Source: Candidatus Microgenomatus sp. (GTDB lineage: Bacteria; Patescibacteriota; Microgenomatia; UBA8517). Taken from it: a DNA stretch of 64,000 nucleotides. The stretch covers positions 559,027 to 623,026 of the forward strand of contig DYGS01000001.1 of the NCBI GenBank assembly GCA_020724585.1, given 5' to 3'. The notes under the pieces were generated by a model. The model made no database searches, was not told where the DNA came from, and saw nothing but the letters and a program-made list of their open reading frames with translations. A program made the position numbers and the translations under genes. Below are positions 1 through 64,000 of the stretch, piece after piece (position 1 is the first letter of the stretch; each line of letters opens with the position of its first letter).

Positions 1-430
1 TTTCGTGTAAAAACGAAGATATCGCATTAATCAAACCAAGACCTGGAGAAATCAAATATCCCGCAGCAATTGATACTCCATCAATGAAATTGTGAATGGT
101 ATCCCCGATCACTACAAAAATAGAAGATGATTTTTTAATTCTATGCCCAGTCTGCTGATCATGGTGGTGCAATCCAAAAAACACTTTCTCAAATATAAAA
201 ATTAAAACAAAAGAGATTGCGGCAATCAAAAATGCAGTTTCTCCCAACTCCTCAAAAGATTCAGGCATCAAGCCAAAAATAGAAACCGTAATTAAAACTC
301 CCGATGCAAATGAAACAGAATATTTTTGCAAAAGATGTGAAAGCTTTTGATTATATAAAAATAAGACGCCTCCTATTAAGCCAAGTGCACCTCCCAGTAA
401 TGACAATAAAATCAGATTGACTGAATCCAT
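1..430 (-). CDS. ZIP-family divalent metal transporter (ZupT-like); partial, C-terminus lies beyond window start
   Basis: Manual minus-strand translation from ATG at 430..428: MDSVNLILLSLLGGALGLIGG...FGLHHHDQQTGH...GDTIHNFIDGVSIAAGYLISPGLG. His-rich loop and HNFxDG motif are typical of ZIP/ZupT. Open to position 1; absent from ORF track because it runs off the edge. Confidence 0.55.
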   Translation of the reverse strand, partial: MDSVNLILLSLLGGALGLIGGVLFLYNQKLSHLLQKYSVSFASGVLITVSIFGLMPESFEELGETAFLIAAISFVLIFIFEKVFFGLHHHDQQTGHRIKKSSSIFVVIGDTIHNFIDGVSIAAGYLISPGLGLINAISSFLHE

Positions 431-440
431 AAAAAAGTAA

Positions 441-1517
441 TTATAGCGCCAAAACAAGAGAAATCAAGATTAGAACAGCTCCAATCCCTGCCCCAAAAAG
501 TGTTGGTATATTAACTCCAGTTTCAGGAACAGGAAAGGAAGTCGCCGAAGCTGTCGCAGAGGGCTTCACTGTTGGGGTTTTTGTTGATGAGCTTCCAGTT
601 GATGTTGATGTCGAGGTCGCCGTCTGAGTTGGAGTTTTAGTTGATTGTCCTGTTGAGGTAGCCGTGCTAGTTGCTGTGGCGGTTGGAGATTGGGAAGAAC
701 TTGAGCTCCCAAATGTAAAGTTTGCAACTTGTGAACCTGAATCACAACCTTCACGACTCCAAGTTACTACTCTCCAATAATATTTTGTGCCCGCAACAAG
801 CCCTGTTAACTCGTATTCACCAACACCTTCCTGCATTGTCTGATCGTCAACAAGACAGTTAGCTGCTCCGCCCGCAGAGCAATTACCCGTCGGATCCTGA
901 TTTTTACTCACCCAAAGCCTTGAGACGCCACCAGTCCCTGGCGTCCACTTAAGTTTTGCGGTTGTTGAAGATGTCTCTTCAACAGTTAAGCCTGTGGGGC
1001 CTGTGATATTACAGGTACAAGCAGACATATCTGTCGTCCAGGATCCGCCTGCTCTTGGGCAGCAATATTCTCGAATATTACTGCCAAGGCCACAAATCTC
1101 GACTCTGCCCGCTACATTACAAAGACTAATCTGAGCGTTATTGTTTTCATCGGGAGGGTTACAAGACACAAGTGCACCATCAGACCTTGGACACTGGACA
1201 ATTGTTTCAGGATTTTCACAATTGCCTTCGGCTCTTTCTCTGACATCTTGCTGTTGACGAACCAAGAAAATCCCAGCAATTACACCAATAGCCAAAACCA
1301 CAATTCCAATAATGGCACTAATTATTTTCCAATCAGGTTTTTTACCCTTGGAAGACGAAAGCCCAACAACCTTAATGTCAGCATCAGCCATATTATCTAA
1401 TAATGTCATAGTTTGGCCATTGAAATCAATAGTAAATTTGGGTGTAATAGTCTTCATGACAAAATACAAGGAATATTTTGACAGGATGATAAATGACAAC
1501 AAAGAGATTTTTGACAA
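441..1517 (-). CDS. membrane-anchored surface protein: N-terminal TM, Cys-rich module, FN3-like module, Ser/Thr-rich linker, C-terminal VPETG plus hydrophobic tail (sortase-like sorting signal)
   Basis: 358-aa ORF. TM ISAIIGIVVLAIGVIAGIFLV. Cys-rich NCENPETIVQCPRSDGALVSCNPP...EICGLG...EYCCP. KLKWTPGTGG FN3-like. TATATSTATSTGQST low complexity. C-term PVPETGVNIPTLFGAGIGAVLILISLVLAL. Alternative ATG start at 1457 (MKTIT). Confidence 0.5.
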   Translation of the reverse strand: MSKISLLSFIILSKYSLYFVMKTITPKFTIDFNGQTMTLLDNMADADIKVVGLSSSKGKKPDWKIISAIIGIVVLAIGVIAGIFLVRQQQDVRERAEGNCENPETIVQCPRSDGALVSCNPPDENNNAQISLCNVAGRVEICGLGSNIREYCCPRAGGSWTTDMSACTCNITGPTGLTVEETSSTTAKLKWTPGTGGVSRLWVSKNQDPTGNCSAGGAANCLVDDQTMQEGVGEYELTGLVAGTKYYWRVVTWSREGCDSGSQVANFTFGSSSSSQSPTATATSTATSTGQSTKTPTQTATSTSTSTGSSSTKTPTVKPSATASATSFPVPETGVNIPTLFGAGIGAVLILISLVLAL

Positions 1518-1794
1518 TTTTTTACAGCTCCACCAAAGTTATTCTATAAACCAGGAAGATCTGCAAGAGAGATTTAACCAGGAAGGCGGAGAGGTTTTAA
1601 AAATTATCAAAGAATGGGAAAATAAACTATGTAGTCAAAGCGAAAAAGCTGGCTATGGCAGTTTTACATCAAACTTATCTGAAAAATTTTGGGCAGAAGT
1701 TAGGAAAATGCTCCCACTAATAGACTACATTGGGATTATAGCTAAAAAGGAGCCACAGTTTAGTATTAAAAAAATAAATCTTTCAAAGGTTTAG
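1456..1794 (+). CDS. hypothetical protein (112 aa from internal Met of ORF 1312..1794)
   Basis: Upstream part of the track ORF overlaps the minus-strand surface-protein gene. Taking the internal ATG at 1456 avoids the overlap. Convergent with cysS; no recognisable motif. Confidence 0.3.
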   Translation: MTKYKEYFDRMINDNKEIFDNFLQLHQSYSINQEDLQERFNQEGGEVLKIIKEWENKLCSQSEKAGYGSFTSNLSEKFWAEVRKMLPLIDYIGIIAKKEPQFSIKKINLSKV

Positions 1795-3024
1795 TCCTAA
1801 AACTTCATCAAAAGATTTTACCGAATCATATTTATCCTCGCTTGGAATATTGCTTTTTAATACCTCAAATAAAGTAGCTAATGCCTTACTAGTGTTTAAA
1901 TCGTCATTAATTGCACCCATAAACTTTGTTCTAAATTCTTCAATTTTATTTTCCTTGTCTTCAGATAAAATTGTTCTACCTTTCCCATTTTTTAAAATCT
2001 CGACCTGCTGTTTAAGACGCATAAGTCCTTTAGCTGAAGCATCAAGTGATTCCCAAGTAAAATTCATGGGTTTTTTATAGTGAGTATTTAAATAAAGATA
2101 CCTCAAAGCCATTGGGTCGTATTCTTTATCAATAACATCCTGCAAAGTAAAATAGTTACCCAAAGATTTACTCATTTTAGTTCCATTAACTATTAAAAAT
2201 GCGTGGTGCACCCAAAACTTACTGAATGGAATTTTGCCTGTTGCGCCTTCGCTTTGTGCAATTTCATTAGGATGGTGAATTGACAAATGATCTTCCCCGC
2301 CTGTATGTATATCAATTTGCTCACCTAAATACTTCATACTCATCGAGGAGCATTCAATGTGCCACCCCGGAAAACCATCGCCCCAAGGACTGTCCCAATG
2401 CATAACATGGTCTTTAAAATGGTTTACTCTTTTAAACCAAAGAGCAAAATCTGATGGGTTTCTTTTATTCTTATCTGTTTTCACTCGTTCCCTAACGCCT
2501 ATTCGCTTTTCGCTAATTTGTTGTCCAAATAGACTTCCGTAGCCTTCAAACTTTGAAGTGTCAAAATATACTGCCTCATATGTATCATATGCATAGCCAT
2601 TTTTAAATAACTTTTCTATTAATTCAATTTGTTCTTTTATGTGATCTGTTGCCCTACAAATAACATCAGGTCTTAAAATATTTAAGGCATCCATTGACTC
2701 ATAAAAGTTATTTGTAAAAAATTCTGCAACTTCCCAAACTGTTTTATTTTGTTTTTGTGCACCTTTTTCAAGTTTATCTTGACCGGTATCAGCATCCGAT
2801 ACTAAATGCCCCACATCAGTAACATTTTGGACATGTTTGACTTTGTAGCCATTGTAAATAAGTGTTCTTTTTAAAATATCATCCATTACATATTTTCTAC
2901 CATGCCCTATATGGGCATAGTCATAAACAGTCATACCGCAGGTATATAGCTTTACTTCTTTGGGGCTAATTGGAGTAAAAACTTCCTTTTTCTTTGTTAA
3001 TGAGTTATATAATAAAAAATCCAT
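1783..3024 (-). CDS. cysS: cysteinyl-tRNA synthetase
   Basis: HIGH motif (YAHIGHGR), KMSKS motif (KMSKSLGN), class I aaRS layout and N-terminal similarity to CysS. Confidence 0.9.
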
Positions 3025-3036
3025 ATCTATTTATAA

Positions 3037-3519
3037 TCATATCTTATTTTCAGTACGATTGCTCCAACTATTTATTATCGTTCTCATGTCCTGCTTTATT
3101 CTTAGAAAAGTTTTATCGGTTATTTTTTCATCCCCGACCTGCGACATCACACCACTAAGTAAATTTCCAAGATTTCGCATATTTTTCCTGGCCAATTTAC
3201 CACCGACTTTAAGTATATATTCGTAATCTAGTGTTTCATCAAGAATTTCTTTTCCAATTCGTTCAGATGTAAAAGCTGCACCAACCACACTTGGGATCGG
3301 GGGCAACACTTTGAGATATTTCCAAAAGGGCAACTTTTTGTAATCTATAAACTCACCAGCCCTCTGAATCAAATAATAACCACGTATGTATAATTTCAAT
3401 ACTTCACTTTCTTCTACCGTAAGTTTCACATGTTGCTCAGCGATTTTTGCGCCGAACTTAGAAACAATCTCTGAGTCACTCAAATTACCTCTTATACATA
3501 TATTTTCCAAATATCCCAT
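3037..3519 (-). CDS. hypothetical protein
   Basis: 160-aa ORF, same strand as neighbours, no recognised motif. Confidence 0.4.
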   Translation of the reverse strand: MGYLENICIRGNLSDSEIVSKFGAKIAEQHVKLTVEESEVLKLYIRGYYLIQRAGEFIDYKKLPFWKYLKVLPPIPSVVGAAFTSERIGKEILDETLDYEYILKVGGKLARKNMRNLGNLLSGVMSQVGDEKITDKTFLRIKQDMRTIINSWSNRTENKI

Positions 3520-3561
3520 GTGCTATTGTATCACTTTGGCCATAAACTTAGAATTTATAAC

Positions 3562-4092
3562 TTATCCGCTTGGTGGTACTGGCTTTTCTACTCTTGTGGT
3601 TTGTTTTTGAGCTGACTGCTTCTTGCCAAAAACCATTCTTCTTCCTTGTTTTGCGTTAGGTTCTATAAATCCGATATTTGCCTTTTCGTCGCTTTCTTTT
3701 TTGGCATTTATGTTTTCTAAGTGGGCTTTTAAGACTTCTCTTTGTTCGGCTGATAACTCTTGAAATTCTTCGATAGATACTTCAACCCCCGACTGGATTT
3801 TGGCAAGTAATTCGTTAAATAATTTTTGCCTTCTGATATCTCTAAGTTCTGATTCTAATGCTTCTAGTTTTCTGCCATCTTGCTCTGCAATTTGTTTTTC
3901 ATATTCTTGGTTTTGAGGCTGTTTTTCTGTTTTTGACTCATCACTCTTATCCTCGTATCCTCTTTCCTCATCAGTTATCTGCTTTCTTGCAGTTTTTAAT
4001 ATTTCAAGGGGTTCATTGGCAAACTGCTGGGCCATTTTTTTGATGTTTTGTTTAACTTGTTGTGTGGCAGTATTCATATTTTTTAGTGTCAA
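3562..4092 (-). CDS. hypothetical charged (E/K/Q-rich) probable coiled-coil protein
   Basis: 176-aa ORF. Track start is TTG at 4092; the in-frame ATG at 4077 (MNTATQQ) is more likely. Confidence 0.4.
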   Translation of the reverse strand: MTLKNMNTATQQVKQNIKKMAQQFANEPLEILKTARKQITDEERGYEDKSDESKTEKQPQNQEYEKQIAEQDGRKLEALESELRDIRRQKLFNELLAKIQSGVEVSIEEFQELSAEQREVLKAHLENINAKKESDEKANIGFIEPNAKQGRRMVFGKKQSAQKQTTRVEKPVPPSG

Positions 4093-4113
4093 GTATCAGG
4101 TGTCAAGTGTCAA
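4087..4113 (-). promoter_or_regulatory. three direct copies of TTGACA within 27 nt immediately upstream of the 4077 start codon (possible promoter -35 cluster)
   Basis: Minus-strand read: TTGACAcTTGACAcctgatacTTGACActaaaaaatATG. Second copy + 17-nt spacer + AAAAAT would abut the ATG, so function is unclear. Confidence 0.25.
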
Positions 4114-4129
4114 GTATTACTATCGCAGT

Positions 4130-4272
4130 TTTGTCATTACGAGCAAACAAAATGAGCGTGGCAATCTCTCTTATAGCAAGCATAAAACAAAATGTTGCTT
4201 TTTTGTGCGAGATATATAGTCATTTTGTTTTGATATGACTATAGATTGCTTCATCTCATTCGCAATGACACT
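4130..4272. repeat. MITE-like dispersed repeat, long version, bounded by 10-11 bp terminal inverted repeats GTCATTACGAG...TCGCAATGAC
   Basis: Shares its core (GCTTTTTTGTGYGAGATATATAGYCATTTTGTTTTGA) with 29040-29095, and its right end plus TIR with 62880-62945. Confidence 0.5.
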
Positions 4273-4885
4273 ATAGTGTTCTACGGCCTTCAAGTGCTTG
4301 ATTTAAAGTTTGCTCATCTGCATATTCCAAATCAGCCCCCGTAGGAATCCCCATTCCAAGTCTAGTTATTTTGATTTTTTGATTTTTTGATTCTTTGAGT
4401 TTTTTACTAATATACATAGCAGTCGCTTCCCCCTCCATTGTTGGATTTGTAGCAATTATAATTTCTTCGAGTTTTGGAGTTTTTTCAGTTTTGATTCTTT
4501 CAAGCAGGGCTTGAATATATATCTCGTCCGGTCCAATATTTTCCAATGGGTTAATAACTCCGTGCAAAACATGGTAGAGACCTTTGTATTTCCCGCTTCT
4601 TTCGAAAGCCAAAAGATCAAGAGGTGATTCAACAATTAAACATGTGGTTTGATCGCGAGCTGAGTCAGAACAAATTGCACAAGGGTCAATTTGATCGATG
4701 TTTTTACAAACTGAGCAAAGAACTGTGTCTTTTTTCAAATCGCCCACTGATTTTGCAAAATCGTCAAGTTGATTTTGAGGCACTCGAAGAAGATAATACG
4801 CAAGCCTCTGGGCTGATTTGGGACCTATTCCCGGCAATTTTTCAAAAGACTCAATTAGTGAGGATATTGCCTTGGGGATTTTCAT
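4271..4885 (-). CDS. recR: recombination protein RecR
   Basis: HhH (LPGIGPKSAQRLA), C4 zinc finger (CSVC...CAIC), Toprim-like C-terminal half; downstream of dnaX-ybaB as in the classic operon. Confidence 0.9.
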   Translation of the reverse strand: MKIPKAISSLIESFEKLPGIGPKSAQRLAYYLLRVPQNQLDDFAKSVGDLKKDTVLCSVCKNIDQIDPCAICSDSARDQTTCLIVESPLDLLAFERSGKYKGLYHVLHGVINPLENIGPDEIYIQALLERIKTEKTPKLEEIIIATNPTMEGEATAMYISKKLKESKNQKIKITRLGMGIPTGADLEYADEQTLNQALEGRRTL

Positions 4886-4891
4886 ATAAAA

Positions 4892-5179
4892 CTACTTTCC
4901 TAAATTTCCAAGAAGGCCTGAAAGTCCGCCGCCCATCTCCATCATTTTTTTAGCGGCTTCTTTTTGTACTTTCTTCATAGCTTCGTTGATAAGATCAACC
5001 AAAGCATTAAAATCTTCTCCGTCTTTTTTAATATATCTAATTTTTTGGTCACCCGTCACAGAAACAGTCCAACCATTTTTTTCCAAAGTCTCAACTATCT
5101 TTTCCAGCTCCTTTTGAAGGGCACTGGCTTGCTGACGCATCTTGTTTAATTCACCAAGTTGTTTAAATTTATCCCACAT
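4892..5179 (-). CDS. ybaB: nucleoid-associated protein YbaB/EbfC
   Basis: 95 aa, MMEMGGGLSGLLG C-terminal pattern, between dnaX and recR. Confidence 0.85.
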   Translation of the reverse strand: MWDKFKQLGELNKMRQQASALQKELEKIVETLEKNGWTVSVTGDQKIRYIKKDGEDFNALVDLINEAMKKVQKEAAKKMMEMGGGLSGLLGNLGK

Positions 5180-5188
5180 ATTTTCGTA

Positions 5189-5515
5189 TCAACTAAATAA
5201 TTCCTCCGCAGACTTAAGTATATTATCGTTGCCCACCTCGGTCAATACCGGATTGGAAGCACTATCTGAAGGCGGGTCAATTAAAAGACATTCAAATCTT
5301 ACATTTTTATTAAAGATGTCCGTGGCTGTATTTTCTAAAATTTGCCTATTTCGCGACTCCTCTAGCATATCTTTATGAAATTTATAGCACACTCCAAGCT
5401 TTATTCTCTCACCGTCAAATTCCAGCGGTTTTGACGAAACCAGCAAACTTGATACAGACAAGCTAACAGCTCTGACTCTTTCAATTAATTTAGACCAAGA
5501 AGACTCATCCACCAT
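5189..5515 (-). CDS. hypothetical protein, translationally coupled to dnaX (TAATG overlap); possibly a detached DnaX C-terminal module
   Basis: ATG at 5515..5513 overlaps the dnaX stop TAA at 5517..5515; 108 aa, no motif. Confidence 0.4.
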   Translation of the reverse strand: MVDESSWSKLIERVRAVSLSVSSLLVSSKPLEFDGERIKLGVCYKFHKDMLEESRNRQILENTATDIFNKNVRFECLLIDPPSDSASNPVLTEVGNDNILKSAEELFS

Positions 5516-6513
5516 TAACTTATCTTACACCACTTGATAACTGCCATTTCAAGAGGCAATTCTTCAATTGGGGAAAATTTGCTAAGTTCTTGGGATTTTA
5601 AAAGTAATTCAATCAAATGAATTTCAGATTCACTTTTATTTTCGATTATTCTACTTCGCAGTAAACTAACTAATTTTTGCAAAATATCATTAACGGTGTT
5701 TCCGTTTTTGATTGATTCATTCAAATAAACTAAAGATTTTTCAACATTTTTTTTGAGTATCAAATCCAATAGTAATTTTTCATCAAAATCAAGCAAGTTT
5801 TTCAAAACATTTTTATCTATTGAAAATATTTCCAAAATTTTGACAGCGTCTCTAAATGAACCGCCTGCCCTATTTATAATCTGTTTTATCTCTCGATCAC
5901 TAATTACCAATTTCTCCTTTTTAATTATCCTTTCTAGGGATCTTTTTAACTCTTCTTCAGTAGCATTTGTAAAATTAATTATGAATGTTCTGCTTTTTAT
6001 TGTATTGATGATTTTTTCAGGATTAGTGGTTGCCAAGATAAAATAAACATGAGAAGGCGGTTCCTCAAGAGTTTTTAAAAGAGCATTTGAAGCCTCAGTC
6101 GTCAACATGTGTGCCTCATCAATAATATAAACTTTTGCCTTTGCTTTCGAAGGCGCTAATTTTACCGACTCAATAAGTATTCTGATGTCCTCTATACCTC
6201 GGTTGCTGGCGGCATCTATTTCAATTACATCCATATTCGCACCATCTGTAATAGAAATACATGTTTTGCACTGATTACACGGTTCGAATTCTTCCTTTTT
6301 TCTGTCTCCTCGTTTTTCGCAATTAATTGCCTTAGCTACAATTCTTGCCGTAGAGGTTTTTCCTGTGCCTTTTGGGCCCGAAAACAAGAAGGCGTGTGGA
6401 ATATTTTCCGATTGCAAAATATTTTTGAGGCCTAGCCTTACCGATTCAATATCCAAATCTTGGACTGTCTGTGGTCTGTATTTTAAATAAAAAGTCATAT
6501 ACATTGCAATCAC
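5515..6513 (-). CDS. dnaX: DNA polymerase III subunit gamma/tau (short form, domains I-III)
   Basis: Walker A GPKGTGKTS, zinc module CxxC (CEKRG...CNQCKTC), DEAH-like IIDEAHML, sensor motifs. Confidence 0.85.
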   Translation of the reverse strand: MIAMYMTFYLKYRPQTVQDLDIESVRLGLKNILQSENIPHAFLFSGPKGTGKTSTARIVAKAINCEKRGDRKKEEFEPCNQCKTCISITDGANMDVIEIDAASNRGIEDIRILIESVKLAPSKAKAKVYIIDEAHMLTTEASNALLKTLEEPPSHVYFILATTNPEKIINTIKSRTFIINFTNATEEELKRSLERIIKKEKLVISDREIKQIINRAGGSFRDAVKILEIFSIDKNVLKNLLDFDEKLLLDLILKKNVEKSLVYLNESIKNGNTVNDILQKLVSLLRSRIIENKSESEIHLIELLLKSQELSKFSPIEELPLEMAVIKWCKIS

Positions 6514-6830
6514 ACTTGTTTATGATGTTTTCCTATTATATGCTTTGCCGAATGGATTAGTAAATCATATAACTCTTTTTGGGTTTTGATTGCATCCAGA
6601 CATACAACAATTTCTTTTAATTCCTCAAACGAAAAAATGTTATGAAGTTTTTGGTCTTTCTTATAATATTTTTTAGCAATTTCAAGCATTGTTTTTTTGC
6701 CAACAAATGCAACGGAAATATTTAAATTTTTTTTCCCCTCTTTTTGAAAAAAACTTTCTAAAACTCGCTTAACCTTGGGTATATTTATTTTATATCTAGA
6801 ATTTTCCTTAAAAATTTGGATTTTAATCAT
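6510..6830 (-). CDS. ybeY: YbeY-like rRNA maturation endoribonuclease (short)
   Basis: N-terminal region resembles YbeY (ISVAFVGKKTMLEIAKKYYKKDQKLHNIFSF vs ...NLTYRGKDKPTNVLSFP). C-terminal His cluster HSAKHIIGKHH vs HGxLHLxGYDH. Only 106 aa. Confidence 0.45.
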   Translation of the reverse strand: MIKIQIFKENSRYKINIPKVKRVLESFFQKEGKKNLNISVAFVGKKTMLEIAKKYYKKDQKLHNIFSFEELKEIVVCLDAIKTQKELYDLLIHSAKHIIGKHHKQV

Positions 6831-6837
6831 TTAAATT

Positions 6838-7308
6838 CTAACTTCTGGATTCTAATTTCTGTTTTACGATATTTGCAACCAATGTCCCATCCATGCTTGG
6901 TGCTTTTGCTTTAATCACTCCCATTACTTTCCCCATGTCTTTTATGCCGGAAGGATTTACCAAGTTTATTGATTCTTCAACCAACTTGCCAATCTCTTCC
7001 CTAGATAATTCCGGCGGCAAAAACTGTTGCAGTATTTTTAGCTCATCTTTTTCATTTTGCAAATTTTCACTTGCTTGGAGATTTTGAGTTTTTGAATCTT
7101 GGATTTTTGTCAATATTTCTATTGCCTCTCTTCTCTTTTTTATTTCCCTTCTTATAACTCTTTCTTCATCTTTATCTTCAAGATCTTTTTGCAGTCTTAT
7201 TTTTTCGTAATTAAACTCAGACAAAAGCATTCGAAGTGTTGAAAGTAACACCACATCTTTTGCCTTCATGGCCTCCCCAATTTTATTCTGTAGTGTGTTT
7301 GCTATCAT
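6838..7308 (-). CDS. yqeY: GatB/YqeY domain protein
   Basis: AMKAKDVVLLSTLRMLLSEF and overall 150-aa YqeY pattern. Confidence 0.75.
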   Translation of the reverse strand: MIANTLQNKIGEAMKAKDVVLLSTLRMLLSEFNYEKIRLQKDLEDKDEERVIRREIKKRREAIEILTKIQDSKTQNLQASENLQNEKDELKILQQFLPPELSREEIGKLVEESINLVNPSGIKDMGKVMGVIKAKAPSMDGTLVANIVKQKLESRS

Positions 7309-7640
7309 GTTTTCTTTAATATATCATCCTCATCTTCCAGTTTCCCTGCCAACAAATGCCAATGTACATGCATAACTTCTTGATATTTACCCCCATTAAA
7401 TATAAGCTTATAACCATCAACAATCTCAAACTTTTTAATAACTTCTTGAGCAGTTTTCGTAATTGATAATATTTCTGAATCCAATTCCATAAAACTAGCT
7501 ATATGTTTTTTGGGGCAAACTAAATAATGATGTTCTGCAACTGGAGCAATAGTTTTAAAAACTATCACATCCTCATTCTCAAAAATAATATTACTAGGAA
7601 TTTCCTTTTTAACAATTTTACAAAACACACAATCTTCCAT
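7305..7640 (-). CDS. HIT-family (histidine triad) nucleotide hydrolase
   Basis: CVFCKI N-terminus, HxHxH triad HVHWHLL. Confidence 0.8.
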   Translation of the reverse strand: MEDCVFCKIVKKEIPSNIIFENEDVIVFKTIAPVAEHHYLVCPKKHIASFMELDSEILSITKTAQEVIKKFEIVDGYKLIFNGGKYQEVMHVHWHLLAGKLEDEDDILKKT

Positions 7641-7642
7641 AA

Positions 7643-8836
7643 TTACTTTAAGTTTTTTAATATATCATCAAAGCTTAAGAGTTCGACTTTATCTGAGTTT
7701 CTTTCTTTAAATTCAATTTTGTCTCCAGTTTTGTCTGATACTACAAGTCTTACTGGAATACCAATCAAATCACAATCTTTAAACTTTTCACCCGCACCAA
7801 CATCTCTATCATCAAATAACACATCTAAGTTATTCGCTTTTAGTTTTTCATAGGTTTCCTCACCCTTACCATTTAAACCAACCAAATGTACATCAAATGG
7901 AGTTATTTCTTTACTCCAAATTATTCCTTTATCATCATGTGATACTTCTACCCAAGTACCCATAACACGAGTTGGTCCAATACCGTAACTACCAAACCAT
8001 ACAGGTTTCTTATCTCCATTTTTATCAGTGAAATACATTTTCATTTTCTCCGCATACCAAGTTCCAAGAGGAAAAATATTACCAACTTCAATTGATTTTG
8101 CACTCGTATAATCATTTTTATCTCCCTTAAAAATCTCTTCATTTATAGCTTCGCTATCATCATCTTTCCAATAAATAGTATCTTCCCCAGCTTTACTTAA
8201 AACTTGAAACTCATGGGTAAATTTATCTGTAAACACCCCGCCTGATGCCTTTGCAATCTTAAAGTTAAAACCTAATCTTGTAAATATTTTTGAGTATGCT
8301 CCTTTTACTTTTTCATAATATTCCATCAAATCTTCTTCAGTTGTATGAGCAGAATATAGATCTTTCATCATAAACTCACGGCCCCTCAAAATTCCTGATT
8401 TTGCTCTTAACTCGTTTCTAAATTTAGTTGAAAAATGATAGACAGCTTGAGGCAAATCTTTGTAGCTATTAATAGTCTTACGAAGCAGATCCATTACAAT
8501 TTCTTCATGGGTAAAAGATAGTACATACTCCTTATCGTGGGCATCTTTTAATTTATACATAATCTCATTTGCTTTATCCCATCTACCTGTTTCACCCCAA
8601 ATTGATTTTGGATGCAAAAGTGGCATAAGCATTTCTTGCCCACTAACTGCATTAATTTCTTCTCTGATTATTTGATTAATTTTATTTACCACTTTCCAGC
8701 CCATCGGAAGTAATGTCCAACTGCCTGCCATGAGTTGATCCATAAATCCTGCTCGAACCAAAAGTCTATGATTCACACTTTCAGCATCTTTAGGCACTTC
8801 TTTTTTAGTTTTTGGAAATAATTGACTCTGCAACAT
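7643..8836 (-). CDS. proS: prolyl-tRNA synthetase, minimal form without editing insertion
   Basis: Class II motifs, N-terminal LFPKTKKEVPKDAESVNHRLLVRAGF like ProS, C-terminal anticodon-binding domain. 397 aa vs ~570 typical. Confidence 0.85.
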   Translation of the reverse strand: MLQSQLFPKTKKEVPKDAESVNHRLLVRAGFMDQLMAGSWTLLPMGWKVVNKINQIIREEINAVSGQEMLMPLLHPKSIWGETGRWDKANEIMYKLKDAHDKEYVLSFTHEEIVMDLLRKTINSYKDLPQAVYHFSTKFRNELRAKSGILRGREFMMKDLYSAHTTEEDLMEYYEKVKGAYSKIFTRLGFNFKIAKASGGVFTDKFTHEFQVLSKAGEDTIYWKDDDSEAINEEIFKGDKNDYTSAKSIEVGNIFPLGTWYAEKMKMYFTDKNGDKKPVWFGSYGIGPTRVMGTWVEVSHDDKGIIWSKEITPFDVHLVGLNGKGEETYEKLKANNLDVLFDDRDVGAGEKFKDCDLIGIPVRLVVSDKTGDKIEFKERNSDKVELLSFDDILKNLK

Positions 8837-8858
8837 AAAGCTAATCTTATTTATTGTA

Positions 8859-9947
8859 TCATCTATTAAATGAATTTAGGAAATTGGTAATTGAGCCTGC
8901 AGAAATTAAACCTCTTATATCTTTAACAGTGATTGCAAGTATCAAGGCCAGGAGTATAATCATTCCAATAGTATGAATAGCCGCCTCAACTTTAGGTAAA
9001 ACTTTTTTTCCAAAAACCCCTTCAATAAATATAAATAGCAACCTTCCCCCATCAAGTGCGGGGAATGGAATAATATTTAAGATTGCCAAGTTTACTGAGA
9101 TAACCCCAACCAGATTAATAAGCGAAAGTATTCCCGTTTTAGCCGCTTCTGAAGTTACAGCAAAGACCCCAACAGGACCTGAAACATCCTTTGGCGCATC
9201 TCCTTTTGCCAAATCTGTAAAAATAGATGCAAACCCTTTCACAACAGTCCCGCCCCAAAAGAACGCATCCTTAAAACCATAATAAACTCCATAAAATGGC
9301 CTTTGCCAATAAGGAGGATAATAAATTTGAGTCGTAGATATTGAAACACCTAATGGACCCTGTCCTTCGGGTGGTGACATTCTTGGTACGATAGTCACTT
9401 TCCTGTCATCAATTTCCAATGTAATTTTTTTGCCCTTCTTGCTCTCCACCTTTGATATAAATTCAGAAACGCTTTTAACTTCCTCTCCGTCAACTTTTCT
9501 AATAACATCTCCAACCAAAATATTGGCAGTTAAGGCGGGAGAATCAGGCGCAACAGCAACAACTTTAACCTCGTCAGTTTGTCTTGGGATGCCCGAAAAC
9601 GAATAAACAACAGCAAAGGCAAATACCGCCAGCAAAAAATTCATAATAACACCCGCAACTATGACTGCGGTCTTTACTCTCTTGCTTTTATAAAAAAATG
9701 ACCTCTCTTTATTTATAATTTGATCTTCCGTCATCTCACCATGAAGTTTCACAAACCCTCCAAAGGGCAAAAGATTTATAGAATATATTGTTTCACCTAT
9801 CTTCTTACCAAAAATTCTTGGGGGCAAGCCAATCCCAAATTCTTCAACCCAAATACCATTTCTTTTTGCAACCCAAAAATGTCCAAATTCATGGACTAAA
9901 ACCAGAATTGAAAGAACTAAAATAAAAACCAGGATTGACCAAAACAT
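8859..9947 (-). CDS. rseP: RseP-type site-2 zinc metalloprotease (M50) with PDZ domain
   Basis: HEFGH near N-terminus, 4 TM segments, central PDZ, LDGG motif. Confidence 0.85.
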   Translation of the reverse strand: MFWSILVFILVLSILVLVHEFGHFWVAKRNGIWVEEFGIGLPPRIFGKKIGETIYSINLLPFGGFVKLHGEMTEDQIINKERSFFYKSKRVKTAVIVAGVIMNFLLAVFAFAVVYSFSGIPRQTDEVKVVAVAPDSPALTANILVGDVIRKVDGEEVKSVSEFISKVESKKGKKITLEIDDRKVTIVPRMSPPEGQGPLGVSISTTQIYYPPYWQRPFYGVYYGFKDAFFWGGTVVKGFASIFTDLAKGDAPKDVSGPVGVFAVTSEAAKTGILSLINLVGVISVNLAILNIIPFPALDGGRLLFIFIEGVFGKKVLPKVEAAIHTIGMIILLALILAITVKDIRGLISAGSITNFLNSFNR

Positions 9948-9970
9948 ATACTTTAGAGTATATTTAAAAT

Positions 9971-10267
9971 ATGTTAACCAAACAAGATCTAAATGCTATC
10001 GGAAATTTAATTGAATTAAAATTTGAATCGAAATTAGAAGAAAAGTTAGAATCGAAATTAGAAGAAAAGTTAGAATCGAAATTAGAGCTAAAACTTTTAC
10101 CCATTCGAAACGATATTAAAAATCTACAAAAAGATGTAAAAAAGTTGAGAAAAGATTTAACCACAACAATCAATTTTTTTGATAATAATAACCTGAAATT
10201 ACAAAACCAAATAGATCAAACTAGAAAGCATGTTGGGCTTGAAGAAGTGAATTTCGGATATGCTTAA
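9971..10267 (+). CDS. small repeat-containing coiled-coil protein (KLESKLEE repeats)
   Basis: 98-aa ORF spanning a 24-nt tandem DNA repeat. Sits on the opposite strand between two minus-strand genes, so uncertain. Confidence 0.3.
   Translation: MLTKQDLNAIGNLIELKFESKLEEKLESKLEEKLESKLELKLLPIRNDIKNLQKDVKKLRKDLTTTINFFDNNNLKLQNQIDQTRKHVGLEEVNFGYA
10025..10092. repeat. tandem 24-nt repeat (gaatcgaaattagaagaaaagtta) x ~2.8
   Basis: Direct reading of sequence. Confidence 0.8.
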
Positions 10268-10268
10268 T

Positions 10269-10823
10269 TTAAATCTTCATTAAATCCTGCTTCTTTTTTT
10301 CTCCCGCCTCTTCGATTTTTGCAATAAAGCCATCTGTTAATTCCTGTATTTTCTTTTCCTGCTCGGCTCTCTCGTCTTCAGTGATTTCTTTTGCTTCAAA
10401 TTTCTTTTTTATATTATGCATCTCCTCACCTCTAATTTGTCTAATCATCACTCTACCGCTTTCAATTTTTTGAGACAGTATTTTGACATATTTTTCTCTA
10501 TCTTCAGTCGTCAATGGAGGGAATGAAATTCTTAAAACCTCCCCATCTATTGATGGATTCATACCAAGGTTGGCTTCTAAAATTCCCTTTTTAATGTCTC
10601 CAATTATTGATTTGTCCCAAGGAGAAATAACTAAAGTATAAGGATCAGGGGCCGTAATCGAAGCAAGTTCTAAAATGCGCAAGTTTTGAGTCCCGCCATA
10701 TGCAGGACAAACTATATTTTCAACCAAGGAAGGTGCAACACGGCCGGTTCTGACAGAAGCTATATCAGAGACAACAACATCAAGAACTTTTTGAAATTTT
10801 GAAGAAATTGAGTTTATATCCAT
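10269..10823 (-). CDS. frr: ribosome recycling factor
   Basis: Full-length similarity pattern (QKVLDVVVSDIASVRTGRVAPSLVENI...). Confidence 0.9.
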   Translation of the reverse strand: MDINSISSKFQKVLDVVVSDIASVRTGRVAPSLVENIVCPAYGGTQNLRILELASITAPDPYTLVISPWDKSIIGDIKKGILEANLGMNPSIDGEVLRISFPPLTTEDREKYVKILSQKIESGRVMIRQIRGEEMHNIKKKFEAKEITEDERAEQEKKIQELTDGFIAKIEEAGEKKKQDLMKI

Positions 10824-10946
10824 TTCCTTAAATTCGAAATCTAAAATTCGAAACTTGTGACAATATCAAAATAATAATAACACAAAAATTAAAAAATTAA
10901 ATATTTGAATTTGTTTAGGATTTCGAAATTCGTATTTCGTGCTTAT

Positions 10947-11396
10947 TTATTTACCGAGCTCCACGCGAAGTACTCGACCAAGTCTGATATTCTCACCAGT
11001 TTTTGCAATAACCTCTTTAATTAAATCAACTATTTTTTTACTTGGGTCTTTAATAAAATCTTGATCTTCTATTGCCTCTGTTCCCATAGAAGCAACTTGA
11101 AGTGCAATATTCTTCCCCAATTCTTCAAAAAGCTCGTTTCGGGAAACAAAATCTGTTTCACTAAAAAGTTCAACAACAGATGCTACTTTTCCAGTGTGAT
11201 GATTATATGTGAATATTCTCCCCTGTTCTGTTTCTCTTTCCGACCTTTTAGCAACTTTTTCAAAGCCTTCTTTTTTTAAAATTTCTAATGCTTTTTTTTC
11301 GTCTCCACCCACTTCGTCCAACACCTGCTTAACTCTCATGACACCAGCACCTGTTTCTTCTCTTAATTTTTTAATAAGTGTAGCATCAATTTTCAT
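10947..11396 (-). CDS. tsf: elongation factor Ts (short form)
   Basis: N-terminal UBA-like LIKKLREETGAGVMRVKQVL; downstream of rpsB with 4-nt overlap. Confidence 0.8.
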   Translation of the reverse strand: MKIDATLIKKLREETGAGVMRVKQVLDEVGGDEKKALEILKKEGFEKVAKRSERETEQGRIFTYNHHTGKVASVVELFSETDFVSRNELFEELGKNIALQVASMGTEAIEDQDFIKDPSKKIVDLIKEVIAKTGENIRLGRVLRVELGK

Positions 11397-12121
11397 TGTT
11401 TTTTTGTTTTTGACTTAGCATTTAGATTTTTAGCATTTGAATTTTTGCCTTCAAGAATGGCTTGTTTGATATAATCCAAAACCAAATGAAGTGCTTTTGT
11501 AGCATCGTCGTTCATGGGGATTGGATAATCAATTAAAGTCGGATCAGAATTGCTGTCAACGATCCCAATAACAGCCACTCCTTTTCTTCTTGCCTCTCTT
11601 ATTGCCGTTGCTTCTTTTTTAATATCAACAACAATTAAAATGTCGGGAACTTTAGTGAGAGAAACTATGCCTCCAAAAAATCTTTCAAGTCTTTCAATCT
11701 CTCTTTCTATTAAGATTCTCTCTTTTTTTGTATATTTAGCATAAAAACCTGATGCTAATTTCTCTTTAAGATCGGATAATTTATCAATTGATTTTTTAAT
11801 CTGAGAAAAATTTGTGATTGCCCCGCCCAACCATCTTTCGGTAACAGTAGCTATTCCGGTTTCTTTATGTATTTCAAGTGCTTTATCTTTGGCCTGCTTT
11901 TTGCATGCAACCAAAAGTACGGTTTTCCCGTCCTTAACTGATTGTGTTAAAAAATTAAGAGCTTCTTCAATTGCAGCTTTTGTTTTTGGAAGATCAAAAA
12001 TATGCACGCCATCTTGAGCGCCATATATAAAATCTTTAATTTTTGGGTTCCACCTTTTGGATTGATGGCCAAAATGAGCACCGCTTGCCAATAATTCTTC
12101 TAAATCAATATTAACTGCCAT
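11393..12121 (-). CDS. rpsB: 30S ribosomal protein S2
   Basis: LLASGAHFGHQSKRWNPK and full S2 pattern. C-terminal tail carries the in-frame repeat NSNAKNLNAKSK. Confidence 0.9.
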   Translation of the reverse strand: MAVNIDLEELLASGAHFGHQSKRWNPKIKDFIYGAQDGVHIFDLPKTKAAIEEALNFLTQSVKDGKTVLLVACKKQAKDKALEIHKETGIATVTERWLGGAITNFSQIKKSIDKLSDLKEKLASGFYAKYTKKERILIEREIERLERFFGGIVSLTKVPDILIVVDIKKEATAIREARRKGVAVIGIVDSNSDPTLIDYPIPMNDDATKALHLVLDYIKQAILEGKNSNAKNLNAKSKTKKQ

Positions 12122-12219
12122 ATTTGATAATTCTCTCTTGACCTTCCATATACTTAAAGTAAGCTTCAGAGAGTTAAAGTATATGTGATTTGTATGTATT
12201 TTAGACTAGTTTCTAATTT

Positions 12220-13011
12220 CTAGCAACTAGCAACTAAATTTTCAGCCAAACAGGAAATTGTAACTGGTCCAACCCCACCTGGGACAGGGGTAATAAAAGA
12301 TGCTTTATTCTCGCATCTTGGATCAATATCTCCAAATGGACTACCTACATCGATTAAGATAGCATCGTTTTTAACCATATCATCACTAATCAAATTAGCA
12401 ACACCTACTGCTGATATTAAAACCTGACCTTTAAAGGTTACACCCTTAAAGGGTGTTGTTTTGTCATATTGATTTACTACATATCTCATTTTTTGAAGTT
12501 TTTTAACCAGTGGCTTTCCAACCATACCAGAAGCACCAACTACATCAATTTCCTTTACTAACTTCTTTGTTTCAAAAAGTGCAAGCTTTAAAATTTCAAG
12601 GATTGCTTTAACAGTAGGTGGAATAAACTTACTATCTTCCCTCATTCCATCAACATCTTTAGTCAGTGCAATTGAATTTATAATTTGTAATTTGTAATTT
12701 GTAATTTTCGCCGGAAACGGAAGTTGGATCATTATTCCATTTACTGTTTTATCCTCGTTTAAAGATTTAATAAGACTTAAAACTTCACTTTTTTCTACAT
12801 TTTCAGGTAATCGATATATATCAAGTTCTGCTCCTATTTCTTCGATGTATTTTTTCTTCAAATTTACATACAAAATACTAGCAGTATCATTTCCAACTAA
12901 AATAGTTGCCATTTTAGGATACTTTCCTTTTTCTTTTAAGAGTTTTACATCACTAGTAAGTAATGTTTTCTTTTTAAGTGAATACGATCTACCGTCAAAA
13001 ACCACAGCCAT
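12220..13011 (-). CDS. folD: bifunctional methylenetetrahydrofolate dehydrogenase/cyclohydrolase
   Basis: MAVVFDGRSYS start (track ORF extends to 13056), IMIQLPFPAKI, KDVDG, PVPGGVGPVT. Carries the in-frame repeat KITNYKLQIINS. Confidence 0.85.
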   Translation of the reverse strand: MAVVFDGRSYSLKKKTLLTSDVKLLKEKGKYPKMATILVGNDTASILYVNLKKKYIEEIGAELDIYRLPENVEKSEVLSLIKSLNEDKTVNGIMIQLPFPAKITNYKLQIINSIALTKDVDGMREDSKFIPPTVKAILEILKLALFETKKLVKEIDVVGASGMVGKPLVKKLQKMRYVVNQYDKTTPFKGVTFKGQVLISAVGVANLISDDMVKNDAILIDVGSPFGDIDPRCENKASFITPVPGGVGPVTISCLAENLVASC

Positions 13012-13056
13012 ATTAGTGTATAATATCAAAACTCTGCCAAGAAAACTAACATACAT

Positions 13057-14217
13057 ATGTCGGGGGTTGAAACTTTTCGAAAACGGATTATTGAAACTTG
13101 TTTACCTGATCAACTTGAAAGATATCGGATTATACAACGTCAAATTCAAATGGCAACCGCGGCGTTTATGGAACCGAATCCATATGGAAAAAGAGATGCT
13201 ACAAGTGGACTCGGTAGTTGGTTTGTATGGCAATCACATCAACCATCATCGGTTGCAAATAAAATTGATCCGAATGATCCATTTGCTAAAACTGCAATGT
13301 TAATCGGGGCTATCAGTTTGAGAGCGTGGATTTATAAAAGCGACATTGATGGTTGGCACAACATTAGCACTTCAGATGTCTGGAAACGTACTCCACTTCA
13401 TGATTTAGCATCTAAATGTGACGAAATTGTTGCGGAAATTGTACCAGAGACAAAAGGTCGATTTGTTGGTATCAACCTGAAAGAGATGGCGGATAGACAT
13501 AAAGAGGGAATCCATAATAATGCAAATGAACACATAGTCGTTACAGGCCTAAATGCAGTTGGAAAAACAACAGTCTTAAATATTTTTTCAAGTTATTTAG
13601 CCAACTGCAACATCGGAGCAAAAGTTATAAAAATGCCAAGACCTGATGGACCGGTTTCAAAAGTAATTCTTCCAGCGCTAAACGGTGAACTAGGAATAGC
13701 CAAAGACGCACTTCAAATGGTCTTCTTAGCAGATGCACTAGATTTTGAACCTGAACCCGAAACATTAATCGTGTTTGATAGACATCCAATTGCTTCCGAA
13801 GCTTTTGTATATGGACCGGAAGAAATTGCAAGAACAGTGTTATCTACCCAAGAAATCAGAAATCAAATATTTCAAACTTTTATACTTGACCAACACCCTA
13901 TGTCATGCGCAAGGAGGGTTGCGGAAAGATCAACAGCCCCAAGGATTTTTGAAAACGATGTCGAAAAAATGACAGAACAACTAATAAGATTTGCGCGGCT
14001 AACAATGCTACCAGGAACTCACTGGATAAATAACGATATTCCTAATACTGGTGATTACTCTAATTACAAGCCCGAATTAATTGCAGCTGAAAGATTTATT
14101 GGTTCAGTATTTCATAGCGGAGTATTACAACGCAGACTCTTAAAGCAAGGAAGATTTACAAATTATTCAGAGGCATCTTCATTCCTTTATAATAAGGCTC
14201 ACACTTATATGAATTAA
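13057..14217 (+). CDS. thymidylate-kinase-like P-loop nucleotide kinase domain with a ~150-aa N-terminal extension of unknown function
   Basis: Walker A VVTGLNAVGKTT. TMK/dNK-type DRH motif LIVFDRHPIASEAFVYG (cf. TMK LCDRYxDSSLAYQG). ATG start verified. Locally higher GC than neighbours. Confidence 0.6.
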   Translation: MSGVETFRKRIIETCLPDQLERYRIIQRQIQMATAAFMEPNPYGKRDATSGLGSWFVWQSHQPSSVANKIDPNDPFAKTAMLIGAISLRAWIYKSDIDGWHNISTSDVWKRTPLHDLASKCDEIVAEIVPETKGRFVGINLKEMADRHKEGIHNNANEHIVVTGLNAVGKTTVLNIFSSYLANCNIGAKVIKMPRPDGPVSKVILPALNGELGIAKDALQMVFLADALDFEPEPETLIVFDRHPIASEAFVYGPEEIARTVLSTQEIRNQIFQTFILDQHPMSCARRVAERSTAPRIFENDVEKMTEQLIRFARLTMLPGTHWINNDIPNTGDYSNYKPELIAAERFIGSVFHSGVLQRRLLKQGRFTNYSEASSFLYNKAHTYMN

Positions 14218-14244
14218 TATCAAAAAAAACTTGCAGGAAGAAAA

Positions 14245-14331
14245 TTACTTTATTTTGTAAAAAAATTCACGACCAACTACAAACAAAACAGAAATACTTA
14301 CTATTAGTGCCAGTATTGCTAATAAATTCAT
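14245..14331 (-). CDS. small single-TM peptide, 28 aa (MNLLAILALIVSISVLFVVGREFFYKIK)
   Basis: Manual translation; ATGA overlap with preceding peptide; stop TAA at 14247..14245. Confidence 0.25.
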   Translation of the reverse strand: MNLLAILALIVSISVLFVVGREFFYKIK

Positions 14332-14444
14332 TTTCTTTTTTTTATTCTTCTTCCTTTGATAAAGTAGTAAAAAAATCCAAGAGCAAAAAGGCCGCTTACA
14401 ACTACCGCAAAATAATATGTATTTTCAAAAGTCCAGTATTTCAT
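14328..14444 (-). CDS. small single-TM peptide, 38 aa (MKYWTFENTYYFAVVVSGLFALGFFYYFIKGRRIKKRK)
   Basis: Manual translation. TAATG coupling to upstream ORF and ATGA coupling to downstream ORF; basic C-terminus. Confidence 0.3.
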   Translation of the reverse strand: MKYWTFENTYYFAVVVSGLFALGFFYYFIKGRRIKKRK

Positions 14445-14644
14445 TATTCTTCAATCAATAATAACAAAGATAAAGCCAAAAACACAAATGTCATAAAAAT
14501 TCCATACATAAAAAATGATAAGCCAATAAAATTTGAGCTTGAAGACACGAAAAATGGAGATATAACACTAGCTGTGAACCAAGCAACTGCCAACGTGTTA
14601 AAGAATAAGGACAATGAATCTATTTGTTTGGAATTTAATCTCAT
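14444..14644 (-). CDS. small two-TM membrane protein (66 aa from ATG; track ORF starts at TTG 14668)
   Basis: Hydrophobic helices. Stop TAA overlaps the next small ORF's ATG (TAATG). Confidence 0.35.
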   Translation of the reverse strand: MRLNSKQIDSLSLFFNTLAVAWFTASVISPFFVSSSSNFIGLSFFMYGIFMTFVFLALSLLLLIEE

Positions 14645-14686
14645 TACTAAAATTGTATCACTTTTCAAAAACTTGCAAGAAGAAAA

Positions 14687-15595
14687 TTATTCTTGAATCA
14701 ATCCCATTTTCCTTACTTTTTCAACCATCTCTTGAATTTCCCTTTTATTCGTTAATCCTGCATTTTTTGCTCTTTGTTCAATTTCTTCGGAAGAAAAATG
14801 CACATTTCTTGCAAGTAACATGTCTCTAAGTGTAGTAATTTCAAATTCGTTAATTTTAACAGCATTTAATTGATATTCTTCAAATGCTTGCCAGGTAATT
14901 GGAACTGAATCTTTGACAATATTGGCCATCGCCTCTGCATGTACCCTAATTTCATACTGTGCATGTTTGTCCATTCTTAAATTAAGTAAATGAAGAATAT
15001 TATGTAAATCGCACTTCCAATACCATTCCGTATAAACTGCGACAGGTAATGGTAACCGAGCAATCTCTCTTGCCAACCCAGCTCCAATATCTTCATCCAA
15101 AAGCCATAAATATAAATCATGTGAATTTCTGAAATGTGTTCTTAATTTATCTTGCACCTCTTGTGCTAAACTAGGATCTACTTCTGGACCACGTCCCTGC
15201 TTATTATCTGAAGACTGTACAGAAATAACGCCTGCTTCAGGTATATAGAACTCATCTCTTACAACTGAATATCTAGCAGAATATTCATTTAAGCTTGCGG
15301 TTCTATGTCGAACCCATTGCCTTGCTACAAATAACGGCATTTTTTGATGGAACTTGAATTCAACCATTTCGAATGGAGAAGTGTGTTCATGTCTTAATAA
15401 GTATCTAACTAAACCTTTTGTTTCATTAATCTTCCTTGTTTCTTGGCCATACGAAATCCTTGCCGCACGTTCTATATCAACATCGCCACCCATATAATCA
15501 AGCAAATTAACAAAGCCATGGTCTAATACTGGCACCGTGACATCAATCCATTTCTCTGCTCCTTCATTAATTGGTCGTCTTGTTAAATATTCCAT
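14687..15595 (-). CDS. thyX: flavin-dependent thymidylate synthase
   Basis: ThyX signature RHRTASLNEYSARY (RHRxxSxxxxSxRY). Confidence 0.9.
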   Translation of the reverse strand: MEYLTRRPINEGAEKWIDVTVPVLDHGFVNLLDYMGGDVDIERAARISYGQETRKINETKGLVRYLLRHEHTSPFEMVEFKFHQKMPLFVARQWVRHRTASLNEYSARYSVVRDEFYIPEAGVISVQSSDNKQGRGPEVDPSLAQEVQDKLRTHFRNSHDLYLWLLDEDIGAGLAREIARLPLPVAVYTEWYWKCDLHNILHLLNLRMDKHAQYEIRVHAEAMANIVKDSVPITWQAFEEYQLNAVKINEFEITTLRDMLLARNVHFSSEEIEQRAKNAGLTNKREIQEMVEKVRKMGLIQE

Positions 15596-15970
15596 TTATC
15601 TATTATCCCCACTACCATGTAATTTGTCTCTTTGCTTCCTTGATGAAAGTTTTTCAAAATTAATTTTAATTACATCTGAAAACCTCACTTCAAATTCAGT
15701 TGCAAGTTGTGAGATATACCAAACTACGTCGCCAAGCTCTTTTACTATTTCAACTTTTTTCTCGTCTGTTAATTTACCCTTATCATCACGGAACATTTTC
15801 TTAATCTTTTCTGACACCTCGCCAACTTCTCCTTGAAGTCCTATTAAAGGATAAACGAAACTTTTACCTATCTTTGGATAAACTGCAGTACTTTTACAAA
15901 ACTTTTGATATACATCAAAGTCTTTACCACTGAAAATGGCCAAGCTCTGCTTATAATTATTTTTTGACAT
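15596..15970 (-). CDS. MazG-like all-alpha nucleoside triphosphate pyrophosphohydrolase
   Basis: EVGEVSEKIKK ... ELGDVVWYISQLA metal-binding E-x-x-E helices typical of MazG/HisE-like NTP-PPases. Confidence 0.7.
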   Translation of the reverse strand: MSKNNYKQSLAIFSGKDFDVYQKFCKSTAVYPKIGKSFVYPLIGLQGEVGEVSEKIKKMFRDDKGKLTDEKKVEIVKELGDVVWYISQLATEFEVRFSDVIKINFEKLSSRKQRDKLHGSGDNR

Positions 15971-16403
15971 ATTTTTTTAGAAACTTATTTAAAATACTTT
16001 CAATTGTGTTTTCATCATAGAAACTAAACATGAATTTTTTGTAGTCAGTTCCATCTAAAAATGCTGAATATTTTTGTCCCTCTAAACTTTTGTGTCTTAA
16101 CATTAAAATAGGTTTATCCTGACTTTCTGCATATGCATGTTCATAGCCAACTCCGTGTGAATATTGTGAAACTTCAGAAACAATATAGTCAGACTCTCTA
16201 ATCCATCTTTTATCCCTTTTAACGATACCTCTTCTGGTTTTAAGTGTTGAAGAATTTGTATATTTTTTTGCTGTATTTACAGTTGTTGCTTTAGTCATTA
16301 CCCTATGACCATTTTTTTCAACTGCCTTTGCAATTGCATTAATTCCATTTTCAAAATCACGACCACCTGCTATTGATCCACAAAGGTAACATTTCAACTT
16401 CAT
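15957..16403 (-). CDS. DNPH1/Rcl-like 2'-deoxynucleoside 5'-phosphate N-hydrolase or nucleoside 2-deoxyribosyltransferase family protein
   Basis: YLCGSIAGGRDFENG vs Rcl YFCGSIRGGREDR; DYIVSEVSQYSHGVGYEHAYA vs DVVVAEVTQPSLGVGYELGRA. Confidence 0.7.
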   Translation of the reverse strand: MKLKCYLCGSIAGGRDFENGINAIAKAVEKNGHRVMTKATTVNTAKKYTNSSTLKTRRGIVKRDKRWIRESDYIVSEVSQYSHGVGYEHAYAESQDKPILMLRHKSLEGQKYSAFLDGTDYKKFMFSFYDENTIESILNKFLKKYVKK

Positions 16404-16456
16404 TAAAAATCATTTTACCTATTTAATTTTTAAAATCTAGATGGTAAAAATACATA

Positions 16457-17485
16457 ATGATAATTGGTATTACTGGTACATCTGGCGCGGGCAAAGGAAC
16501 TGTAGTTGAGTATTTAACGCAAAAAGGTTTTAAACATTATTCCGTAAGTGACTATTTAAGAGAATATCTTCAAAAGCAGAAAAGAGAGATAAATAGAATA
16601 AATCTTCAAGACGTTGGGAATGAACTTCGTAAAAAACATGGACCTGAGTACGTAGTTAAGAAACTTTATTTAAGAGCAAAAAAAGAAAGTATAAAAAGTA
16701 TAAATAGCATTATTGAGAGCATTAGAAATCCAAAAGAAGCTGAATTTTTAAAACAAAACGGAGCTATTTTAATTGCAGTTGAAGCAAAACTTGAAACAAG
16801 ATATAAAAGAATTAAAAAAAGAGCTTCAGACAAAGATTTTGTAACATTGAGGGAATTCAAAGCCCAAGAACAAAGAGAATTTCAAAATAGTGATAAAAAT
16901 TCTCAAAATATTCCAGAATGTATTAAACTTTCTGATTTTAAAGTGAACAATAACGAAAGTGTAAAAAAACTACAAATTCAAATAGGTAAAATAATAAACA
17001 CAAAAAAAGATAAATATGTTCGCCCTTCTTGGGATGAATATTTCGTTGACATTATGGTTGCCGCCTCAAAACGTGCAACATGCGATAGAGGCAGAGCTTC
17101 ATGTGTGTTTGTTAAAGATAAACAAATATTAGTAACAGGGTATGTTGGTTCCCCTGTTGGTTTTCCACATTGCGATGAAGTAGGACATCTTATGAAAAAG
17201 GTAATTCATGAAGATGGACACATAACTGAACATTGTATGAGGACAGTGCATGCTGAACAAAACGCAATATGCCAAGCTGCAAAACGAGGTGTTAGTCTTG
17301 ACGGTTCAACTTGTTATGTAAACATGACACCCTGTAGAACTTGTGCAATGCTTCTTATCAACTCAGGTATTAAAAGAGTCTATGCAGTAAACAAATATCA
17401 TGCAGGCGCTGAATCTGAAGAAATGTTTAAAAAAGCAAAAGTAAAATTAATTTTTAAAAATACTGAGGTTGTTAAATATAAATAA
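16457..17485 (+). CDS. fusion protein: N-terminal P-loop (deoxy)nucleoside/nucleotide kinase domain + C-terminal dCMP deaminase
   Basis: Walker A IIGITGTSGAGKGT. Deaminase motifs HAEQNAI and PCRTCAMLL (H-A-E...PCxxC zinc ligands). ATG verified. Confidence 0.8.
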   Translation: MIIGITGTSGAGKGTVVEYLTQKGFKHYSVSDYLREYLQKQKREINRINLQDVGNELRKKHGPEYVVKKLYLRAKKESIKSINSIIESIRNPKEAEFLKQNGAILIAVEAKLETRYKRIKKRASDKDFVTLREFKAQEQREFQNSDKNSQNIPECIKLSDFKVNNNESVKKLQIQIGKIINTKKDKYVRPSWDEYFVDIMVAASKRATCDRGRASCVFVKDKQILVTGYVGSPVGFPHCDEVGHLMKKVIHEDGHITEHCMRTVHAEQNAICQAAKRGVSLDGSTCYVNMTPCRTCAMLLINSGIKRVYAVNKYHAGAESEEMFKKAKVKLIFKNTEVVKYK

Positions 17486-17521
17486 TTTTGTTTTTAACAT
17501 TATGATTTGTCAAAATTTTCT

Positions 17522-18211
17522 TTAAAATCCGTTTGTTTGATACTCCATCTCTTTGAAGGTGATGTTTTTATCATCTACTATCTCAAAAATGTCCTTAATC
17601 TCATTAACTGGTTTTTTAAGATAGTCCCAGACTTTGTCTTTTTTAACCCATTTATATTTTCCCTCAGGGTTGTTAGTTAATTTACCTTTAGGGTTTATAA
17701 ACTTGCACGCAAAAAATATTTTATCCTCCAATAAATGATTTTTAAAATCCTTAATTTTATAATGTCTTATCGCAAATAGTTTAGGTAAACCATTTAAACT
17801 TGTCTCCTCTAAAAGTTCGCGTCTTGCTGCATCAAGTATATTTTCTCCTCGCTTTACTTTGCCAGTTGGGAATCCTTGGTAGCCATAGAAAGGTGATTTA
17901 AGTCTAGTATAAAGGAGATAATAATCATCATCTTTTCGTTTATCAATACAGACTATTAATACAGAAACTTTAGCTTGTACTTTTATCCTTTCATCACCAA
18001 TATCCATTCTATTGGCAACTTCTTTTCCAAGTAGTGTTAGCTCATATACTGATCCTGACTTACTTACATAGTTAAGACCAATTAGTTTGTCTAAGTGAAA
18101 CGCAAACTGGCCGCTCTCAATACCCTTTGGTTTAATTTGAGAATACTTAAGGCCACGCGAGTAAAGTAACTTTTGGAGAATGTTAATCTGCAAACTATGT
18201 AGGTCTTTCAT
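17522..18211 (-). CDS. Nudix hydrolase with N-terminal winged-HTH domain
   Basis: Nudix box GKVKRGENILDAARRELLEETSL (Gx5Ex7REUxEExGU). Confidence 0.7.
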   Translation of the reverse strand: MKDLHSLQINILQKLLYSRGLKYSQIKPKGIESGQFAFHLDKLIGLNYVSKSGSVYELTLLGKEVANRMDIGDERIKVQAKVSVLIVCIDKRKDDDYYLLYTRLKSPFYGYQGFPTGKVKRGENILDAARRELLEETSLNGLPKLFAIRHYKIKDFKNHLLEDKIFFACKFINPKGKLTNNPEGKYKWVKKDKVWDYLKKPVNEIKDIFEIVDDKNITFKEMEYQTNGF

Positions 18212-18897
18212 GATGTTTTAATAAACTTAATATTCAGCCTATAGGGTTTATTTTGAAATGGCAGATAACTTGGGTATTTTATCACAAATGAATCTGGGAC
18301 ACCTGTTTCCAAAATGGTACTTACTTTAAAACCATGTTTAGTAAATGTATTTATGTAAGTCTGTAAAGTTCTTGCTTTAAAAACAACGCTCAAGTTATCG
18401 TCTTTTGCTATTTTGCCTGTGACTAAATTCTCATTTAAATATGAGTTTTTATCTAACCATTTCATTGGGTGAGTAACAGAAATAACCAATATTCCATTTT
18501 TATTCAAAACTTTGTAGGACTCTTTAGCAATGTTTTCAATATCCCTAAGATACATTAAAACCAATTTACAAGTAACTAGATTAAAATTTGTATTTAATGC
18601 GGGAAATTCTTTTTCTAAATCAAATTGAAGGAATTTTGTATTTTTGCAAACTTTTTTCGCCTGCATTAACATTTTGTATGAAAGGTCTACCCCAACAACA
18701 CGTTGATATCTAGTTTCAAGTTCTTTAGTAAACCTTCCATCACCACAACCTAAGTCAAGTGCATTTCCAAAATTGTCACACAAACTTAGAATAGACAATG
18801 AATTTACTAATCTCTCATATGCAAAATCAGCATTTATATCATTTAAAACGCTTTTTTTATATTTTGGAAATAAACTGTCCCACAAAAATTTACTCAT
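18208..18897 (-). CDS. class I SAM-dependent methyltransferase
   Basis: Motif I LDLGCGDGRFT; 4-nt overlap with the upstream Nudix gene. Confidence 0.7.
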   Translation of the reverse strand: MSKFLWDSLFPKYKKSVLNDINADFAYERLVNSLSILSLCDNFGNALDLGCGDGRFTKELETRYQRVVGVDLSYKMLMQAKKVCKNTKFLQFDLEKEFPALNTNFNLVTCKLVLMYLRDIENIAKESYKVLNKNGILVISVTHPMKWLDKNSYLNENLVTGKIAKDDNLSVVFKARTLQTYINTFTKHGFKVSTILETGVPDSFVIKYPSYLPFQNKPYRLNIKFIKTS

Positions 18898-18969
18898 AGA
18901 TTATGGACAGTAGCAGAAGTATATTAAGTAAGATTTGAATAATCTAGTAAAGTAGAGTTTACAAAAAAG

Positions 18970-20943
18970 TTACTTTTCTTCTTTCTTGGGTAGTTTCCAT
19001 GTAGCATATTTACATTTTGGATAGTTACTGCATCCGTAAAACTTGCCTCTTTTTGATTTTTTAACTATTAATTCTCCAGTTTTGCACTCAGGACAATTAA
19101 ATCCAGTTTTTTCAACAAATTTTTCAATATATTTACAATCTGGGAACTTATCACAACTGATAAACTTACCAAACCTCCCAACCCTAATAACTAACTCTCC
19201 CTCTTTGCAGTCTGGACATTTTCTACCAATCTTCTCTGTCTCAATTTTTACTCTGTTTGCATTTTTTTCAACAATCTCAATTTTTTTTGAAAATGGCCCC
19301 CAAAACTTTTTCATTTCATCTTGCCACTTTATTTCACCTTTTGATATTCTATCCAAATCATCTTCCATTTCTGCGGTAAATTTATAATCAAGTTCCTCTG
19401 GAAAGTTTTTAACTAAAAATTCAGTTACTGCAAAACCAACTGTTGTTGGAACAAAGGCTTTTTCTTGTTTTTCTACATAACCTCTTGCCTGAATTGTTGA
19501 AATGATTGGTGCATATGTTGAAGGTCTACCAATTCCCAACTTCTCAAGTGTTTTAATTAAAGAAGCTTCATTATACCTTGCAGGAGGTAATGTAAACTTT
19601 TGTTCTCCCCAAACTTTTTCTTTTGCAAGACTTTCATTTTCTTTTAACTGAGGCAATATAATAACTTCTTTGTCAATTGAGAATAGTTTCCTCCAACCAT
19701 CAAAAATCATTATTTGTCCGCCTGATCTAAGTAGATGTTTTTTGCTGTTTTCTGTTTCGCTTTCAACATCAATTATTGTTTCACTATAAATTGCCGGTTT
19801 CATCTGACAGGCAACAAATCTTTTCCAAATCAGCTCATATAATTTTTGTTGTGCTTGTTCTAATTTAGCATTTAGCATTTGTAATTTAGCATTGACGGCC
19901 GTAGGCCGTATCGCCTCATGTGCTTCCTGCACATTTTTACTTTGCTTTTTAAAGTAGTTTGGTTTTTCAGGAAGATAATTTTCCCCATATTCTTTCTCTA
20001 TAAAATCCCTGACATTATTAATTGCTTGTATGGATATATTTACTGAGTCAGTTCTGTGATATGTGATAAGTCCCTCTTCATATAATTTTTGTGCAACACT
20101 CATTGTTCTTTTTGCACTCCAGCCAAAAAGTCTTGCTCCAGTTTGTGTTAATGTAGAAGTTGTAAATGGTGGATATGCACTCTTTTTAACTTCTTTTTTA
20201 CTAATTCTTAAAACTTTAAATTTTGAATTTTCCAAATCAGATATTACACTATCTGCGTCCTTTTTATTATTAATACTTTCTTTGATTAAAGTGGTAGTAA
20301 TTATCTTGTTTTTGTCTTCACTTGAATAAAGTTTTGCAAATATTTCCCAGTACTCTTCTGGTTTAAATTTTTTAATTTCATCTTCTCTTTCAACTATTAA
20401 ACGAACTGCAACAGATTGGACACGCCCTGCAGATAAACCTCTTCTAACTTTTTTCCAAAGAAGTGGCGACAATTTATATCCCACCAACCTATCCAATACC
20501 CTTCTAGCAATCTGCGCATCAACTAAATTTTGATTAACAACAGTAGGGTGACTTATTGCTTCTTCAACAGCCTTTTGTGTTATCTCATGGAAGCTTATGC
20601 GTTTCAATTTATCATTTGTAATTTGTAATTTGGCATTTGCAAGCATGTCTCTAACATGCGAAGCGATGGCTTCTCCCTCGCGGTCCGGATCGGTCGCAAT
20701 AAAAACTTGCTCGGCTTTCTTAGATTTAGACTGTAAATTTTTCACTATAGCTTTTTGTTTTTCAATAATTTGATAGTCTGGTTTAAAATTATTCTCAATA
20801 TCAATTGAAAGCCGGCTTTTAGGAAGGTCCATAATGTGCCCACGAGTGGAATCAACTAAATACTCGCTACCTAAAAATTTAGATAGTGTCTTGGCCTTTG
20901 TCGGACTTTCTACAATTATTAAATTCATAATTACTTGCCTCAA
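18970..20943 (-). CDS. topA: DNA topoisomerase I
   Basis: Toprim IVESPTKAKT, active-site region, C-terminal Zn ribbons (CPDCKEGELV..., CPECKTGELI...). Carries two in-frame repeat insertions (ANAKLQITNDKLKR; AVNAKLQMLNAKLEQ). Confidence 0.9.
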   Translation of the reverse strand: MRQVIMNLIIVESPTKAKTLSKFLGSEYLVDSTRGHIMDLPKSRLSIDIENNFKPDYQIIEKQKAIVKNLQSKSKKAEQVFIATDPDREGEAIASHVRDMLANAKLQITNDKLKRISFHEITQKAVEEAISHPTVVNQNLVDAQIARRVLDRLVGYKLSPLLWKKVRRGLSAGRVQSVAVRLIVEREDEIKKFKPEEYWEIFAKLYSSEDKNKIITTTLIKESINNKKDADSVISDLENSKFKVLRISKKEVKKSAYPPFTTSTLTQTGARLFGWSAKRTMSVAQKLYEEGLITYHRTDSVNISIQAINNVRDFIEKEYGENYLPEKPNYFKKQSKNVQEAHEAIRPTAVNAKLQMLNAKLEQAQQKLYELIWKRFVACQMKPAIYSETIIDVESETENSKKHLLRSGGQIMIFDGWRKLFSIDKEVIILPQLKENESLAKEKVWGEQKFTLPPARYNEASLIKTLEKLGIGRPSTYAPIISTIQARGYVEKQEKAFVPTTVGFAVTEFLVKNFPEELDYKFTAEMEDDLDRISKGEIKWQDEMKKFWGPFSKKIEIVEKNANRVKIETEKIGRKCPDCKEGELVIRVGRFGKFISCDKFPDCKYIEKFVEKTGFNCPECKTGELIVKKSKRGKFYGCSNYPKCKYATWKLPKKEEK

Positions 20944-20970
20944 TAACGAGCGTGAGCGCGGCGATTATGA

Positions 20971-21549
20971 CTACATTAGGTTAATCAGATCAATTGGCGA
21001 AATTACTGAAACTGCGCCCTCTCCTATCAACCAGTCAGTTGCTTCACTCCCTGGAACAGCATAAACATCTACCCCTTCATTTGCTGCGTGATTGGCGGTT
21101 GAAATTGTACCACTTCTCTTTAAGCCTTCAATAACAAGAACTGCTTTTGATAGCTTCACAATTAATTGATTACGAGCAAGAAAATTTTTTCCAATCGGCT
21201 TGGTTCCATTTGGAAATCCTGATACTACTGCACCATTTTTAATAATACTATAGTATAGTTCTTTATTTTCATACGGGTAAATGACATCAATACCCGACCC
21301 CAAAACCGCAATTGTCCTTCCGCCGCTATCAATTGCAGTTTTATGAGCAATCGTATCAATACCCCTTGCCATGCCAGAAATTATTGTAAATCCATTTTTA
21401 ACCAATTCTTGAACAAACTCTTCCGTTAGTTTTTTACCGCGAGTGCTTGGCATTCTTGTTCCAACAACAGCAATAGCCTTTTTATCTTCTTCTTTTAACT
21501 TTCCTAAAATATAGAGATCAGTGTTTGTTTTCAATTTAGCATTTAGCAT
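20971..21549 (-). CDS. dprA: DNA processing protein DprA/Smf (Rossmann core only)
   Basis: IAVVGTRMPS...GMARGIDTIAHKTA motif; N-terminus MLNAKL derived from the repeat. Confidence 0.8.
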   Translation of the reverse strand: MLNAKLKTNTDLYILGKLKEEDKKAIAVVGTRMPSTRGKKLTEEFVQELVKNGFTIISGMARGIDTIAHKTAIDSGGRTIAVLGSGIDVIYPYENKELYYSIIKNGAVVSGFPNGTKPIGKNFLARNQLIVKLSKAVLVIEGLKRSGTISTANHAANEGVDVYAVPGSEATDWLIGEGAVSVISPIDLINLM

Positions 21550-21552
21550 TTG

Positions 21553-23058
21553 TCATTTAGCATTTCCAAAGTATTCATCCATTATTTTTCTTGCAATTGG
21601 ACCTGCAACCTTACTTCCTTCACCTGATTTTTCAACCATTACGGTCAAAAACATCAGCTCATTGCTCGGCTTCTTCTCATCTTCGATATTATATGCAACA
21701 AACCATGCATGCGTTTTATTATCTTCATTTGTCTCAGCAGTCCCAGTTTTACAAGCAATATCAATATCCGCTGTTTTCTCTTTAAAGTCAAAAAATGTAT
21801 ATCCAGTTCCCCCAGGCAGACATGTCTTTTTCATACCATCTTCTACAAGTTTTATATTTTCATTTTTAAATCCCAAATCAATACATTTGGTCTGACCCAC
21901 TATTTTTAAGTTGCAAAGTTTACCTCCATTTGCAATCATCAAATCCGCCCTGTGTAAAGAAATTGGAGTTAATGCCAAGTCACCCTGACCGATTGAAAAA
22001 TGGTAAGTATTACCCAAAAACCATCTTTCACCCTTAACCCTTTCTTTCCAGTCCGGTGATGGAATTAAATTTAGAACTTCACCTTTTATATCGATCTCTG
22101 TCGTCTTAGTTAACCCAAATTTTTTCAATCCATCTATCAATTTATTTATTCCTACCAATTCTCCAACTTTGTAAAAAAATGTATCTGTTGATCTGGCGAT
22201 GGCCCTTGTCAAGTCAATTTCCGCTTCAACTCCGCCATATTGTGTGTAATACCAATTTGTGTATGAATAATTGCCATAGGGGCTCTCAATTGTAATTACA
22301 CCCGTATCATTAAATATAAAATCTTTATCAATTTTGCCCTCTTCCAAGGCAATCAAAGCAACCACGGGCTTAAAAACTGATCCTGGATGATAAAGTCCCC
22401 CTATAGCCCTATTTAAAAGTGGCAGATTTTCGTCATTTAACGCAGGCAATATATTATTCGCATCGTAGGATGGAGAAGAAAAAAGAACTAAAATTCGCCC
22501 CGCTTTGTCAGTTATAATTACAGTGCCCGTTTTATCCTTCATTTCCTCAGCCGCTTTTTTTTGCAGATTGTAATCAATATTGGTTTTTATATCCTGTCCT
22601 GCAATTGGTTCTCTTCTACCAATTATTCTTATTTTTTCTTGTCTGCTATTAACCTCAATTAACTCTTCCCCGTCGATTCCTGACAAAATGCAATTGTACT
22701 CTTCCTGCAGCCCTCCGCGGCCAACTATTTGACCAAGTCTGTAGGCACCCTTTTCAATACACTTAGGATCAACCTTTCCAACCTCTTTTTCGTTAACTTC
22801 TGCAAGATAACCTGTTATGTGAGAAAAATCAGACCCTGATAAAATCTCACCGCCTCGGGCATAAATATTTCCTCTTCTGGCAGGAATTTTAACTCTTTCA
22901 ATCCGATTGCCTTCAGATAAACCCCTGTAATAATCTCCTTTTATTATTTGAAGTTCAAAAAGTCTTGATATCAAAACCAAAAAACCCAACAACAAAATAC
23001 CTCTTAAAAACCACAAAAACCAAGATTCATTATTTTCTATCCCCGCAAGACTTTGCAT
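21553..23058 (-). CDS. mrdA: penicillin-binding protein 2 (elongasome transpeptidase)
   Basis: SVFKP (SxxK), SYTN-like, KTGTAE; immediately downstream of mreB. Confidence 0.8.
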   Translation of the reverse strand: MQSLAGIENNESWFLWFLRGILLLGFLVLISRLFELQIIKGDYYRGLSEGNRIERVKIPARRGNIYARGGEILSGSDFSHITGYLAEVNEKEVGKVDPKCIEKGAYRLGQIVGRGGLQEEYNCILSGIDGEELIEVNSRQEKIRIIGRREPIAGQDIKTNIDYNLQKKAAEEMKDKTGTVIITDKAGRILVLFSSPSYDANNILPALNDENLPLLNRAIGGLYHPGSVFKPVVALIALEEGKIDKDFIFNDTGVITIESPYGNYSYTNWYYTQYGGVEAEIDLTRAIARSTDTFFYKVGELVGINKLIDGLKKFGLTKTTEIDIKGEVLNLIPSPDWKERVKGERWFLGNTYHFSIGQGDLALTPISLHRADLMIANGGKLCNLKIVGQTKCIDLGFKNENIKLVEDGMKKTCLPGGTGYTFFDFKEKTADIDIACKTGTAETNEDNKTHAWFVAYNIEDEKKPSNELMFLTVMVEKSGEGSKVAGPIARKIMDEYFGNAK

Positions 23059-23070
23059 CAGTTAATAATA

Positions 23071-24144
23071 CTACATTCCCTTTGTAACTCTAATCTGGGA
23101 TAACAAAGTTGGGGTTTCTAGAAGCTTGCCGCAGCCCCTCACAACACAAGTTAAAGGATCTTCTGCAACAAAAACGGGCATTTTTGTTGCACTAGAAATT
23201 GCTTTATCTATGCCATAAATTAAAGAGCCGCCGCCCGCCAAATAAATTCCTCTTTCCATAATATCTGAGATAAGCTCTGGAGGAGTTTCCTCCAGTGTAT
23301 CTGAAATTGCAGAGATTATCTCTTGAATTATTGGACCCAACGCCTCCCTTATTTCGACATCAGTTAATTTAATAGATCTGGGTAAACCAGTTTCCAAATC
23401 CCTTCCTCTAACAACCTGACTTTTAGCTTTTTCCATATCTACTGCCGAGCCTATATTTATTTTTACAGATTCGGCAGTTGGCTGGCCTAATAAAAGGGAG
23501 TACTTCAGCTTAACAAAGTTAATAATCGCCTCATCCATTTCATCGCCAGCCGTTTTTAACGACTTTCCCAAAACAATTCCCCCCAGTGAAATTACTGCAA
23601 TTTCAGAAGTTCCCCCGCCTATGTCAACTACAAAATTGCCCTCGGGAGACGAGACGCCAAGTCCTGTCCCAATTGCGGCAGCCATCGGTTCTTCGATCAA
23701 ATCGACTCGTCTCGCTCCTGAATCAATGGCCGCATCTGCAACAGCCCTTCTTTCGACCTCAGTGACACCAGATGGAATCCCCACAACAACATGGGGCCTT
23801 GGAATTTTTGGAGTGTTACCGCCCGTGTCATGAACTTTTTTGATGTAATATGAAAGAATTGAGGCCGCTGCATCAAAATCAGCAATAACCCCGTCGCGAA
23901 GCGGCCTTATTACCTCAATTGATGAAGGGGCGCGGCCTAACATTTTTTTAGCCGAGGCGCCAATTGCCAATATTTCTTTAGTTTTTTTATGTCTTGCAAC
24001 AGCAGACGGCTCTCTGATTGCAATACCCTTGTTTTTAATATAAACCAATGTATTTGCCGTTCCTAAATCAATCCCCAGGTCAGTCGAAAACAAGCCGAGA
24101 ACGAAATTAACAGGATTTGGTATACTCTTTAATAAGGGAATCAT
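23071..24144 (-). CDS. mreB: rod-shape-determining actin homolog MreB
   Basis: DLGIDLGTANTLVY phosphate-1 motif. Track ORF extends to 24228; canonical start is the internal Met at 24144. Confidence 0.9.
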   Translation of the reverse strand: MIPLLKSIPNPVNFVLGLFSTDLGIDLGTANTLVYIKNKGIAIREPSAVARHKKTKEILAIGASAKKMLGRAPSSIEVIRPLRDGVIADFDAAASILSYYIKKVHDTGGNTPKIPRPHVVVGIPSGVTEVERRAVADAAIDSGARRVDLIEEPMAAAIGTGLGVSSPEGNFVVDIGGGTSEIAVISLGGIVLGKSLKTAGDEMDEAIINFVKLKYSLLLGQPTAESVKINIGSAVDMEKAKSQVVRGRDLETGLPRSIKLTDVEIREALGPIIQEIISAISDTLEETPPELISDIMERGIYLAGGGSLIYGIDKAISSATKMPVFVAEDPLTCVVRGCGKLLETPTLLSQIRVTKGM

Positions 24145-26098
24145 GATTGCTCTACTTTTTAACACATTATTTGCATTTATTCCACTTATATTTTTTAAAA
24201 ACACATCCGAGCTATTCGAATTTAACAAAATTGTAGTTATCTATATCTTTACAATTTTAATAACAGCCGCTTGGATTATTAAAAGCATATTGGCCAAAAA
24301 AATTATATTTCGTCGCACAATATTGGATATTCCCCTAGCTCTTTATCTTTTTATTTTATTGCTTAGTTTGTTGTTTTCAATCGACTCAAGAACATCCTGG
24401 CTTGGTTATTACTCAAGGTTTAATGGCGGTTTGGTTTCCCAAATTTGTTATGCCCTATTATATTGGGCATTTGTCTCCAACATGACTGCGAAGCAGTCGC
24501 TATTCGCTATTCGCTATTCGCTATTCGCTGCCACAATAGCTTCGCTATTGGCGGTCTTAGAGCATTTTGGAATTTTTACTACCTGCAAACTATTAGGATT
24601 TAATCTATATGAATCCTGCTGGGTACAAGATGTACAAAATAGAGTTTTTTCAACACTTGGCCAACCCAACTGGCTAGCTGCACTTATAGTCGCGTTGCTC
24701 CCAATGACATGGTTATTAATGCTAACTGTTAAAAAAATAGATGCTAAATATTTATCATTTACATTTTTGTCATTTATTTTTTTTATAACGCTTTTATTTA
24801 CAAAATCCAGATCGGGTCTACTAGCTTTTGGGGTCGAGGCAATAATCTTTTGGGGACTCGTTTTTTGGCAAACTAAACTCAAATACTCAAAGAAATTTTT
24901 AACAATATTTTTTTCTTCTCTGATCTTATTTATCTTTTTTAACTCACCGCTTACAACTCTCGACTCGACTCAAAAAATTTCAACCGGTACAACTCTTGAA
25001 ACGGGCGGGACAGAATCTGGCGTCATTAGAAAATATGTCTGGATCGGAGCTATAAATGTGTTTAAAAATTACCCAATTTTGGGTAGTGGACCAGAAACTT
25101 TTGCCTATGTCTTCCCTAAATTTAAACCAATCGAACATAATTTAACATCGGAGTGGGACTACATCTACAACAAAGCACACAATGAATATTTGAATTATTT
25201 GGCGAATACAGGGCTTTTAGGCTTATTATCTTACCTCTTTATAATTGGATCTATACTTAAATTATTTATTCAAAAACTTTCAATTACAAATTACAAATTA
25301 CAAATTACAAATAATTTAGAATTTAGAATTTATAATTTAGCATTGATGTCTGGCTTTGCCAGCATACTTATTACTAACTTTTTTGGCTTTTCAGTAGTTA
25401 CTACATCCCTCCTATTTTTCCTATTTCCAGCGCTGGCAGTAGTAAGCAGTACACAGAATGTAGAATGGCAAAAAACTAATAGATTAACGATTTATCAAAT
25501 TTTAGCAACCATTGTAGTTTTACTTACTACTTACTACTTACTACATACTACATACTACTACTGGAGGGCGGATATTCATTATAACAAGGCTAAAAATAAT
25601 GGCGGTGAACAAGAAATAAATGAAGCTCTTAAAATTTCCCCAAATGAACCACTTTATATTGCAGAGCTTGCCTTCATAAATCAAGATGCTAACTTGGCGG
25701 CAAAGGCTCTTGACCTAAATCCATACGATCAAAATATTAGAAATATATTAATAAGTACCTTAATCAAAAACGCCTCTGCAGAAGCTAACTATCTTTTAAT
25801 AGCTGAGAAAATTGCAGAGGAAGGAACACTTGTAGCTCCTCAAAATCCAAAGATTTTTTACCAATTAGCACTTCTCAATTTAAAGAATAACAAAATTCAA
25901 GAAAGTTTAAAGAATTTTGACAGAGCAATCAAACTTAAACCTAATTATAAAGAAGCCTATTTTGCCAAAGGATTAACTTTAATTGACTTAAAAAGGTATG
26001 GCGAAGCCATCACTGCATTACAATACATTTTAGATAAAATTGATCCAAACGACGACTTAACTAAAAAATATCTTCAAGAAGCTGTATCGATGTTTTAA
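24143..26098 (+). CDS. O-antigen ligase-like (Wzy_C) polytopic membrane protein with C-terminal TPR repeats
   Basis: Motifs GQPNWLAALIV, FTKSRSGLLAF, NKAHNEYLNYLANTGLLG; TPR-like C-terminus. Contains a 7-nt tandem repeat (24498-24529) and the in-frame repeat SITNYKLQITNN (25281-25345). Confidence 0.7.
   Translation: MIALLFNTLFAFIPLIFFKNTSELFEFNKIVVIYIFTILITAAWIIKSILAKKIIFRRTILDIPLALYLFILLLSLLFSIDSRTSWLGYYSRFNGGLVSQICYALLYWAFVSNMTAKQSLFAIRYSLFAATIASLLAVLEHFGIFTTCKLLGFNLYESCWVQDVQNRVFSTLGQPNWLAALIVALLPMTWLLMLTVKKIDAKYLSFTFLSFIFFITLLFTKSRSGLLAFGVEAIIFWGLVFWQTKLKYSKKFLTIFFSSLILFIFFNSPLTTLDSTQKISTGTTLETGGTESGVIRKYVWIGAINVFKNYPILGSGPETFAYVFPKFKPIEHNLTSEWDYIYNKAHNEYLNYLANTGLLGLLSYLFIIGSILKLFIQKLSITNYKLQITNNLEFRIYNLALMSGFASILITNFFGFSVVTTSLLFFLFPALAVVSSTQNVEWQKTNRLTIYQILATIVVLLTTYYLLHTTYYYWRADIHYNKAKNNGGEQEINEALKISPNEPLYIAELAFINQDANLAAKALDLNPYDQNIRNILISTLIKNASAEANYLLIAEKIAEEGTLVAPQNPKIFYQLALLNLKNNKIQESLKNFDRAIKLKPNYKEAYFAKGLTLIDLKRYGEAITALQYILDKIDPNDDLTKKYLQEAVSMF
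24498..24529. repeat. heptanucleotide tandem repeat (CGCTATT)x4 inside the O-antigen ligase-like gene
   Basis: Direct reading; encodes SLFAIRYSLFA. Confidence 0.8.
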
Positions 26099-26124
26099 TA
26101 CATCGATACAAAACCAACTAAAAT

Positions 26125-26153
26125 TTGACATTTCCTCTCTCTCTCTGTAGACT
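26125..26153 (+). promoter_or_regulatory. sigma70-like promoter: TTGACA - 17 nt (CT-rich) - TAGACT
   Basis: Consensus -35, exact 17-nt spacer, 4/6 -10; ~45 nt upstream of a small ORF with strong SD. Confidence 0.4.
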
Positions 26154-26197
26154 TCAACCCATAGTAATCTATCCAATCCTAAAGAAAGGAGGATGAC

Positions 26198-26329
26198 ATG
26201 ATCGCATCATTTTGTCTTGGTGTGGCGGCAGGAATGTTAATCATTGCGATTCGCAGAGACATGCCGATGTGGTTCCCTATGCTTTTCGGAACGCTTGTCG
26301 GACTCGGTGTCTTAGCATTAACATTCTAA
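26198..26329 (+). CDS. 43-aa hydrophobic two-helix peptide (MIASFCLGVAAGMLIIAIRRDMPMWFPMLFGTLVGLGVLALTF); candidate membrane toxin-like small protein
   Basis: Manual translation. Strong SD AAGGAGGA 7 nt upstream of ATG; GC-rich relative to surroundings; followed by an intrinsic terminator; not in ORF track (<60 aa). Confidence 0.4.
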   Translation: MIASFCLGVAAGMLIIAIRRDMPMWFPMLFGTLVGLGVLALTF

Positions 26330-26340
26330 CCCCCAACCAA

Positions 26341-26380
26341 CCCCTTCAGAACAATAACCAAAATCTGAAGGGGATTTTTA
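26341..26380 (+). terminator. rho-independent terminator (CCCCTTCAGA...TCTGAAGGGG + T-run)
   Basis: 10-bp GC-rich stem, 13-nt loop, ATTTTTAT tail. Confidence 0.5.
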
Positions 26381-26387
26381 TGTCCAA

Positions 26388-26450
26388 ATGATATGACATC
26401 CTCCCCGCTCTTACGAGCGGGGTATCCCATAAAAGAGGATGACATATCAG
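26388..26450. repeat. nested palindromes: outer GATATGACATCCTC / GAGGATGACATATC around inner hairpin CCCCGCTCTTACGAGCGGGG; outer arms repeat the SD-start sequence of the small ORF
   Basis: GAGGATGACAT occurs at 26189 (SD/start), 26393 (inverted) and 26435 (direct). Confidence 0.6.
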
Positions 26451-26502
26451 AAAGAATAACCAATTTTTTAATTCATCCCACGGGCTAACGCCCGGGGTTT
26501 TC

Positions 26503-27063
26503 TTGGGTTCTGCTATAATAGCTAGTATGGTTCAAAAAATAATCCAGTCGGGTGATCCGATTTTACGAAAGGTAAGTAAACCCGTAATTAAACTTGATAA
26601 AAAAGTTTTAAACTTAATTAAAGATTTAAAAGACACACTAAATGTACAAAAAAATCCAGAGGGTGTTGGTCTTGCCGCTCCACAAATTGGAGTTAATTTG
26701 CGAGTTTTTGTAGCTAAATACAAAAACCTTGATCTAGTTGCAATTAATCCTGAAATAATTAAAAAAACTCAAAAAATCCAAAAATCAAAAACTCAAAGAA
26801 AAGCAAGAACAGAAGTTCTGGAAGGGTGTCTTTCACTTCCCCATTATTACGGCCCACTCAAAAGGGATGGAAAAATTACTTTAAAATATATGGATGAAAA
26901 CGGAGACTACAAAACGGCTGAATATAGCGGTTTTAATGCCCAAATAATTATGCATGAAATTGATCATCTGGATGGAATTTTATTTGTAGATAGACTTTTG
27001 GAGCAAAAAAAGAAACTTTATAAACTTAATGCAAAAGATGAATGGGAGGAGGTAGAAATATAG
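26503..27063 (+). CDS. def: peptide deformylase
   Basis: GVGLAAPQIG, EGCLSLP, HEIDHLDG motifs; likely true start at Met 26527 (MVQKIIQSGDPILRK). Confidence 0.9.
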   Translation: MGSAIIASMVQKIIQSGDPILRKVSKPVIKLDKKVLNLIKDLKDTLNVQKNPEGVGLAAPQIGVNLRVFVAKYKNLDLVAINPEIIKKTQKIQKSKTQRKARTEVLEGCLSLPHYYGPLKRDGKITLKYMDENGDYKTAEYSGFNAQIIMHEIDHLDGILFVDRLLEQKKKLYKLNAKDEWEEVEI

Positions 27064-27064
27064 C

Positions 27065-27877
27065 ATGCGCATTGTTTTCTTTGGTACACCAGATTATGTC
27101 CTACCAATCGTTAATGAATTAAATAAATATCATGATGTTGTTGGAGTTGTTACACAACCGCCAAAACCTGTGGGCAGAAATCAGAAAACGACTTATTCGG
27201 AAGTAGATCACTGGGCTCATAAACGCAATATTGAAAAATATTTTAACTTTGAAAATTTACCCCAAGCTGACTTGGGGGTTTGCGCTGCGTTTGGTAAAAT
27301 CATACCTTCATCTGTAATTAATCATTTTAAATTCGGAATTCTTAACATCCACCCATCACTACTTCCTAAATACAGAGGGTCTTCCCCAATCCAGACAGCT
27401 ATTGCAAACGGGGATACTGAAACGGGAATAACAATAATCAAAATGGATGACAAAATGGACCACGGCCCGATTGTGTCTCAATTTAAAGAAGAAATATTGC
27501 CGGATGACACTTTTTCTTCACTTAGAGAAAGATTATTTAAAAAAAGTGCCCAGTTCTTGATTGACCTAATCCCCAACTACACTAAAGGTAAAATAAACTT
27601 AAAAATACAAGACGAATCACTTGCTACATTTACCAAGATGGTTAAAAAGGAAGATGGATATGTAGACCTTTCCGATGACCCACAATTAATCGACAGAAAA
27701 TTGAGAGCCTATTCACCATGGCCAGGAATTTGGACACAAATTACATTAAAACAAACTGGACAAAATAAAAGATTGAAAATACTGGAATACAAAAATGAAC
27801 CAGTCACAGTCCAACTTGAAGGTAAAAACCCCGTATCCTGGCAACAATTCAAAAATGCCTATAACTTAAATTTTTAA
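27065..27877 (+). CDS. fmt: methionyl-tRNA formyltransferase
   Basis: MRIVFFGTPDY N-terminus, NIHPSLLPKYRG (HxSLLPxxRG) motif; def-fmt operon. Confidence 0.9.
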   Translation: MRIVFFGTPDYVLPIVNELNKYHDVVGVVTQPPKPVGRNQKTTYSEVDHWAHKRNIEKYFNFENLPQADLGVCAAFGKIIPSSVINHFKFGILNIHPSLLPKYRGSSPIQTAIANGDTETGITIIKMDDKMDHGPIVSQFKEEILPDDTFSSLRERLFKKSAQFLIDLIPNYTKGKINLKIQDESLATFTKMVKKEDGYVDLSDDPQLIDRKLRAYSPWPGIWTQITLKQTGQNKRLKILEYKNEPVTVQLEGKNPVSWQQFKNAYNLNF

Positions 27878-27905
27878 TTTTTATAATTTGATTTGTAAAA
27901 TCGAA

Positions 27906-28100
27906 TTATTTTTTAACTTTTAATTTTTTGATACAGCTGGCACAAAGTTTCATTCCATGCCACATTTGAATATTTGGAGCAAATGTTCTTTTTGTTTCCT
28001 GTGCCCTTTTCTTCCATCTTTTACCAGCAACACCACGCCCATGCCTTTGGCTCGAGCCAAAAACAGTTTTCTTTCCACAATTACTACATGCAAATGCCAT
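27906..28100 (-). CDS. rpmB: 50S ribosomal protein L28
   Basis: CSNCGKKTVFGSSQRHGRGVAGKRWKKR...FAPNIQ pattern (CxxTGKxxxxGNxxSHAxNxTKRxFxPNLQ) with Cys Zn-ribbon variant. Confidence 0.7.
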   Translation of the reverse strand: MAFACSNCGKKTVFGSSQRHGRGVAGKRWKKRAQETKRTFAPNIQMWHGMKLCASCIKKLKVKK

Positions 28101-28182
28101 AATATTAAGTCCTAAATTTTAAAAAATACTAACACTTTTAAATTTAAACAAAGCTTTGATATTATATATTTTATAGATATAC

Positions 28183-28800
28183 ATGACAATACTTATTTGG
28201 ATACTCGCTTTCGTGGTTGCAATTACTATTCATGAGGCAGCTCATGCTTGGATGGCAGACAAACTTGGTGACCCAACCGCAAGACTTATGGGAAGGCTTT
28301 CCCTAAATCCCCTCGTACATTATGACCCAGTTGGCACAACTATGCTTTTAATCTTAGCTGTCATGCGCGCACTTGGGGCACCAGTCATCCCCTTTGGTTG
28401 GGCAAAACCAGTTGAGTTTGATCCCTATAATCTTAAAAACCCAAGAAAAGACTCTGCACTAATTTCACTTGCAGGGCCCGCATCAAACTTATTAATTGCT
28501 GTCATATTCGGAATAATTGGAAAACTTTTCCCCTTCTTAGCTTTTATTTCTGTTCCTTTTATTATTTTAAATGTTTCGCTCGCAATATTTAATTTAATAC
28601 CCGTTCACCCATTAGATGGCGGCAAAATCTTAGTTGGAATTTTACCTAAAAAAGAAGCGTATTTGACTGAAGCATTTTTAAGTAGATTTGGGTTTATACT
28701 GCTTCTTTTTTTAATATTGCCATCTTTTGGCGGTTCATCTCTAGCATCTATCTTGATTTCTCCATTTATTAATTTCTTCATAAACCTTTTAGTACCCTAA
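28183..28800 (+). CDS. M50-family (site-2 protease-like) zinc metalloprotease, small membrane form
   Basis: HEAAHAWMA (HExxH) in first TM; multiple TM; NLIPVHPLDGGKIL motif. Confidence 0.75.
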   Translation: MTILIWILAFVVAITIHEAAHAWMADKLGDPTARLMGRLSLNPLVHYDPVGTTMLLILAVMRALGAPVIPFGWAKPVEFDPYNLKNPRKDSALISLAGPASNLLIAVIFGIIGKLFPFLAFISVPFIILNVSLAIFNLIPVHPLDGGKILVGILPKKEAYLTEAFLSRFGFILLLFLILPSFGGSSLASILISPFINFFINLLVP

Positions 28801-28984
28801 ATTGCCTCTGGTTTAGTATTGACTTAAGTTGATACAATATATATGGCTCTGGTTGACAATATCGGTGTTTTAGATGACGATTTTCCTGACTAAATCGTAT
28901 TAAAAGGGAGAGCGCGTCTTGTTACAAGCCTTTGTGCTTTGATGAGTAGCTCACCCACCTGGTATTTTCCAGGAAATTCAACTA

Positions 28985-29095
28985 TTACGCCCTTTGTTAA
29001 CTAGGGCTATTTTTTTGCTAAAACAAGCGCAAAACAGGATTTCGCTTTTTTTGTGTGAGATATATAGCCATTTTGTTTTGAAAATGCTATATAAT
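28985..29095 (+). repeat. partial copy of the MITE-like repeat (core GCTTTTTTTGTGTGAGATATATAGCCATTTTGTTTTGA); here it forms the upstream region of the tRNA genes
   Basis: Aligned by eye to 4190-4240. Confidence 0.5.
29086..29095 (+). promoter_or_regulatory. extended -10 promoter element TGcTATATAAT for the tRNA-Thr/tRNA-Tyr transcript
   Basis: TGn + TATATA/TATAAT ending ~10 nt before the tRNA 5' end (29106). Confidence 0.35.
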
Positions 29096-29105
29096 ATGTA
29101 AACTC

Positions 29106-29178
29106 GCCGGGGTAGCTCAGTGGTAGAGCAATGCTTTTGTAAAGCATGGGTCGAAGGTTCAAATCCTTTCCTCGGCTC
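29106..29178 (+). tRNA. tRNA-Thr (anticodon UGU)
   Basis: Cloverleaf folded by hand: acceptor GCCGGGG/CCTCGGC, D arm GCTC..GAGC, anticodon stem ATGCT/AGCAT with loop TTTGTAA, T arm GAAGG TTCAAAT CCTTT. Confidence 0.8.
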
Positions 29179-29204
29179 AAAAATACGGCATTTTTTACAC
29201 ATTA

Positions 29205-29287
29205 GCCAAGGTGGCGGAGTGGTCAATCGCACCTGTCTGTAGAACAGGCGACGCAAGTCTACCTAGGTTCGAATCCTAGCCTTGGCA
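29205..29287 (+). tRNA. tRNA-Tyr (anticodon GUA), class II with long variable arm
   Basis: Acceptor GCCAAGG/CCTTGGC, anticodon stem CCTGT/ACAGG with loop CTGTAGA, long variable arm, T arm TAGGT TCGAATC CTAGC. Confidence 0.8.
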
Positions 29288-29350
29288 CTCGCCTTGCTCG
29301 TGCTCGCGACTATGATTCGATGATGCACGGGAATTTCATACTATGCATGG

Positions 29351-29365
29351 CGAATCCTAGCCTTG
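29351..29365 (+). repeat. 15-nt duplicate of the tRNA-Tyr 3' end (CGAATCCTAGCCTTG) 64 nt downstream of the tRNA
   Basis: Identical to 29270-29284; abuts GC-rich repeat copy A. Confidence 0.7.
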
Positions 29366-29366
29366 T

Positions 29367-29517
29367 CAGTGCTGTGGTACGAAAAAATTCGAAATCAATA
29401 TGCGAAAGCGTATTGATTGTTATTTTCCGATATTTCAAATCGTTTTAGCTCGTCCCGCCAAGCGGGACTCGCTTCCCGCTCCGGCTCGGCCTATTGGCCT
29501 CGCCTTCGCAAAGTGCT
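29367..29517 (+). repeat. GC-rich palindromic dispersed repeat, copy A (~150 nt; contains hairpin GTCCCGC-caa-GCGGGAC)
   Basis: Near-identical inverted copy at 32431-32574; shorter copies at 41848-41935 and 45648-45729. Confidence 0.8.
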
Positions 29518-29670
29518 GGCTCGAATCCTTTTTATGTTTTTAAAATGCAAAAATTTTTCGATTTTGGGAAACCAAAATCGTCGCGTTATATTTTTAGCTT
29601 ATTCCGTGAAGTAATAAGTTCAAGTAGAAAAATATTTCACTTAAACTAAAAGTGATAAAATACCTGCATA

Positions 29671-30174
29671 ATGATTAAAATAATTACCAATACGGTCTTG
29701 GTTTTAGGAAAAAAGCTTATATCAAAAGGGGTTCGTGGCAGTTTAATTTTTAACTTCTCTGTCTTAGCCATAATCTTTTTGTTACTACATTTACTTTTAC
29801 CACCAAATTTAATTAATGACCTTTCGGATAATTTTAATAAAGTTGCGATTGGTATTGCAGCTTTGATAACTGCTTATTTCGGTAGTTCGTATTTTAGGGA
29901 GGAATTGTCGCGTAAGAAAAATATTGAACACTACCGAGCAAAATATCCGCCCAATGTTCATGGAACAAAGTATAGAATTATCGAAAGTGTAAACCAGCCT
30001 GGAGCGATTTATTTACACGACTTGGAAACCCTACACAAACACCACATTTGGAATATGAAGACTGTTTATGATTTAGGGTGGCAAGCATTCGAAAGGGTTA
30101 AACTACCAAGCCAAGACTTCGATTCAATTTTAATTGGTGATCCGATAAGAACTCGTGGAGAACTTGGAGAGTAA
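29671..30174 (+). CDS. hypothetical membrane protein
   Basis: 167-aa ORF with N-terminal TM helices; inside the inverted-repeat-flanked cassette. Confidence 0.4.
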   Translation: MIKIITNTVLVLGKKLISKGVRGSLIFNFSVLAIIFLLLHLLLPPNLINDLSDNFNKVAIGIAALITAYFGSSYFREELSRKKNIEHYRAKYPPNVHGTKYRIIESVNQPGAIYLHDLETLHKHHIWNMKTVYDLGWQAFERVKLPSQDFDSILIGDPIRTRGELGE

Positions 30175-30198
30175 TAAAATTGGAGAAACAGTAAGCCA

Positions 30199-30705
30199 TT
30201 AACCCAATTTTTCTTGTTGAGGAAGTGAATAAAATCTTGGTGTATAAACTTTGACTTCAGCTACATCATTAACTCTAATTATTCCTGATCTATACACTAC
30301 TCCAACTAGACCTCTTAAACCCATTGCATGTTTGTAAAAATCCCCTGGTCTTACATGTTCGTATACTTTTTGAATTTCTTTTCCTGGTCCTGAACAAGGT
30401 TTATTTTCTTCTTCAACCAATAAAATTGCATCGTCTGGGAATCTTAATATTGTCCCTCTAGGTAAACTTGTAAAATTCGAGATACCTTCAAAGTTTATAT
30501 TTGCTCCTAAAAGATCAGCTGTTATTGATCCTGTTTCTAAATTAACTGCAATTTTATCTAATTCTTCCTGTGATACTGCAGTCCATTGCCTCCAATTTCT
30601 AACCTCAATCTTTTTTGGAAATTCCTTATCATTTAACCATTCACGATCTCTAACATCAGAGAGCTTACCTTGACCTGAATATTTATTTCCAACAATACCA
30701 CTCAA
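30199..30705 (-). CDS. MOSC-domain protein (YiiM-like)
   Basis: GANINFEGIS...GTILRFPDDAILLVEEENKPCSGPG matches the MOSC pattern GENL..G......G..LRIG.A.LEVT.PR.PC. Confidence 0.55.
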   Translation of the reverse strand: MSGIVGNKYSGQGKLSDVRDREWLNDKEFPKKIEVRNWRQWTAVSQEELDKIAVNLETGSITADLLGANINFEGISNFTSLPRGTILRFPDDAILLVEEENKPCSGPGKEIQKVYEHVRPGDFYKHAMGLRGLVGVVYRSGIIRVNDVAEVKVYTPRFYSLPQQEKLG

Positions 30706-30824
30706 ATCAACAACTAGTTCTGCAACTGGTATTGTTACTGAAGATTAATATCACCTGTGTTATAAAGTCCTGTAACTTTTCCATTTAGTTCTGCGCTCAT
30801 AATGGGGATATTCTACCAATTTAG

Positions 30825-31355
30825 TTATAGGATTGCAAAAGCACGAATTGGAGATCCATCACCATCTTTAATTTTAAGCGGGACACCATAAAACATAAAC
30901 TCTTTGTTTTCAGGTAGCTTGTCCATGTTTATTAAATCCGTAATTGTTAGTATTCCAGATTGTAATAATTTTCTTTCTAGCTCAACATCAAGTTCTGCAG
31001 TATTACCCACAACTACAAATAATGGATTAGCTTCTTTTAATTTTTCAAATAAACTTAAATCCAATTTTCCTTCTTTAAACGCAAGGCCAATATTTTTTGG
31101 AAATTCTGAGTTGATGTCCACCAAAACTGTTTTGCCAATATATTTTTCAAGAGGAATATTATCAATTGTTTCACCCTTTTCATCCATGTGAGCAAAGGCA
31201 TCTGCATGAGTTCCAATATGTGTAGACATTTGTAAATATCTTAATCTCCAACCCTCTTTGTCTAAATCGTGAATTTGCTTAATGTGGACTTCAGGATCAC
31301 CCGGGTATACTGGCATCCCATCAAAAAGTGGTTGGGACAAATCAATTACTTGCAT
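30825..31355 (-). CDS. cyclase-family protein (kynurenine formamidase-like)
   Basis: HxGTHxDxPxH motif STHIGTHADAFAH. Confidence 0.75.
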   Translation of the reverse strand: MQVIDLSQPLFDGMPVYPGDPEVHIKQIHDLDKEGWRLRYLQMSTHIGTHADAFAHMDEKGETIDNIPLEKYIGKTVLVDINSEFPKNIGLAFKEGKLDLSLFEKLKEANPLFVVVGNTAELDVELERKLLQSGILTITDLINMDKLPENKEFMFYGVPLKIKDGDGSPIRAFAIL

Positions 31356-31436
31356 AAGGTTATTTTAACATAAAAATACTTAAGAACTCTCCACATTATT
31401 GCTTTTTGTGGAGAGTTCTCACAACGACGGGTTTGG

Positions 31437-31850
31437 TTACAGGAACATGCCGAGGATGATTCCAAGCGCAACTTGCTTGAAGATGTAATATTGGCTGAGG
31501 CCAATAAATTCATAATCATCCAAACGATAGTTCACATCATGCTGACTGAAGTAGAAACCTACCGCGTATCCAAGACCTGTGACAAGCCACTTCACCGGAT
31601 CGATGAGGCTTTGCAGGTATGCATGCGCGAGCAAGAAACTGACGACAGTTGCAAGAACGCTGAACCATGTCCATAAACCAACCTTGACTGTCCAATCATC
31701 GTCGCGTGCAAACTTGTATTTGCGGAAGATGATTTTGTATGGACCTACCAAGAGGTATTTCCACACAATGAAGATGGGCCACAAAAATGCTTCAACCCAA
31801 TCTTCACGACTATTGCCTTTCTTAACTTGTGTTGTCATTTGATCCTCCAA
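31437..31850 (-). CDS. hypothetical membrane protein in a locally GC-rich (~45%) segment
   Basis: 137-aa ORF, 3 predicted TM helices, Trp-rich; composition differs sharply from flanks. Confidence 0.45.
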   Translation of the reverse strand: MEDQMTTQVKKGNSREDWVEAFLWPIFIVWKYLLVGPYKIIFRKYKFARDDDWTVKVGLWTWFSVLATVVSFLLAHAYLQSLIDPVKWLVTGLGYAVGFYFSQHDVNYRLDDYEFIGLSQYYIFKQVALGIILGMFL

Positions 31851-32400
31851 TTGATCTTGACAGGTGTGCTAATAAGCCAGACGCTTACTATGGGAGGTAG
31901 TATATCAGTCTGTTAGATAGTAACGCAACTTTTGGAGTGTTACTCTTTCTGCCCATTCACATGGCGTAAGCCACCACCCTTGTAGCTTTGGGGTGTTTTG
32001 TGTTGGGCAGGATTCCCTGTTAAGGGAATATTTCAGGAGCAATAGTTTTGTCTGTTCTGCCTTCTAACCAAGTGCTGTGCCGAAGGCACTTTGGAGTTGT
32101 TTTATAGCACTTGGGTAGTTGCCCTCTAGGGCAAATTGCGACTGAAATTGTAATTGCGGTACCGCAACCGCAATCCGTTAGCCGTAATGCGGCTACCTGG
32201 CCGTATCTACGGCCAGTTTACGGACTGCGTGAGGTACTTGACGGTTACCCGTCAAACCCCGTTATGGGTATTTACTGTGTTTGTGTTATGGCTATATTCA
32301 AGATCGTTTGAATTTATTCAAATGTGAATTGAACATAGACATATGATTTTTAGGATAAAAATCATATAATATCACTGCAAAGCAGTGAAATTTGGCTCGC
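31851..32400. other. ~550-nt GC-enriched non-coding region packed with short perfect hairpins; possible structured RNA or replication/recombination site
   Basis: No ORF >65 aa. Hairpins include TTGCGGTACCGCAA, GGCCGTATCTACGGCC, GACGGTTACCCGTC, TCCCTGTTAAGGGA, GTGCCGAAGGCAC. Confidence 0.3.
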
Positions 32401-32430
32401 AAGCCAAATTTAAAATCGCGTCTTTGAAAC

Positions 32431-32574
32431 AAGCGGAGGCGAGGCCAAAGGCCGAGCCGGAGCGAGAAGCGAGTCCCGCTTGGCGGGACGAGCTAATACG
32501 ATTTGAAATATCGGAAAATAACAATCAATACGCTCTCGCATATTGATTTCGAATTTTTTCGTACCACAGCACTG
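32431..32574 (-). repeat. GC-rich palindromic dispersed repeat, copy B (inverted relative to copy A)
   Basis: Reverse complement matches 29367-29517 with a handful of mismatches. Confidence 0.8.
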
Positions 32575-32605
32575 AGTAGGACATTGGCAAAAATTAGATA
32601 GCTCA

Positions 32606-33172
32606 TTACCTAATAATTGTTTCGAGTAATTCAGGAAATTTTTCTGTTTTCATTTCTTCATAAATAAAATGTCCTTTATCTTTAAACTTGTGGACCTCAA
32701 TATCTGGCAACACTTTTAATATTAAATCAACTGATTTATATATATCTTCATCATCGTCTTCTGATACAAATAAATGTATTTCTTTTATTCTGTTTTTTAA
32801 TTCTGAATCGATTTCAAATTCAAAAAAGTCTGTTGTTTTAACTCTGTCAGGATCAAGCCATGGAGCAACTAATATTAGTTTATCAATTTGTTTTTTGTTT
32901 TCTGTTAACCATCTAAGCAGAAATCCACCACCACAACTATAACCAACTAAAATAGATTCTTCGTTGATGTCAAATCTTTCAAATTCCTTTTTCCATTTTT
33001 TATAATCAGGTTTATATGCATCTGGCATTTCAGGAGTTTGTGTAAAAGTACCTTTAATTAATAATTGTTTTTGAAGCCAAGGAAACCAGTGGCTGTTAGA
33101 AAGTGACGGATACAAATCACTAAAATATTCTTCTTCCTCACAACTTCCATGAATAAGTATTGCTGTTTTCAT
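32606..33172 (-). CDS. RBBP9/YdeN-like alpha/beta serine hydrolase
   Basis: ILIHGS start, HWFPWL, nucleophile elbow GYSCGG, LVAPW. Confidence 0.65.
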   Translation of the reverse strand: MKTAILIHGSCEEEEYFSDLYPSLSNSHWFPWLQKQLLIKGTFTQTPEMPDAYKPDYKKWKKEFERFDINEESILVGYSCGGGFLLRWLTENKKQIDKLILVAPWLDPDRVKTTDFFEFEIDSELKNRIKEIHLFVSEDDDEDIYKSVDLILKVLPDIEVHKFKDKGHFIYEEMKTEKFPELLETIIR

Positions 33173-33233
33173 ATCAGTCTCTATTTTATCATCTTTTAAA
33201 ACAATTAATTCTATAATGATTTAAAATATAGAT

Positions 33234-34115
33234 ATGATAAAAAGTATTGCATATTCACAAAACTTATTAGTTGATGACGAATTGATCGAAAAACTTGTTT
33301 CACTTTCGAATATTGACCAAAACGATACTGTTTTAGAAATTGGAGCAGGTAAAGGAATAATAACTAAAGAACTTTTAAAAAAGGCAGGTTGTGTTGTGGT
33401 TTTTGAAATTGATGAGGAATTTGTCAGTATTCTTAAATCAATTTCTGATAATAAACTTGTAGTTAAAAACGGAAACTTCTTAGATTTTGATTTGCCAAAA
33501 GACAAGTATAAAGTTTTTGCAAACATACCATTTAATAAAACTTCTGAAATTATAAAAAGATTATTGTTTTCTAATAATCCTCCAACTAATACATATTTAG
33601 TTATTCAAAAAGAAGCAGTTGGGAGGTTTGCTGGAAAACCATTTGATAGCAAAAACGGTTTGCTTTCAGTTCTTTTTAATCCATGGTTTGAATTTGAAGT
33701 TACATATAAATTTAACAGAACAGATTTTAAACCAATACCGAATGTTGATACAGTTTTGTTAAATATTAAATTAAGAAGTACCCCAAAAGTTTTAGATCAA
33801 GACAAAGAAGCATATAGAGATTTTGTAGTTTTTGGATTTAACCAAATGGCTCCAAACATACTTGAAGGGTTATCAAAAGTTATTAATAAAAATCATATTA
33901 TAAAATTATTCAACAAACTAAACATTTCAACTGACTTAAAACCAACTGAATTAGATAAAGATATTTGGATTGAAATTTTTGAATTACTTAAATATCAAAA
34001 ACAAAACAAAAGAAACTTAATCAAAAACTCATATATTAAATGGGTTAAACAACAAGAAAATATGGAAAAAATAAATAGGACTAGGGTTGATACAGATTGG
34101 AAAAAGTTTAAATAA
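33234..34115 (+). CDS. Erm/KsgA-family rRNA adenine N6-methyltransferase (Erm-like)
   Basis: YSQNLLVDDELIEKLV, LEIGAGKGIITKEL (motif I), NIPFNKTSEII (NIPY motif). Resembles ErmC along the full length including the C-terminal domain. Confidence 0.7.
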   Translation: MIKSIAYSQNLLVDDELIEKLVSLSNIDQNDTVLEIGAGKGIITKELLKKAGCVVVFEIDEEFVSILKSISDNKLVVKNGNFLDFDLPKDKYKVFANIPFNKTSEIIKRLLFSNNPPTNTYLVIQKEAVGRFAGKPFDSKNGLLSVLFNPWFEFEVTYKFNRTDFKPIPNVDTVLLNIKLRSTPKVLDQDKEAYRDFVVFGFNQMAPNILEGLSKVINKNHIIKLFNKLNISTDLKPTELDKDIWIEIFELLKYQKQNKRNLIKNSYIKWVKQQENMEKINRTRVDTDWKKFK

Positions 34116-34182
34116 TCCCCATTCCAAGTGCTGTGCGTTAGCATATTGTACTAATTCTAAAAAAAAGATTATACTAAAGTAA

Positions 34183-34932
34183 GTGAATAAACTTGTTCTT
34201 ACAGTAGTTTTGATTCTGGGGATATTGATAGGTGGATATTTTTTGATAATACGCCTAAAAGATAGTAGTAAACCCAATCCGCCTATTAAGATTTTACAAC
34301 CATCACAGAAAGTTAGTTTTGAAACACCTAAAAAGGCCGCTCATTATGAAAGCAGTACTCCGTCTCATGGTGCAGTTTTAGCTATACCGCCTATTAATAT
34401 TGCAATTAATTTTAATTTTGATCTTGCTGATGCTTCAACTATTTCTATTACCGCAAACAAAAAGGAGTATGGAATTGACAAAACTACTGTCGATGATAAT
34501 AAACTCACATTAAGACGAAGTTTTGACCCGACAGCACCTGACGGAATTTATACAGTTTTATATAACGCCTGTTGGCCGAATGGAAGTTGCCATGACGGTA
34601 AATTCCAATTTGCAATAGATAGATCTAAGCTAAACGATGCTGTCGATATGCGAAACCAAAAAGTTGTGAATATTGATCTGTCTGGATCAACATTTATACC
34701 TAAAGATATTAGAATTAGCCAAGGAACACAAGTGATTTGGACAAATAGTGACAATGTCATTCACTATGTCAACACCGATTCACATCCTGCTCACTCGTAC
34801 TTTAAAGATCAGAATTCAAAAGCACTTAAAAAGAATGATGTCTATTCTTTAACATTTAATAACGAAGGTACATACCCCTATCATTGCAGTGCACATGCAG
34901 ATAATATGGTGGGTACTATAATTGTCGAATGA
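34183..34932 (+). CDS. membrane-anchored copper-binding protein: CopC-like domain fused to a type-1 cupredoxin domain
   Basis: N-terminal TM. H-x-G CopC-like start (HGAVLAIPP). C-terminal blue-copper ligand pattern HYVNTDSHPAH...YPYHCSAHADNMVGTIIV (H, C, H, M). Confidence 0.55.
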   Translation: MNKLVLTVVLILGILIGGYFLIIRLKDSSKPNPPIKILQPSQKVSFETPKKAAHYESSTPSHGAVLAIPPINIAINFNFDLADASTISITANKKEYGIDKTTVDDNKLTLRRSFDPTAPDGIYTVLYNACWPNGSCHDGKFQFAIDRSKLNDAVDMRNQKVVNIDLSGSTFIPKDIRISQGTQVIWTNSDNVIHYVNTDSHPAHSYFKDQNSKALKKNDVYSLTFNNEGTYPYHCSAHADNMVGTIIVE

Positions 34933-34935
34933 TAT

Positions 34936-35370
34936 TCACTCCCTTACTTTTCCGATAGACAACAATTTTTGTTTAATTTCTTTAATATCATAGTTGGCAA
35001 AGTTAACTCCATTTTTCTTGCACTCAACAAGTGCCAAAATATATCTTCGAGCTTTTCTTGCATCATCAATTTTTAAATGATTTATTGGGTTTGGCTTCTC
35101 AACTCCAAAAGTTTCAATTGAAAGTGAGGCAAAAAATATCCCCCTTGTAACATGGGCTGTATTAATAAATTCAATTGGGATCGGTCTTTCGTCTTTTGAA
35201 AATGGATTTGAGTAGATAATCGTTATTCTGTTTGTTGAAATTGTAATTTTATCGGGATAAAGCTCGAAGGGGAAAACACTCTTGGCCTCAAACAAAACCT
35301 CTTTGGAAAGTTTTGCCAGGGCTTCTAATTTATCCTCACCCGAATATACCGTTTTAGCAGTACTAGGCAT
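34936..35370 (-). CDS. hypothetical protein
   Basis: 144-aa ORF, no motif recognised. Confidence 0.4.
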   Translation of the reverse strand: MPSTAKTVYSGEDKLEALAKLSKEVLFEAKSVFPFELYPDKITISTNRITIIYSNPFSKDERPIPIEFINTAHVTRGIFFASLSIETFGVEKPNPINHLKIDDARKARRYILALVECKKNGVNFANYDIKEIKQKLLSIGKVRE

Positions 35371-35383
35371 TTAATTTCTAAAT

Positions 35384-36256
35384 TTATTGTATCATGGGTT
35401 GTCCAATTTTTGGCGTATAAGTATTAAATTCCTCTCTATTTACGATATTTTTTCCATCAAATGTAAATTTAACAAGAAGCCCCTTTTTTGTTTCCTCGCT
35501 CCACGATTGATCAAATATAAAATTCCCAAGCGAATAATATATCGGCCTGCTCATATATTCTTCATAATTTTGCACCCAATGAGGATGATGCCCAACAATT
35601 AAATCTGCGCCTAATTCAACCATTACTTTTGCTGTTTCAGTTTGAAACTTATTAGCCATATTTTTATATTCATCTCCCCAATGAGGACTAACAATTAAAA
35701 CATCAACCTTATTGTTACTTTCAGCTATTAGTTTCAAATCCTCTTCACTTAAGTTTCTATAAACTAAATTAAAACCCAAAAAACCAAAATTTGTGCCAGC
35801 TTTCTCAATTATTTCCAAATTAGTACCATCTACCCATTTAATCCCTAAATTATTTAAGTGTCTTTTTGTTTCATCTAATCCTTCTATACCAAAATTACCA
35901 CTGTGATTATTGGCAAGCGAAACTATATCAACACCCGATTCCCAAAGTCCTTTTGCAATTTCTGGTGTTGTACAAAATGAAAAACTGCCTTTATATTGCC
36001 TCGGACAGTTTTCAATAACCGCATTTTCAAGGTTTACAAAGGTTATGTCTGCATTTGATAAAAATGTTTTTACTTTTTCAAAAGGATATAAATAATTATT
36101 TCCATCAATCGCCTCCCCCATTACAGACCTTCCTAGCATTACATCGCCTGCAAACAAGATAGTTGCTTGGTTATTGGCTTCATTATTGACAATCACTTGA
36201 CGGGTAGAAATAAATGACAACAAAAAGGCAAAAACTGAAGAAATAAAATCACCCAT
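35384..36256 (-). CDS. capA: CapA/PgsA-family capsule (poly-gamma-glutamate) biosynthesis metallophosphatase
   Basis: ILFAGDVMLGRSV motif, GNHS..., HWGDEY, GHHPHW metallophosphatase signature. Confidence 0.75.
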   Translation of the reverse strand: MGDFISSVFAFLLSFISTRQVIVNNEANNQATILFAGDVMLGRSVMGEAIDGNNYLYPFEKVKTFLSNADITFVNLENAVIENCPRQYKGSFSFCTTPEIAKGLWESGVDIVSLANNHSGNFGIEGLDETKRHLNNLGIKWVDGTNLEIIEKAGTNFGFLGFNLVYRNLSEEDLKLIAESNNKVDVLIVSPHWGDEYKNMANKFQTETAKVMVELGADLIVGHHPHWVQNYEEYMSRPIYYSLGNFIFDQSWSEETKKGLLVKFTFDGKNIVNREEFNTYTPKIGQPMIQ

Positions 36257-36279
36257 ATTGTATAATCAAGTCTAGCACA

Positions 36280-36352
36280 AAAATATATTGCCTAGATAGC
36301 TCAGTTGGTAGAGCATTCCCATGGTAAGGGAAAGGTCTCGAGTTCAAATCTC
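36280..36352 (+). tRNA. tRNA-Thr (anticodon GGU)
   Basis: Acceptor GCCTAGA/TCTAGGC, D arm GCTC..GAGC, anticodon stem TTCCC/GGGAA with loop ATGGTAA, T arm TCGAG TTCAAAT CTCGA. Confidence 0.8.
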
Positions 36353-36375
36353 GATCTAGGCTCAAACTAATTTTC

Positions 36376-37572
36376 TTAAAATTCTTTTTTAAAATTGTTC
36401 AAAATCGCCTCCGCTAGTGCACTCGACAAAACGGTTGGAACAGCGTTTCCAACCTGTAGATTTCTATCCTGTCTTGATCCATAAAACTTATATGAATCTG
36501 GAAAACACTGTATTCTTGCTCCCTCTCTTGTAGTTAACGGTCTTGGTGCTTTAGGATGAATACACCTAGACGATGATGGTGTTCCTAAATTTCTGGTAAT
36601 CGTGGTTGAAGGTCTATTCCACCAAAGACGGCAATAGGTATTTTTAAAACCTGAGGATGGGCGTAAATCTTCAGGCAAATCCTTAGGTGTCCCACCGTCT
36701 GGCAATAACTCCATGATTTTTACAAGCTTTGGATTATTTCTAGGTGCATTATGGTCCATTAATTTTATCGGGGCGTTTATTCTCATTTTTCTTTGAAATT
36801 CATTTTTAGGCCCTGAAGCATATTCAAAACTCTCTTCGCCCGATTTTATAAAGGGAAGGTCACTAATAGCATCCTCAAGTGTCAAATAAGGTTTTAGCAA
36901 CCCATCAAATAATAATTGTGTATTCGATGGGTCATAATGTGTAGGCTCAGGATATTTGAAGTCACGATTAAGTTTCGACCCAATAATTACCACCCGCTCC
37001 CTTATTTGAGGTGCGCCAAAATCAGCCGCGTTAAGAACTTTATACCACACCTTGTAGCCTAATGACCGAAAAAGTGTGAGTATCGTCATTAGTAGTTCTC
37101 CGCGTTGCATTGAAAGCAATCCTTTTACATTTTCAAATAGAAAAACTCTTGGATTAAACTCACGCAGAACTCTGTAATATTCCTGGAATAGCTTACCTCT
37201 CGGATCATCTATTAGTCTTTTACCAACAGTTGAGTAAGCTTGGCATGGCGGACCACCAATCACAATATCTACCTCATTATCATAAACTCCCAAATCTTTC
37301 TTTATTTTATCAAAGTTAAAGTATTTAATATCTTCCGTATAGACTCTTACTGTTGGGTGATTTAATGAATAGGCTTTTGCCATGTTAGGCAATATTTCAT
37401 TAGCGGCAATTATTTCAAACTGTTCACAATTCGAAAAACCATAACTCAATCCGCCTACCCCACAAAATAGATCTATAACTTTAAGTTTTTTAGCCATAGT
37501 TCTAATCAAATTCAATTTCTTTATATTTAATTGGTGGTTCTGTAATTTTCCAAACAAAATAGTTTTGGTCAA
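36376..37572 (-). CDS. dcm: DNA (cytosine-5)-methyltransferase (type II R-M methylase)
   Basis: Motif I DLFCGVGG, motif IV GGPPCQAYS, motif VI ENV, motif VIII QRR. Likely true start at internal Met (MAKKLKVIDLF, ~37497), which gives a small overlap with the upstream gene. Confidence 0.85.
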   Translation of the reverse strand: MTKTILFGKLQNHQLNIKKLNLIRTMAKKLKVIDLFCGVGGLSYGFSNCEQFEIIAANEILPNMAKAYSLNHPTVRVYTEDIKYFNFDKIKKDLGVYDNEVDIVIGGPPCQAYSTVGKRLIDDPRGKLFQEYYRVLREFNPRVFLFENVKGLLSMQRGELLMTILTLFRSLGYKVWYKVLNAADFGAPQIRERVVIIGSKLNRDFKYPEPTHYDPSNTQLLFDGLLKPYLTLEDAISDLPFIKSGEESFEYASGPKNEFQRKMRINAPIKLMDHNAPRNNPKLVKIMELLPDGGTPKDLPEDLRPSSGFKNTYCRLWWNRPSTTITRNLGTPSSSRCIHPKAPRPLTTREGARIQCFPDSYKFYGSRQDRNLQVGNAVPTVLSSALAEAILNNFKKEF

Positions 37573-38278
37573 TATTAAAAACTGTCTGACCCTCCATTTG
37601 CTGCCTTGTTATCCAATTAATATTATTTTCAGATATTTGATTTAATTTTAAGAAGGCTGTCTGCCCATTATATAAATCTATATGAATTAAAATTGTCTCG
37701 ATACCCTCTAGTTCAAAAGCCTTTTTTGCTTCCAATACTTTGTGTTGTTTAATATCGTTTATTCCGCTAAAACCAGACTGCATTTCCACCTTTACTCTTT
37801 TATTATTTTCAAATTTTATTTCTAAATCAGCCTTTGGAGTTTTTTTGAACGAATTTATTTTCCTTAAGTCATCACTCCCTACTGGTTTAATTTTAGTTTT
37901 ATCAACCTCAAATATTAAACTTAGTGCTTTTGTGAAGTAATTTGAAATTACAAATCCTCTCATCCACGAAAAATAAACCTGTTCTGGTCGTCTTCCCAGA
38001 TTATTTAATCTGGGCAATATATTATTCTTTTTTATGATATCAAACGGTTCATCAATATACTTTCGACCAAACGAATTTAGATTATCGACTTTAATTTGGT
38101 CTGCAACGACAAAACTGAGATTCTTGATAATTTGGTAAAGGCGTTCATTGAGTAATTTGATATAATCAAAATCAATAGCAGGAACAACATCTTTAGCACT
38201 CAAAAAATTTTTAAAATTAGTTTGACTACTAAAGCCAAATTTTTGACGGTATTGTTTAAAATCTTCAGCGGCAAACAT
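37502..38278 (-). CDS. putative cognate type II restriction endonuclease
   Basis: 258-aa ORF immediately upstream of and overlapping the C5-methyltransferase in the same orientation. No family assignment is possible from sequence alone. Confidence 0.45.
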   Translation of the reverse strand: MFAAEDFKQYRQKFGFSSQTNFKNFLSAKDVVPAIDFDYIKLLNERLYQIIKNLSFVVADQIKVDNLNSFGRKYIDEPFDIIKKNNILPRLNNLGRRPEQVYFSWMRGFVISNYFTKALSLIFEVDKTKIKPVGSDDLRKINSFKKTPKADLEIKFENNKRVKVEMQSGFSGINDIKQHKVLEAKKAFELEGIETILIHIDLYNGQTAFLKLNQISENNINWITRQQMEGQTVFNIDQNYFVWKITEPPIKYKEIEFD

Positions 38279-38342
38279 AGTTCTTATGCATCCTATTCAC
38301 TTACCATTGTACTTTAAATTCCAAATTTTTGGAAAGCTAATG

Positions 38343-39629
38343 TCAAATCAATTTTTTAATTTTTTTCCATGTGGCTTCGTAAGAAAAATGTTTCTGGCCC
38401 AACATAAAGTTTTTTTCAACAAGGCTTTTGATTTTATGAGTATTATTTAGATAACTTAATACTCTATTTACATCTTTTTTTGCCACACTGGGAGTTATTT
38501 CAATTGCTCCAAAACCCAAAGGCTTAATGTCTTTTTTATAAACCTCATAAGGAGTTATGATTACCGGTTTTTTAAAATAAACACTTTCAATAAATTGGTT
38601 GCCAAATCCTTCAAGTTCAGTTGGATAAGTTATAAAATCTGCATTTTTAAATGCATCCCAAAGTGTATAAACCCTTCTTCCAGTTCCTGGAATTATCCTC
38701 CTTCTAGAATTAACAAAATCACCAATAAACAAAACCCTCGACCCGTATTCTTTAGTTAATTGGTGTAATTTATTCTCATACTCATGGCCCTCGTCGCCGG
38801 AATGTCCTGCTATCACAAGCACAATATTTGGATTATTAAGTTTTTTGATAAGGTCAATTGAAACTTCAATTCTTTTTCTGGGCACAATTCTTGTAGGTTG
38901 AAGGAAAACAATGTCGTGAGGGGTTATCCCAAAATCTTTTCTAAAATTCTTGGAAAAACCGTCGTGTCTACTTAATTTTTTAGATGAGAAATCAAAGCAG
39001 TCGGTAATTATATCCGATCCTAAGTTAAATCTCTTTTTTAATTCCTTTTGAGAAATAGAATTTATAACAACATCTCTAATTTCGGGTAAATCGGGCGGAA
39101 ACCATTTTTTAAAAAATGGAAACATCGAAGATTTTAAATATCTTTTTCTTTCCCACCAAAAATCATGATGTCTCGCAATTGTTGGGATTTTATATTCTTC
39201 GATAATTCTTTTTAAAGAAATTGAAAGTGGAAAATGCATTGGCAGTGAAAAAACATTGGCAACGACTAAAAGATCCGGTTTTTTGCCATTTAAAGCATCT
39301 CGTAGTGCCCCTTCAATTTTCCCCGCGATCTTAAAAATTTCAGCTTGAACCGATTTATAATTATTATTTCCATAAACTATCTTTTGATGAAGTTCATAAA
39401 CTTCCGGGGAATTAAAATGAAGCTCGGGTATGACAATTCCCCTCCTATCAAGATCACCGGCCACATATTTAACTTTAAATTCATGCCTTTTAAATATGTT
39501 TCCCCATCTAACAGCCTCAAGTGAAACGCCATCATTTCCCGCGATGCGAAAGGATAATATCCAAACCAATTTTTTGGTTTTCATGACCTTATCAATATTT
39601 AATACTTTTAACAAAAATAAATCAATCAT
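38343..39629 (-). CDS. GT4-like (GT-B fold) glycosyltransferase
   Basis: N-terminal ISFRIAGNDGVSLEAVRW; E-x7-E motif EGFGNQFIE. Confidence 0.55.
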   Translation of the reverse strand: MIDLFLLKVLNIDKVMKTKKLVWILSFRIAGNDGVSLEAVRWGNIFKRHEFKVKYVAGDLDRRGIVIPELHFNSPEVYELHQKIVYGNNNYKSVQAEIFKIAGKIEGALRDALNGKKPDLLVVANVFSLPMHFPLSISLKRIIEEYKIPTIARHHDFWWERKRYLKSSMFPFFKKWFPPDLPEIRDVVINSISQKELKKRFNLGSDIITDCFDFSSKKLSRHDGFSKNFRKDFGITPHDIVFLQPTRIVPRKRIEVSIDLIKKLNNPNIVLVIAGHSGDEGHEYENKLHQLTKEYGSRVLFIGDFVNSRRRIIPGTGRRVYTLWDAFKNADFITYPTELEGFGNQFIESVYFKKPVIITPYEVYKKDIKPLGFGAIEITPSVAKKDVNRVLSYLNNTHKIKSLVEKNFMLGQKHFSYEATWKKIKKLI

Positions 39630-39667
39630 TGAGAATTGGTAAAATTTAATTTAAAATAGCTATTTGT

Positions 39668-39853
39668 ATGGCGAAAAAAGGTGCAAGAGAAATTGTTGGC
39701 ATGATTTGTAAAGATTGCAAGTCACAGAATTATGTCACCGAAAGAAATAAGGTTAATATGGATGTTAAAGGCAGGGGCAAACTTGAACTTAAAAAATACT
39801 GTCAAACCTGCAAAAAACAAACTCTTCACAAAGAAACCTCAAAACTTAAATAG
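39668..39853 (+). CDS. rpmG: 50S ribosomal protein L33
   Basis: CKDCKSQNY...CQTCKKQTLHKETSKLK zinc ribbon pattern of L33. Confidence 0.8.
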   Translation: MAKKGAREIVGMICKDCKSQNYVTERNKVNMDVKGRGKLELKKYCQTCKKQTLHKETSKLK

Positions 39854-40020
39854 TGTGTCACTGATTTTTATTCCACCAAATTTCAACCCTTGGACAATTC
39901 TCCAGATCTTATACTTTTTAGGGTGTCTTTTTTTCATGACTACCTCGTCTATATTCCAATTAACTAGCATTAGTTAAATATAAAGCTTTTTGGTACAATA
40001 ATCTAGATTTTAAATAAAAA

Positions 40021-40111
40021 GGGTGTCGTTCAATGGTAAGCAGAGCTTGGCCATTGAACTAGTTAGATGTTCAATGGTAAACAGAGCTTGGCCATTGAAC
40101 TAGTTAGATGA
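40021..40111 (+). repeat. tandem duplication of the tRNA-Trp 5' segment: [GGGTGTC][GTTCAATGGTAA(G/A)CAGAGCTTGGCCATTGAACTAGTTAGAT] x2; each unit forms an 8-bp-stem hairpin TTCAATGG...CCATTGAA
   Basis: 40021-40038 identical to tRNA positions 40114-40131; unit repeated at 40028 and 40069. Confidence 0.8.
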
Positions 40112-40182
40112 AAGGGTGTCGTTCAATGGTAGGACATCGGTCTCCAAAACCGATAATGATAGTTCGATTCTATCCACCCTTG
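40112..40182 (+). tRNA. tRNA-Trp (anticodon CCA)
   Basis: Acceptor AAGGGTG/CACCCTT, D arm GTTC..GGAC, anticodon stem TCGGT/ACCGA with loop CTCCAAA, T arm GATAG TTCGATT CTATC, discriminator G. Confidence 0.75.
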
Positions 40183-40433
40183 CAAGAAAAGAAACACGCT
40201 CGGACAGGGTCGCCCCTGCCGGCGGGCGACCAAACAAAAAGAGCGAATTGAAGCCATTTTTGAGTACTGGTTTGAGGTGGCGGTTCTCCAAAAAGAAGTT
40301 CGATCCGGCGTTTTTTGCATGATTGGCTAAATCATGCAAATTATTTTTTGCGCGCGCGATTTTTGCCCCTGTTTTCGCGATTTTGATAAGTTCTAAAAGA
40401 GGTTCGAGTCTCCTTCCACCATTTTGATTAAAT

Positions 40434-41747
40434 TTAGACTTTTGGAGAGCAAATCTTTTGTTTTTCTTCAAAAATTTCATTCTTCTTTTTCTTGTAAACT
40501 TCAGGCTCAACAATATGCTCCAAATATCCATCAAGTAAGGTTTCCTCTTGATCCTCAAGATTTGAAATTTTTGATTGCAATTCTATTAATCTTTGAGAAG
40601 CAGATTGCTCTTCAATCAGTTTGTCTTTCTCATATAGATCCATGAATATTTTATATTCCTCGTCATCTATAGAGCATTTTAAGACCATGTTTCTAATCTG
40701 CTTCTCAAGTTCTACATCTGTTATGTATTTCTGTCTACAGTTCCCTAAACTTTTTGTGCATCTATAATAATTAAAAACAACTTTCCTGTTGGTTCTTTTG
40801 TAATATCTAGGATGGGTTTCAGCTGTAATAGCCGAACCACACTCAGCACACTTTATAAAACCGGTAAAAGGAAAGTTGTGTCCTTTAAGTCTCGGTCTTG
40901 CTAGTCTCTCCATTTGCTTTTGGACTTTGTTGAAAAGGTCTTTTGAAATGAAAGTTTTATGTGATCCTTTATACAAAACTCCGTTGTACAAAAACGTACC
41001 AACGTAAAATTTATTAGATAGCATATTTTTGACAGTATCAACTTTTAATTCCCTTTCACCTTTTCTATATATTCCACACTTAAATAACATTCTGGCAATT
41101 TCAGAATATGAAGTACCACCTTCTGCAAATTTTTCAAAAGCCTTTTTAACATATTTGGATTTTTCATCATCTACTTCAATTGATTTAATTTTCAAATCGT
41201 TGAAATATCCAATAGGAGCAAGTTTTGGCCAAACACCACGCCTTAGTTTTTCACGCAATCCTCGCTTTACATTTTCGCTTAAATTGTCAACATAATACTT
41301 GCTCTGTCCAAATGCGATTGAAAGCATAAACTTACCCTGTGGAGTATTATCAAACCAAAAAGTTGGGAACTTCAAGTCTAAAAGTTTGCCGGTATCTAAT
41401 AAATAAACAATTCTTCCGCCATCTATTGAATTTCTGGCAAGTCTATCTGGATGCCAAGAAAGAATTGCATTAGCTTCTCCTTTTTCAATTCTTTTTAAGA
41501 CCTCGGCAAACTTTTCTCTTCCAGGTTCTTTTGCGGTTTTACTTTCAGTTACAAAATCAATGACTTGAAGTTTTTCCCTTGAAGCAAACTCTTTTAATTC
41601 AGATAACTGTCCGTCAATAGACAACACCTGTCTATCTTTTTCATCAGTTGATTTTCGGCAATAACAAATGTATTTAATCATGTGGACAGAGTTCTCCTGT
41701 TTTCTAAAATTTTCGAGTTTTGTTTTTCTTCTTTTTTGTTTTGGCAA
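40434..41747 (-). CDS. large serine recombinase (phage-integrase/transposase type)
   Basis: N-terminal resolvase domain with catalytic Ser in YCRKSTDEK. Central recombinase domain. Zn-ribbon CAECGSAI...YYRCTKSLGNC. C-terminal coiled coil. Confidence 0.85.
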   Translation of the reverse strand: MPKQKRRKTKLENFRKQENSVHMIKYICYCRKSTDEKDRQVLSIDGQLSELKEFASREKLQVIDFVTESKTAKEPGREKFAEVLKRIEKGEANAILSWHPDRLARNSIDGGRIVYLLDTGKLLDLKFPTFWFDNTPQGKFMLSIAFGQSKYYVDNLSENVKRGLREKLRRGVWPKLAPIGYFNDLKIKSIEVDDEKSKYVKKAFEKFAEGGTSYSEIARMLFKCGIYRKGERELKVDTVKNMLSNKFYVGTFLYNGVLYKGSHKTFISKDLFNKVQKQMERLARPRLKGHNFPFTGFIKCAECGSAITAETHPRYYKRTNRKVVFNYYRCTKSLGNCRQKYITDVELEKQIRNMVLKCSIDDEEYKIFMDLYEKDKLIEEQSASQRLIELQSKISNLEDQEETLLDGYLEHIVEPEVYKKKKNEIFEEKQKICSPKV

Positions 41748-41847
41748 CTAAAACCAGAGTTAAAATTGCCCTTCAATCTGGTCTTTTCTGCAAGTGGCCG
41801 AATTCGGGCGGCCACGAAGCGAGAACGAATTTCCCTGTGGGCAGACT

Positions 41848-41935
41848 TGTACCGAAAAACTCGTACCGCTCTATTGTCGTAGCTCCGGCTCGTCACTTCG
41901 TTCCTCGCCTCCGCAAACGCCGGATCGAATTGTCC
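41848..41935 (+). repeat. GC-rich dispersed repeat, shortened copy D
   Basis: ...GTACCGAAAAACTCG...CCGGCTCG...CTCGCCTCCGCAAA...GGATCGAAT aligned to copy A. Confidence 0.5.
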
Positions 41936-42037
41936 TCTTGTTTTTAAAAACAAAACGAGAAAATTTTCGACAGCGACAAGCTGTCGCGCGCTATATTTTT
42001 ACTTTACTCTGTGAAGAAATTTATTCAAGCTTTAGAG

Positions 42038-42328
42038 TTATCTATCACCACATTGAGGGTGATATGAAGTTCTGATCGTAGACTCTATCCCTAGGCGCAT
42101 TTGCTCACCTGTCACTCTCAAAATATATAGATGTATATTGCCAGTTTTGCACGCTTCCCATTGTGACTGTCTTGGATGATTGGGGAATCTGTTGTTCAAA
42201 TCCTCTGTTTGTCCGACATCAAGCAGCCTCGGTTCAGCATCAATTATCGTATATACTGCCGCAATGGTATTGGTAAAACCCCTATAAGGATCGTACGGAC
42301 CTTCAAAGTTGTAACCTGATATATTCAT
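42038..42328 (-). CDS. small GIY-YIG nuclease-family protein
   Basis: AVYTIIDAEPRLLDVGQTEDLNNRFPNH = GIY...YIG...R...H pattern. Confidence 0.5.
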   Translation of the reverse strand: MNISGYNFEGPYDPYRGFTNTIAAVYTIIDAEPRLLDVGQTEDLNNRFPNHPRQSQWEACKTGNIHLYILRVTGEQMRLGIESTIRTSYHPQCGDR

Positions 42329-42347
42329 ACTTTCTTTGTTTTAGGGA

Positions 42348-42773
42348 TTGACAATCATAAAACATTGTAATAATATTACAACAGAGATGACAAAAAGTCA
42401 AGAGTTTTCTGCCCAAAACTTTGGTAGTTTCTTCAGAGATAAAAGGATTTCCCTGGGATTAAGTTTACGCAGTTTCTGTGAAAGATATGGCTACGATCCA
42501 GGAAACATAAGCAGACTCGAAAGAAACATACTTTCCCCAAGCATAGATGATGAGAAATTGGCAGGATATGCATCAGCTTTAAAAATACAAAGGGATAGCG
42601 AAGAGTGGGTACTTTTCCATGATTTAGCCCATGCCGCAAAGGGCAAAATTCCATCAGATATTAAAAATGACGAGGAAGTAATAAACATGCTTCCTGCATT
42701 TTTCCGAACAATGAGGAATAAGAAAATAGACAAGCAAAAATTGGAAAAGCTAATTCAACTACTTAAAAAATGA
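42348..42773 (+). CDS. XRE-family HTH transcriptional regulator
   Basis: FGSFFRDKRISLGLSLRSFCERYGYDPGNISRLERN helix-turn-helix. Confidence 0.75.
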   Translation: MTIIKHCNNITTEMTKSQEFSAQNFGSFFRDKRISLGLSLRSFCERYGYDPGNISRLERNILSPSIDDEKLAGYASALKIQRDSEEWVLFHDLAHAAKGKIPSDIKNDEEVINMLPAFFRTMRNKKIDKQKLEKLIQLLKK

Positions 42774-43394
42774 ATGAAAGATCCCACCTCCATATCCCTC
42801 ACCGAAGTCATAAATGCGGCTCGCGAATTCTCCAAAAAATATAACTCTGACTTAACCATTCCAACACCCATTGAAGATATTGTAGAAATACAACTTGGTA
42901 TAAAATTAATTCTTATTCAAGGATTAATACGTAACTTTAGTGTCAATGCTTTTATTACCCAAGATTTTTCTACGATTGTGGTTGATGAATACATGTTCTC
43001 GAAACAACCCGACAGAATTAGATTTACAATCGCGGAAGAAGTAGGTCATTTATTTCTACATAAAGACTGGTATTCTCTAAATGGCCCTAAATCGATTGAA
43101 GACTACTTAAAGTTTCAAGAAACAATTGACGGGAATCTTTACAGCTTTATAGAGAGACAGGCAAAAACTTTTGCGGGAATGATTTTAATTCCATCACCAG
43201 TGATCGAGCAAAAGTGGGCCGAGTTTGCTCAGAAAAATAACTTAAAAACACCATGCTTATTCTATGATTTACCTGACACCTTTCCAGACTTTGCTCGTTT
43301 ATTTCAAGTTAACCAGGTAAGTTTATTAATAAGACTCAAGGGCTTAAAATGTGTGGAGCTTCCGGACGGGTTTTGGAAAAAACTCAAAAAATAA
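42774..43394 (+). CDS. ImmA/IrrE-family metallopeptidase (COG2856-like)
   Basis: HExxH-like IAEEVGHLFLH; adjacent to and co-oriented with the XRE regulator, as in ImmR/ImmA modules of mobile elements. Confidence 0.6.
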   Translation: MKDPTSISLTEVINAAREFSKKYNSDLTIPTPIEDIVEIQLGIKLILIQGLIRNFSVNAFITQDFSTIVVDEYMFSKQPDRIRFTIAEEVGHLFLHKDWYSLNGPKSIEDYLKFQETIDGNLYSFIERQAKTFAGMILIPSPVIEQKWAEFAQKNNLKTPCLFYDLPDTFPDFARLFQVNQVSLLIRLKGLKCVELPDGFWKKLKK

Positions 43395-43404
43395 TACTAC
43401 TATT

Positions 43405-43794
43405 TCAATTCCTGCTTTCCAAAATTTTTTTCAGTTTTTCTAATATGTCTATTGTAAAAGGATCTGAAAGTTCTCCTTCATAAACCCATTCATAATATTC
43501 CATTTCACAAGAGTTGTTATCTAGTGGAGTAAATGTATATCTGACACGATAAGTTGAATTCTTTTGAGCAAAGGTAAATGTTTTGTCTTTTTCAAATTCT
43601 GTAACTTCATATTCGCTCCATACTCCTTCTTTATTTACATTTCTATATATACTTACAACTTTAACTGGCCATTCATTTGTTTCTTCTTTAACAATTGAAT
43701 TAACCCAAAGAGGTGTATTTTTCGGATCAGTAGTAAAGTTAAAAACTTCAGAAACTGGTTTATTTATCTTTATTGTTAGTTTTAAGTCTTTCAT
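43405..43794 (-). CDS. SRPBCC (START/Bet v1/AHSA1-like) domain protein
   Basis: 129 aa; beta-rich pattern [13 protein letters not shown]...[14 protein letters not shown] typical of polyketide-cyclase/AHSA1 family. Confidence 0.5.
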
Positions 43795-43813
43795 TTGATT
43801 AATAAGTATAACT

Positions 43814-45058
43814 TTACTCTGTAGATACTTCTGGTACGCGTAACTCTTCTTCCTTTTCTTTTGCTAAACTTATTTTCGCGTCTTTTTTCTTTAGAGAAAG
43901 ATAAATAGTAATAGCAATTGCAATAAGTATGGACCAAGCTACTAGAAAGTACTCAAGTTTATTTTGCGAATTCAAACTACCTATAATTGGAGCTAGTGCA
44001 ACATATGGTAAAGTACGCAAAAATGAACCAACAGAAAGTACGGTTGCACGCTGGCTTTCGTCTGTGCGGTAGTTTAATACTTCACTCATAAAAGGAACTA
44101 GTACATGTTCTCCAGCATATAAAGTTAGAATTACGATGTAACCCCACCATCCAATGTTCGCAATTGATAGCAGTAAGCTTGTGGCAGCTAAACCAGCTAT
44201 TAAAGTTAAAACTCTCTTTTCACTTAAATTATCTGCGTTTTTATGCATATATCCTAAAATACCAACGGTTATCAAACTACACGAGGCAATAACTATTGAC
44301 CCAACAAATGGACTAAAATGAAATCTATCTATTAAAACTAGACGAAGTAGCCCCCACCCAGCTGCATAGAATAAACCTTGTACTGTAATGATTATTGGGA
44401 CATAAAGAGCCAGTTTTTGTTTACTAAATTCAGTAAAGCCATTTTTTATACCTAAGAGATGCTCACGAAGTTCAAAGAAAGCTTTCTTTTTGTCTGCTTT
44501 TACTCTTTTGTCTTTAACAGACCAAACAATGGCGACAGAGCTTATCAATGAAAATCCTGTCAGTATCCATGGAATCCTAGGGTCAATATTGTGAAGCCAA
44601 CCTCCGAAAATTGTCGCAAACATACCCCCAATTAAGGCTATTTGAGAACCTCTGGTTATAAGTTTCCTCCAATCAGGAGAAGATTCCTTAAATTTCAAGT
44701 TGTCAAAAAATAATGCCTCGTCTGCGCCAGACACAAAAGATACACCAATCATCATTGTCGCCTGTCCAAATATAAATTGTCCGAGACTACTACCAAACGC
44801 TTGTATTACCAAACCAGAGCCAGCCAAAAACTGACCAAGTCTAACCATCTTGTCTCTTCCAAATTTGTCTGCCATTACGCCAGATGGTACCTCTGCCATT
44901 AGACCGATAGCAAATGCAACGCTATCTAAAATTCCAACTTGGCTGTCAGTTATATAAATTCTATAAAAATATAACCAAACAGCACCTAAAAACCAAAGAT
45001 TGGTAAGAAGCTTATAGATAAGAAACCTGGTGGAAAGCCACTTTTGACTTTTTGTCAT
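43814..45058 (-). CDS. MFS transporter
   Basis: 12 predicted TM helices; MFS motif A-like [16 protein letters not shown]. Confidence 0.8.
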
Positions 45059-45126
45059 TCTTCGACAATTATATCTCTAGGGAGTTCCTTTTTCACTACA
45101 AATAAATTATTGATATAATTCTAAAA

Positions 45127-45549
45127 ATGAAACTCCCCTGGTATGTTGTTCCAAAAACTGCCTTATTTGACTGGATTCCCTTGCTCGGAAAGTCTACTGC
45201 AAATAGTATTGGGCCATTTATCTTTATACCAACTAAAATATATATAGACTTAAAATCAGAAAATCCTAATCCCAAACACATTGCACTTCTAATTCATGAA
45301 GAAACTCACAGAAAAAGGCAAAAACAAATAGGATTTTTAAAGTTTGGAATGAAATACTTGTTTAATTCAAACTTTCGCTTTCAAGAAGAATTGATAGCCG
45401 TAAAAGAAGCTATGAAATATTTAAAGAAAAATAAAATAAAATTTGATTTTGACAAAAACTCAAAATTTCTTTCAAGTTATGTATATCTTTGGCCAGTCTC
45501 TAAAAAATATGCTGAAAAGGAACTAAAAAGAGTTTGGAATGAATTGTAG
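45127..45549 (+). CDS. HExxH-motif putative zinc metallohydrolase (DUF45/YgjP-like)
   Basis: ALLIHEETHRKRQKQ; family assignment weak. Confidence 0.35.
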   Translation: MKLPWYVVPKTALFDWIPLLGKSTANSIGPFIFIPTKIYIDLKSENPNPKHIALLIHEETHRKRQKQIGFLKFGMKYLFNSNFRFQEELIAVKEAMKYLKKNKIKFDFDKNSKFLSSYVYLWPVSKKYAEKELKRVWNEL

Positions 45550-45647
45550 CAGGGAGTTCATTAATTTCTACAAATACATTGTTCGCGCTGGGCTGGTTGG
45601 GGCAAGAACAATGTCAGGCGTTAGCCTGACCAAATCGCGCGCAAAAA

Positions 45648-45729
45648 AGCGGAGGCGAGGCCAAAGGCCGAGCCGGAGCGGAAGGTTCGGGTTATTCGAA
45701 TTGAGTTCGAATTTTTCGATACAACATTG
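45648..45729 (-). repeat. GC-rich dispersed repeat, internally deleted copy C
   Basis: AGCGGAGGCGAGGCCAAAGGCCGAGCCGGAGCG identical to copy B; flanking palindrome GTCAGGCTAACGCCTGAC. Confidence 0.6.
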
Positions 45730-45760
45730 CAAAGAAGGGAAAACAATATCATCAAAAGTC

Positions 45761-46885
45761 TCATTTTAATTTCCAATATGTAGTTGAATTTGTAATCACT
45801 TTTTGTCCCTCTCCATTTATATATGAATTGTGAACCGATTCGATAGGATCACTATTACCATCAACATGCGGAATAAATCCAAATTCACCACCTGAAACTG
45901 TCATAATAAATTCATCTCTTTTGAATAAATCCTGTGTCATGTAATGAAGCCCCTGAAAGTGAAGTGGAACACTGTCAGTTATATCGTCCTGTTCATAATA
46001 CTCTGAAAAAGCAAAAACCACATCTTTTCCTCTAAATACATTAGACAGGGCTCTGAGCGTATCAATTGCAAGATGTCTTTCTTCATGCAGGATATAACCA
46101 ATATGGACAATCAATCTACCATCTCCCACCCTCTTGGCAATTTCTTCCAAACCTTTTTCATCTTTCATGTCCAAAACACTAATTTCATATCTTTCCTCTT
46201 CAATTCCAGCATTTTGCAAATTCTCTCCCGCTGTCTCAAAAACCGCAGGATTTATATCAGTAACTAATGCTCGCACATCCGGATATGCTAATAAAAATTT
46301 TTTTGAAAAATTTCCTGATCCCGATCCTAATTCTAGAAGAATTTGTCTGTCAGGAAATTTATCACGCAAATCTCTAACAATACTATTAGATGCAGGTGAC
46401 ATCAAGGCGTCTGATGCTAGATGGTTTATGACAGGATTTCTGTATACATTCCCACCAAATCCATACGAGATTTCCCCCCTCACTATTTTGGCAAAGTTTT
46501 CAAGTAAACTCTTTTCATAACCGGAAATCAAGAGGGCAAAGGAAGCGCTATGTAATAATGGGGCCTCATATTGGCCACCAAACTCTCTCAAAAACCTCTT
46601 TTTATCCCAACCAGCAACTATTGCATAAAGTTGAAGATTTGCAAGCTCATGAGTTAGTTTTTTAAAATGTATCAGCTCTTGCGGTGAAGGTATTACCCCT
46701 CCATTTACCATCTTGAACTGTTCCAAAAATTTTAAAGCGCCAGTATAAACCTTTCCTTCTTTATCAAATTCTTGATCTTTAAGCTCATCAAGTCCAGAAA
46801 GTAAATAGTGGGCAATAGCTCCAGACAAAACTAGCTGAGGACTTAATTTTTCTCTCATTTCTGCTCTTTTGGCTATTTCTTGCAT
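45761..46885 (-). CDS. class I SAM-dependent (O-)methyltransferase with N-terminal dimerisation-like domain
   Basis: Motif I LELGSGSGNF; acidic motif II VLDMKDE; COMT-like architecture. Confidence 0.65.
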   Translation of the reverse strand: MQEIAKRAEMREKLSPQLVLSGAIAHYLLSGLDELKDQEFDKEGKVYTGALKFLEQFKMVNGGVIPSPQELIHFKKLTHELANLQLYAIVAGWDKKRFLREFGGQYEAPLLHSASFALLISGYEKSLLENFAKIVRGEISYGFGGNVYRNPVINHLASDALMSPASNSIVRDLRDKFPDRQILLELGSGSGNFSKKFLLAYPDVRALVTDINPAVFETAGENLQNAGIEEERYEISVLDMKDEKGLEEIAKRVGDGRLIVHIGYILHEERHLAIDTLRALSNVFRGKDVVFAFSEYYEQDDITDSVPLHFQGLHYMTQDLFKRDEFIMTVSGGEFGFIPHVDGNSDPIESVHNSYINGEGQKVITNSTTYWKLK

Positions 46886-47021
46886 ATAGATTTTTAAAAA
46901 TTTTTCAATTCTAGCACAATTTAAAAAAATTTGTTATAATTCCCCAAATCCTATAGTAAACACAAGTGTGCTATTTGTGTGATAGAATAATTCTCTGACT
47001 TGGTGCATAAAATTTAACAAT

Positions 47022-47339
47022 ATGACGGAACAAATGGGACCATTACATTTTCCCAGAAGCGGCTTTGTCTCCCCACCTGATGGAACATTGATTTGGGAAA
47101 CACTTTCAAATGGAACTTTTTATACAATAACTTTTCGAATTAATGAAAAAGAACTTACACACTTAGATGCTGGAAAGGTGCCTTCTGTAAATAACATTGC
47201 CGAATTACTACAAAGTACACTTAAAGATGAAATTACCAGTAATATTGGTGGAAGAACTCCTAATTTCATCAGTGATGTTTTACGAATGATAAGAACACTC
47301 CCATCTGACAGTCCGTCACACTTTAGTGAATATAACTAA
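47022..47339 (+). CDS. hypothetical protein
   Basis: 105-aa ORF, no motif. Confidence 0.3.
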   Translation: MTEQMGPLHFPRSGFVSPPDGTLIWETLSNGTFYTITFRINEKELTHLDAGKVPSVNNIAELLQSTLKDEITSNIGGRTPNFISDVLRMIRTLPSDSPSHFSEYN

Positions 47340-47353
47340 AAATGGAGCCATCC

Positions 47354-48355
47354 CTATTTCAACCTTGCAATGTTGGCATTAACCATCATTTTAACCAACT
47401 CTTTAAATGTCGTTTTAGAAGTCCAATTCAAAACTTTTTTTGCCTTCTGAGGGTTTCCAACTAATGGCCCTGTTTCAGTTGGTCTTATAAATCTTTTATC
47501 AACCACCACATATTTCTCCCAATCCAAACCAACCGTCGAAAATGCTTCTTCACAAAGTTCTTTAATAGTATGCGTCTCACCTGTTGCTATTACAAAATCA
47601 TCCGGAGTATCTATTTGCAACATTTTCCACATAGCTTCAACAAAATCGCCGGCATACCCCCAATCTCTTTTGGCTTCCAGGTTGCCAAGTGCTACTTTCC
47701 CATTTTTTACAATCGGCTCTCCCTCTTCATTTAAATAATCTGAAGTTTTTATTCCCAATTTTGCACAAGCCGCCGCATATGTTACTTTTTGGGTTACAAA
47801 ACCTAAGTGACGGCGGGGTGATTCATGATTAAAAAGAATTCCGCAGGCTGCGAAAAAATTATAACTTTTTCTATAGATTTTAGCGATTGTATGTGCATAA
47901 AGTTTGGCAGAAGCATATGGGTTGGCAGGATTAAAGGGAGTATCTTCGTCTTGCGGGACTTTTTTAATCCAGCCAAACATTTCAGACGAACTTGCCTGAT
48001 AAAACTTTGCCTTAGGATTGACATCCAAAGTAGCATCCAAAACTCTATGCGCCCCTAAACCTGTAATTTCTGCAGTATGTATAGGTTGTTTAAAACTTTC
48101 CGAAGGATGGCTTTGCGAAGCTAAATTATAAACCTCATCGGGGTTAACTTTTTGAATAATTTCCCGCAGGGCCACTGGGTCTAATAAATCCCCTTGATAT
48201 AATTTTAAATTATCTTGGATATGGCCGATGTTGGCATATGCCTCATGGGAGGTTTTCCTGACAATACCGGATACCTCATACCCCTTTTTAAGCAAGAATT
48301 CTGCCAAATAACTTCCATCCTGCCCTGTTATACCTGTAATTAATGCTTTTTTCAT
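47354..48355 (-). CDS. gmd: GDP-mannose 4,6-dehydratase
   Basis: ALITGITGQDGSYLAEFLL Rossmann start, catalytic YxxxK (YASAKLY), full-length SDR-extended pattern. Confidence 0.9.
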   Translation of the reverse strand: MKKALITGITGQDGSYLAEFLLKKGYEVSGIVRKTSHEAYANIGHIQDNLKLYQGDLLDPVALREIIQKVNPDEVYNLASQSHPSESFKQPIHTAEITGLGAHRVLDATLDVNPKAKFYQASSSEMFGWIKKVPQDEDTPFNPANPYASAKLYAHTIAKIYRKSYNFFAACGILFNHESPRRHLGFVTQKVTYAAACAKLGIKTSDYLNEEGEPIVKNGKVALGNLEAKRDWGYAGDFVEAMWKMLQIDTPDDFVIATGETHTIKELCEEAFSTVGLDWEKYVVVDKRFIRPTETGPLVGNPQKAKKVLNWTSKTTFKELVKMMVNANIARLK

Positions 48356-48402
48356 CCAGTTGACATGATATTAACATAGTTTCATACTAATGTTAAAGTG
48401 CG

Positions 48403-49035
48403 ATGATTAAAAATTCCATTCCAATAGCAATCAAGGCTAAAGTTGCCTTGGGTCTATTTTTGGCGATCACAATTGCCCTTCCACTTTTCGTATGGACTGC
48501 AATAAATGTGAACTTCAATGTCAACAAAAGAGCGCAGGGTGAGCCAAACTTCTGCGGCGGAACATGTGGTAGCAATTTTAATTGTCAACCCAATTTTTTT
48601 TGTTATATAGAAAATGGACAAACATCGGGTTATTGTAGAAATCCCATTTGTGCCCAAGATACTGACTGTATATGTAATACCCCAACAGCAACCGCTTTAT
48701 CAACTGCGGTATCTACTAAAACGGCGGCAGCAAAAACAGCGTCTCCATCCATATCGCCAACTTTAGAACCAAAAGGTGGTAGTCTAAACACAACGAGCCC
48801 TACTAAGCCTACATCATCTCCTGATTTTAATGTCATTAAAGACAATTTAAGCGATGATCTTGATAGAGACGATGGAGAAAATGGAGTTGAAAATAAGTGG
48901 CTTTCAAATTTTGCCAAGTATACAATCTTTTTTGCAATTGCTCTTGGTTTAATAATTGCAATTGTCATAATTTCAAAAGTTGTGAGATCCAAAAAAGACA
49001 ATATTCCACACATTGTCCCCCCGCAAAATATTTGA
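48403..49035 (+). CDS. secreted/membrane-tethered Cys-rich protein with Thr/Ser/Pro-rich linker and C-terminal TM anchor
   Basis: Signal/TM at N-terminus; 10 Cys in CGGTCGSNFNCQPNFFCYIENGQTSGYCRNPICAQDTDCIC; TSPTKPTSSP linker; C-terminal TM IFFAIALGLIIAIVIIS. Confidence 0.5.
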   Translation: MIKNSIPIAIKAKVALGLFLAITIALPLFVWTAINVNFNVNKRAQGEPNFCGGTCGSNFNCQPNFFCYIENGQTSGYCRNPICAQDTDCICNTPTATALSTAVSTKTAAAKTASPSISPTLEPKGGSLNTTSPTKPTSSPDFNVIKDNLSDDLDRDDGENGVENKWLSNFAKYTIFFAIALGLIIAIVIISKVVRSKKDNIPHIVPPQNI

Positions 49036-49095
49036 TATAATCAGACTATTGTGAGAGGAGGCGATTTTTAAATTAAATGTCAAAGAAAATAAATT

Positions 49096-49308
49096 TTGGC
49101 ATATTCAAAAGCTATGTTTATAGTCACCAAGAAAAAGGGAGAATCAGAGGATGCACTTTTGGCCCGCTTTCGAAAGAAAGTGGTATTATCGGGTCTTCTT
49201 CCCGAACTTCGGGAAAGGGAAAGATTTAAAAAACCATCCCAAAAACGAAAAGAGAAAAAATACAGAATTGAATTTCAGAAATATCTTGAAAAGAAAAGAA
49301 ATTATTAA
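49096..49308 (+). CDS. rpsU: 30S ribosomal protein S21
   Basis: ESEDALLARFRKKVVLSGLLPELRERERFKKPSQKRKEKK vs S21 [40 protein letters not shown]. Confidence 0.65.
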   Translation: MAYSKAMFIVTKKKGESEDALLARFRKKVVLSGLLPELRERERFKKPSQKRKEKKYRIEFQKYLEKKRNY

Positions 49309-49493
49309 TGAATAAGATTGTTGGTTTTTTAAAAGAAGTCAAATTAGAGCTTGAAAAAGTCTCTTGGCCAAAACGCGAAGAAGTGATAAACTACCTTGTT
49401 TTGGTCGTAATTATAAGCGTCATCGTCTCGGGATTTGTAGGTTTGGTAGATTTCAGTCTAACCAAATCACTTGAAAAATTGCTTATTAAATAA
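49308..49493 (+). CDS. secE: preprotein translocase subunit SecE
   Basis: 61 aa, ELEKVSWPKREEV then single TM; position directly upstream of nusG. Confidence 0.75.
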   Translation: MNKIVGFLKEVKLELEKVSWPKREEVINYLVLVVIISVIVSGFVGLVDFSLTKSLEKLLIK

Positions 49494-50104
49494 TGAATAA
49501 TACCGATATCCAAATTTCAGAAAAAGGAACGGGGAACAAAAAAATCCCCGGACATATGGTTTTATCTAAAACCGATGATCCAAGAGCCAAATGGTATGTA
49601 GTCCATACAGCCTCAGGTCATGAAGTAAGGGTTATGGAGACTCTCCGCCAAAGAGTTGAAACAATGAATTTGGGTAATTATGTTTTTGAAATGCTCGTCC
49701 CGACTCAGGATAAGATTGTAATAAGAAGCGGCAAGAAAGCTCAAGTTAAAGAGAAAATTTTCCCTGGTTATTTGATGGTCAAAATGATTTTGGATGATTC
49801 TACATGGTTATCTGTCAGGACAACTCCGGGAATTACTGGTTTTGTAGGCACTGGAAATAAACCAACTCCGCTTTCAGAAACAGAAGTTGTCAATATCCAA
49901 AAATTTATAAGCTCCCCTGCTCCAAGATTTAAAACTAAGTTTTCCGTTGGAGAAGCAGTCAAAATTACAGACGGGCCATTCAGTGATTTTTTGGGATCAA
50001 TCCATGAATTGGATGAAGAGAAAGGGAAAGTAAAAGTCTTGGTTTCAATCTTTGGGAGAGAAACTCCAGTTGAATTGGACTTTTTGCAAATCCAAAAAAT
50101 TTAA
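49493..50104 (+). CDS. nusG: transcription termination/antitermination factor NusG
   Basis: NGN domain KWYVVHTASGHE; KOW motif GEAVKITDGPFSDFLGSI. Confidence 0.9.
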   Translation: MNNTDIQISEKGTGNKKIPGHMVLSKTDDPRAKWYVVHTASGHEVRVMETLRQRVETMNLGNYVFEMLVPTQDKIVIRSGKKAQVKEKIFPGYLMVKMILDDSTWLSVRTTPGITGFVGTGNKPTPLSETEVVNIQKFISSPAPRFKTKFSVGEAVKITDGPFSDFLGSIHELDEEKGKVKVLVSIFGRETPVELDFLQIQKI

Positions 50105-50118
50105 GATAACAATTTTAA

Positions 50119-50322
50119 TCAATCACCTTTATTTTCTTTCTCTGAGTTGGATAACAAGCTATTAATTACTTTTTCTTCACCATCAACAGTTAAAGAAAAG
50201 CCCTCATTTGTATGTCCCAATTGAACCCTTTTTCCTTCCGAATCTGTTTCTTCTCTTACTACCATTATCACTTTTTTTACCGGCTTTTCATTATCTTCTG
50301 CCATATTGAATAGATTATACAA
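50119..50322 (-). CDS. hypothetical small acidic protein
   Basis: 67-aa ORF, opposite strand within the r-protein cluster; uncertain. Confidence 0.25.
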   Translation of the reverse strand: MYNLFNMAEDNEKPVKKVIMVVREETDSEGKRVQLGHTNEGFSLTVDGEEKVINSLLSNSEKENKGD

Positions 50323-50434
50323 TAATGCTACAATAATGCTACCTCGAAGTTCTGTTTGAGGGAGACTAAACAGGTCGAAACTTCTAATTTGTTTCTTCTT
50401 GTTTGTCTTCTAAGTACTATGTACTAAAATATAT

Positions 50435-50857
50435 ATGGCAAAAAAAGTAAAAACAATCGTAAAAATTAATTTGAAAGGCGGAGAAGCAACTCCCGCGCCT
50501 CCTGTTGGAACCGCTCTTGGACAGCACGGCATTGCCCTGATGGATTTTGTTAAAGCCTACAACGATAAAACAAAGGACATGAGGGGGGAAGTTGTCCCTG
50601 CAGTTATTACAATTTATGAAGACAGAAGCTTTGATTTTATAATTAAAAAGGCTCCAGTTGCCGACATGATTAAGAAAAAATTAGGACTTGAGAAAGGATC
50701 AGGCACAGCGGGACGCGGTGTTCATGCAGTTTTGACGAAAACGCTGGCTAATGAAATTGCCAAAGATAAAATGGATGATTTTAATACTAAAGATTTAGAT
50801 GCGGCAGTAAAAATTGTTGAAGGCACAGCAAGATCAATGGGTATAAAGATAGAATAA
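50435..50857 (+). CDS. rplK: 50S ribosomal protein L11
   Basis: PAPPVGTALGQHGI, full-length L11 pattern. Confidence 0.9.
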   Translation: MAKKVKTIVKINLKGGEATPAPPVGTALGQHGIALMDFVKAYNDKTKDMRGEVVPAVITIYEDRSFDFIIKKAPVADMIKKKLGLEKGSGTAGRGVHAVLTKTLANEIAKDKMDDFNTKDLDAAVKIVEGTARSMGIKIE

Positions 50858-50913
50858 AGCTATATGCTCTAAGCTATGTGGCAAACAACATAAAACATAA
50901 AGCAAACTAAAAC

Positions 50914-51645
50914 ATGGGAAAAATTAGAACAAAAATAATAGAAGGTTTGGGTGAGGAAGATAAAAAGTCTTCGGCGGAAGAATATGCCCAAAAAAAGGCT
51001 AAAAAATTAAGCAATTTAGAAAAAACTGCCGAGGAGAAAACTGATAAACCCAAAACTGTAAAACAAAGAGGCAAAAAATATTTGTCCTCGAAAGCAAAAG
51101 TAAATTCAGGAAATTTATACAAACTAGAAGAAGCTGTTTCATTGATTAAAGAATTTAGTAGTGCCAAATTTGATGAAACTATGGAACTACATCTTGTAGT
51201 TAGAAAGAGCGGTTATTCAGTAAATGTTACACTTCCCCATCAATTTGGCAAGCAAAAGAAAGTAGAAATAGCAAATAATGAAACTTTAAAAAAACTTGAA
51301 ATGGGCAAAATTGATTTTGATGTGCTTTTGGCAACACCTGAAATGATGCCAAAATTAGCTCCCCATGCAAGATTTTTAGGTCCCAAAGGCCTAATGCCAA
51401 ATCCTAAAAATGGAACAATTATAAAAACAGAAAAAGATGCCGCCAAATTTAACAGCAATAGCTTAAATCTAAAAACTGAGAAAGGCGCACCTTTAATTCA
51501 CACAAGTTTTGGTAAACTATCACAGGATACAAAAGAACTTGTAACAAATGCTACAGCCATAATTGATGCAATTGGTGGATCAAAACAAATAATAAAAGCC
51601 TTCATGAAGTCAACCATGTCCCCAAGTATTAAAGTCCAAATTTAA
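50914..51645 (+). CDS. rplA: 50S ribosomal protein L1 (with ~45-aa Lys/Glu-rich N-terminal extension, or a later non-ATG start)
   Basis: KYLSSKAKVNSGNLYKLEEAVSLIKE..FDETMELHLVV matches the L1 N-terminal region; conserved core throughout. Confidence 0.85.
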   Translation: MGKIRTKIIEGLGEEDKKSSAEEYAQKKAKKLSNLEKTAEEKTDKPKTVKQRGKKYLSSKAKVNSGNLYKLEEAVSLIKEFSSAKFDETMELHLVVRKSGYSVNVTLPHQFGKQKKVEIANNETLKKLEMGKIDFDVLLATPEMMPKLAPHARFLGPKGLMPNPKNGTIIKTEKDAAKFNSNSLNLKTEKGAPLIHTSFGKLSQDTKELVTNATAIIDAIGGSKQIIKAFMKSTMSPSIKVQI

Positions 51646-51651
51646 AATTAT

Positions 51652-51903
51652 CTAACCATTTTTAGTAACCATTTGTCCAGGTCTTTCGTGGTTATTTTTT
51701 CCACCTTTTAAATGAGTATTGTTATGTCTTTTTAAAACGTCCATCAATTTTCTAGAAGGTTTTCCAGAAATAACTTTATATATCTCATCATTATCTTTAT
51801 CACTAATTGGTTTAAGACGAATTATAGTAACAGGCCTTCCGTCCTCTCTAGACACATCAGTACCCTCGATACTAACTAGGTGACTTTTGAATTCAGGTAT
51901 CAT
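51652..51903 (-). CDS. hypothetical protein
   Basis: 83-aa ORF in the rplA-rplJ spacer, opposite strand. Confidence 0.25.
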   Translation of the reverse strand: MIPEFKSHLVSIEGTDVSREDGRPVTIIRLKPISDKDNDEIYKVISGKPSRKLMDVLKRHNNTHLKGGKNNHERPGQMVTKNG

Positions 51904-52019
51904 AATCGATATTATTCATCACTTCGAAGCAATTATCTTGAGTTTTTCTTGAAGACTATTTAAATATATTACCTTTAAAACAAACTCTAAAAACTTGTTT
52001 TGATAACTATCAAGTATTG

Positions 52020-52226
52020 TTAATTTCCCCATATTAAAAACTTCAAATAATTTCGGGATTCTGGATCAATTCTAGGACTTAAGTCAGACCAATACTTAAT
52101 TACTTCTTTTTTATTTAACTTTTCACCATCAAGACCATAATTTATTAGTTGAGTAATTCTCCAAAGTTTATACTTCTTAGGGTTTGATTTCTTCATCTTT
52201 TTTTCATCAACTGTCCAGTTAATCAT
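52020..52226 (-). CDS. hypothetical protein
   Basis: 68-aa ORF, Trp-containing, opposite strand. Confidence 0.25.
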   Translation of the reverse strand: MINWTVDEKKMKKSNPKKYKLWRITQLINYGLDGEKLNKKEVIKYWSDLSPRIDPESRNYLKFLIWGN

Positions 52227-52305
52227 ATTCTATTATACCATGAAGTCTAGTCCCCAGGCACAAAGATTGGGCCTTGATTTTTAGGCGTAATAGACTTACA
52301 TTGTA

Positions 52306-52536
52306 TTGTATCGTATGAGTGATATTCCACCAAATCCAGACTTAACATCCAAAGAGAAAATATTTTGGAAAAAAGCAAGGCAAAAGATACAATTTTTTGA
52401 TAAAAACCGCACACAACCGTTGCGTACTGTTAGAACTACTTCTGGCCCTTACGGAATACTTGATGACCTAAGGAGAGAAGAAAAAACAACTCCGGTTGTT
52501 CCGCCTCCACCAACTGACAACCAAAACAACGCTTGA
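52306..52536 (+). CDS. hypothetical Pro-rich protein
   Basis: 76-aa ORF in the rplJ leader region; may be spurious. Confidence 0.2.
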   Translation: MYRMSDIPPNPDLTSKEKIFWKKARQKIQFFDKNRTQPLRTVRTTSGPYGILDDLRREEKTTPVVPPPPTDNQNNA

Positions 52537-52585
52537 TATATAAATCAAGACAGGTTAAAATAACATGTCCGTAGAAATTGTGTAT

Positions 52586-52617
52586 ACGCGTAAGCAGAGC
52601 TTGGCACCGCTTCGCGT
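52586..52617 (+). promoter_or_regulatory. palindromic leader element upstream of rplJ (ACGCG-TAAGCAGAGCTTGGCACCGCTT-CGCGT); candidate L10(L12)4 autoregulatory site
   Basis: Lies 20 nt upstream of the rplJ start. Shares the 16-mer GTAAGCAGAGCTTGGC with the tandem hairpins at 40028-40109. Confidence 0.3.
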
Positions 52618-52637
52618 TGTAAATCACACCGAGGAAT

Positions 52638-53171
52638 ATGAATACTGTATCAGACAAAAAACAAAAGAAAATTGAGTTGGTTGAAAAACTTTCTCCAACC
52701 TTAAAAAAAGCAACAGGAGTTGTATTGGTTAATTATACAGGTTTATCCGTAGCTCTCCAGCAAGACTTAAAAGCAAAACTCAAAGAAGTTAATAGCGATA
52801 TTGTTGTTGTTAAAAATACATTGATTAAAAGAGCGATGGATTCAGCAAACCTTAAAAATGAAGCCATTAATGAAGATGTACTTTCAGGACAAACTGCACT
52901 TGTTGTCTCAAATGGTGACAGTATTAGTGCAATTCAAGTATTAGGAAAATTTGCAAAAGATAATAATATTCCACAATTTAAAGTAGGCTTTGTTGATGGT
53001 AATTTTTATCAAAAAGAAGGATTAACCAAAATATCAACATTACCAAGTAAAGAAACATTATATGCTCAAGTTGTAGGTAGTCTCATGTCCCCTATGTATG
53101 GATTAGTCGGAACTCTAAATGGAAATTTACAAAAGTTGGTATATATTTTGGATCAAAAATCCAAATCATAA
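52638..53171 (+). CDS. rplJ: 50S ribosomal protein L10
   Basis: SD GAGGAA upstream; L10 pattern KKQKKIELVEKL...GVVLVNYTGLSVA. Confidence 0.9.
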   Translation: MNTVSDKKQKKIELVEKLSPTLKKATGVVLVNYTGLSVALQQDLKAKLKEVNSDIVVVKNTLIKRAMDSANLKNEAINEDVLSGQTALVVSNGDSISAIQVLGKFAKDNNIPQFKVGFVDGNFYQKEGLTKISTLPSKETLYAQVVGSLMSPMYGLVGTLNGNLQKLVYILDQKSKS

Positions 53172-53193
53172 TTTGAAATGGGGTGATTAATTT

Positions 53194-53583
53194 ATGACAG
53201 ACAAAGTTGAAAAATTAGTAGAAGAAATATCAAAACTTACAGTTCTAGATCTATCTGAACTTGTTAGCGAACTTCAAGAAAAACTTGGAGTATCTGCAAT
53301 GCCCGTAGCCGCAGCCCCGTCGACAGGCTCAGGGCAAGCAGCAGCTGAAGCACCAGCAGCAGAAGGAGAAGGGGGTGGAACCGTAGTAATGACAGCATCA
53401 GGCGACAATAAAATTGCAGTTATTAAAGCCTTAAGAGAAATTAATCAAAGCTTGGGGCTACAAGAAGCAAAAGCAGCGACTGAAAACTTACCATTTACAG
53501 TAATTGAAAACGGTAAATCAGAAGATGCTAAAGCCGCAGCAGATAAACTGAAAGCAGCTGGCGCTACGGTCGAATTAAAATAA
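53194..53583 (+). CDS. rplL: 50S ribosomal protein L7/L12
   Basis: N-terminal dimerisation helix, Ala/Pro hinge, C-terminal domain IAVIKALREI...EAKAATENLP. Confidence 0.9.
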   Translation: MTDKVEKLVEEISKLTVLDLSELVSELQEKLGVSAMPVAAAPSTGSGQAAAEAPAAEGEGGGTVVMTASGDNKIAVIKALREINQSLGLQEAKAATENLPFTVIENGKSEDAKAAADKLKAAGATVELK

Positions 53584-53603
53584 CTGAATAGACATTATGA
53601 GAA

Positions 53604-53632
53604 ATCACAGGGTTGCACCCTGTGATTTTTTG
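53604..53632 (+). terminator. rho-independent terminator after rplL (ATCACAGGG-ttgca-CCCTGTGAT + TTTTT); also overlaps the stop of the convergent GNAT gene
   Basis: Perfect 9-bp stem, 5-nt loop, T5 tail. Confidence 0.7.
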
Positions 53633-54108
53633 TGGAGTTCCATTAAATAGGCATTGTAGTAATTTTCCCCTACCTTAAATTCTTTTTTCATCTCGCCTAC
53701 AATTTCAAAGCCACAAGATTTATATAGATTAATTGCATTTGTTTGACTTGTGTTTACAATTAATTTTAATTTAACAACTTTTGGATTTGAAAAGGCTTCT
53801 TCAATCCTTTTTTCAAACAACATTCTGCCCAACCCCTGACCTCTGTACTCTTTTTTAACATATATTCCGCTTAAACGGGCAATATGAGAAAATTTTTTTG
53901 CCTTAGCATATTTGATAGAGCCAATTCCAACAAGTTCACCACCCATATATGCTCCATACCAAACTTGATATCTTTTGTTCAATTTTTCTTTTTTTAATTC
54001 ATTTAATGAGGTTCCAAAAGCCTGAGGTTCATTTTGCAGTGCCTCTAATCTAATCTTTTTAAATTCGTCTAAATTGTTAAGATTTAGTTTTTGTAAATTT
54101 TTCTGCAT
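53605..54108 (-). CDS. GNAT-family N-acetyltransferase
   Basis: Acetyl-CoA binding motif A RGQGLGRMLFEKRIEEA; 167 aa; 32-nt overlap with the upstream ATP-grasp gene. Confidence 0.75.
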   Translation of the reverse strand: MQKNLQKLNLNNLDEFKKIRLEALQNEPQAFGTSLNELKKEKLNKRYQVWYGAYMGGELVGIGSIKYAKAKKFSHIARLSGIYVKKEYRGQGLGRMLFEKRIEEAFSNPKVVKLKLIVNTSQTNAINLYKSCGFEIVGEMKKEFKVGENYYNAYLMELHKKSQGATL

Positions 54109-56422
54109 TTATTTTTATCTCTTCATTAATATTAATGATTTCTAAGTTAGTAATACCTTCTGGTAAATAGCTTTGATATTTCTTGGCATCTTCTACATTT
54201 TTTGTATACACAAAAAGTGTATCTATATTTTCATCTCTCATTTTACTTCCAAAGAATAAAATATCATTTTTAATATTTTCATCTTTTTTAATATAAGTTG
54301 ATAGCCAATATGATTTATTGGCTATTTTTGGAGTAAAACCTAGTTTTGATTTATATAGAATTAAACCACTACTTAAATCAGTTCCGTAAAAATTAGTATC
54401 TTGTCCAAATGAAATTTCCTCATAATTTTTACTTAATGCATATTCTATAAATTTATAATCCATCAAAAGCATATTTTCACCCCATGCATATCCAATTCCT
54501 AAAATTTTATTTGTCTCAAAAAACAATTCTCCACCGACCAATTTTCCATCTTGGTATGTAAATACCCCACTAATTTTCTTACCTTTTTTATTTTTTGCTT
54601 CTAACCAACTTAAGGTAATTTTAGATTCAGTTTTAAACTTATTTTTTAAGTAATTTTTATATCCTTCAAACCATTCGCTATATAAATTACTATCTATTTC
54701 CTTAATAATCTTTACATCTAGTCCTAGTTTTAAATCATGTTTAATATGATCCCTTGTTTTGCTGGATTTAATATGTTCCAGTGCACTTTTACTTTTATCT
54801 AATTTCTTTCGCCATGCAATTTTATATGGCCTTCTTATTCCTTGTCCTTGATCTATATAAGTATTAACCAGATCTGCTGTTTCCAAATCTATTGACTTTT
54901 TGGCATTTTTAATTCTTTTAACATATAAATTATTTAACCCTCCTTCCTTTTTAAGCCCCATCTCAATTTCAACAAGTCCCAGCATTTTATAAACAAACTC
55001 TATAGCTTTAGCATTTTGTGGTAAAACATTTCCATTTTTATCTACCATCTGACCTCTTAGGATAAACCTGAGCATTCGCTCATGTGGATCATAAACATTT
55101 CCAGATCTTTTATTTACATCCTCCGTTATTAAAAATTCACCATTCTGCTCCAGATGCCAACTTGCATAACCTTCTCGTAAAAATTCTAGCTTGTCATCAG
55201 CTAGCTTATACACACCCGCTTTAATAACTTTTGTATCAACTGAAGAACTATTTACATTGTTGTACATTACAAGTTGACTAGCGTTATACTTTTGTTTGTA
55301 TGTTTTATCTATCTCTTCAAAATTAATTTCATACGGAATATCTAAATGTTCCAAATTATGAAAAACTTGAAATGGTATAGTACCTTTTTCCATTTGCAAC
55401 ATAAGTATTAATGGAAATGCGTCTGTTTCTCTTGGATTACATTCAACTGGCCAAACCTCACCGTCTTTATCAACAATTAAATCAATTCCAAAAATACCTT
55501 TGTAGCCTTGACTATAAATATAATCACCAAACTTTTTAGCAATATGATCTGCCTGTTTTTGGCTTTTTTCACTAAATTCATTAACTACCCAATCATGACC
55601 TGAATAAACACCACTTCTATTATTAAGTTTTGCGTTAACTTCAGGCACATCAACAAGTTGTGTTTGGATAGAACCAACAAAAGTGCCATATTTAGTTGCA
55701 CAGCAAGGAACACTTGAGGAAATACCAGTTATAAAAGGTGCCACATTTACGGATCTAATTTCTTTTTCTGTATCTTTTAGTTTATCAAATAATTCAAGTG
55801 TTCTTGTTTCATATTTTTTATAATCTTCTTCATTTTCAATAAAAAATGTTCCTGTTCCACCACCCCAAGTTGCTTCCGCAATTTGTAAAACTATCTTTTC
55901 TACATTATATTTTTGTTTATACTCCTCAATTATTTTGTAATTTAAATCTTTAATTTCGTAATTTTCCCCTGGTATAGTTTTAACTCCTAATTCACGGAGA
56001 AGTTCTTTAAAATATTTTTTGTTCTCATATTTATCTCTAACATTTCTTTTATTTCCTACAAAATCCCAACCATTTTTTTCTAAGGTTTCCTCAAACTTTC
56101 CCATTGATTTGTAAACAACAAATTTGAAAGGTTCTTTAATTTCACTTAAAAACTTTTTGGCTAAATCTGTTGAGATAATATTTCCTGGCGTAATCGGAGA
56201 AATTTGAACATATTTATCAATTTGCTTTTGTGAATAGACACTAAAACCATCTTGCCTTATATACTCATTGTCTTGGCAATCATTAGCAACTAAATTTTTA
56301 AACTTTGGAAAATAAAAATCATTAATTATTCTCGGCCAAGCAGAAGGCCCCAATCCCACCAGAAGTGGAGCTTTACTAATTGCATTTTCAATTGATTTGG
56401 GAAGTTTTGCAATTTTAAACAT
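54077..56422 (-). CDS. fusion protein: N-terminal ATP-grasp amide ligase domain + C-terminal FemAB/GNAT-like (aminoacyl-transfer) domain
   Basis: ATP-grasp C-terminal signature GIFGIDLIVDKDGEVWPVECNPRETD. C-terminal ~300 aa with Fem-like pattern (GVFTYQDGKLVGGELFFETNKILGIGYAWGEN...KSKLGF). Confidence 0.55.
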   Translation of the reverse strand: MFKIAKLPKSIENAISKAPLLVGLGPSAWPRIINDFYFPKFKNLVANDCQDNEYIRQDGFSVYSQKQIDKYVQISPITPGNIISTDLAKKFLSEIKEPFKFVVYKSMGKFEETLEKNGWDFVGNKRNVRDKYENKKYFKELLRELGVKTIPGENYEIKDLNYKIIEEYKQKYNVEKIVLQIAEATWGGGTGTFFIENEEDYKKYETRTLELFDKLKDTEKEIRSVNVAPFITGISSSVPCCATKYGTFVGSIQTQLVDVPEVNAKLNNRSGVYSGHDWVVNEFSEKSQKQADHIAKKFGDYIYSQGYKGIFGIDLIVDKDGEVWPVECNPRETDAFPLILMLQMEKGTIPFQVFHNLEHLDIPYEINFEEIDKTYKQKYNASQLVMYNNVNSSSVDTKVIKAGVYKLADDKLEFLREGYASWHLEQNGEFLITEDVNKRSGNVYDPHERMLRFILRGQMVDKNGNVLPQNAKAIEFVYKMLGLVEIEMGLKKEGGLNNLYVKRIKNAKKSIDLETADLVNTYIDQGQGIRRPYKIAWRKKLDKSKSALEHIKSSKTRDHIKHDLKLGLDVKIIKEIDSNLYSEWFEGYKNYLKNKFKTESKITLSWLEAKNKKGKKISGVFTYQDGKLVGGELFFETNKILGIGYAWGENMLLMDYKFIEYALSKNYEEISFGQDTNFYGTDLSSGLILYKSKLGFTPKIANKSYWLSTYIKKDENIKNDILFFGSKMRDENIDTLFVYTKNVEDAKKYQSYLPEGITNLEIININEEIKINAEKFTKTKS

Positions 56423-56425
56423 AAT

Positions 56426-57763
56426 CTATGCCCATTTAACTTTAACTAATTTATCTTTTTCAATTTCAGGGCTAACTAAAAAACCCTGCAGATCAGTTCT
56501 TCCTATCAATATACTGTAACGAAGTAATTTTCTATCTGCAACCGTAACTTTTGTTTGCATCTTTTTACCAGCAAGTTTTAAAATTACCTCCAAAACGGGT
56601 CTTTCTTCCTCTCCAAGCGATGATAATTTTTTTCTTGTTGTAATTATCTTATTTTTCTTTAATAGACCAAGTTTTTTAGCTACCCCTACATCGATAGCAG
56701 ATGACCATGCACCGGTATCAATCTTCGCTAAAAACTTTTTCCACTTTCCAAATTGATCCTTAATAAATACATCTTCAACTGCCTTTACTACTGGAGTCTC
56801 CTCTCTAAATTTAACCCTATCGGAAAATTTACCGGCAAAAAGAGCTTTAGAAATTTTTATCCCGTGAGAAACATTTATAACTGCCAAATCATCTATCCTC
56901 TCAAGCCTTTTTTTTAATCCTTCATTATTAGCAAGTTGGATAGATAGACCGGGCTGGGCATTTAACTCAATTACCATGGGGCCTTTTTCAGGATGAAGCA
57001 CAATATCAATACCTGCATATCCTAAACCTGATGCCATTTGAGCCTTGACAGCCGTTTCCAAAATCAAATTCCATTGAGGTATTTTTATGCCGTTTAATTT
57101 GCGCAAAGTTCCAGGTTTGAACACAATTTGTCTGTTGTGTTGGATAGCATTTGTGGTTATTCCATAAGCCAAATCAATCCCCAACCCCAATGCTCCCTGA
57201 TGAAGATTGGCCCTTCCCCCTGATTCTTTAGTTGGAAGCCTAAGCATTGCCATTACAGGAATTTTATTAAAGACAATTATTCTAATATCCGGTGTTCCCC
57301 TGTATGCATATTTCCTAAAAACTTTATGTCTGCCTACATATTCTTGGATAAAAGCAACATCAGGTTCATTTCCTATTGAATAAGCCCCCTCTAAGATATC
57401 CAAACAATGCAATTTCAAATCCTCTGCATTAATTTTAATTTTTGAAGATGTCATCCAATTTATCATTTGTAATTTATCATTTGTAATTTTAAGTCGTTTC
57501 TTAACGACGATGATTCCTTCTCCGCCCAAACCTCTTGAAGGTTTGACTGCAAATGAACTGGGCAAACTCTCCCAATTAAAATTATCAACATCGGAATATT
57601 TTTTGAATTTTGCTAAAACTTTTGGATGTGCAATTTTATTTTTCTTCAAAACTTTATATGTCTGTAATTTAGAATTGGCGATCTTTTTTGCCTCACGAGA
57701 GTTATACTTTGCTGTATAAAGCGTATTTCTGGCATTTAAACCCAAAATTGAAGAAATTTTCAT
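56426..57763 (-). CDS. fusion protein: RimK-related alpha-L-glutamate-ligase-like ATP-grasp + C-terminal retropepsin-like aspartyl peptidase (DUF785-like)
   Basis: N-terminal ILGLNARNTLY typical of RimK-related ligases. ATP-grasp core. C-terminal D-T-G-A aspartyl protease motif KIDTGAWSSAIDVG. Carries in-frame repeat LKITNDKLQMINW. Confidence 0.6.
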   Translation of the reverse strand: MKISSILGLNARNTLYTAKYNSREAKKIANSKLQTYKVLKKNKIAHPKVLAKFKKYSDVDNFNWESLPSSFAVKPSRGLGGEGIIVVKKRLKITNDKLQMINWMTSSKIKINAEDLKLHCLDILEGAYSIGNEPDVAFIQEYVGRHKVFRKYAYRGTPDIRIIVFNKIPVMAMLRLPTKESGGRANLHQGALGLGIDLAYGITTNAIQHNRQIVFKPGTLRKLNGIKIPQWNLILETAVKAQMASGLGYAGIDIVLHPEKGPMVIELNAQPGLSIQLANNEGLKKRLERIDDLAVINVSHGIKISKALFAGKFSDRVKFREETPVVKAVEDVFIKDQFGKWKKFLAKIDTGAWSSAIDVGVAKKLGLLKKNKIITTRKKLSSLGEEERPVLEVILKLAGKKMQTKVTVADRKLLRYSILIGRTDLQGFLVSPEIEKDKLVKVKWA

Positions 57764-57769
57764 GTAACT

Positions 57770-58387
57770 TTAACTTTTAATAAACTTGCGAAACCTTAAG
57801 TATTCAGTAAATCTTAAGCCAACAAACCTACCCAAAATTATATTTATCAAAAATACTCCTGCTAGAGAAACTTCAGGATTTAATAAAACAAATTCCTGCA
57901 GAGGTTTATAGGTTAATACGGCGTATGACACAAGTGCCAAAATTAAAGTTTGAAATGTTAAGTTTATAGCCGTTTTAATCGATTTGCCAATTTGAATTCT
58001 AGTAAAATCCTCTGTCAGTAAAATTAATATAAAAACAGGAAAAATTGAGACATTTTGAGGATATATAAATAGTACGCCCAAAATTGAAATTGACACAAAC
58101 CATAGAATGATTGCCATTTTAGGGAGGTATTGAAGTTTAAGTTTAAGTTTTCTGGAAATTACACGAACAGTAGTTGAAACCAAGGCAATTAAAATAAAAA
58201 GTAAAATTCCAAGAATTGGGCCTATCGCCAAAAAGGACATGGCAAGGGCCGCAGGCAAAAAAATTCCAAAACCCCGAATGCCTACGATTTGCCTGACGGC
58301 GGCTATAACTGTTGCAATAACAGGAAGAAGCAAAAGCATTATTATCGAATTTTGGGAAACGCCGGCGCCAATAAGCAAATCTGTCAT
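57770..58387 (-). CDS. polytopic (6-7 TM) membrane protein, the '7TM' partner of the RimK-like/retropepsin system
   Basis: 205 aa, almost entirely hydrophobic helices; 7 nt upstream of the ATP-grasp/peptidase gene. Confidence 0.55.
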   Translation of the reverse strand: MTDLLIGAGVSQNSIIMLLLLPVIATVIAAVRQIVGIRGFGIFLPAALAMSFLAIGPILGILLFILIALVSTTVRVISRKLKLKLQYLPKMAIILWFVSISILGVLFIYPQNVSIFPVFILILLTEDFTRIQIGKSIKTAINLTFQTLILALVSYAVLTYKPLQEFVLLNPEVSLAGVFLINIILGRFVGLRFTEYLRFRKFIKS

Positions 58388-58413
58388 GGGAATATAAAAA
58401 GTATTATACCAAA

Positions 58414-59214
58414 TCAGACATATTTAATACTAGATTTTAAAAGATTATAAAAATTGTCACAAAACTGCCTTACAAACACTTGATCAGCAAAAAAGTTGCT
58501 TAAATCAAAATACAAATCGTCAGGTTTTACTTTCTTTGCCTTAGCTAAAATATTCTTTACCAATTCTCTTGTAATTAATTTACCATCAAGGCCTAACTTT
58601 ATACCATCGTTAACCATCCAATAAACATCAAACGCATCCCTACCTTTGAAATTTACCTTTTGAATATTGCCGCGTTTATATATACGATTTAAATAAGCGT
58701 CAACTTTATTTACAAATAGCGTATTCAAATCATAACATCTTGCAAAAAAAGTAAATCCATTAGAAGTGAAGGGTTTAATGACTGTTTTGCCTTTGTCACT
58801 TTGAGCAAAGTCAATTTTTAAATACAAGACCTCTGATTCGTTTGGCCCTGCAAAACCTATTTCCCTTAATATTGGAAATTTGATCAAAACTGTTTTATGA
58901 CTAAATTTTAAGCTAAATTTATCAAATTTGAGTTTTTTAATAAAATAATCTGACAAATCTTTTTGGAACTTTTCAAAATTAAAATCTGATTCTTCAAAGT
59001 TAAAATCCAAATCTTCAGAAATTCTTGGCAAATCATAAAATTTACGGAGACAAGTTTCGCCTGTAAATATTAAATCTTTATATTTTGATGTATAAATAAA
59101 ATTTAAAACATAAACTTGCAATCTTTCTTTCAAAAGGTTTCTTCTAAATTCAGGGTTGGGATTGTTTTTATTATCCTCAACCACCTTTTTTAGCTCATCA
59201 ATTATTATTGCCAT
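58414..59214 (-). CDS. abiEii: AbiEii-family nucleotidyltransferase toxin (type IV TA / abortive infection)
   Basis: IFTGETCLRKFYDLPRISEDLDFNFE matches the AbiEii motif (GGTAL..hyg..R.SeDlDF). Confidence 0.7.
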   Translation of the reverse strand: MAIIIDELKKVVEDNKNNPNPEFRRNLLKERLQVYVLNFIYTSKYKDLIFTGETCLRKFYDLPRISEDLDFNFEESDFNFEKFQKDLSDYFIKKLKFDKFSLKFSHKTVLIKFPILREIGFAGPNESEVLYLKIDFAQSDKGKTVIKPFTSNGFTFFARCYDLNTLFVNKVDAYLNRIYKRGNIQKVNFKGRDAFDVYWMVNDGIKLGLDGKLITRELVKNILAKAKKVKPDDLYFDLSNFFADQVFVRQFCDNFYNLLKSSIKYV

Positions 59215-59831
59215 TTTAGTATCTTAACTACCCTTCTCATTTTAACAGAATTGCTTAAATCAACATATTTTTTAAACTCATCGATATCATCGTTTGTAAA
59301 ATCATTTAAATTAAGTCTTAATCCTTCTGTTAATTCATACTCGAGACTAGAATTTCCAAAACTTCTTAAATAAATTGTATCAAAAAGTGCTTTTGCCTTT
59401 GTTGCTAGTCTTACAGGGTTGTTTTTATAATCAAACTCTTTGTAACCTAAAAATAAACTCTGTTTTATGTTTTGATATCTAAAATTTCCCAACTTATTAA
59501 TAAAAAGCCTTGATGATTTAGTAGTTATTGAGGTTGTAACATAAACGCCCTCGGGTATTATGCCGTATATGCTAAGCATGTATTCAAGTGAAATATATGA
59601 AGGATATCTCAAAACATTTGCAATAAATTGAATATATTTTTCGTAAATTCCTGCAGTTTCTTCAATTCTAGCTAAATATAAGCGAGATACAAATAATCCC
59701 TTTTTTAAGGCAATAATTTCTCCACTCTTTAGCCTTGTTTTAATCCAGTAATCAAGATTTGAACCAGATTTGCCCAAGGCCGTACCCAAAGTAACCTTGT
59801 TAAAATATGGTAACCTATCAATATATTCCAT
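59205..59831 (-). CDS. abiEi: AbiEi-family antitoxin / transcriptional regulator
   Basis: 208-aa ORF overlapping the AbiEii gene by 10 nt; N-terminal winged-helix-like region; size and position fit AbiEi. Confidence 0.6.
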   Translation of the reverse strand: MEYIDRLPYFNKVTLGTALGKSGSNLDYWIKTRLKSGEIIALKKGLFVSRLYLARIEETAGIYEKYIQFIANVLRYPSYISLEYMLSIYGIIPEGVYVTTSITTKSSRLFINKLGNFRYQNIKQSLFLGYKEFDYKNNPVRLATKAKALFDTIYLRSFGNSSLEYELTEGLRLNLNDFTNDDIDEFKKYVDLSNSVKMRRVVKILKWQ

Positions 59832-59926
59832 AATTAGTTAAAATTTTAACTAATTTTAGAATAAAAGTCAAGTTTAATCTGAAGCTCTACTTAAAATTCA
59901 AAAAACTTGGCCACACTTTTCAAAAT

Positions 59927-60433
59927 TTAGTATCCGCTTGGGGTTGAGGTCGGTGAAAACGAAGCATTTGGGGAAGCAGAGTCCTTGGGTGTTGCTGTTG
60001 GCTTTGGAGTTGCACTGGGACTGGCAGTATTCACTAATTCGGTCTCCTCTTGTAAACGGATGATCTCCTGATCCAGATTAATTGTAGCAACATCAATTAT
60101 TCTTTTCTCCGAAGGTCTATATAAAATTGCTTTTTTGTTAGCAACATAAATTAGAAACTTATCCCCCTGTTTTGCTCTTTCAAAAAAAATATTTTCTTTA
60201 AGTTTATCTAAGTCATCAACAGTGGCAATTATCGGCTTTTCATCTGTAGGTAGAGCTATCAATCTAGATACCTCCATAATCACTCTATCGTTTTCTGCAC
60301 TAGACAAGCCAATAGTTGTCCTAATTCCCAAGATTTCAGGCTTTAATTTCACTATGCCAAACACAATGCCTCCGCCTATCGTAAGTGACATCAAAATTAC
60401 AAGAAAGATTTTAAGAAAATTTAAAAATCCCAT
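59927..60433 (-). CDS. N-terminally membrane-anchored protein with Pro/Thr/Ser-rich C-terminus
   Basis: TM ILMSLTIGGGIVFGIV; C-term SPSATPKPTATPKDSASPNASFSPTSTPSGY. Confidence 0.4.
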   Translation of the reverse strand: MGFLNFLKIFLVILMSLTIGGGIVFGIVKLKPEILGIRTTIGLSSAENDRVIMEVSRLIALPTDEKPIIATVDDLDKLKENIFFERAKQGDKFLIYVANKKAILYRPSEKRIIDVATINLDQEIIRLQEETELVNTASPSATPKPTATPKDSASPNASFSPTSTPSGY

Positions 60434-60567
60434 ACTTTAAAGGTAACGACTTATTTATAACACTCTCTTGTAAGGTTTTACAATCCCCAAAATTCCTTTA
60501 AAGTAAGTATCATAGGCACAAAAAGGCACTTGCAAAGTAAATCCTAACAAGCTATGGTTAATAGAGT

Positions 60568-61269
60568 ATGCCTGCCTATACATATTATAAGGTAACAAAC
60601 AAAAGTAAAACCGGTGAACAAATTTTTAAAACAGACAATGATTTTAGTGTATTCTTGGGTTTTTTATCTGAATATTTAAATCCCCCACAGGATCCTTCCA
60701 AATACAAAAAAACATTTTCGGTTGGAGGCAGAGTCTTTCAGGGAATCCCCCATCTCCCCAAAAATTATTTTGGTAAATTAAGCTTGGTTACTTATTCACT
60801 ACAAAATGATGAATTTAACTTACTGCTAAAAGAAATTGTGGCGGGATCGATTACAAGTTTTGTCAAATCTCTTCTAACGCGCTATTCAATCTACTATAAT
60901 AAAAAATATCATCACAACGGATCTGTTTTTAAAGGTCCATGCAAGACAATCAAAATCGTCAATAGAGAGGATATAAATTCAACTATTTATGAATTAGACA
61001 ATAAGAGCAGACACACCCCGAAAGGTGCGTACCCAGATACTAGTGAAGTTTCTAAGGATCAGATTCAGAATGTATCAAAGTATTTATATCTACATCAAAG
61101 AGTACCAGAACTGGTCATTGCATGTTTGATCTTTGTACTTCTCGTAGCAATAGGGGTTCGCCAGACATTTATTTCAAAAAACATCGAGGGAGAAGTCGCC
61201 GGAATATCCACGGAAAAAACTGACCAAAAAGAAATAAATTTTAGATTGCCGGAGGGACTTAAAAAATGA
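60568..61269 (+). CDS. IS200/RAYT-like (Y1 transposase fold) domain protein with degenerate catalytic motifs and a C-terminal TM helix; likely inactive/domesticated
   Basis: YYKVTNKSKTGEQIFKTDNDFSVFLGFL and RYSIYYNKKYHHNGSVFKGPCKTIKIV resemble the transposase_17 core. The HuH position reads NDEF and the catalytic Tyr is replaced. Confidence 0.5.
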   Translation: MPAYTYYKVTNKSKTGEQIFKTDNDFSVFLGFLSEYLNPPQDPSKYKKTFSVGGRVFQGIPHLPKNYFGKLSLVTYSLQNDEFNLLLKEIVAGSITSFVKSLLTRYSIYYNKKYHHNGSVFKGPCKTIKIVNREDINSTIYELDNKSRHTPKGAYPDTSEVSKDQIQNVSKYLYLHQRVPELVIACLIFVLLVAIGVRQTFISKNIEGEVAGISTEKTDQKEINFRLPEGLKK

Positions 61270-61413
61270 ATAAAACTCTAACTTATGCCGGTTTTGCAGC
61301 AGCTTGCCTTTTTGTAATATTGCTTTTTGTAACAGCCAAATCATATACACAACTTGGCCTTGCAATTGTTATATATCCTTTAGTTGCCTATTTCGCATTA
61401 AAAATATTTCCTC

Positions 61414-61905
61414 GTGAACAGCGTGTACAGACTGTTCCTCAAGTTCATCATCAAACCCAGAATTACTCCCTGCCCACAACAGGGATTCCTTGGAACAGCT
61501 GAAAAAGTTGATGTTGTTGATGTTGACAAAAGAACTTTTTTAAAGTTAATAGGCGCAACTGGGCTGTCATTCTTTTTATTCTCGCTTTTAGGGCGCAGAA
61601 CCGAAACATTGCTTTTTGGAGAAAGTATCGACTCAAGGCTTTCGGTGATAGAAAACTCTTTGACCGGAAATACATACGGTACGACTCAAAATCAAGGATA
61701 TAGAATATCAGAAGTTGCCAATGACGAGGCCGCCACCCACTATGGATTTTTGAATGACAAGGGAGAGTGGTTTATAATGAGGGAGGATATTGAAACCGGA
61801 TCGTTTAGATACGCCCGAGGTGCTAGCCATTTTCCTGAAAGTTGGAGCCGACGCAAAAATTTAGCATACGATTATTATCACAATATTTTCAAGCAATCAA
61901 ATTAA
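61414..61905 (+). CDS. hypothetical protein with N-terminal signal/TM; possibly one gene with the overlapping 61266..61502 ORF via a frameshift
   Basis: Two overlapping same-strand ORFs in different frames; KRTFLKLIGATGLSFFLF signal-like segment. Confidence 0.35.
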   Translation: MNSVYRLFLKFIIKPRITPCPQQGFLGTAEKVDVVDVDKRTFLKLIGATGLSFFLFSLLGRRTETLLFGESIDSRLSVIENSLTGNTYGTTQNQGYRISEVANDEAATHYGFLNDKGEWFIMREDIETGSFRYARGASHFPESWSRRKNLAYDYYHNIFKQSN

Positions 61906-62909
61906 TAGGCGTTCTTAGTCTTCATTAGGAAACTTACATAAGCTACCATTCCAAAAATTATCAATACAAAAACTGCCAACTGTCGCATATAAATTGGGGC
62001 AACTATCATTTTTAATTCCTCAACTGGAGAACCAACCATCAGTTCCCAAGTTAGACCTCCAACACTAATTTTTTCTTTCTGGACTAAAACAAGATTTAAT
62101 TGGTCATTTTCAGAGCCGTATAAAACTTTCCCGTTGGCATCTTTTAGAATGGTCGTCGTTAAACTGGAGACCTCCATTTTGCCTAAAAAGTTTTGTACAA
62201 GATTTTCTAAATCAATTGAGGCAGCAATTAAGCCAACAAAAAGACCGTCTTTAAAAACAGGTGAAGCAACGGGAACAATTACCCTCCCCTTAGTTGCGCC
62301 CAAACGACTTACAACGGGAGTCCCAACAAAATACTCCCCTATTTCTGCCTGATTTTTCGCCCACTTAAAATAATCCCTATCAGAAACATCACCACCAACA
62401 TCAGCAACACCACTTACATTAGAATTATAAACAACATTGCCGCTTTTATTCACAAATATTAGTCCTCCAATCAACCCGCTATCTTTCCATTGGTTGACAA
62501 AAGCACTTAAAATTTGCTCTGCTTCTTTTTTTCCTGATTCAACACTTGGGGATTGAGATATGACTGTAAGCTCCCCACCAAAAATCTCAAAAAAAGAGGA
62601 AAGGTTTGCCGCTTGAGCTTTTGTGATTACTTGAAGCTTTCTGCCAATTCTTTCTTCTATTTCCTCTTTTGTGTCTTTAGTTAGTAATAAATAAAACGCA
62701 GCTGCCAAAACCACTATCAAAGCTAAATTTAAAACCCAAATTTTTTTCAAGATGTCTCTTAACAGCATATCTCTTCTCAGCAAACCAACGGCTACAATAA
62801 TTAAACGCAATTTATATTTATCTGTCAATATACATTGAGACACAAATTTCGCAGTTGATAATAGTTTGAGGTCTATGTCATTGCGAGGAAGCTTAAGGCG
62901 ACGCGGCAA
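61902..62909 (-). CDS. membrane protein with periplasmic Cache-like sensor domain between two TM helices
   Basis: TM1 VLNLALIVVLAAAFYLLL, ~250-aa extracytoplasmic domain, TM2 LAVFVLIIFGMVAYVSFL. Probable start at an internal Met (~62770). Confidence 0.5.
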   Translation of the reverse strand: MPRRLKLPRNDIDLKLLSTAKFVSQCILTDKYKLRLIIVAVGLLRRDMLLRDILKKIWVLNLALIVVLAAAFYLLLTKDTKEEIEERIGRKLQVITKAQAANLSSFFEIFGGELTVISQSPSVESGKKEAEQILSAFVNQWKDSGLIGGLIFVNKSGNVVYNSNVSGVADVGGDVSDRDYFKWAKNQAEIGEYFVGTPVVSRLGATKGRVIVPVASPVFKDGLFVGLIAASIDLENLVQNFLGKMEVSSLTTTILKDANGKVLYGSENDQLNLVLVQKEKISVGGLTWELMVGSPVEELKMIVAPIYMRQLAVFVLIIFGMVAYVSFLMKTKNAY

Positions 62910-62945
62910 TCTGGGCTTGAGATTGCTTCACTATGTTCGCAATGA
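62880..62945. repeat. MITE-like repeat, short version, with perfect 10-bp TIRs GTCATTGCGA...TCGCAATGAC
   Basis: Right half GAGATTGCTTCACTATGTTCGCAATGACACTTAGT matches 4241-4275. Confidence 0.55.
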
Positions 62946-63026
62946 CACTTAGTACGAAACTTGCGTGAGAATGACTTTTTGTTCTGTACTCGTTATACTT
63001 AAAGAAACTCGAATTTGCATTAGCAA

Positions 63027-63842
63027 ATGAGAAATTTCGAGTATATAATCAAAAAAATTATGCTCTCGGCAATTATTCCTGCGTACAAAGACCCTTTTGT
63101 TGTACCAACGATCAAATCGCTTTTAGAAAACGCCTTGGGCGAGATTGAAGTAGTTGTAGTTTTAGACGGTTTTGAGCCAGATTTTGAGATACCAAATGAT
63201 GAAAGAGTAAAAATTGTAAAACTGGGCACAAATCGTGGCATGAGAGGAGCTATAAACGCTGGTGTAAGTGTAGCTAAGGGTGAATTTTTGCTTCGATCTG
63301 ATCAACACTGCATGTTTGCCAAAGGTTATGACAAAGTATTGACTGAAACTTGCGAACCAAACTGGATAGTAACTGCAACAAGATATTTTTTGGATCCTAT
63401 TAAATGGAAAGTTATGAATATTCCCCCAGTTAATTATGAGAAATTAGTGATTCAAGGTGGGGTTAAATTTTCAGGCAAACCATGGAGGGAAAGAGATGAA
63501 CAAAGGAAAGATATAGCAATTGATGAAACCATGGCAATGCAAGGATCAATGTGGATGATGCCAAAATCTTGGTGGGAAAAGACGATTGGGCAACTTCAAA
63601 CTGAAGGTTACGGCCAAATGTATCAAGACTCACATGAGATGATCTTTAAAACTTGGAAAAATGGTGGCAAAATGATGCTTAACAAAAAAACTTGGTTTGC
63701 ACATAAACACAGAAGCTTTACAAAGGGTCGGCATGAAGGAACAAAGGAAAACTCTTCCCTCAGGGGTGAATCAGGCCTCTACGCCCTAAAAGTCTGGGGT
63801 GAATATTATGAAAAAGAAATCAGGCCTAAATGGGGAATTTAA
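63027..63842 (+). CDS. family 2 glycosyltransferase
   Basis: LSAIIPAYKD...VVVVLDG...DQHCMF (DxD-like/GT-A signatures); likely start at Met 63060. Confidence 0.7.
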   Translation: MRNFEYIIKKIMLSAIIPAYKDPFVVPTIKSLLENALGEIEVVVVLDGFEPDFEIPNDERVKIVKLGTNRGMRGAINAGVSVAKGEFLLRSDQHCMFAKGYDKVLTETCEPNWIVTATRYFLDPIKWKVMNIPPVNYEKLVIQGGVKFSGKPWRERDEQRKDIAIDETMAMQGSMWMMPKSWWEKTIGQLQTEGYGQMYQDSHEMIFKTWKNGGKMMLNKKTWFAHKHRSFTKGRHEGTKENSSLRGESGLYALKVWGEYYEKEIRPKWGI

Positions 63843-63846
63843 TAAA

Positions 63847-64000
63847 TGTGCGGATTTTTAGTTTACAAAAAAAACAATCAGGGAAATAATTTTTATATTC
63901 AAAAAAGAGGTCAGGATTTGACGACTGAAACAAAAATCTATGGTTTTACTTTTGTTCACAACCTACTTTCAATTACTGGCAAATTCTCCCCCCAACCCTA
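63847..64000 (+). CDS. class II glutamine amidotransferase / asparagine synthase-like protein, N-terminal fragment (continues beyond window)
   Basis: Starts MCGFLVYKK (Met-Cys2 nucleophile of Ntn amidotransferases), KRGQD; open to the end of the window. Confidence 0.45.

Follow-up and report, generated by a model that had tools for sequence, protein, structure and literature searches.

A ligase-retropepsin fusion operon in Woesebacteria-type Patescibacteria and its relationship to the Rlo and Rim systems

INTRODUCTION

The comparative-genomic work of Iyer et al. 2009, in Mol Biosyst, reportedly predicted systems combining an ATP-grasp ligase, a 7TM/inactive-transglutaminase protein, and a "Zn_protease"; Pfam families PF14397 and PF14402 presumably derive from that work. 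The locus described here likewise joins an ATP-grasp peptide ligase, a 7TM membrane protein, and a peptidase. The first-pass annotation of this DNA knew of no experimental characterization of such triads; however, the triad is that of the rloABC operon of Pseudomonas aeruginosa (Lormand et al., mBio 2025, PMC12239564), and RimB, RimK, and a RimBK hybrid have been characterized biochemically (Little et al., JBC 2025, PMC11957791).

In the Rlo system, residues K46, D48, R114, and R137 of the peptidase RloA bind or cleave poly-Glu; the two arginines are 23 residues apart, function is lost in the R114A and R137A mutants, and RloA requires at least eight Glu residues (PMC12239564). The hypo-osmotic lethality of a triple rloA mutant is suppressed by deletion of rloB or rloC (PMC12239564), and therefore ligase, 7TM protein, and peptidase share one pathway. 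The rlo mutants are altered in cell shape, sensitive to ampicillin, and prone to hypo-osmotic lysis; in Vibrio cholerae the orthologues are responsive to VxrAB, a cell-wall stress system; and 96% of RloB matches fall in Proteobacteria (PMC12239564). [quoted passage not shown] The RimB-RimK hybrid protein is proteolytically active, and RimBK occurs mainly in Flavobacteriales and Rhodobacterales, without a 7TM partner (PMC11957791).

RESULTS

The window, the whole stretch of 64,000 nucleotides that was analysed, contains four co-oriented minus-strand open reading frames of 167, 781, 445, and 205 aa (Table 1), those for the two multidomain proteins spanning 54077-56422 (781 aa) and 56426-57763 (445 aa). 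Their coordinates, strand, and tight packing agree exactly with the first-pass annotation. The junctions are a 6-nt gap between the 7TM and fusion genes, a 3-nt gap between the fusion and 781-aa genes, and a 32-nt overlap between the 781-aa and GNAT genes, and thus leave no space for a precursor ORF. Since each ORF has numerous homologues, at 33-80% identity, they are real genes rather than chance ORFs. The 7TM, fusion, and 781-aa genes also occur together elsewhere, with their order kept down to 33% identity. We conclude that this is a genuine four-gene operon of a tiny uncultured Woesebacteria-type bacterium. The domains originally proposed for all four proteins were borne out, by HMM matches for the GNAT, fusion, and 7TM proteins and by a structure model for the Fem-type C-terminal domain. 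The motifs quoted for them were also present, GIDLIVDKDGEVWPVECNPR at aa 312-331 of the 781-aa protein, LNARNTLY at the N-terminus of the fusion, and D-T-G-A at aa 349-352 of the fusion.

Table 1. Positions of the operon features within the window
Feature	Coordinates	Strand	Evidence
Small GNAT acetyltransferase, 167 aa, RimI-like	53605..54108	-	PF00583 2.2e-16, above cutoff
781-aa protein, C-half (aa 441-781), Fem/MprF-type tandem-GNAT	54077..55102 (incl. stop codon)	-	structure model
781-aa protein, N-half (aa 1-440), three-domain ATP-grasp of biotin-carboxylase/PurK/PurT type	55103..56422	-	PRK06524, PF02655, model
Retropepsin-like aspartic peptidase, aa 319-445, C-terminal to ligase	56426..56809 (incl. 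stop codon)	-	PF05618 1e-7
RloC-type ATP-grasp ligase domain, aa 1-300 of 445-aa fusion	56864..57763	-	PF14397 1.6e-64, TIGR02291 1e-78
14-nt tandem DNA duplication, ATTACAAATGATAA x2, variable loop of ligase	about 57455..57490	-	one frame read through
7TM membrane protein, 205 aa, RloB-like	57770..58387	-	PF14402 7TM_transglut 2e-20

The ligase half of the 445-aa fusion is of the RloC/ATPgrasp_ST type and not RimK proper; RimK-family models gave local matches only (TIGR00768, 57 bits against a cutoff of 143). Unlike RloC it scored below the TIGR02291 cutoff (264.5 versus 314.2 bits). Compared with the TIGR02291 ligase from a canonical rlo operon of a Legionella plasmid (RloA-like peptidase, RloB-like protein, and ligase), it shows 39% identity across 98% of its length. 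Its glycine-rich loop KPSRGLGGEG and residues D253, E266, and N268 were invariant among 22 aligned homologues. A repeat reported here as an in-frame duplication of LKITNDKLQMINW proved to be one of DNA only: the repeated unit is the 14-nt ATTACAAATGATAA, the peptide LKITNDKLQMINW occurs once (fusion aa 91-103), and the loop that holds the duplication differs in length between homologues.

The peptidase half matched the RloA2, RloA3, and RimB models weakly, and its profile matched the solved RloA-type chains 9g59 (2.4e-6), 9g58, and 2pma. In the homologue alignment D349, G351, A352, R388, R411, and the G421-R422-x-D424 motif were invariant and K347 nearly so; the domain thus retains K347-x-D349-T-G-A together with two arginines 23 residues apart. 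R388 and R411 line up with the ERPV and (T/S)DR motifs of the solved chains, and their correspondence to RloA R114 and R137 is based on motif alignment and spacing rather than structural superposition. The domain is basic (28 K+R versus 16 D+E). A search of the fusion for a transmembrane segment or signal peptide found none; whereas RloA is secreted, this peptidase is cytoplasmic and fused C-terminally to its ligase, and therefore the division of labour may differ. Pairing of a cytoplasmic ATP-grasp ligase with a cytoplasmic retropepsin is shared with RimK/RimB, and RimBK provides a precedent for their fusion in one polypeptide, although in RimBK the peptidase is N-terminal.

The 205-aa protein, described initially as almost all transmembrane helix, indeed contains seven hydrophobic segments; two K/R-rich loops (aa 71-84, aa 124-139) and a similarly K/R-rich tail (aa 194-205) indicate an N-out/C-in topology. 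It covers just positions 311-507 of the 508-position RloB model NF052267 and, when compared with a canonical RloB-type protein, shares 27% identity with its 7TM half. The inactive transglutaminase domain is absent, as are the signal peptide and ectodomain found in most orthologues, a short form common to loci L008, L010, L011, L013, L014, and L049. The analogy with RloB is therefore partial. Even so, the operon resembles rloABC in bringing together a cytoplasmic RloC/TIGR02291-type ATP-grasp ligase, a PF14402 7TM protein, and a K-x-D-T-G-A retropepsin with two arginines.

The N-half of the 781-aa protein matched NCBIfam PRK06524 (4e-38, far under cutoff) and PF02655 (3.8e-6). In a full-length model (pLDDT 91.6, pTM 0.86) its best Foldseek matches were biotin carboxylases, PurK, and PurT (E about 1e-13, 12-14% identity); its likeness to carboxylases and PurT equals its likeness to peptide ligases. 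A GGGxGT loop and D314...E327-C-N329-P-R331 were invariant among 33 homologues. The C-half (model pLDDT 91.8) gave FemX, Sbb17, and MprF as best matches. It had no Pfam match, including FemAB (PF02388), and the copy in the window carries an 8-aa loop deletion; orthologues match FemAB_like (PF04339) and Acetyltransf_6 below the gathering cutoff. The domain differs from the Fem, MurM, MprF, and ATE1 transferases and the Sbb17/Sba18 synthases in its fusion to a biotin-carboxylase-like ATP-grasp, for which a literature search found no description. The two halves work together, since in L091 and L060 each has a gene of its own and these genes are neighbours.

ATP-grasp and Fem ligases are the two enzyme classes recognized as builders of Gram-positive-type cross-bridges (PMC2922099), here fused, and the top fold matches include FemX/FemA, which act on lipid II, and MprF, which acts on lipids. 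The 781-aa enzyme might accordingly furnish lipid II, or another membrane acceptor of this kind, with a side chain or cross-bridge, to which the ATP-grasp half would contribute an acidic or D-amino acid and the Fem half, drawing on aminoacyl-tRNA, an L-amino acid; the 7TM protein would serve as membrane anchor. The rlo mutant phenotypes and the VxrAB response of V. cholerae noted above are in keeping with such a function. Nevertheless we regard it as unlikely: the 781-aa module occurs at 7 of 64 loci, which leaves the conserved core unexplained, the neighbouring genes include no mur or fem gene, PF02388 is unmatched, and the conserved arginines of the retropepsin favour poly-acidic peptides over stem peptides.

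Conservation of the operon was assessed in a census of 80 species-level Patescibacteria genomes, all from one class, with assessable loci as denominators. The fusion is not peculiar to this DNA: it was present at all 80 loci, and the 7TM gene lay directly upstream of it at 76 of 76. The conserved core thus comprises the membrane-embedded 7TM protein together with a cytoplasmic ligase of the RloC type whose C-terminus bears its antagonist and partner, a RimB/RloA-like aspartic peptidase. At distant loci a MATCAP-type metallopeptidase replaces the retropepsin, either as an ATPgrasp_ST-MATCAP fusion or in the order 7TM - ATPgrasp_ST - MATCAP, and Fem-like genes are again present; such an exchangeable partner agrees with a conserved principle in which a ligase is paired with a peptidase that trims.

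Cassettes following the core distinguish the patescibacterial loci from rloABC and are variable: at least one further RimK-like ligase at 56/64 loci, a SAM methyltransferase at 18/64, and a class-I GATase at L003, L024, L060, L066, and L075. The GNAT, which matched TIGR01575 rimI at 2e-15 (under cutoff), follows the 781-aa gene in L001, L008, L009, and L010 and is present in L005, and was found at just 2 of 64 assessable census loci. Both the GNAT and the ATP-grasp/Fem gene are therefore appended to the core in the window, as originally stated, but as facultative additions. ATP-grasp ligases, GNAT, GATase, and methyltransferase form a typical toolkit for small-peptide pathways, Sbb17/Sba18-type Fem-like enzymes serve antibiotic biosynthesis, and the Rlo system is tied to osmotic tolerance; the product might then be a short capped peptide, either antibiotic-like or an osmolyte comparable to N-acetylglutaminylglutamine amide (NAGGN), with the 7TM protein as exporter. 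We consider this decidedly unlikely, as an endopeptidase with conserved poly-Glu-binding residues would be needless for a di- or tripeptide, RloA needing its longer substrate, and the NAGGN synthetase model TIGR03103 gave no meaningful match to the operon proteins.

The locus was convergent on rplL-rplJ at 64 of 64 assessable loci, a fixed core-genome position and not the accessory region described at first. This location invites comparison with tagging of RpsF by RimK and RimB, which act in just this way (PMC11957791): the RloC-type ligase and the RimK paralogues of sister genomes would glutamylate the C-terminus of a specific protein, the retropepsin would remove the tail, and the 7TM protein would be a regulator or target. 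The further ligases at these loci are indeed RimK-family (TIGR00768, sub-cutoff), and the partners at distant loci belong to MATCAP, a family with a role on tubulin, named after a C-terminal carboxypeptidase. However, with all 80 loci from a single class, simple synteny may account for the rplL-rplJ position, and genes that converge do not share a transcript; the ever-present 7TM gene would be superfluous for a ribosome-modifying system; and in the window L7/L12 ends in ...VELK and L10 in ...KSKS, neither with Glu-Glu. Protein tagging is, on balance, unlikely.

An AbiEi/AbiEii pair lies 26 nt upstream of the operon on the same strand, and a defence-related function had been suggested from this proximity. 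The pair is also upstream in L006, L007, L013, and L015, and the top-ranked promoter-like site is located ahead of AbiEi, in a scan that overall did not exceed chance. In the census, AbiE was upstream at 2 of 59 assessable loci; it is missing from L008, the nearest relative of this operon, and accompanies Fem-containing as well as RimK/methyltransferase cassettes. Because the AbiE proteins of L013 are closer to those of the window (77% and 86% identity) than are the flanking operon proteins (67-69%), the pair moves independently. PADLOC defence models gave zero matches to the four operon proteins. A joint role with AbiE in abortive infection is hardly credible, and the census largely refutes it; the operon is a conserved core-genome feature beside ribosomal protein genes and not a phage-defence island.

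DISCUSSION

These results support the general idea of a non-ribosomal peptide ligase and a peptidase operating in connection with a 7TM protein. We put at about even the chance that the operon is a Patescibacteria (Woesebacteria/Microgenomates) version of the Rlo/Rim ligase and retropepsin systems, membrane-associated, that makes and trims an acidic, Glu-rich peptide. The RloC-type ligase at the inner membrane face would use ATP to polymerize an acidic peptide or attach one, α-linked glutamate being the likeliest building block, and the fused retropepsin would work as a dimer to trim the chain and set its length, and may boost ligase activity too, in the way RimB acts on RimK. The 7TM protein may dock the enzyme through its basic cytoplasmic loops and either anchor or export the product. 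The two-headed 781-aa enzyme, with its ATP-grasp and its probably aminoacyl-tRNA-dependent Fem-type transferase, could add two residues or groups, and the small GNAT could then cap a free amine by acetylation.

The host is a monoderm-like Patescibacterium, a further difference from the Rlo setting, and we infer a likely role in cell-envelope or osmotic homeostasis rather than phage defence. What would set this variant apart is the unusual additional two-headed ligase and the C-terminal fusion of the peptidase in the patescibacterial lineage.

Organization of the operon

The four minus-strand open reading frames described in the first-pass annotation were present in the window at exactly the coordinates claimed, and every motif quoted from them was found in the encoded proteins. 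The 7TM and fusion genes are separated by a gap of 6 nt and the fusion and 781-aa genes by one of 3 nt, while the 781-aa and GNAT genes overlap by 32 nt; no precursor ORF was found in the four-gene operon. A promoter scan returned 37 sites, relative to 34.3 expected from shuffled sequence, and a terminator scan returned 4 relative to 3.3. Because neither count was above the shuffled expectation, we did not draw transcription-unit boundaries from these scans.

Features of the operon and its surroundings
Feature	Position in window	Strand	Size or location
Cys-rich ORF	48403-49035		210 aa
secE-nusG-rplK-rplA-rplJ-rplL cluster	49096-53583		
rplA-rplJ spacer ORF	51652-51903	minus	83 aa
rplA-rplJ spacer ORF	52020-52226	minus	68 aa
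rplA-rplJ spacer ORF	52306-52536	plus	76 aa
GNAT	53605-54108	minus	167 aa
ATP-grasp + Fem-like protein	54077-56422	minus	781 aa
Deletion in Fem-like domain	~54460-54480		8 residues, between aa ~651 and 652
Ligase + retropepsin fusion	56426-57763	minus	445 aa
14-nt tandem duplication (ATTACAAATGATAA x2)	57455-57490		inside ligase ORF, one open frame
7TM protein	57770-58387	minus	205 aa
AbiEii	58414-59214	minus	26 nt upstream of 7TM gene
AbiEi	59205-59831	minus	upstream of AbiEii

The operon was always convergent on the secE-nusG-rplK-rplA-rplJ-rplL cluster, both in the window and in the related loci of other genomes (L001 and L004 to L087). In the window only 21 nt lie between the stop codons of rplL and the GNAT gene, with no terminator-like structure above chance. 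The rplA-rplJ spacer contains small unannotated ORFs, two of them opposite in strand to the ribosomal genes; the same spacer in related genomes also contains small ORFs, without Pfam matches. On the far side of the cluster, the 210-aa ORF encodes a protein with a hydrophobic segment at the N-terminus and a TM anchor at the C-terminus; between them lie a Cys-rich block (CGGTCGSNFNCQPNFFC...CRNPICAQDTDCIC) and a linker rich in Pro, Ser, and Thr. It looks like a small surface protein.

The ligase-retropepsin fusion and the 7TM protein

The ligase domain of the fusion (aa 3-292) matched ATPgrasp_ST (1.6e-64) and, as its best match, TIGR02291 (1e-78), with a score of 264.5 bits relative to the curated cutoff of 314.2. 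The ligase of a canonical rlo operon on a Legionella plasmid, 39% identical to the window ligase domain, scored 436 bits on the same model and thus passed the cutoff. The RimK family model TIGR00768 gave 57 bits with the fusion, against a cutoff of 143.4, and aligned over short local stretches only. The retropepsin-like domain (aa 319-445) matched PF05618 (1e-7) and gave weak matches to RloA2, RloA3, and RimB, the last (NF052261) with an E value of 0.0036 only; like RimB, it is a retropepsin-like peptidase with the catalytic Asp in a D-T/S-G motif. Comparison of 22 homologues showed that the ATP-grasp glycine loop and D253, E266, and N268 of the ligase are invariant, as are D349, G351, A352, R388, R411, and G421-R422-x-D424 of the peptidase; T350 of the D-T-G motif was kept in at least 90% of the sequences and is Ser in locus L003. 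A profile of the peptidase domain led to the solved RloA-type chains 9g59, 9g58, and 2pma, and in the resulting alignment the K-x-D-T-G-A and ERPV...(T/S)DR motifs line up. The fusion was searched for a signal peptide, a hydrophobic N-terminus, and a TM segment, and none was found. Relatives of the fusion are far commoner than those of the 781-aa architecture; the top 120 matches listed had identities of 64-78% and covered all or nearly all of its length.

The ligase had also been said to contain an in-frame repeat. A search of the six frames for the peptide LKITNDKLQMINW and for sub-strings of it, together with a self-similarity analysis of the two large proteins, found the peptide only once (aa 91-103). 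The ligase ORF does contain the tandem DNA duplication ATTACAAATGATAA, which sits in a surface loop whose length differs among homologues.

The 7TM protein matched PF14402 (2e-20) and, of the 508 positions of the RloB model, aligned only with 311-507, the 7TM part at the C-terminus; similarly, the 508-aa RloB-type protein of the Legionella-plasmid operon aligned with it over aa 309-506 only. The inactive transglutaminase domain of RloB is absent from the window protein, and its 205-aa ORF leaves no space for it upstream. Comparison with the Legionella-plasmid rlo-type operon supported the family assignments. The protein has seven hydrophobic segments, and its K/R-rich loops (aa 71-84 and 124-139), together with the K/R-rich tail (aa 194-205), imply a predicted topology of N-out/C-in. 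It is a short form of the family. Most orthologues, as compared in L001 and L004 to L007, are ~290-310 aa long and carry a signal peptide, a Pro/Ser/Thr-rich linker, and a conserved ~45-aa ectodomain (RVDITQK...VWP.NP.KYAI), all of which the window protein lacks. The short form is common to L008, L010, L011, L013, L014, and L049. As these include the nearest relatives of the window operon, we ruled out that the short ORF is a pseudogene or a truncation.

The 781-aa protein and the GNAT

Pfam and NCBIfam searches with the whole 781-aa protein yielded only an ATP-grasp signal (aa 110-430), and phmmer and hmmsearch comparisons of the protein and of a 22-sequence profile with the PDB gave nothing usable for the C-terminal domain, which was resolved only by Pfam scans of each orthologue and by structure prediction. 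A full-length AlphaFold model built with 33 homologues had a pLDDT of 91.6 and a pTM of 0.86. In Foldseek searches the N-terminal half was closest to biotin carboxylases, PurK, and PurT (E ~1e-13, 12-14% identity), and PF02655 scored 27.5 bits relative to a cutoff of 23.2. The GGGxGT loop and D314...E327-C-N329-P-R331 are invariant among homologues, so that the three-domain ATP-grasp fold, the glycine-rich loop, and the E-x-N-x-R Mg/ATP motif of the biotin-carboxylase/PurK/PurT branch are all present.

The C-terminal half has, in the predicted structure, a tandem-GNAT fold closest to FemX, FemA, and MprF. Pfam FemAB (PF02388) was not matched, and the window's own Fem-like domain had no Pfam match at all; 13 of 22 orthologues matched FemAB_like (PF04339) weakly (best 3.4e-5) and 7 of 22 matched Acetyltransf_6 (PF13480). 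We treated these matches as sub-cutoff, related stand-alone proteins having scored 23.1 relative to 27 and 20.9 relative to 22 with the same families. The earlier Fem-like call thus held at the level of the fold; the tRNA dependence that accompanied it is something we infer. In the GNAT lobe of the window copy, the loop that connects a strand with a helix is missing 8 residues (consensus E..L.GGL), whereas this loop is retained in each of the 32 other homologues, and since the identical protein was found in independent samples, we concluded that the deletion is real and not an assembly error.

The full 781-aa architecture has ~57 full-length relatives (33-80% identity), all from Patescibacteria (Woesebacteria/Microgenomates), along with shorter relatives containing the ATP-grasp part only. 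With a profile of the Fem-like domain, a word-indexed search recovered only 5 fragments and an exhaustive search was needed, which yielded 525 cluster representatives, mostly stand-alone proteins of 250-310 aa. Locus L091 has the order 7TM, fusion, 486-aa ATP-grasp protein, and 286-aa Fem-like protein, which amounts to the 781-aa protein split into two genes, and in L060 the protein is likewise split. More distant loci have a MATCAP/QEGLA (DUF1704) metallopeptidase in place of the retropepsin: in L092 and L093 (3644-6004 and 1114-3474) an ATPgrasp_ST-MATCAP fusion is followed by a Fem-like gene, and in L094 (894-3141) the order is 7TM, ATPgrasp_ST, MATCAP, two more ATP-grasps, and two Fem-like genes. 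From these split genes and contexts we concluded that the halves of the 781-aa protein are a functional module, that the Fem-like enzyme recurs as an accessory to ATPgrasp_ST systems, and that the peptidase partner of the ligase is exchangeable, being either a retropepsin or a MATCAP/QEGLA-type metallopeptidase. Cross-bridges are known to be built by two classes of enzyme, the ATP-grasp and the Fem ligases (PMC2922099), which speaks for modification of peptidoglycan or lipid-linked precursors as the function of the operon; we consider this quite unlikely.

The GNAT matched Acetyltransf_1 (PF00583) with 60.6 bits relative to a cutoff of 20.7; it is RimI-like, but falls under the TIGR01575 cutoff.

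Neighborhood census

We located homologues of every window protein, plus partners known from other loci, around the fusion gene in a collection holding one genome per species; at least 579 matches were confirmed in it, and the 80 best made up the sample.

Occurrence of neighboring features at the fusion locus (denominators are the loci assessable for each feature)
Feature	Loci	Remark
Retropepsin fused to ligase	80/80	
7TM gene directly upstream of fusion	76/76	same strand
Convergent rplL-rplJ downstream	64/64	mean 4.3 kb from fusion start
At least one further RimK-like ligase	56/64	
SAM methyltransferase	18/64	
781-aa type gene	7/64	
Class-I GATase	4/64	
GNAT	2/64	
AbiEi + AbiEii upstream	2/59	

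The census thus shows a conserved core of two genes, those of the 7TM protein and the fusion, whose site in the core genome is fixed. The region after the fusion is a variable cassette, and that of the window is among its rarer versions. The 781-aa gene (window 54001-56000) has the lowest G+C in the window, 0.289 relative to ~0.35 overall, a value that fits exchange of the post-fusion cassette between lineages. The GATase gene (C26) was considered as a gamma-glutamyl hydrolase; because its NCBIfam similarity was only to generic class-I glutamine amidotransferases, it was not counted toward Glu chemistry. The locus was also found, at 55-75% identity to Woesebacteria proteins and in a gene order typical of Patescibacteria, in MAG records titled 'uncultured Gammaproteobacteria' (L009, L011, L017, L024, and many others), and these labels look wrong.

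The constant adjacency of rplL-rplJ is suggestive of RimK-like C-terminal tagging of proteins; since all of the loci come from one class, however, the adjacency may be plain synteny, and we regard tagging as unlikely, if still with some chance of being correct.

The position of the operon next to an AbiE pair had been taken as a sign of a role in defense, or else of an envelope or secreted-peptide function. PADLOC recognized AbiEi (4e-41) and AbiEii (3e-23) and gave no match for the four operon proteins. An AbiE pair also lies directly upstream of the 7TM gene in L006, where it is orthologous to that of the window (56-58% identity), and in L007, L013, and L015; it is missing from L008, the operon's nearest relative. 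In L013 the similarity of the AbiE proteins to those of the window is 77% and 86%, relative to 67-69% for the flanking operon proteins, which suggests that the pair moves independently, as a toxin-antitoxin/Abi module that inserts preferentially at this site. With PADLOC negative for all four proteins and AbiE adjacent at so few loci in the census, we rejected the defense link, and a joint function with AbiE is highly improbable.

Comparison with known systems

What the first-pass annotation observed was for the most part correct, and its domain-level interpretation was good. Its claim of novelty was not supported, since ligase, 7TM protein, and retropepsin together make up the rloABC operon (PMC12239564). 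RloA peptidases are secreted retropepsins that cut runs of at least 8 glutamates and have the key residues K46, D48, R114, and R137; a triple rloA mutant dies under hypo-osmotic conditions and has defects in cell shape, biofilm, and antibiotic tolerance, and these defects are suppressed by deletion of rloB (inactive transglutaminase-7TM) or rloC (ATP-grasp) (PMC12239564). In the RimB/RimK pair, the peptidase RimB trims S6 of its poly-Glu and also stimulates RimK in making poly-alpha-Glu, and a natural RimB-RimK hybrid with an N-terminal peptidase is proteolytically active (PMC11957791).

In both the window and the census, ligase, 7TM protein, and peptidase are encoded in one operon, as in RloABC. 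In contrast to RloABC, the 7TM protein has no transglutaminase domain and the peptidase is part of the ligase polypeptide, whereas RloA is a separate, secreted protein with an N-terminal signal peptide. The fusion differs from RimBK in domain order, with the ligase first (aa 1-300) and the peptidase at the C-terminus rather than the N-terminus, and in having a ligase that fails the model of the RimK family to which that of RimBK belongs. The first two differences, each in a defining feature, place the window system outside RloABC proper, and its domain order and ligase family place it outside RimBK, yet the parts with which it works are clearly the same. It is best classed as a streamlined Rlo-like core that is found across the Patescibacteria and is joined by accessory cassettes that vary with lineage; the ATP-grasp-Fem module of the window is a rare one of these. 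Literature searches found no published description of the Patescibacteria variant, of the ATP-grasp-Fem fusion, or of bacterial ATP-grasp-MATCAP pairs.

Proposed function and significance

In view of the rlo mutant phenotypes and of the fixed position of the operon in the core genome, its most probable function is one in the envelope or in osmotic balance. We propose that the RloC-type domain would make or append an acidic peptide, probably of alpha-Glu, at the cytoplasmic face of the membrane, and that the fused retropepsin, as a dimer, would trim this peptide and perhaps stimulate the ligase as RimB does. K347, D349, R388, and R411 correspond in pattern to the residues with which RloA binds poly-Glu, and in both proteins the two arginines are 23 residues apart. 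The 7TM protein could dock the enzyme, or export or display the product; the biotin-carboxylase-like ATP-grasp and Fem-like module would add further residues or groups, and the GNAT may cap an amine. Synthesis of a small capped peptide or osmolyte is a rival reading that we think improbable. The species-variable cassette, the swappable peptidase, and the repeated recruitment of Fem-type enzymes together speak for a peptide product that undergoes extension, trimming, and capping.

A more specific proposal, decidedly tentative and in our view unlikely, is that the 781-aa protein and its split relatives may be an undescribed hybrid peptide-assembly module in which one polypeptide forms both ATP-dependent (acyl-phosphate) and aminoacyl-tRNA-dependent amide bonds. 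It would act on the product of the Rlo-type ligase and peptidase at the 7TM platform, and the outcome would be a defined acidic peptide with an N-cap, placed on the Patescibacteria envelope or passed through it. If true, this would add a new class to the known modifications of the envelope, and the variable cassettes (RimK paralogues, methyltransferase, GATase, and Fem-like) would encode lineage-specific peptide 'serotypes.'

The links of Pseudomonas RloABC with biofilm formation and with tolerance of osmotic conditions and antibiotics are recent (PMC12239564). The Patescibacteria version is simpler, consisting of one soluble ligase-peptidase polypeptide and a bare 7TM core, and may be easier to work with. 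The locus offers a tractable route to the product of Rlo-type systems. Not categorically new in itself, it keeps the same place in the core genome of 80 or more species-level genomes and is a sign of an envelope-related system that is nearly universal in an uncultured lineage; in host-dependent cells of this kind, a near-universal envelope or osmotic system would be relevant to how they live.
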